Shown: positions 1 to 12,919 of the stretch, in pieces
How positions within the stretch are numbered: position 1 is the stretch's first letter
How the letters are laid out: every line of letters begins with the position of its first letter
DNA from: Myxococcota bacterium
GTDB lineage: Bacteria; Myxococcota_A; UBA796; UBA2385
Assembly: GCA_044344255.1 (NCBI GenBank)
Contig: JBIJDH010000056.1
Span: 1-12,919, forward strand
Length of the DNA: 12,919 nt
Direction of reading: 5' to 3'
Made by a program: the position numbers and the translations under genes
Notes under the pieces: generated by a model
Database searches by the model: none
What the model was told of the DNA's origin: nothing
Seen by the model: the letters and a program-made list of their open reading frames with translations, nothing else

Positions 1-403
1 TCAACCGTCTGGCAAGCGAAAGTCCAAAAGAACTTCCAGGCGAGCCGCTTACGGGGTTTGGCGCGGGATCCCCCGGAGCAGTCCCCGAGCGCTCCGCGAA
101 GGTCGTTCAGCCGGATTCCGCGCGGGGGGGACCTGTGGGTCGCCTGGAGAACGCTGCTTGGAGGCTGGCGAGGCGGGGCAGGATGCGGGCCAGCTCGTCT
201 CGGGCGGGCTTCGTCCCCCGGGCCCGGAGCGCCGTGGCGAGCTGCTCCTACAGGGAGATCGCGAGCGCGGTGCGCTCCTGCTCGGCGGCGCCATAGACCG
301 CTGTTGGAAGCTGGTCCCAGGCGAGAGCAGAAAACATCGCCTGGCTTTGTCGCCCGCCCACCCCGTTCGGCGCTCGCCGCTCGGGATGAGCTGGCCATCC
401 GCA

Positions 404-3400
404 TCAACCCCTGGAGACCTCAACCACGACCCCAGCGACGGGCAGGTGAACGAAGCACCCGATCACAGGGCGCCCTGTCGCCGCGCTCACTGAGTCCGCG
501 TACGCACCGAGCTGTCCGGCATGGCCTGCGGCTGCCTCCACCACATCCGCTTCCCGACCCGGCGTGCTCTTGTGATCGACGACCACGAGGCCTGCTTCCG
601 TGTCGAGGACGAGGTCCGAGAACCCGCGCACGCCGCTGCCATCTTCGAGCGGATGGGCCAGGGGCCACTCGCGACACCATCGTGCGTCGGGCCAACGCTG
701 TGCGACCCACCCCTGGAGTCGATCCGACGCATCGAGCAGGTCCTTGGGAGGGAGCGCCCCGGCTACGCTCCAGCGCCCGAGGAGCCCTTCCGCGAGCGAG
801 TGCCGCTGCGCCGGATCGAGGTCCGCGCGGTCGGCGGCGAGGAACCCGTGTACGGCTTCGCCGAGCGCCGCCATCTCAGGGTTCCCGGTGAGCGTGAGGT
901 GGGGGCCGAGGCGCGTATGCGCGATTACGGCCCCGGCGTGGTCGAAGTCCGACGGCCGCCGGAATGCGGGCGGGTGCGCGGCGGGGCCTGGGGCGTCGAA
1001 ACCAGCGCCGGGCTCCGAATCGCGAACGACGGGATTCAACGGTGCGGGGCAGCGCAGCGTCGCCGTCACGACGCGGCCCGCCCATGTGGCGCTCGGCGTC
1101 GGCTCGTTCACCAGTGGGACTCCGCCCTCCTGCAGCAACTCGAGGAGCCCCTTCGTCAGCGCCCCGGCTCGCGTGGAGATCACGAGGCGGTCACGCGCAC
1201 GTGTCCATCCGACGTACAACACTCGGAGCTCCTGGCGCGCCTCCCGGGCCTCGGCCTCCACGGTGGCGGGGTGGGCGGCGAGGCGGGTGTGAAATGGCAG
1301 ACCGTTGTTTTTGGCCGCGTAGGGTTGGGGCCAAAAGCGCACCCAGCGGCCCGCGAGGGGTGCTGCGAAGTCGAAGCCGTCGATGTCACGGGCGACGCTC
1401 ACGCCGAGCGGGCTGCCAGTGAAGCGATTGAGCCCGTGCAGCACCACGATCGGCCACTCTAGCCCCTTTGCTGCGTGCCAGGTGCTCACCGCGACGGCCC
1501 CCCCGCCAGTGCGGACCGCCTGGGCGTCTTCGCCGTCATCGGCAAGGCGTCCGAGCCACGCGATGAGGCCAGCGGGCGTCGCGGCTGCGCCCGTGGCGGA
1601 GGCACCGGAAAGGTAGGTGACCGCGTGCGCACGCAGGCGATCCAGGTTCGCCAGGCGCGCCTCGGCGTCGCCCCAGCGCCGACAGAGCTCAGCGACGCGG
1701 GCGGCGTCTACCGCCAGGTCGAAGGCTTCGAGCGCGCCGGCACCGGGAGATCGCTCCCGAGCGGCAAGGACCCGCTGGACGACGTCCAACTTGGTGAGGG
1801 CGCCTGCGCCTGGCGTCTCAAGCAGTCGCGCGAGCCATGCGTCGAGGTCTCCGTCGCCTTCCGCGAACCGGGAGAGCTCCGCCTTCGCCAAGCTGTCCCG
1901 CCCGTCGACGAACAGCCGCAGCGCGGCCGTCGTGGCGATTGCCTCAGGGGTACTTAGGAGCCTTGCTCGTGGGAGCGCCGCGCGAATGCCAAGATTCTCC
2001 AGGGCGTCGGCAACCGCCGCGCACCCGTCATTCGTCCGGCACAAGACGGCGACGTCCCCGGCGCGAACCGCCCGCGCGTCGGCCTTGCCCTCGCGTACTC
2101 GGGTGGTGGGGTCGTCGAGGAGCTGCCGCACGCCCGCCGCGACAGCGTGAGCGTCGTTCTCGGTGCTCTTGGCGTCGAGGGTCCATCGCTCGAGAATGAC
2201 CCCGAGACCGGGGGCCTCGTCGAGGCGAGCCGGCTCGAGGCGAACCCGCTCCGCGGGGATCCCCTGCGATGGAAACGCCCGCGCGAAGAGGTCTGAGGTC
2301 AGCCGGACGAGCTCAGGCCGGCTCCTGTAGGAGTGCGGGAGGGTGCGCGGCTCCGTCTCCCCGAGGATGGCCCGGATCACCGCGTCCATCAGCGACGGGT
2401 CGGCGCCACGGAAGCCGAAGATGGCCTGCTTCTGGTCGCCGACCCACACGGAGCGGACAGCGAGCTCGGAGAGACGGAGAAAGATCGCGAGTTGGACCGG
2501 GCTGGTGTCCTGGAACTCGTCCACGAGGACCAGATCGAGCTCGCCCGCCAGGTGGGCACGGACGTCGGCGCGCCCGAGGAGCCCGAGTGCGAGCACCTCC
2601 TGGTCTGCGAAGTCGATCACGCCCCACGCGCGCTTGTGCGCCTGGTACACGTCGAGCGCCTGCCCGGCGACCGAGAACACGGTCCGGATCGCCGTCTCCA
2701 TGTCGGCTCGGAGTCGGGGGTGCCGATCCTGTGCGGCTGCGGCGGCGCGCACGGGGTCGGCGAGGGCGTCGGACTTCTGCGCCGGTGCGAGCTTCGCGAG
2801 CTTCGCCCACTCGCTCCAAAGGAGGTGCCGGCCTCGCCGGAGGTCCGCCAGCGCGCTCCCCGCGGTTTCAAGAGCCGTCGCGGTCTTCTTGGTGGTGTCC
2901 ACCGTCGTGTCTACGCTCGCGACGAACGTCGTGAGCGCCTCGACGAGGGCGCCGTCCAGATTCTCCCCTGCGACCGGCGTACCGAAGAGCTCGAGGACGC
3001 CGGCCACGCTGCGATCGGCGCACGCGGAGAGCTCGATGGTGCCGAGCCCATTGCTGCGCGCCGCGTCCAGGACGCTTCGCACCGCGGCGAGGCCGTCGAA
3101 TTCCCGCATGCGGGAGCGGAGGTCCTCGAACGTTCCGGTGACGGTGTCCGACAACACCGAGGAGAGCGCCTCGCGGAAGGACGAGGCGGAGACGGCCTCG
3201 TCGAGCACGCGCACGTCGGGAGAGAGCCCGAGTTCGAAGGAAAAGTCCGCCACGATTCGGCCACAGACCGCGTTCACCGTTCCGATTCGCGCGGCACCCA
3301 GGCGCTGGGCGTCGTCGAAGCGCCCCGCGGCTAGCAGCGTGCGCCGCGTGCGCTCCTTGAGCTCGGCGGCCGCCTTGTTCGTGAACGTCGTCGCGAGCAC

Positions 3401-3508
3401 CGCATCGGGGCGGACGCGCCCTTCGTCGATCTCCTTCTCCAGCAGTGTCGCCAGGGTGTGCGTCTTTCCGCTCCCCGCGCTCGCGGAGATGATCTCGATC
3501 TTGCTCAT
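404..3508 (-). CDS. addA: AddA/RecB-like ATP-dependent helicase-nuclease (UvrD/SF1A helicase plus C-terminal PD-(D/E)XK nuclease), about 1034 aa
   Basis: The likely start is ATG at 3508 (MSKIEIISASAGSGKT), which overlaps the upstream TGA as ATGA at 3505-3508. SF1 motifs: I ASAGSGKT, Ia TFTNKAAAELKER, II VLVDEFQDTS, III VGDQKQAIFGFRGAD, IV SYRS, IVa VAVLCRTN, V STWHAAKGLEW, VI ELRVLYVGWTRARDRL. RecB-type nuclease motifs: GEAVH, GFSDLV, VVDHKS, QLGAYA. The symbol means addA-like; orthology is not proven. Confidence 0.92.
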   Translation of the reverse strand: MSKIEIISASAGSGKTHTLATLLEKEIDEGRVRPDAVLATTFTNKAAAELKERTRRTLLAAGRFDDAQRLGAARIGTVNAVCGRIVADFSFELGLSPDVRVLDEAVSASSFREALSSVLSDTVTGTFEDLRSRMREFDGLAAVRSVLDAARSNGLGTIELSACADRSVAGVLELFGTPVAGENLDGALVEALTTFVASVDTTVDTTKKTATALETAGSALADLRRGRHLLWSEWAKLAKLAPAQKSDALADPVRAAAAAQDRHPRLRADMETAIRTVFSVAGQALDVYQAHKRAWGVIDFADQEVLALGLLGRADVRAHLAGELDLVLVDEFQDTSPVQLAIFLRLSELAVRSVWVGDQKQAIFGFRGADPSLMDAVIRAILGETEPRTLPHSYRSRPELVRLTSDLFARAFPSQGIPAERVRLEPARLDEAPGLGVILERWTLDAKSTENDAHAVAAGVRQLLDDPTTRVREGKADARAVRAGDVAVLCRTNDGCAAVADALENLGIRAALPRARLLSTPEAIATTAALRLFVDGRDSLAKAELSRFAEGDGDLDAWLARLLETPGAGALTKLDVVQRVLAARERSPGAGALEAFDLAVDAARVAELCRRWGDAEARLANLDRLRAHAVTYLSGASATGAAATPAGLIAWLGRLADDGEDAQAVRTGGGAVAVSTWHAAKGLEWPIVVLHGLNRFTGSPLGVSVARDIDGFDFAAPLAGRWVRFWPQPYAAKNNGLPFHTRLAAHPATVEAEAREARQELRVLYVGWTRARDRLVISTRAGALTKGLLELLQEGGVPLVNEPTPSATWAGRVVTATLRCPAPLNPVVRDSEPGAGFDAPGPAAHPPAFRRPSDFDHAGAVIAHTRLGPHLTLTGNPEMAALGEAVHGFLAADRADLDPAQRHSLAEGLLGRWSVAGALPPKDLLDASDRLQGWVAQRWPDARWCREWPLAHPLEDGSGVRGFSDLVLDTEAGLVVVDHKSTPGREADVVEAAAGHAGQLGAYADSVSAATGRPVIGCFVHLPVAGVVVEVSRG

Positions 3509-6141
3509 TCGCCACCCATGTTGCCGCAGAGATTTCCGAAGTTGCAGAAGCGGCAGGGAGGGGCGAGCCGGAGCCGCCCATCCTGGTCGATGTGAGAGGC
3601 CTTGATCGGCTCCGTTCCGTCGTCCCCCGCATTCCCTGACGCCTCGATCGCGCCCGCCTCGGTCGCTGCCCAGCGATCCTGCCACGCCCGCTCGAAGAGC
3701 TTCCAGGTCTCCGCAGGGCCTGGGCCCTTCACCGAAGTAGCGCCTGGGAAACGATCGGGCTCGGTGGTGTAGAGGCGCTGGTCCTGGAGGATGAAGTACG
3801 CGACCGCGGGGTATGGGGCCGTGGCGGTTGGCCGGACGAGGTGCGCGTAGGTCGCCAGCTGTGTCGAGACACCCGCGCCGAGCTCCTCGCGCCGGTACTT
3901 CGCGCCGCCCCACTTGAGGTCGATCACTGCCGGCGCCCCGTCGGTCGCGACAAGGTCGGGCGTGCCTTCCAAGGCGCCGCCCATCCCCGTGCCCGGGTAG
4001 GGCGTCTCGAGCGTCTCGATGGTGAGCCCCGCTTCCGCGAGGCTCCGGACGAGCGAGGCCACTGCGAGGCCGGCTACGCGTCGCACTCGCTCGCGTTCGT
4101 GCTCGGCGCCGGGCTGGAACAGCAGCGCCGCCCACCTCGGCGCCTCGGAGTCGAACAAGGCGACGGCTTCGGCCTCGGCGTCCTCGGGATCGGGGAGCGG
4201 GCCCGACTTCAAGACGCGCGCGATGATCTCGTGGACGAGGGAGCCGTGGAGCAGTTGCCCTTCCGGGAGCGCTGCGGTGGAGCCCCCATGCACTTTCGCC
4301 ACATGGGAGAGGGTCCACTGCAGAGAGCAGCCGACCAGTGTTGCGAGGCTCGACGGCGATTCCTTCTCACGGCGCAGGATGGTGCCGGGGCCTACCGTCC
4401 ACGCGCGGCGGGGTGCGGGTAGCGCCAGCGTGACGCGGGGCGTCGGCAGCCTCGCTGACATCGGGGCGCGCTGCACGAGCCGATCAGCGTGCGCGTCGCT
4501 CGGAATACCGGCCACAACCTCGTCCCAGAGCGGGTGGGGGTGAACGGGCGAACCATCCTCCCCGACCTCGGGGGAGACGAGCACGAGGCGTTCCGTCGTC
4601 TGCAGGAGGGGCCGACGCCAGCGTTCCGCGGAGATCATCGCGGCGGCCGCAGCGGAGGGGAGCTCCACGCCAATGGCAGCGAGCGCGCCTCTCTCCGCGC
4701 CGGAAAGCGGGAGGCGTGGCAGGGCCGGGGCGGCGTCCGCGCGGAACGACCACCAGACCACGCGGGCAGCGGGACCGACGAGCCCGGCGGGGCCCGCGAG
4801 TACGCGGAAGCCGGCCTGCGCGGGATGAGGCGCCTCGTGGCCGGCCGCGTCGGATGCGTCCTCCACGAGGCGGCGGAGCTGGGGAGCGCTGATCGGATCG
4901 AGCGCAGAGAGGTCGAGGAGGCGTCGGAAGGCCTTGGACTGGTTGAGGGCAGCGCCGTAGGCGACTGTCTCGTCCGTCGAAGTTGCCGCGCGGACCTGGA
5001 GCCAGCGGGCGAGCGCGTCCACGCGTCGGCGTGCCTCGGGTGCCGGGTAGCTGGCAGACTGGACGGTCGCGACCAGAAAGGTTTCGACGCGCGCGCGTAC
5101 GGTGGCGCGGCGCTCGGGTTCCTCCACCGCGGCGAGCGCCTCGGCAACCGCGGTCCGCCAGGCGTCGCTGTCGACCGCCGGCCACACCTGCAGCGCGGCC
5201 ACCAGCCGCCACGCCACGGAGCGGGGAATGGGGGAAATCGGGAGGGTGAGGAGCTCCAGCGCGCGCCGTGGGTCCGTGGGGGACCAGCCCAGGGCCAGGA
5301 GGAGCGGGAGGAGCTGGAGTAGGGAGCCATCTCCGTGCCCGGCGCCGCCGGTTGTTGGCAGCCCGTGGCGATGGAGCGCCGTGTCGAGCGTAGCGTCAGC
5401 GCCGATTATTACGGTGTCGACCCGATCAGGGTCGGCGGCGAGCCACGCGGCGATGGTCTCGGCGGCCTCGAGCGAACCGGCGGGCCGGACGAGCTGGAGG
5501 GATCCGTCACCCACGGGTCGGAAGCCTGGGGCGCGCGCAGCCGCGAGATCACCGCCCGCGGCTGCGGGCGCCGGAGGACATACACGGACCGTCGTCCCGC
5601 GAGCCCGCAGCGCATCCAGCACGTTCCGAACGAGGGGCGGCAGCGTCTCCTCGCGCTCGAGGAGGGTGACCAGGCCGACCTCGGGGTCGCGTGCGGCGAT
5701 CGCCCGGGCGACGACTTCGAGGCGATCGGGGGGGCCCGGCGGGACCTCCGCCGTGACCGCGGCGAGAGCGGAGAGCCGCGGCGAAACAGGTTCACCTTGC
5801 CATCCGGCGAGGCGTAGGGTGTCGCGCCAGCGCAGTAATTCGCGGGCCACGCCGAGCGGGTCAGAGAGGGTGGACTCGCTCCAGAAACCGGCCGTCGCGC
5901 GCAGCCCGGGCACGAGCGCGGCGGCGCGCGCGCCGTCGGGCAGCACGGGACCAGAGAGCCCGAGTGCCGTCTCCAGACGGTCCACCAGCCCCGAGGGACC
6001 CACGTGGGCGGTGCCAAACGACGCCGTTGCCGGTGGGAGCGCACCGGTGTCGAGGTCGGGTGCAAGGACGAATTCGAGGTGCAAGGTTGCCTCTAAAGCA
6101 TGCAGCGTCGGGAGTGGGTGCGGGGTCGTTGATGGTGTCAT
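3505..6141 (-). CDS. addB: AddB-like PD-(D/E)XK nuclease family protein with probable Fe-S cluster, 878 aa
   Basis: C-terminal nuclease motifs: ESPSSL..LVGCSLQW, HGSLVHEI, LEGTPDLV, VIDLKWG, QLATYA. The Cys pattern is one upstream Cys (4327-4329) plus C-x2-C-x5-C (CRFCNFGNLC, 3526-3555), typical of the AddB Fe-S staple. The N-terminus has no Walker A. The gene is coupled to the helicase gene by an ATGA overlap. The symbol means addB-like. Confidence 0.85.
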   Translation of the reverse strand: MTPSTTPHPLPTLHALEATLHLEFVLAPDLDTGALPPATASFGTAHVGPSGLVDRLETALGLSGPVLPDGARAAALVPGLRATAGFWSESTLSDPLGVARELLRWRDTLRLAGWQGEPVSPRLSALAAVTAEVPPGPPDRLEVVARAIAARDPEVGLVTLLEREETLPPLVRNVLDALRARGTTVRVCPPAPAAAGGDLAAARAPGFRPVGDGSLQLVRPAGSLEAAETIAAWLAADPDRVDTVIIGADATLDTALHRHGLPTTGGAGHGDGSLLQLLPLLLALGWSPTDPRRALELLTLPISPIPRSVAWRLVAALQVWPAVDSDAWRTAVAEALAAVEEPERRATVRARVETFLVATVQSASYPAPEARRRVDALARWLQVRAATSTDETVAYGAALNQSKAFRRLLDLSALDPISAPQLRRLVEDASDAAGHEAPHPAQAGFRVLAGPAGLVGPAARVVWWSFRADAAPALPRLPLSGAERGALAAIGVELPSAAAAAMISAERWRRPLLQTTERLVLVSPEVGEDGSPVHPHPLWDEVVAGIPSDAHADRLVQRAPMSARLPTPRVTLALPAPRRAWTVGPGTILRREKESPSSLATLVGCSLQWTLSHVAKVHGGSTAALPEGQLLHGSLVHEIIARVLKSGPLPDPEDAEAEAVALFDSEAPRWAALLFQPGAEHERERVRRVAGLAVASLVRSLAEAGLTIETLETPYPGTGMGGALEGTPDLVATDGAPAVIDLKWGGAKYRREELGAGVSTQLATYAHLVRPTATAPYPAVAYFILQDQRLYTTEPDRFPGATSVKGPGPAETWKLFERAWQDRWAATEAGAIEASGNAGDDGTEPIKASHIDQDGRLRLAPPCRFCNFGNLCGNMGGE

Positions 6142-6284
6142 GTTTCTTACGTGGAAGCCACCTCCGGGCTGGTGACTTCACCTCGACCAGCAGTTCCCAG
6201 CCCGAGGCAGTGTCGGTCGTCCAGTGCTTCTCCTCACGTGGCGGACATGGCGCCTCTGTCGGTACAGGACCACGCAATTCCACC

Positions 6285-6602
6285 TCAGGTCTTCAATTTC
6301 TCAAGGGACAAGCACACCTCGGTATGCGCGGCGCAGACTCCCACGTCGAGGATCGGCCGCCTGTAGGCGTGTCGCCCGGTCGCGTTGCCGCCGGCCTCAC
6401 CGAACCATCGACGGAAGGTCTCCGGCATGATGCCTCGCTGCACCGCGAATGCGCGTGCGCTGAGGCCGGATGTGCGCCAGGCCGCGATGAGGCGGCGGTG
6501 CTCGAGCAGTGGGTAGTGTCGGGTGCCCATCGGCAGATCCTCCAGCACGGAAGATCACCCGGGGGAGCCCGCGATGGCAGTGTCGCCAGCCTGGACGGTT
6601 AC
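6285..6602 (-). mobile_element. IS66-family remnant: putative left end plus truncated/degenerate tnpA (orfA)
   Basis: From ATG 6530, preceded by GGAGG, the frame reads MGTRHYPLLEHRRLIAAWRTSGLSARAFAVQRGIMPETFRRW. This matches the IS66 TnpA HTH pattern (I.AW..SGLS...F....G.....F..W). The minus strand from 6602 starts GTAACCGTCC, like IS66 GTAA termini, about 70 bp upstream of the ATG. No tnpB or tnpC follows. Confidence 0.65.
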
Positions 6603-6960
6603 GCCGAGTGGTCATCCACTGAGACCTCCTCGAGTCCATGATTGAGCAGAAGGTCGAGTGCGTCCTGCAGCGCGGCCGCGAGCACTACCCGGCAGCCTTC
6701 CCACCCATCATCAGCGACAACGAGCCGCAGTTCATCGCTCACGACTCTCAAGGAATTCATCAAGGTCACCGGGATGAGCCACGTTCGGGCCTCGCCCTAC
6801 TACCCACAGTCCAACTCTTCCAGAGCGGCGGAAGATCGAGCGCTACCATAAGGCGATCAAGGGCAACGCGATCCTCGTGTCCCCGCCCGCAACCCACGAT
6901 GCGCGCGACCGCAAGCTCGAGGCCGCGCGCGAGACCCGCGCCGAGCGCCGGCAAACCTCC
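6591..6960 (+). pseudogene. IS3-like transposase (rve integrase core) pseudogene fragment
   Basis: Stitching frames gives LDGY/RVVIH*DLLESMIEQKVECVLQRGREHYP..PIISDNEPQFIAHD/KEFIKVTGMSHVRASPYYPQSN/KIERYHKAIK...RDRKLEAARETRAERRQ. The DDE residues are recognisable (LDGY, ISDN, KIER). There is an in-frame TGA at 6620-6622, frameshifts near 6603, 6746 and 6815-6830, and an apparent internal deletion before RDRKLEAAR. Confidence 0.85.
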
Positions 6961-7058
6961 CGACGGCGCGGGCCGGCGCTGCCTCCTTGTTCGCTCACCC
7001 CTCGCCAGCCGATACCCGGTTCGTTACACCCATGACCTGAGAGTCCTGATCAGGCTGG

Positions 7059-7086
7059 GCCCGTACACCGATGGTGGTGTACGGGC
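7059..7086. promoter_or_regulatory. Perfect 11-bp inverted repeat upstream of the Zorya-like operon (possible operator or hairpin)
   Basis: GCCCGTACACC (7059-7069), a 6-nt spacer, then GGTGTACGGGC (7076-7086), about 40 nt before the zorA ATG. The repeat is directly visible; its function is inferred. Confidence 0.45.
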
Positions 7087-7128
7087 GGGGCTCCGTTTGA
7101 TACCCTCGCACGTCTCGAAGGCACGCAG

Positions 7129-9141
7129 ATGCAGTTCCGTTCCGCCGCACTGGCCGTCGTCGTCGGCGTTGCCGCCGCGATTTTCGGGTTCGCGCTTGCC
7201 TGGCCTGACCCACAGAGCCTCTTCTTCGTGAGCCTTGCGGCGGGCGTCTGGTTGCTTTTTGGCGGCGGCCTACTCCTACATGTGCGTCGCGTCGAGTCCG
7301 CTGAACGCACGGTCGGGAGCGCGCAATCTCTCCCAGACCTCGAGAAGGGGCCCTGGGGTGACGTCGCCGCCACGGTCCGTGCCTCTCTCACGGGCCCGTC
7401 CGTTGCGGGCGGCGCCCCGCGCCGCACGCGGAGCGCGGCAGAAGCGCTGCGTCATGGCAACACCTCCGTGCATACCGCCATCTCCCCATTCCCGTGGCTG
7501 CACTCGGGCCAGGCAGTGCTCGTGTCCATCGGCTTGTTCGGCACCTTCTTCGGCCTCTCGCTCGGACTGCGGGAGTCGATCCCGTGTATCGACCCGCAGA
7601 ACGGCGAGCACGCGGCGTGTGTGGAGGAAGCGCTCGCCGCGGCGGACGATGGAGGCGAGGTCGACGGCGACACGCTCGCCATGCAGATGGGCATGTCGCG
7701 TCTGCTTGGCGGTGCGCGCACTGCGTTCAGCAAGTCGGTGGCCGGTATCGGGCTCGGCATGTCGTACATGCTTCTCTGGCGGCTCGCGGAGCGAAGGCGC
7801 AGCCGCCTCCTCCACTCCCTGACGAGGCGGGTGGATGGGTGGCATACGTTCGTCTCCCCGGACGAGCTCGCTCGAGAGGGCCTCGAACTGATCACGGCGG
7901 AGGTCCGCGCGCTCCGCGACGCCCAGCCTGACGGGGCTGCCCTCTCGGAAGCGGCGCGCCAGCTGGGTACGGGCGCGCGATCATTGGCGTCGGTCGCTGA
8001 TCGCCTCGGTGAGGTCTCCGCCACGCTGGGGGATTTCAAGGCAGAAACGATCGCCGCCGAGGTGTCGAAGGGCGTCAGTCGCGCCGTGGAGGACCGTCTC
8101 GCACCCACCTTGGACAACATCAGCAAGGAGCTTCGCATCCTGCACGACATGAAGCGTGAGCAGGACGAGGCCGTTGCGCGTCATCTCCGCACGCTTGTCG
8201 ACTCGCTCCGTGAGGATGCGCTGCTCCCGATATCGAGGGAAGTGGCGGCCACGAACGCGCAGACACGCGAGGTGGCCGAGGTCGTCCGGTCGCTGGGAGC
8301 GTCCGTGGCCGCCTCGACACAGGCGGTTCATCAGACCTCGGTGCAGATGGGCGAGCTGACGGTCAACCTCGCCGCGTTCCAGAAAGACGCGATTGGGCAG
8401 CTCAACGAGTTCGCGGACAGCCTGAACGGGACGCTTAGCACCTTCACCCGAGAGAGCGCCGCGAGCTTTCAGCAGATGGGCGCGGACATTCATGGGGCGG
8501 TGGGGGCCGCCGAGCTCGCGATGGTGGGACAGCGCGTGGCGTTCGAGCAGAGCGCCGCCGAGGCCCGAAACGCGTTCTCCGCGCAGACCGCCGCTTTGCG
8601 CGAAGCCGGTGAGGTGGCATCCTCCGAGATCAAGTCCGCGGGCCAGGAGGCGAGCCTCGCACTGCGAGTCGTGCGAACCGAGTTCGCCGATGCGCTATCG
8701 AGCCAGCGCGATGCGCTCGAGGGCATCCTCGGACAGCTCGAAGGGGCGTTCCGGCGGGATTTACAGGAGCGCGAGGATTTCGAGCGAAAGACCGCCGACG
8801 CCCTGAGGAAGCTAGAGAAGCTGATTGCGCGGACCGCTGCGACCGACGCGGAGCTGCGCCAAGTCTATACGGAGGCGAACCAGACCCTTGGCCGCGCGCT
8901 CGGAGAAACCGGAAGGCAGATCGCCACCCAACGCGAGGCCCTCGACGCGCTCCGCGAAGCGCTGGGCGATCATCTCCGTGCGGCGGCGGACGCGCACCGC
9001 AAGTTCCTCTCGGAGGAGGACAAGCACCTCACCGAGGTGCTCGGGAAGCTCTACGGGCTGGTGGGCGTGCTGGCAGAGACGACTCGAGTCGTTAACCAGC
9101 GCGGCGCGGCGCGGCAGGCGGCAGATGACTCCGCCCAGTGA
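7129..9141 (+). CDS. zorA: ZorA-like MotA/ExbB-family membrane protein with long alpha-helical cytoplasmic tail (Zorya defence), 670 aa
   Basis: TM motifs LVSIGLFGTFFGLSLGL and LLGGARTAFSKSVAGIGLG match the ZorA/MotA pattern (G..GTF.G...GL; LL.G...AF.xS..G). About 450 aa of Ala/Glu/Leu/Gln-rich helical tail follows. A MotB/ZorB-like gene lies in the same operon. Confidence 0.85.
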   Translation: MQFRSAALAVVVGVAAAIFGFALAWPDPQSLFFVSLAAGVWLLFGGGLLLHVRRVESAERTVGSAQSLPDLEKGPWGDVAATVRASLTGPSVAGGAPRRTRSAAEALRHGNTSVHTAISPFPWLHSGQAVLVSIGLFGTFFGLSLGLRESIPCIDPQNGEHAACVEEALAAADDGGEVDGDTLAMQMGMSRLLGGARTAFSKSVAGIGLGMSYMLLWRLAERRRSRLLHSLTRRVDGWHTFVSPDELAREGLELITAEVRALRDAQPDGAALSEAARQLGTGARSLASVADRLGEVSATLGDFKAETIAAEVSKGVSRAVEDRLAPTLDNISKELRILHDMKREQDEAVARHLRTLVDSLREDALLPISREVAATNAQTREVAEVVRSLGASVAASTQAVHQTSVQMGELTVNLAAFQKDAIGQLNEFADSLNGTLSTFTRESAASFQQMGADIHGAVGAAELAMVGQRVAFEQSAAEARNAFSAQTAALREAGEVASSEIKSAGQEASLALRVVRTEFADALSSQRDALEGILGQLEGAFRRDLQEREDFERKTADALRKLEKLIARTAATDAELRQVYTEANQTLGRALGETGRQIATQREALDALREALGDHLRAAADAHRKFLSEEDKHLTEVLGKLYGLVGVLAETTRVVNQRGAARQAADDSAQ

Positions 9142-10621
9142 CCTCTCCGCGGGCACGCTGTGGGGGAGCTTGCCCTCGCGGCAGGAGGCAGGCGCACTTC
9201 GGCCCGCCTTTCCGCAGCCGAGCACGCTGGACATCCGACCGTACGCGCTCGCGGCGCTCGCCGCCCAGCTCGCGCACGCTCCCAGCGCAGGCGGCCGCGA
9301 TGTCGGGGTTCCCTCATGGCCACCTCGTGGCTCGGGGGAGGTCTTCGCGGACATAGCCGCGGCCCGACGTGTCCTGGCGATCGAGGTGTGGACGCTGCTC
9401 GCTGATACGGAGTGGTGGGCCCGTGTGCGGACCGCGCGCGACCCGCTGGTGGCCGATGCCACCACCGCAGCCCGTGTGCTTTGGAGGCGCGCACACAGCG
9501 ATTCCGGACTTGCCTCCGACCTCCGCTGGGGTGCCGCGATGGTGCTCGGCAACCTCGGCTCGTCGACTCCGAAGGAGGTCGCGCGAACGTGGGAGAGTGC
9601 GCCGCCCGGTGACTTGCGAATTCTTGGTCTGATCGCCAATGATACTGGGATACCTCTCGCGCTCGACGCGATGTTCGCCGGGAGCTCCCCGCGCCGGTAT
9701 CTCCTCGATCGAGGATTCCCGGGCGTGCTCGGGATCGCGGACGACGCGGCCGTAGCTGGGATTCAGACGTTCCTGGCTGCGCCGTGGCCAACGCGCGAAC
9801 GATGGGTCATCGCCTGCCTGGAGGACCTCCCCCTGGCGCGCCGAGATGCGTGCGTCGACGAGATTGTCCGGTCACTCTCCGACGACGACGCGATCCAATT
9901 CGCGGCGCTGCGGGCGCGGATCCTCGCCTGGTACGCGGACGAAGGCATTTCACGTCTGTCGAGCTGGGCACAGACACGCCTTCGGCGGTGGGACGGGATG
10001 GCGAGTTGGGACGACATCGAGCGTTTCGTGGAGCGGATCTTCAACCGGCGCGTCTCTGATCTCGACCGGATGATCGGCGCACCGGCGACCGACGATGCGT
10101 TCGTCCAGGCAAGGTGGGCGCTCGGTCGAGTGGCGATCTGGTCCAACTACTCGGCGCAGTTCCGACGCGTTCGGATCTTCGTGCCGCAGCGTCAGCTGAA
10201 GCTGTTCCGGCGCCCGGACGGTAGCCTGCCCGAGAACGTGTCGCCCGCCGAAGGCGCGGAGCCCCCGTCGGCTATCTTCGCGGTGGGCGGCTACATCGTG
10301 GTGCAGTACCTCTATGACGACGTGGCCCGAGCCAACCGCGGCGGCGGCGCGCGGCGCCCGACGCTGTTCTACAAGCGTGCGCCCCCGGATGGCAGCGCAC
10401 CCAATGCAACGGATCACCCCTCCGGCATCGGCCTCGACCAGTTGGCGCCGGGCTACCTTTCGCGCCTCTCGGTTACCGCCCGTGTCGAGTGCTGGGGCGA
10501 ACTGTGGCAGCGCCGCCTCTACGAGACCATCGAGCGCCTCAACATCCCCCGGAACGCCGGCCTCGCGCGCTTCCGCGGGTTCTTGCCGAAACACCTCAAC
10601 GCCAATGGTCTGCCGAGGTAG
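9125..10621 (+). CDS. zorC: EH-signature-domain / ZorC-like protein, about 498 aa
   Basis: The probable start is ATG 9125, overlapping the zorA 3' end by 17 nt. The C-terminal half (LSSWAQTRLRRW..SWDDIERFVERIF..RVAIWSNYSAQFRRVRIF..AIFAVGGYIVVQY..LWQRRL) follows, as I recall it, the EH_Signature layout of ZorC-like proteins. Its position inside a zorA/zorB operon supports the call. Needs HMM confirmation. Confidence 0.65.
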   Translation: MTPPSDLSAGTLWGSLPSRQEAGALRPAFPQPSTLDIRPYALAALAAQLAHAPSAGGRDVGVPSWPPRGSGEVFADIAAARRVLAIEVWTLLADTEWWARVRTARDPLVADATTAARVLWRRAHSDSGLASDLRWGAAMVLGNLGSSTPKEVARTWESAPPGDLRILGLIANDTGIPLALDAMFAGSSPRRYLLDRGFPGVLGIADDAAVAGIQTFLAAPWPTRERWVIACLEDLPLARRDACVDEIVRSLSDDDAIQFAALRARILAWYADEGISRLSSWAQTRLRRWDGMASWDDIERFVERIFNRRVSDLDRMIGAPATDDAFVQARWALGRVAIWSNYSAQFRRVRIFVPQRQLKLFRRPDGSLPENVSPAEGAEPPSAIFAVGGYIVVQYLYDDVARANRGGGARRPTLFYKRAPPDGSAPNATDHPSGIGLDQLAPGYLSRLSVTARVECWGELWQRRLYETIERLNIPRNAGLARFRGFLPKHLNANGLPR

Positions 10622-10624
10622 CCG

Positions 10625-10969
10625 ATGACCGAATCCCATCCTGACCTCGCCGACCTCGTCGCTCGGATAGCGTCCTTCAACGACGTATGGCACGCGCTAC
10701 GCGACCTCTGCCCCGACGAGGACGCGGACGAGCCGAGCCTCGCGGGGCTGCGAGACCTCAAGTCCGTCTTGCAAGCTCGCCTTCTTCGGGATCCCCGCCG
10801 CGTCGCCTTCCTCATACGTGACGAGGATCCTCGTCTCGTGGAGTCCTGCTACACCGTGGCGCTCTACGAACCCCTCGCGGGACGCCGCGATGCGTGCCAC
10901 CTCCCCGAGCGGGTGGCGCGCCGCGTGCTGACGGAGCGCGAGATCAGCGCGCTTCTGGTGGAGCGATGA
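10625..10969 (+). CDS. Hypothetical 114-aa soluble protein inside the Zorya-like operon
   Basis: ATG lies 3 nt after the zorC-like TAG, with GAGGT upstream. Its TGA overlaps the zorB-like ATG (ATGA at 10966-10969). Composition is globular-protein-like (RDLKSVLQARLLR, YTVAL, DACHLPERVA). Confidence 0.8.
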   Translation: MTESHPDLADLVARIASFNDVWHALRDLCPDEDADEPSLAGLRDLKSVLQARLLRDPRRVAFLIRDEDPRLVESCYTVALYEPLAGRRDACHLPERVARRVLTEREISALLVER

Positions 10970-12096
10970 GCGAGCCCCGCCCGGAGGTAGACGGCGCTGG
11001 CGGAGAGGAGGAAATTCCCTGGCTGTCGTTCTCCGACGCGGTCACGGCGCTGCTGTTTGTGTTCATCGCGACCACGTTCTGGTTCATGTTCGAGCTTCGC
11101 CTCGCCGTGGCAAAGCAGAACGCCGAGACCGCGCGCCTCACCGGCGCGAACGTTGCTGCCGGGCAGCTCCTTCAGGGAGTGGAGGTATGTCTCACCCAGC
11201 GCACAACCGAAGGCGTTCGTGTTCGTCCGGTGGTCGAAAAGGACTCCCGGACAATGTCCCTCTACATCGAGCCGCGGGCGAGTACGGTTGTGGAGTGGTT
11301 CCAAGTTTGTAGCGCGCAGATCACGGATGACGCCGCGGCCGTTGTGGACATGGCTCGCGACTGCCTCGCGAAGGAAGTTCCTGGCCTGACCGACGACTAC
11401 ACCGTAGTCCTCACGCTGGAGGGCCACACTGACGCCCGCCCTCCGATGTCGAACTGCCGGGAGCGGTTCCCCTCGAATTGGGAGCTGTCGGGCGCACGGG
11501 CAGGCGCCGCGTTGCGCCGCTTGCTCTGCGAAGACGGACAGTGCACGCCGGATGCGCTGGCGAGCGCTGCTGATCTCCGTGCTCTGGCACAGGACCGCGA
11601 CCGCCTCCAGGTTGTAGCAGCCGGGCGCGCCGAGTCGATCCCCGCTTGGCGCGCGCTCTGCGCCACCGACTGGACGGGGGCCGCCGCGCTGCCGGAGCTC
11701 GATCGGGCTGTCTGTGCGGCATTGTCCGACGAAGACACTCCGCTTTCGACGCGCGTCGCATCCGTACGGACAGAGATCTCCGCCGCGCTCGGGACCGGGT
11801 ACTTCGGCCGCACGCTCGACACATCCGATCTCGCGCTCGTCGCCTGGGCCAACGATCCGGGGTGCATGGGGGGCAAGGGAGATGCTGCCATCTGTGCGGA
11901 GCGGTTCAGACGACTTCGGCGGGTGGACATGCGCGTGGATCTGCGGCCGCGCCCAGGTGCTGCGGAAGATCGGGCGCGTGCCGACCGTAAGGCGCTAGGC
12001 GCGCGGCCGAATATTGTTCCCACGTCGCGGGGCGCTGCGGTCGGCGCGACACTCGAGGGCATCGCCAATGTTCCGGAGCTTGGCGAGGATGAATGA
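10966..12096 (+). CDS. zorB: ZorB-like MotB/OmpA-family protein with Cys-rich periplasmic region, about 376 aa
   Basis: The start is ATG 10966 (ATGA overlap). A single N-terminal TM, WLSFSDAVTALLFVFI, carries the conserved ion-conducting Asp (D24, 11035-11037). OmpA-like peptidoglycan-binding motifs are LEGHTD, NWELSGARA, AAGRAESIP and RRVDMRV. Confidence 0.88.
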   Translation: MSEPRPEVDGAGGEEEIPWLSFSDAVTALLFVFIATTFWFMFELRLAVAKQNAETARLTGANVAAGQLLQGVEVCLTQRTTEGVRVRPVVEKDSRTMSLYIEPRASTVVEWFQVCSAQITDDAAAVVDMARDCLAKEVPGLTDDYTVVLTLEGHTDARPPMSNCRERFPSNWELSGARAGAALRRLLCEDGQCTPDALASAADLRALAQDRDRLQVVAAGRAESIPAWRALCATDWTGAAALPELDRAVCAALSDEDTPLSTRVASVRTEISAALGTGYFGRTLDTSDLALVAWANDPGCMGGKGDAAICAERFRRLRRVDMRVDLRPRPGAAEDRARADRKALGARPNIVPTSRGAAVGATLEGIANVPELGEDE

Positions 12097-12148
12097 CACG
12101 GTCTCCGCCAATCTCGCTTCCGATGCGAATTGACCACCACCTGCGAAG

Positions 12149-12596
12149 CTATGCGAGGTAGGTCCGATGCCCCTCCGTGAGCCCGCGGACACGCCGATGC
12201 CGGTCGAGCCCCAGCACGCCGAGCGCGTGGTCGTCGAGCGAGGCCGAGACAACCACCCGCCCGTCATCCTTCACGGTGATGAGCCCCACGTCGAAGGCGG
12301 CGTCCAGGTGGGCTGTGCGCAACAGCCCGTTGTACACGTCGAGGCGCTCCCGGTCGGTCTCGCAGTCCTTCCAGGGGCGGGCGTGGCTGGCGCGCAGCAG
12401 GCGGGGGACGGCGAGCCCGGAGATGGCGCAGCGCCCCTCCCAGAGGTCGAGCAGGCCGCCGCGGTAGAGGTCCTGGCCCACGCGCTCGACGACGAGCCGC
12501 TCGGCCTCGGTGCTGCGGGGGAGGCTGGCGGTGCGGGTTGCGATGGTGTCGTAGAGCGCGTCGGGGAGGGGTCTGGGCCAGGAGGAGGGCGCGGCG
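12149..12596 (-). pseudogene. HNH endonuclease (HNH_2-type) fragment, 5'-truncated and frameshifted
   Basis: TEAERLVVERVGQDLYRGGLLDLWEGRCAISGLAVPRLLRASHARPW...LDVYNGLL..HLDAAFD.GLIT is the typical RxGQ..R..C..SG..L.ASH..PW..NGL family pattern. An extra C at 12568-12571 breaks RRALLLAQT/LPDAL. The frame ends YLA-TAG where homologues usually continue YLxWHR. No start codon of its own is evident. Confidence 0.8.
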
Positions 12597-12917
12597 CTCC
12601 AGGTCGTCGAGGGTGCGGGCGAGGGCCTCGTCACCCCCCTCGTCGAGATCTGCCCACAGACAGGCGGTGGCCACGACGCCGGCCTTGGTGCCGTCGCGCC
12701 CCTCGCGCACCGCGCCGGCCACCCAGACGTGGCGCCCTACGGGGGCTCGGTAGGCGGCGAGGGCCTCGGCGCTGCCGAACCACTCGCGGCGCTCAAGCTG
12801 CGGCCGACCCCACCGGGGGCCGCCGTCGGGGCCTGCGGGGAGCGGGCGCTCCGGTCGCATCACCCGGACCTCGATCTCCCGGCCCGGGGTCAGGAGCGTG
12901 GGCGGGAACAGGATCGA
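12597..12917 (-). pseudogene. RepB-type DNA primase (AEP-like) N-terminal fragment, 5' end outside the window
   Basis: The frame is open from the window edge: ..PGREIEVRV..WFGSAEAL..HVWVAGAVREGRDGTKAGVVATACLWADLD. This resembles the RepB-primase N-terminus (iEvR; vy.g...R; G.k..V; lwaDlD). The downstream SG.G.H motif is absent because the frame runs into HNH-like sequence. Confidence 0.5.
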
Positions 12918-12919
12918 GG

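Follow-up and report, generated by a model that had tools for sequence, protein, structure and literature searches.

Is an operon that encodes a Zorya motor, separates its two stator genes and carries no nuclease gene a distinct Zorya subtype, and what would such an operon do? In the available text of PMC11946911, the named Zorya arrangements are zorABCD, zorABE and zorFABG/zorGABF, and non-canonical orders were excluded from the survey; since such orders were filtered from published surveys, forms of this kind would have been missed. The window (the whole 12,919-nucleotide stretch analysed, which is an entire contig and leaves ~800 bp 3' of zorB) holds an operon with the order zorA - zorC-like - X - zorB, which the initial annotation had taken for a distinct Zorya subtype. 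This view is supported: we found neither this operon form nor a named subtype with this arrangement in the literature searched, including the accessible portion of PMC11946911. The features of the locus are the following:

6590-7069, + strand: frameshifted remnant of a transposase, with 60 bp between its end and zorA, labelled IS3-type from a reading of its translated copy and not from a library match
7129-9141, + strand: zorA (ORF1), 670 aa, motor domain and helical tail of ~420 aa; PADLOC ZorA1 PDLC00597, E 5.7e-35
7876-7968, + strand: approximate switch zone in zorA (residues ~250-280), from a type-I-lineage motor to an X-lineage tail
9125-10621, + strand: zorC-like gene (ORF2), 498 aa; PADLOC ZorC1 PDLC00618, E 4.2e-15
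10625-10969, + strand: gene X (ORF3), 114 aa, member of an unnamed Zorya-linked family
10966-12096, + strand: zorB (ORF4), 376 aa; PADLOC ZorB1 PDLC00608, E 1e-13
11629-11919, + strand: helical, cysteine-rich insert of ~95 aa in the periplasmic domain of ZorB (residues ~222-318)
12149-12634, - strand: convergent HNH_2 endonuclease piece (Pfam HNH_2, E 5.8e-8), apparently lacking its N-terminal part

The four frames are open, lie on the same strand and are tightly coupled through a 17-nt overlap (A/C), a 3-nt gap (C/X) and an ATGA overlap (X/B), as had been claimed. In a scan with PADLOC-DB 2.0.0, which used its protein models and not its system rules, ZorA1 and ZorB1 were the best matches of ORF1 and ORF4, in agreement with the ZorA/MotA and ZorB/MotB assignments at the operon ends; ORF2 matched ZorC1 and ORF3 remained unmatched. 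The gene order is not an assembly artefact, because the A/C and C/X/B junctions were bridged without indels by contigs from two public runs, one of them belonging to a study that is not flagged as a possible source, and because the order recurs in a second locus, L105. There the genes are again arranged as A-C-X-B, joined by overlaps of 8 nt, ATGA and ATGA, and the proteins are 25-54% identical to those of the window. In a third locus (L116, genome G477) the order is A-C-B, so X is dispensable in one branch. Conservation of the order in other genomes had been named beforehand as a point on which the subtype proposal could fail, and these two loci show such conservation, L116 without X. The split order was found in 3 of the 182 genomes of the class, all three from one taxonomic order and mutual kin; a metagenome scan with the long ZorB retrieved one locus, which breaks off at the start of zorB and is thus silent on the order. 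The L116 operon is flanked by genes that read as housekeeping genes, and a PtuA-like ATPase adjoins the L105 operon.

Gene X belongs to an unnamed family with 160 clusters of relatives; in 49 of 52 loci its members are found no more than 100 bp from zorA or zorC, mostly in the order X-A-B-C. Five columns of the family alignment are invariant and W22 is present in 106 of 107 members; the protein of the window retains N19, W22, K46, Q50, H92 and P94. The AlphaFold model (pLDDT 93.9) describes a soluble alpha/beta protein. Searches for known relatives of X gave no family in Pfam or PHROGs that matched more than one of the 107 members at E<=0.05, no useful match in a PDB sequence search, Atlas matches that were all under 0.9 or lacking, and no Foldseek match of the model at E<=0.001 in PDB or BFVD. 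The best VIA-align match (Z 8.1) covers a helical hairpin of residues 2-57 only, and these structure searches bear out neither a new fold nor a departure from known folds. A likeness to YkyB-like proteins was dropped as unsupported in the Pfam scan. The notion that X might have split off from the C-terminus of ZorC as a separate domain was also set aside, the retrieved type I ZorC proteins ending just past the conserved Trp. Complex prediction for ZorC and X (the L107 pair, 31-row alignments) gave a score of 0.08 against a mark of 0.32, which speaks neither for nor against a complex. Among 72,556 plasmids, the ZorA query and the X query each matched one, the identical record, at neighbouring genes; no relative was retrieved from viral contigs with the ZorC or the X query, and a weak X-like match in G445 (E 3e-5) lies on a 5-kb contig devoid of Zorya genes. 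At the level of sequence, X is shown by this linkage to be a fixed member of a Zorya lineage without ZorD.

The absence of ZorD was followed beyond the window. The initial annotation had stated that neither zorD nor a co-oriented zorE follows zorB and that the next gene is convergent, which PADLOC and Pfam confirmed; the PADLOC protein models detected no zorD on the contig, and the convergent HNH piece, covered by PADLOC HNH PDLC04132 over profile positions 143-233 of 286, had no ZorE model match at E<=1. ZorF (DUF3348) and ZorG (DUF2894) gave no PADLOC or Pfam match among the four proteins at E<=1. In the genome of the window (G000, 95% complete) two ZorD models matched only SNF2 cores, located elsewhere in the genome, and matches of that kind were also obtained in 9-10 of 14 control genomes. 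At 53 loci, 81 proteins that were either large or encoded nearby included no ZorD, while the control ZorD was detected. Five X-lineage genomes searched for a ZorD in trans yielded SNF2-core matches only, which count neither for nor against one. Genes 3' of the X-lineage operons are not conserved; type I restriction, DISARM-like or Azaca/PDC-M27-like genes sometimes follow X-A-B-C loci, and genome G021 has a separate type I zorC-zorD on a different contig.

ORF2 had been described as EH-signature-like. Its homology to ZorC stands, and the EH part does not: at the EH columns, which hold E in 29 and H in all of 30 relatives, the window protein has Q394 and W457, and it goes unrecognised by Pfam EH_Signature. 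A profile of 30 X-lineage ZorC proteins, built with the window excluded, recognised the window protein at E 2.8e-26 and L120's type I ZorC at 0.004; the PADLOC ZorC1 match spans only profile positions 97-340 of 495. By comparison with the consensus, the final helix of its relatives is missing. None of the four ZorC proteins in the split-order group (window, P0002, L105 and L116) retains EH; the L105 protein, missed by the X-lineage profile and by PADLOC, was assigned from where its gene lies and from an alignment at 24-25%. According to the available text of PMC11946911, E. coli loses defence when its ZorC carries E400A or H443A; since the window ZorC lacks both equivalents, defence may therefore be lost or changed.

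The two halves of ZorA have different nearest relatives. The protein shows hydrophobic peaks at residues 1-28, 30-52 and 127-148, and NCBIfam ZorA models match it below their cut-offs. T139 and S203 sit in conserved motor motifs, placed by motif and not by direct alignment to E. coli ZorA, whose Thr/Ser ion filter is T147 and S184. In the motor tree, the window, L105 and L116 join L118-L120 with support 95/91, and placing the motor of the window group with the X lineage was rejected (AU p=0.003); the motor trees are unrooted and comprise 132 columns, and the careful tree was computed under LG+G4 with no mixture model. A 74-row mixture-model tree run in quick mode recovered the same clade (SH-aLRT 98). 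A tail profile from 45 X-lineage proteins gave 130 bits for the window, 105 for L116 and 59 for L105, as opposed to 11 for L120, 4 for L119 and 2 for L118, with reversed tails below 0. In sliding windows of 70 residues the long-ZorB-lineage profile, built from 3 sequences only, scored higher through 201-270 and the X-lineage profile from 251-320 on, with one near tie at 551-620; L116 and L105 ZorA show a similar switch pattern. At the level of sequence, these comparisons show derivation of the motor half of ZorA, together with ZorB, from the long-ZorB lineage, which includes canonical type I operons, and of the ZorA tail, ZorC and X from the X lineage. Because the trees are unrooted, the direction of transfer is read from gene order alone.

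ZorB keeps D24, N171, L174 and R178, as do 39 of 39 relatives. In its predicted structure (pLDDT 87.5, low confidence for the last 30 residues) an unbroken helix of residues 19-78 leads from the TM segment into an OmpA-type peptidoglycan-binding domain with no plug linker. The top Foldseek match of this model is 8vvn_B of a type I ZorAB (E 3.9e-5); together with the best matches of ORF1 and ORF4 to Zorya models, this sets the pair apart from the ExbBD, TolQR and flagellar stators with which it might have clustered. The spacing of N171, L174 and R178 equals that of E. coli N152, L155 and R159, and E. coli Y151 is replaced by S170. The insert is modelled as six helices between strands 214-220 and 320-328; C232, C250 and C300 are invariant in 39 of 39 relatives, and we infer disulfides within it. 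Long ZorB proteins are present in 7 of the 182 genomes of the class and are also used by canonical A-B-C-D operons, among them L120 from the same taxonomic order as the window (ZorD, E 1e-135).

Compared with type I Zorya (zorABCD of E. coli NCTC9026, available text of PMC11946911; Shewanella ANA-3 ZorAB, 8vvn), the window shares a ZorA that combines motor and long tail, a ZorB with the essential Asp and with the N-x2-L-x3-R spacing for peptidoglycan binding, and a ZorC homologue. It differs in the A-C-X-B order, the lack of ZorD, the additional X, a ZorC without E and H, a ZorA tail from another lineage and a ZorB that exceeds the 8qyd chain (246 aa) by ~130 aa and carries the cysteine-rich insert. 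With the ZorD-less X-A-B-C cassette (e.g. Nostoc sp. HK-01 plasmid AP018320 and the Shewanella sp. locus L098), unnamed in the searched literature and with proteins matching PADLOC PDLC00597/609/618, it has in common X, the ZorC family, the ZorA tail and the lack of ZorD, whereas the motor and the short ZorB (~220 aa) of the cassette are replaced, zorA and zorB are separated, and the EH residues that the cassette keeps are lost. The ZorAB core is common to type II (zorABE) and to type III (zorF/zorG; PMC8565338), the latter likewise having no annotated nuclease; the window lacks ZorE, ZorF and ZorG and has a ZorC homologue. The split order is a rarer mosaic offshoot of a subtype defined by X and the absence of ZorD, mostly arranged as X-A-B-C; what is new here is the recurrence of the split order in two related genomes and the mosaic ZorA.

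We are confident of the identity of the operon and of its mosaic origin, and hold with moderate confidence that the locus is a hybrid, ZorD-less Zorya anti-phage operon. A tail-zorC-X segment would have recombined into the zorA of a long-ZorB operon, replacing the old tail and displacing zorB to the operon end, and the A-C-X-B order would follow from this proposed insertion into an operon with a type I motor. In both current Zorya models the last step falls to a nuclease that the ZorA tail recruits (available parts of PMC11946911 and PMC11890865), and in E. coli the recruitment of ZorC/D depends on tail and motor (PMC11946911, same portion). If the operon works like type I of E. coli, ZorA5B2 would anchor to peptidoglycan on disturbance of the envelope by a phage, with ion flow via ZorB Asp24 turning ZorA and the ZorA tail recruiting the cognate ZorC and X. 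Because both a nuclease and the EH site are lacking, ZorC would most likely be a scaffold and the output of the operon something other than its own DNA cutting. Most likely, the operon would be a defence motor that senses the envelope and acts through ZorC and X without a nuclease, and the 'different effector logic' proposed initially is what we infer for it. Our preferred guess for the output, a tentative one, is that an X-dependent step or control of the motor's ion leak arrests the infected cell.

Other readings were weighed against this one. That ORF1 and ORF4 form an ordinary MotAB, ExbBD or TolQR stator pair is refuted by the PADLOC scores, the ZorB model and its Foldseek match, and we give it almost no credence: ORF4 weakly matches NCBIfam MotS, MotD and MotB (best E 6e-9), but the Mot models reach at most 36 bits against cut-offs of at least 260 (top two), PADLOC ZorA and ZorB score higher, and neither the long ZorA tail, the missing plug linker nor the coupled ZorC homologue fits such a pair. 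A decaying, inactive type I remnant with a chance middle gene would account for the missing ZorD, the lost EH, the low-confidence C-terminal residues of ZorB, the IS remnant upstream and the HNH fragment downstream. This reading is very improbable and largely refuted by conservation, given that four coupled frames are open, that order and coupling persist in L105 at its level of divergence, that X and ZorB retain every invariant residue catalogued, that two runs align to the locus indel-free, and that X is so regularly tied to Zorya.

Reuse of a Zorya-derived machine for envelope sensing, anchoring or another task outside defence, with the motor kept and the DNA-binding EH site and, in one branch, X lost, is unlikely, if less so. 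It draws on the loss of EH throughout the split-order group, on L116 with its apparent housekeeping surroundings and missing X, and on the new periplasmic insert of ZorB; against it stand the patchy, non-core occurrence of long ZorB in the class, its use in canonical A-B-C-D operons, and the mobile and defence neighbours at the window and L105. We regard as quite unlikely a sensor-only module recruiting a nuclease encoded elsewhere, be it an orphan ZorD, a restriction enzyme or a host nuclease. The separate zorC-zorD of G021, the restriction and defence genes sometimes following X-A-B-C loci and the 95% completeness of G000, from which a gene could be missing, speak for it, but the SNF2-core matches in G000 are of the kind seen in controls, downstream neighbours in the X lineage are not conserved, and ZorC/D of another species failed to complement in E. 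coli (PMC11946911, accessible text).

The locus amounts to a natural swap experiment in which tail, ZorC and X move together and the motor is exchanged. This suggests that Zorya parts may be exchangeable modules, with the motor from one lineage and the tail and partners from another, and predicts partner specificity in the ZorA tail beyond approximately residue 280. The X family (~110 aa) would be the component so far missing from a Zorya form that is widespread and mostly cyanobacterial, of which the window is a compact case lacking both ZorD and the EH site. A further step, somewhat doubtful at present, is that the ZorA tail together with ZorC and X makes up a portable effector cassette, transplanted in nature to a foreign motor, with X as a new effector bearing an N/W/K/Q/H active or binding site and phage defence proceeding by neither DNA binding nor DNA cutting; if true, this would be a fourth Zorya output.

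At the locus itself no sigma-70 promoter match was obtained and terminator-like sites occur at chance level. Five short contigs (151-231 bp) from two metatranscriptomes cover zorC, X and the end of zorB, which does not establish transcription. The transposase remnant upstream of zorA shares 89-92% identity with a copy on contig C7 and with other pieces.

The four genes lie on contig C61 of an 8.2-Mb genome (71% GC, 95% complete), of which the window is the entire contig. As the initial annotation had proposed, they are co-oriented and coupled: all are open plus-strand frames, joined by a 17-nt overlap (A/C), a 3-nt gap (C/X) and an ATGA overlap (X/B).

Genes of the operon and their PADLOC matches.
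7129-9141, plus strand: zorA (A); ZorA1, E 5.7e-35
9125-10621, plus strand: zorC-like gene (C); ZorC1, E 4.2e-15, match confined to the N-terminal and middle part
10625-10969, plus strand: ORF X; no PADLOC match
10966-12096, plus strand: zorB (B); ZorB1, E 1e-13

The operon is genuine and conserved, fits none of types I-III and represents a new Zorya variant, in keeping with the distinct subtype claimed initially. Its novelty lies in a mosaic ZorA, a split gene order, a long ZorB and the loss of the EH residues. Contigs from two DNA runs aligned to the locus spanned all three junctions without indels, and at least half of the sampled words from the window were present in 18 freshwater DNA runs (13 studies after excluding possible sources). 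A broken transposase (IS3-type remnant) lies 5' of the operon, abutted by a second repeated stretch (6382-6606), copies of which (86-91%) occur on contigs C35, C26 and C11 of the same genome. Divergent from zorA, an AddAB-like pair occupies the minus strand (404-6141), namely genes for a PD-(D/E)XK nuclease (878 aa) and, after it, a UvrD helicase-nuclease (~1028 aa). On the 3' side, the convergent HNH gene is partial and matched no ZorE model in the PADLOC/Pfam scan, which agrees with the proposed absence of zorE.

The separation of zorA and zorB is conserved but rare. Other genomes were checked for this order: A-C-X-B, with coupled junctions, was found at locus L105 (genome G021, which belongs to the same family as the source genome of the window; identities 31% for A, 43% for X and 49% for B by BLAST, about 25% for C by alignment only), and A-C-B without X in G477 (locus L116; different family, same taxonomic order). 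All three operons share an unusual long ZorB. A 39,285-bp contig is the longest one for both a ZorC-like protein (P0002) and a long ZorB (P0168), a hint at a possible fourth case. The long ZorB family comprised 45 proteins; it occurred in 7/182 genomes of the window's class and in 2/401 genomes of the phylum sample, both from the window's taxonomic order. In the other long-ZorB loci, zorA and zorB are adjacent wherever both are visible: G453 carries A-B-C-D, G466 and G467 carry A-B plus a 444-aa gene, and G003 (L117:8439-10207) a 253-aa tail-less ZorA coupled to a long ZorB, with no ZorC seen at this locus. In G393, B-C is accompanied by an SNF2-type frame (by eye) and zorA lies beyond the contig.

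ZorB residues D24, N171, L174 and R178 are kept in 39/39 relatives, and the window protein agrees with E. coli ZorB in its essential Asp and in the spacing of the peptidoglycan-binding residues (PMC11946911). In its model, one continuous helix runs from the membrane into the OmpA-type domain, in line with the published ZorB description; model and alignment together outline a helical 95-residue insert with three invariant cysteines. The best structural match of the model was type I ZorB (8vvn_B). The assignments to ZorA, ZorC and ZorB and of X to no named family were borne out by PADLOC, but the EH-like character of ZorC was not: Q394 stands at the column that is E in 29/30 canonical relatives and W457 at the column that is H in 30/30. 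E and H are likewise absent from P0002 and from ZorC of L105 and L116. The equivalent residues of E. coli ZorC are needed for DNA binding and defence (PMC11946911).

With the window X (114 aa) as query, close relatives were retrieved and, by phmmer, two genes directly 5' of zorA in loci that had been fetched for ZorA. A five-sequence profile detected 160 family members among 1.84 billion representatives; scans of Pfam, PHROGs and PADLOC gave no family name for X. In an alignment of 107 sequences (the window protein, P0005 and 105 of 150 listed matches, fragments and long forms excluded) five positions never vary (N19, K46, Q50, H92, P94), and 106/107 have W22. The predicted model (pLDDT 93.9) consists of a helical hairpin, three strands and two short helices. 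Searching 185,579 genomes yielded 52 X loci, mostly in cyanobacteria plus Vibrio, Shewanella and Paraferrimonas; the set is a sample, because the scan was limited to one motif pattern. Their orders were X-A-B-C (32, including three that follow a type II operon), X-A-B (5), A-B-C-X (5), X-A (4), C-X, X-A-C and A-C-X-B (1 each), X alone (1, near a contig end) and no intact X frame (2), and in 49/52 less than 100 bp separated X from zorA or zorC. Among 72,556 plasmid records, the ZorA and X queries gave one match each, on the same Nostoc plasmid (X-A-B-C). In the window's class, X occurs in 6/182 genomes, in five of them beside zorA or zorC; in the sixth (G445) part of a longer protein matched weakly, and the contig has no Zorya gene. 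On this linkage, gene X is evidently a genuine Zorya component. By eye, the G445 protein (L129:4050-4937) has its X-like domain ahead of a TPR-like region, P0070 has one after a CxxC-bearing N-terminus, P0056 has one within a longer protein, and in P0151 the end of a ZorA tail is fused with an N-terminal X half, perhaps as a deletion product. Two Anabaena genomes (L099, L101; about 10001-10234) carry partial X remnants with no Zorya gene nearby; the genes on either side are similar to those around L075 (A-B-C-X), a sign that the operon was deleted in both.

Judged by sequence comparison, the window ZorA is a mosaic with a motor of the long-ZorB lineage and a tail of the X lineage (X-carrying operons without recognisable ZorD, mostly X-A-B-C). 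After L116 and L105, the next relatives of the motor were the long-ZorB loci L120, L118 and L119 (E 4e-21 to 1e-17), and all X-lineage proteins scored below these (1e-9 or weaker). The tail ranking was reversed: X-lineage tails scored from 5e-19 downwards and L118-L120 had E 0.18-26. A composition effect is made less likely by the low motor ranks of L032, L121 and L128, which are X-lineage members from the same class with high GC. In an unrooted motor tree (26 rows picked from 74, with 12 X lineage and 8 others; LG+G4, 132 columns) the six long-ZorB motors were joined with support 95/91, next to two ZorA proteins of EH-bearing loci (89/86); placing the split-order motors in the X lineage was rejected (p-AU 0.003). 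In the 74-row tree the motor of L089, a 5-kb contig under a Legionellaceae bin, is nearly identical to that of the cyanobacterial bin L093, and the contig is probably misbinned. A tail profile of 45 X-lineage proteins gave 130 bits for the window, 105 for L116 and 59 for L105, vs 11, 4 and 2 for long-ZorB A-B-C tails, 36 for another ZorA (L044), at most 17 for the rest and below 0 for reversed tails. Sliding windows placed the motor/tail switch near residues 250-280. The X-lineage ZorC profile matched ZorC of the window (E 2.8e-26) and L116 (1.7e-21), vs 0.004 for L120, and did not detect ZorC of L105, L118 or L119; in this, ZorC goes with the ZorA tail, not the motor. The simplest history would be that zorA of a long-ZorB operon received a tail-zorC-X segment, with the direction deduced from gene order and not from a rooted tree; C precedes X in the five A-B-C-X loci.

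The proposed lack of zorD was confirmed for the operon, and elsewhere in the genome (95% complete) only SNF2-core matches were found, on other contigs. For the X lineage, 82 proteins were compared with Pfam (co-oriented neighbours and all frames of at least 750 aa in L055-L107, plus one gene of the canonical A-B-C-D locus L120 as control; two spurious frames were left out). SNF2-rel_dom was matched by three: the control, a true ZorD (PADLOC E 1e-135), an opposite-strand DUF3670-type helicase ~5 kb away in L087 and, in L055, a gene of 949 aa lying 424 bp 3' of zorC, the first of a helicase-methylase-helicase run that we read as DISARM-like. Several loci stop at contig edges, so that ZorD absence is not established locus by locus. 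Large genes 3' of zorC in Vibrio and Paraferrimonas were type I restriction subunits, and the downstream SNF2 gene of G383 matched PDC-M27C and ZacC far better than ZorD; there (L032:422-6785) X-A-B-C continues directly into a three-gene Azaca/PDC-M27-like set (unknown, PLD, SNF2). In three Vibrio genomes (L100, L102, L103; about 6300-15900) X-A-B-C has a type II Zorya directly on its 5' side, whose ZorE was confirmed in L102 (E 5e-174), and on its 3' side a type I restriction subunit; ZorC there bears a 170-280-aa extension with SEL1-like repeats. L079, L083, L084 and L096 are X-A-B-B-C operons with a tandem pair of zorB-like genes.

By analogy with type I Zorya, the motor would detect envelope disturbance and the tail would bring in soluble partners. 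Such recruitment fits because tail, ZorC and X travel together and foreign ZorC/D fail to complement, as described for E. coli Zorya in PMC11946911; the linkage suggests that tail, ZorC and X may bind one another. Since neither a nuclease nor an EH site is present, the output would most likely be an X-dependent action or a controlled ion leak, the main fact against X as an essential effector being its loss in G477. That the motor has been reused for a non-defence role seems unlikely to us, and we give still less credence to a nuclease recruited in trans.

A search of openly available full texts returned no ZorD-less Zorya with a small fourth gene, no split zorA/zorB order and no natural motor/tail chimera; supplementary tables of the Zorya papers could list such loci. 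One survey excluded non-canonical arrangements (PMC11946911), and a preprint mentions a cosmid that carries zorABC only and whose function is unknown (bioRxiv 2024.04.05.588314). PADLOC has models for the X-lineage A, B and C proteins under type I names; the individual proteins are thus on record, but no name exists for the gene set. G021 has a further type I zorC-zorD on a short contig (L130:260-3824), its ZorC bearing EH, and the Azospirillum oryzae plasmid NZ_CP054621 carries an unannotated A-B-C-D-like operon (L134:2082-9755, from the ORF list).

Follow-up and report, generated by a model that had tools for sequence, protein, structure and literature searches.

What does a soluble protein of 114 residues do in a Zorya operon that has no adjacent zorD? 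The question is raised by a locus of a Myxococcota bacterium in which a short open reading frame of no named family (hereafter X) lies between a zorC-like gene and zorB (Table 1). The window analysed here is the whole stretch of DNA, 12,919 nucleotides in length, and forms one entire contig; the source genome comprises 8.18 Mb with a GC content of 71%. In the type I system of Escherichia coli, ZorAB senses attack and recruits the DNA-binding ZorC and the nuclease ZorD (PMC11946911), and in type II it recruits the nickase ZorE (PMC11890865); type III carries ZorF (DUF3348) and ZorG (DUF2894) (PMC8565338). Recruitment of a nuclease by ZorAB has been proposed for all subtypes (PMC11890865; PMC11946911), and ZorAB alone is reported to give no protection in types I and II (PMC8565338; PMC11946911). 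The comparative analysis described below indicates that X is very probably a true component of the system.

Table 1. Features of the window and examples of the TPR-rich sister proteins
Feature	Location	Strand	Evidence
AddAB-like pair, UvrD helicase with PD-(D/E)XK nuclease	404-4318 (frame; likely start near 3500)	minus	
AddAB-like pair, PD-(D/E)XK protein	3505-6141	minus	
zorA, 670 aa, membrane head and long helical tail	7129..9141	+	PADLOC ZorA1 PDLC00597, E 5.7e-35
zorC-like, 498 aa	9125..10621	+	PADLOC ZorC1 PDLC00618, E 4.3e-15
X, 114 aa, soluble, unnamed Zorya-linked family	10625..10969	+	ORF, ATG to TGA
zorB, 376 aa, one TM segment and OmpA-like domain with insertions	10966..12096	+	PADLOC ZorB1, E 1e-13
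HNH_2 restriction-nuclease-like gene, seemingly broken across two frames	12149-12917	minus	HNH_2, E 5.8e-08
Sister protein (set L102-L111)	L104:6745-10515	minus	
Sister protein (set L102-L111)	L106:7814-11608	plus	
Sister protein (L028)	L028:1045-4772	minus	

The operon is recognized as Zorya by a MotA-like zorA with a long tail and a MotB-like zorB, with zorC and X between them; zorA is its first gene and zorB its last. The placing of X in the preliminary description holds, since PADLOC names the neighbours ZorA, ZorC and ZorB, and a Pfam OmpA match of zorB (E 0.0011) falls below the cut-off. The zorC-like gene probably starts at the ATG at 9125, giving a 17-base overlap with the end of zorA. 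X is packed tightly on both sides, as described earlier: its stop codon overlaps the start of zorB (ATGA, 10966), and 3 bases separate the zorC stop from its own start, which keeps the reading frame of zorC. Its GC content by codon position (0.78/0.45/0.79) is similar to that of the neighbouring genes, and it is single-copy in the source genome. The protein is without a TM segment, as had been said (top 19-residue hydropathy 0.57), and is acidic, with a pI of 5.2 against a family median of 6.5. A sequencing or assembly error at the zorC stop is ruled out, because the junction is spanned by contigs of run X4 (9644-11111, 1 synonymous difference), from the same study as a possible source run, and of run X5 (9772-11238, 0 differences), from outside that study. 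X as a nonsense-split piece of zorC is ruled out as well, given a stand-alone family without ZorC homology and a junction seen in two runs, and so, short of a very remote link, is X as a split-off ZorC tail (hhalign 0.3% against E. coli ZorC as a single-sequence template). X is a genuine gene in its own right. The contigs of RNA runs X19 and X20 that lie on the operon are short, one of them within X (10662-10812), and are no proof of transcription.

The family to which X belongs is sizeable. A first homologue search yielded two relatives (56-61% identity, 114 and 126 aa), a 7-row profile 16 proteins of 109-127 aa and an 18-row profile at least 196 representatives (50% identity clusters) at E <= 0.001. 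Family details are taken from the best 150 of the 196 representatives, with 163 proteins examined in all; 139 of these 163 have 90-140 aa, and the longest among those examined has 272 aa. Named members are annotated as hypothetical proteins in Nostoc, Aphanizomenon, Dolichospermum, Cuspidothrix, Anabaena and deltaproteobacteria. In one protein (P0157) the first half of X is joined to a sequence that by eye resembles a ZorA tail, through deletion or misassembly. As the preliminary description held, no named family applies: Pfam gives no recurring family in any of 122 members, PADLOC, NCBIfam and PHROGs give no match for the 18 members scanned, and neither PDB sequences nor the models of ZorE, ZorF, ZorG, DUF3348, DUF2894 and HNH match. 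In Atlas the clusters near X are unnamed and reach 0.89 at most, which makes them no more than leads, and a named cluster was not found there. One scan of viral contigs with one cyanobacterial member gave no match, and among plasmids X occurs in one record only. The YkyB-like family PF14177 may share with X an Asn on the first helix, a Lys on the second and a late His-x-Pro, but sequence-to-profile comparison gives no support to the resemblance: 0/122 members match, and the YkyB model does not pick up X in X-carrying genomes.

Conservation within the family is concentrated in a few positions. Among the 163 unselected rows, Asn19 and Lys46 are present in 100%, Trp22 and Gln50 in 99%, His92 in 98%, Leu53 and Pro94 in 96%, Ala90 in 92%, Asp66 in 87% and Arg43 in 77%; the near-invariant set comprises Asn19, Trp22, Lys46, Gln50, His92 and Pro94. 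An alignment of 122 rows, picked from 154 of 95-135 aa with near-copies and partial rows left out, has a mean column identity of about 20% and keeps Asn19, Lys46, Gln50 and His92 in 122/122, an invariance that is partly circular because profile searches favour rows keeping these four residues. The DACHLP motif, reported earlier as C-terminal with its Asp and His as possible functional residues, is present at residues 89-94, 20 residues before the end and not at the very C-terminus; conservation agrees with a function for His92 but not for Asp89, which is found in 69% of rows with Asn in 23%.

The AlphaFold2 model of X (pLDDT 92, pTM 0.85) predicts helices at residues 6-28, 37-54, 95-101 and 104-110 and strands at 61-66, 75-84 and 87-94, arranged as helix-helix-strand-strand-strand-helix-helix, and the segment RDLKSVLQARLLR (residues 43-55), rightly described as helical, lies almost wholly inside the predicted helix 37-54. 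Foldseek comparison of the model with the PDB and BFVD returned no match at E <= 0.001. In the VIA fold search the best row (Z 7.9) covers the helical hairpin only, the rows spanning residues 1-60, and nothing rises above background. The strand half is barely covered by the VIA rows, so that the unmatched fold is at most a candidate for a new one. Asn19, Lys46, Gln50 and His92 appear to line one pocket. Since the conserved set contains no invariant acidic pair for metal binding, metal-independent chemistry is proposed.

Matches to X occur in 6/182 genomes of the window's class (five as stand-alone X and the sixth, G445, as part of a long gene), in 3/401 genomes of a phylum sample (2/400 in a repeat, with no new locus) and in 2/6 genomes of the class of G505. 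All nine full-length stand-alone copies with readable context adjoin Zorya genes, and no stand-alone X away from Zorya is present in any locus read. The order X-zorA-zorB-zorC is found in G008, G015, G383, G505 (one organism, with loci L001-L004) and plasmid AP018320 of Nostoc sp. HK-01 (locus NIES2109_60790-60760), the one plasmid on which cyanobacterial synteny is based, where the locus matches the X profile at E 1.6e-34; X-zorA stands at a contig end in G063. The order zorA-zorC-X-zorB is that of the present locus and of G021, in which ZorC was identified by position and alignment without a PADLOC match, and zorC-X-zorA-zorB is that of G509. X is thus directly before zorA in 7/9 loci, directly after zorC in 3/9 and before zorB in 2/9, so that the coupling to zorB, earlier taken to suggest stoichiometric co-expression, is a local quirk; X is the first operon gene in 6/9 loci and internal in 3/9. 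Its reading frame overlaps or abuts zorA, zorB or zorC in three gene orders, and X stays with the Zorya operon through rearrangement. The link to Zorya claimed earlier is therefore upheld for stand-alone X, the homologues of which do not lie mostly outside Zorya loci; a sister form of the domain, described below, does occur outside.

An adjacent zorD is lacking, as expected from the preliminary description, in all six X loci with readable flanks (those of G008, G015 and G063 end too soon). In the present operon zorA comes first, and downstream of zorB there is an HNH fragment on the opposite strand before the contig ends. The ZorD model recovers only generic SNF2 cores (profile 437-916) in G000 (this genome, 95% complete), G008 and G015; this test consists of one model, to which the canonical control G453 matches from profile position 263. 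In G021 a ZorD-like gene lies on a different contig. The HNH fragment (12149-12634), on the strand opposite to zorB, matches generic HNH models and not ZorE (PADLOC); the seemingly broken gene of which it is part is convergent with zorB. Elsewhere, the Nostoc X locus is followed by a DpdE/DrmD-like helicase 424 bases away and that of G021 by Septu on the other strand. A defence island in G383 (L015:1-12092) contains a UvrD-type helicase gene, X-zorA-zorB-zorC and next, on the same strand and with abutting frames, an Azaca-like triple with ZacB and ZacC matches (identified from 10.1101/2025.07.10.664194). In the zorA-zorC-X-zorB loci (Table 1; L012:5716-6813), ZorB is about 130-150 aa longer than usual and has cysteine-containing periplasmic insertions.

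The ZorC of the present locus departs in its EH residues from that of five other X loci. At the column of the EH glutamate it has Gln, and in the alignments it has no EH histidine (Glu400 and His443 in E. coli, essential in type I; PMC11946911), whereas both residues are kept in the ZorC of G383, G015, G008, G509 and Nostoc; Pfam EH_Signature matches the G383 and Nostoc copies and not this one. In X loci, complete ZorC proteins stop 23-73 residues beyond a conserved WQ (37 in this copy), against ~100 residues after Trp458 in the 560-residue E. coli protein, the C-terminal domain of which (487-560) is essential (PMC11946911). With both EH residues lost from its ZorC, the present locus may differ in working from typical X-A-B-C loci, or may be decaying.

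The ZorA model detects 29/182 class genomes, 5 of which carry X; 17 of the 24 X-less loci were read, none with an intact X. A quick ZorA tree (26 rows, SH-aLRT support only, careful search unfinished) places seven X loci together with G493, G492 and G477 (support 94) and G505 with G509 separately (97). G493 (L060:1660-5205) retains an 85-aa remnant at the site of X without the conserved residues (profile E 0.25), beside a ZorC of 262 aa, and its sister G492 (L061:7236-10263) has no X and a ZorC of 243 aa; X thus decays together with the EH half of ZorC, as one event in two sisters. With intact zorAB and a ZorC without the EH half, these two loci represent a further reduced Zorya form. In G477, sister to the present locus, the ZorC-like gene is full-length and X is absent. 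In G001, G005, G045 and G440 (L066, L068, L063 and L077), zorAB occurs with a ZorC-like gene of ~400 aa, called from motifs by eye and without a profile match, and neither X nor zorD follows. Three further loci (L065, L070 and L075) have zorAB and no ZorC-like gene. The zorAB loci that lack both X and zorD show that X is not needed by every ZorD-less Zorya; it is limited to one lineage of these systems and not common to all.

Comparison with the published types places these loci apart from each of them. Like type I (zorABCD, E. coli NCTC9026; PMC11946911), the present locus has homologues of ZorA, ZorB and ZorC in one tight operon; unlike it, the order is zorA-zorC-X-zorB with an additional 114-aa gene that belongs to no named family, an adjacent zorD and a ZorD-type match in the genome are lacking, and ZorC is short, without the C-terminal domain and without the EH residues. 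Type II (zorABE; PMC11890865) similarly combines ZorAB with a small soluble partner that is a proposed effector; however, the nickase ZorE is of the HNH kind, X gives no match to HNH or PADLOC ZorE models, and ZorC is present. Type III, as described in PMC8565338, likewise joins the Zorya core to accessory proteins of unknown function without ZorD or ZorE, but X matches neither the ZorF/ZorG models nor DUF3348/DUF2894. The literature searched describes no fourth Zorya type and no X-like protein; subscription papers and supplements, which may bear on this, lie outside that scope. Within it, the X loci are an undescribed Zorya variant with an unnamed component. New findings are the rearrangements of gene order, the restriction to certain lineages, the decay that X shares with ZorC and the occurrence of a sister domain on TPR-rich proteins.

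The sister domain came from G445, in which an X-like domain starts a long, frameshifted gene. A search with this domain finds 21/182 class genomes, mostly in frames of >1,000 aa, and its profile aligns with that of X (hhalign 96.9%, E 2e-10). The two are homologous and have in common the Asn, Lys, Gln, DAxH and predicted topology; 17/17 sister rows keep the Asn, Lys, Gln and His, and the sister model (pLDDT 88.5) has the topology of X plus one extra N-terminal helix. It is unlike X in its fusion to TPR and in having Asn-Pro-Thr and Tyr where X has Asn-x-x-Trp and Arg. The sister proteins are stand-alone, 1,170-1,370 aa long, with TPR repeats (Pfam TPR_19, E 1e-11, in 1/5 scanned) and a strand-rich middle that is propeller-like by eye. 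Among ten full-length sequences, 11 of the 17 invariant columns are inside the X-like N-terminal domain, and a conserved N-terminal domain on a repeat scaffold is a usual layout of an effector. No Zorya genes or conserved neighbours surround them in 10/10 loci. They are a candidate one-gene defence or conflict family. Stand-alone X and the sister form share no genome among the 182 (0/5 X genomes), which argues against an adaptor that binds like to like.

The absence of ZorD, the shortness of ZorC and the retention of the polar set even on an unrelated scaffold favour X as a catalytic effector recruited in place of ZorD. We hold this reading tentatively, at a little short of an even chance, with a metal-independent nuclease as its most likely form; ZorD and ZorE, the Zorya effectors tested so far, are both nucleases, which is the ground for reading X as one. 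The variant comprises ZorA, ZorB and a short ZorC, with X as the fourth gene and no adjacent zorD. In types I and II the ZorAB motor responds to phage attack at the envelope and draws in soluble partners by way of the ZorA tail (PMC11946911; PMC11890865), and by analogy the motor of the variant would do likewise. ZorC might bring X to the activated motor, where concentrated X could attack nucleic acid by metal-independent His/Lys chemistry at a predicted active site of Asn19, Lys46, Gln50 and His92, the substrate and the chemistry being the weakest steps. The adjacency of X to Zorya genes, the missing zorD, the invariant residues, the effector-like layout and the single joint decay with ZorC all favour such a role. 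Against it, no fold match points to a chemistry, the acidic X gives no sign of a basic nucleic-acid-binding surface, conserved polar residues can be structural and their invariance is partly circular. The loci with neither X nor zorD, the X-less G477, the loss of both EH residues from the present ZorC and the ZorD-like gene elsewhere in G021 also count against it.

A broader proposal, which we regard as rather unlikely, is that X founds an undescribed superfamily, made up of small enzymes of immunity whose active site is Asn-Lys-Gln-His and whose fold is unmatched in the PDB, and that these serve as effectors both in a ZorD-less fourth Zorya type and in one-gene TPR-rich sensors. If so, Zorya would have an output that is neither HNH nor SNF2. 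A widespread ZorABC form without ZorD or ZorE is a direct test of the nuclease-recruitment rule, and X, a soluble protein of 114 residues, has a confident model and four defined positions for mutation. The TPR-rich proteins provide a simpler second system in which to look for the activity, and through them another family of one-gene defence may come to light.

The alternative that survives best, though unlikely, is that X is a non-catalytic adaptor or ZorC partner that replaces the missing ZorC C-terminal domain and connects ZorC with DNA or with the tail of ZorA. The early ends of ZorC in X loci relative to E. coli, the 3/9 loci with X directly after zorC (in frame here) and the joint decay are as such a partner would have it. 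However, X shows no homology to E. coli ZorC, the tail included, no ZorC-X fusion occurs among the best 150 profile matches (nor in a weak search of longer proteins), short ZorC-like proteins without X exist, and the same residues are invariant in TPR proteins with no ZorC nearby. Between adaptor and effector, the evidence leans to a protein with an active site.

Less probable still is a switch, in which a pocket of Asn, Lys, Gln, His and Trp binds a ligand or signal and X keeps ZorABC inactive or adjusts it, with ion flow or DNA binding by ZorC as the output and no enzyme involved. An invariant polar pocket suits a ligand no less than catalysis, X often stands first in the operon, and the survival of ZorABC-like loci without X is what a regulator would predict; the switch is opposed by the lack of protection from ZorAB alone in types I and II and by the failure of X to match any ligand-binding fold. 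That X acts on its own, as a one-gene defence or as cargo carried along by descent with this Zorya lineage, is very improbable: the X loci form one ZorA clade and one pair, so the nine are not independent, and the domain works elsewhere without Zorya, but its consistent place beside Zorya genes, the overlapping or abutting frames in three orders and hosts as distant as cyanobacteria and deltaproteobacteria speak against a passenger. We give the least credence to a DNA-binding autoregulator of operon transcription, which the small size, the first position in most loci and two top VIA rows (CsoR/CstR repressors, Z 7.5 and 7.2) would fit, because those rows align the helical hairpin only at background Z and X is internal in 3/9 loci, acidic and without a regulator family match.

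Upstream of the operon, two short ORF pieces directly before zorA (6285-6851), which by eye resemble insertion-sequence remnants, have no Pfam match. Beyond them, the AddAB-like pair (404-6141, minus strand) points away from the Zorya operon.
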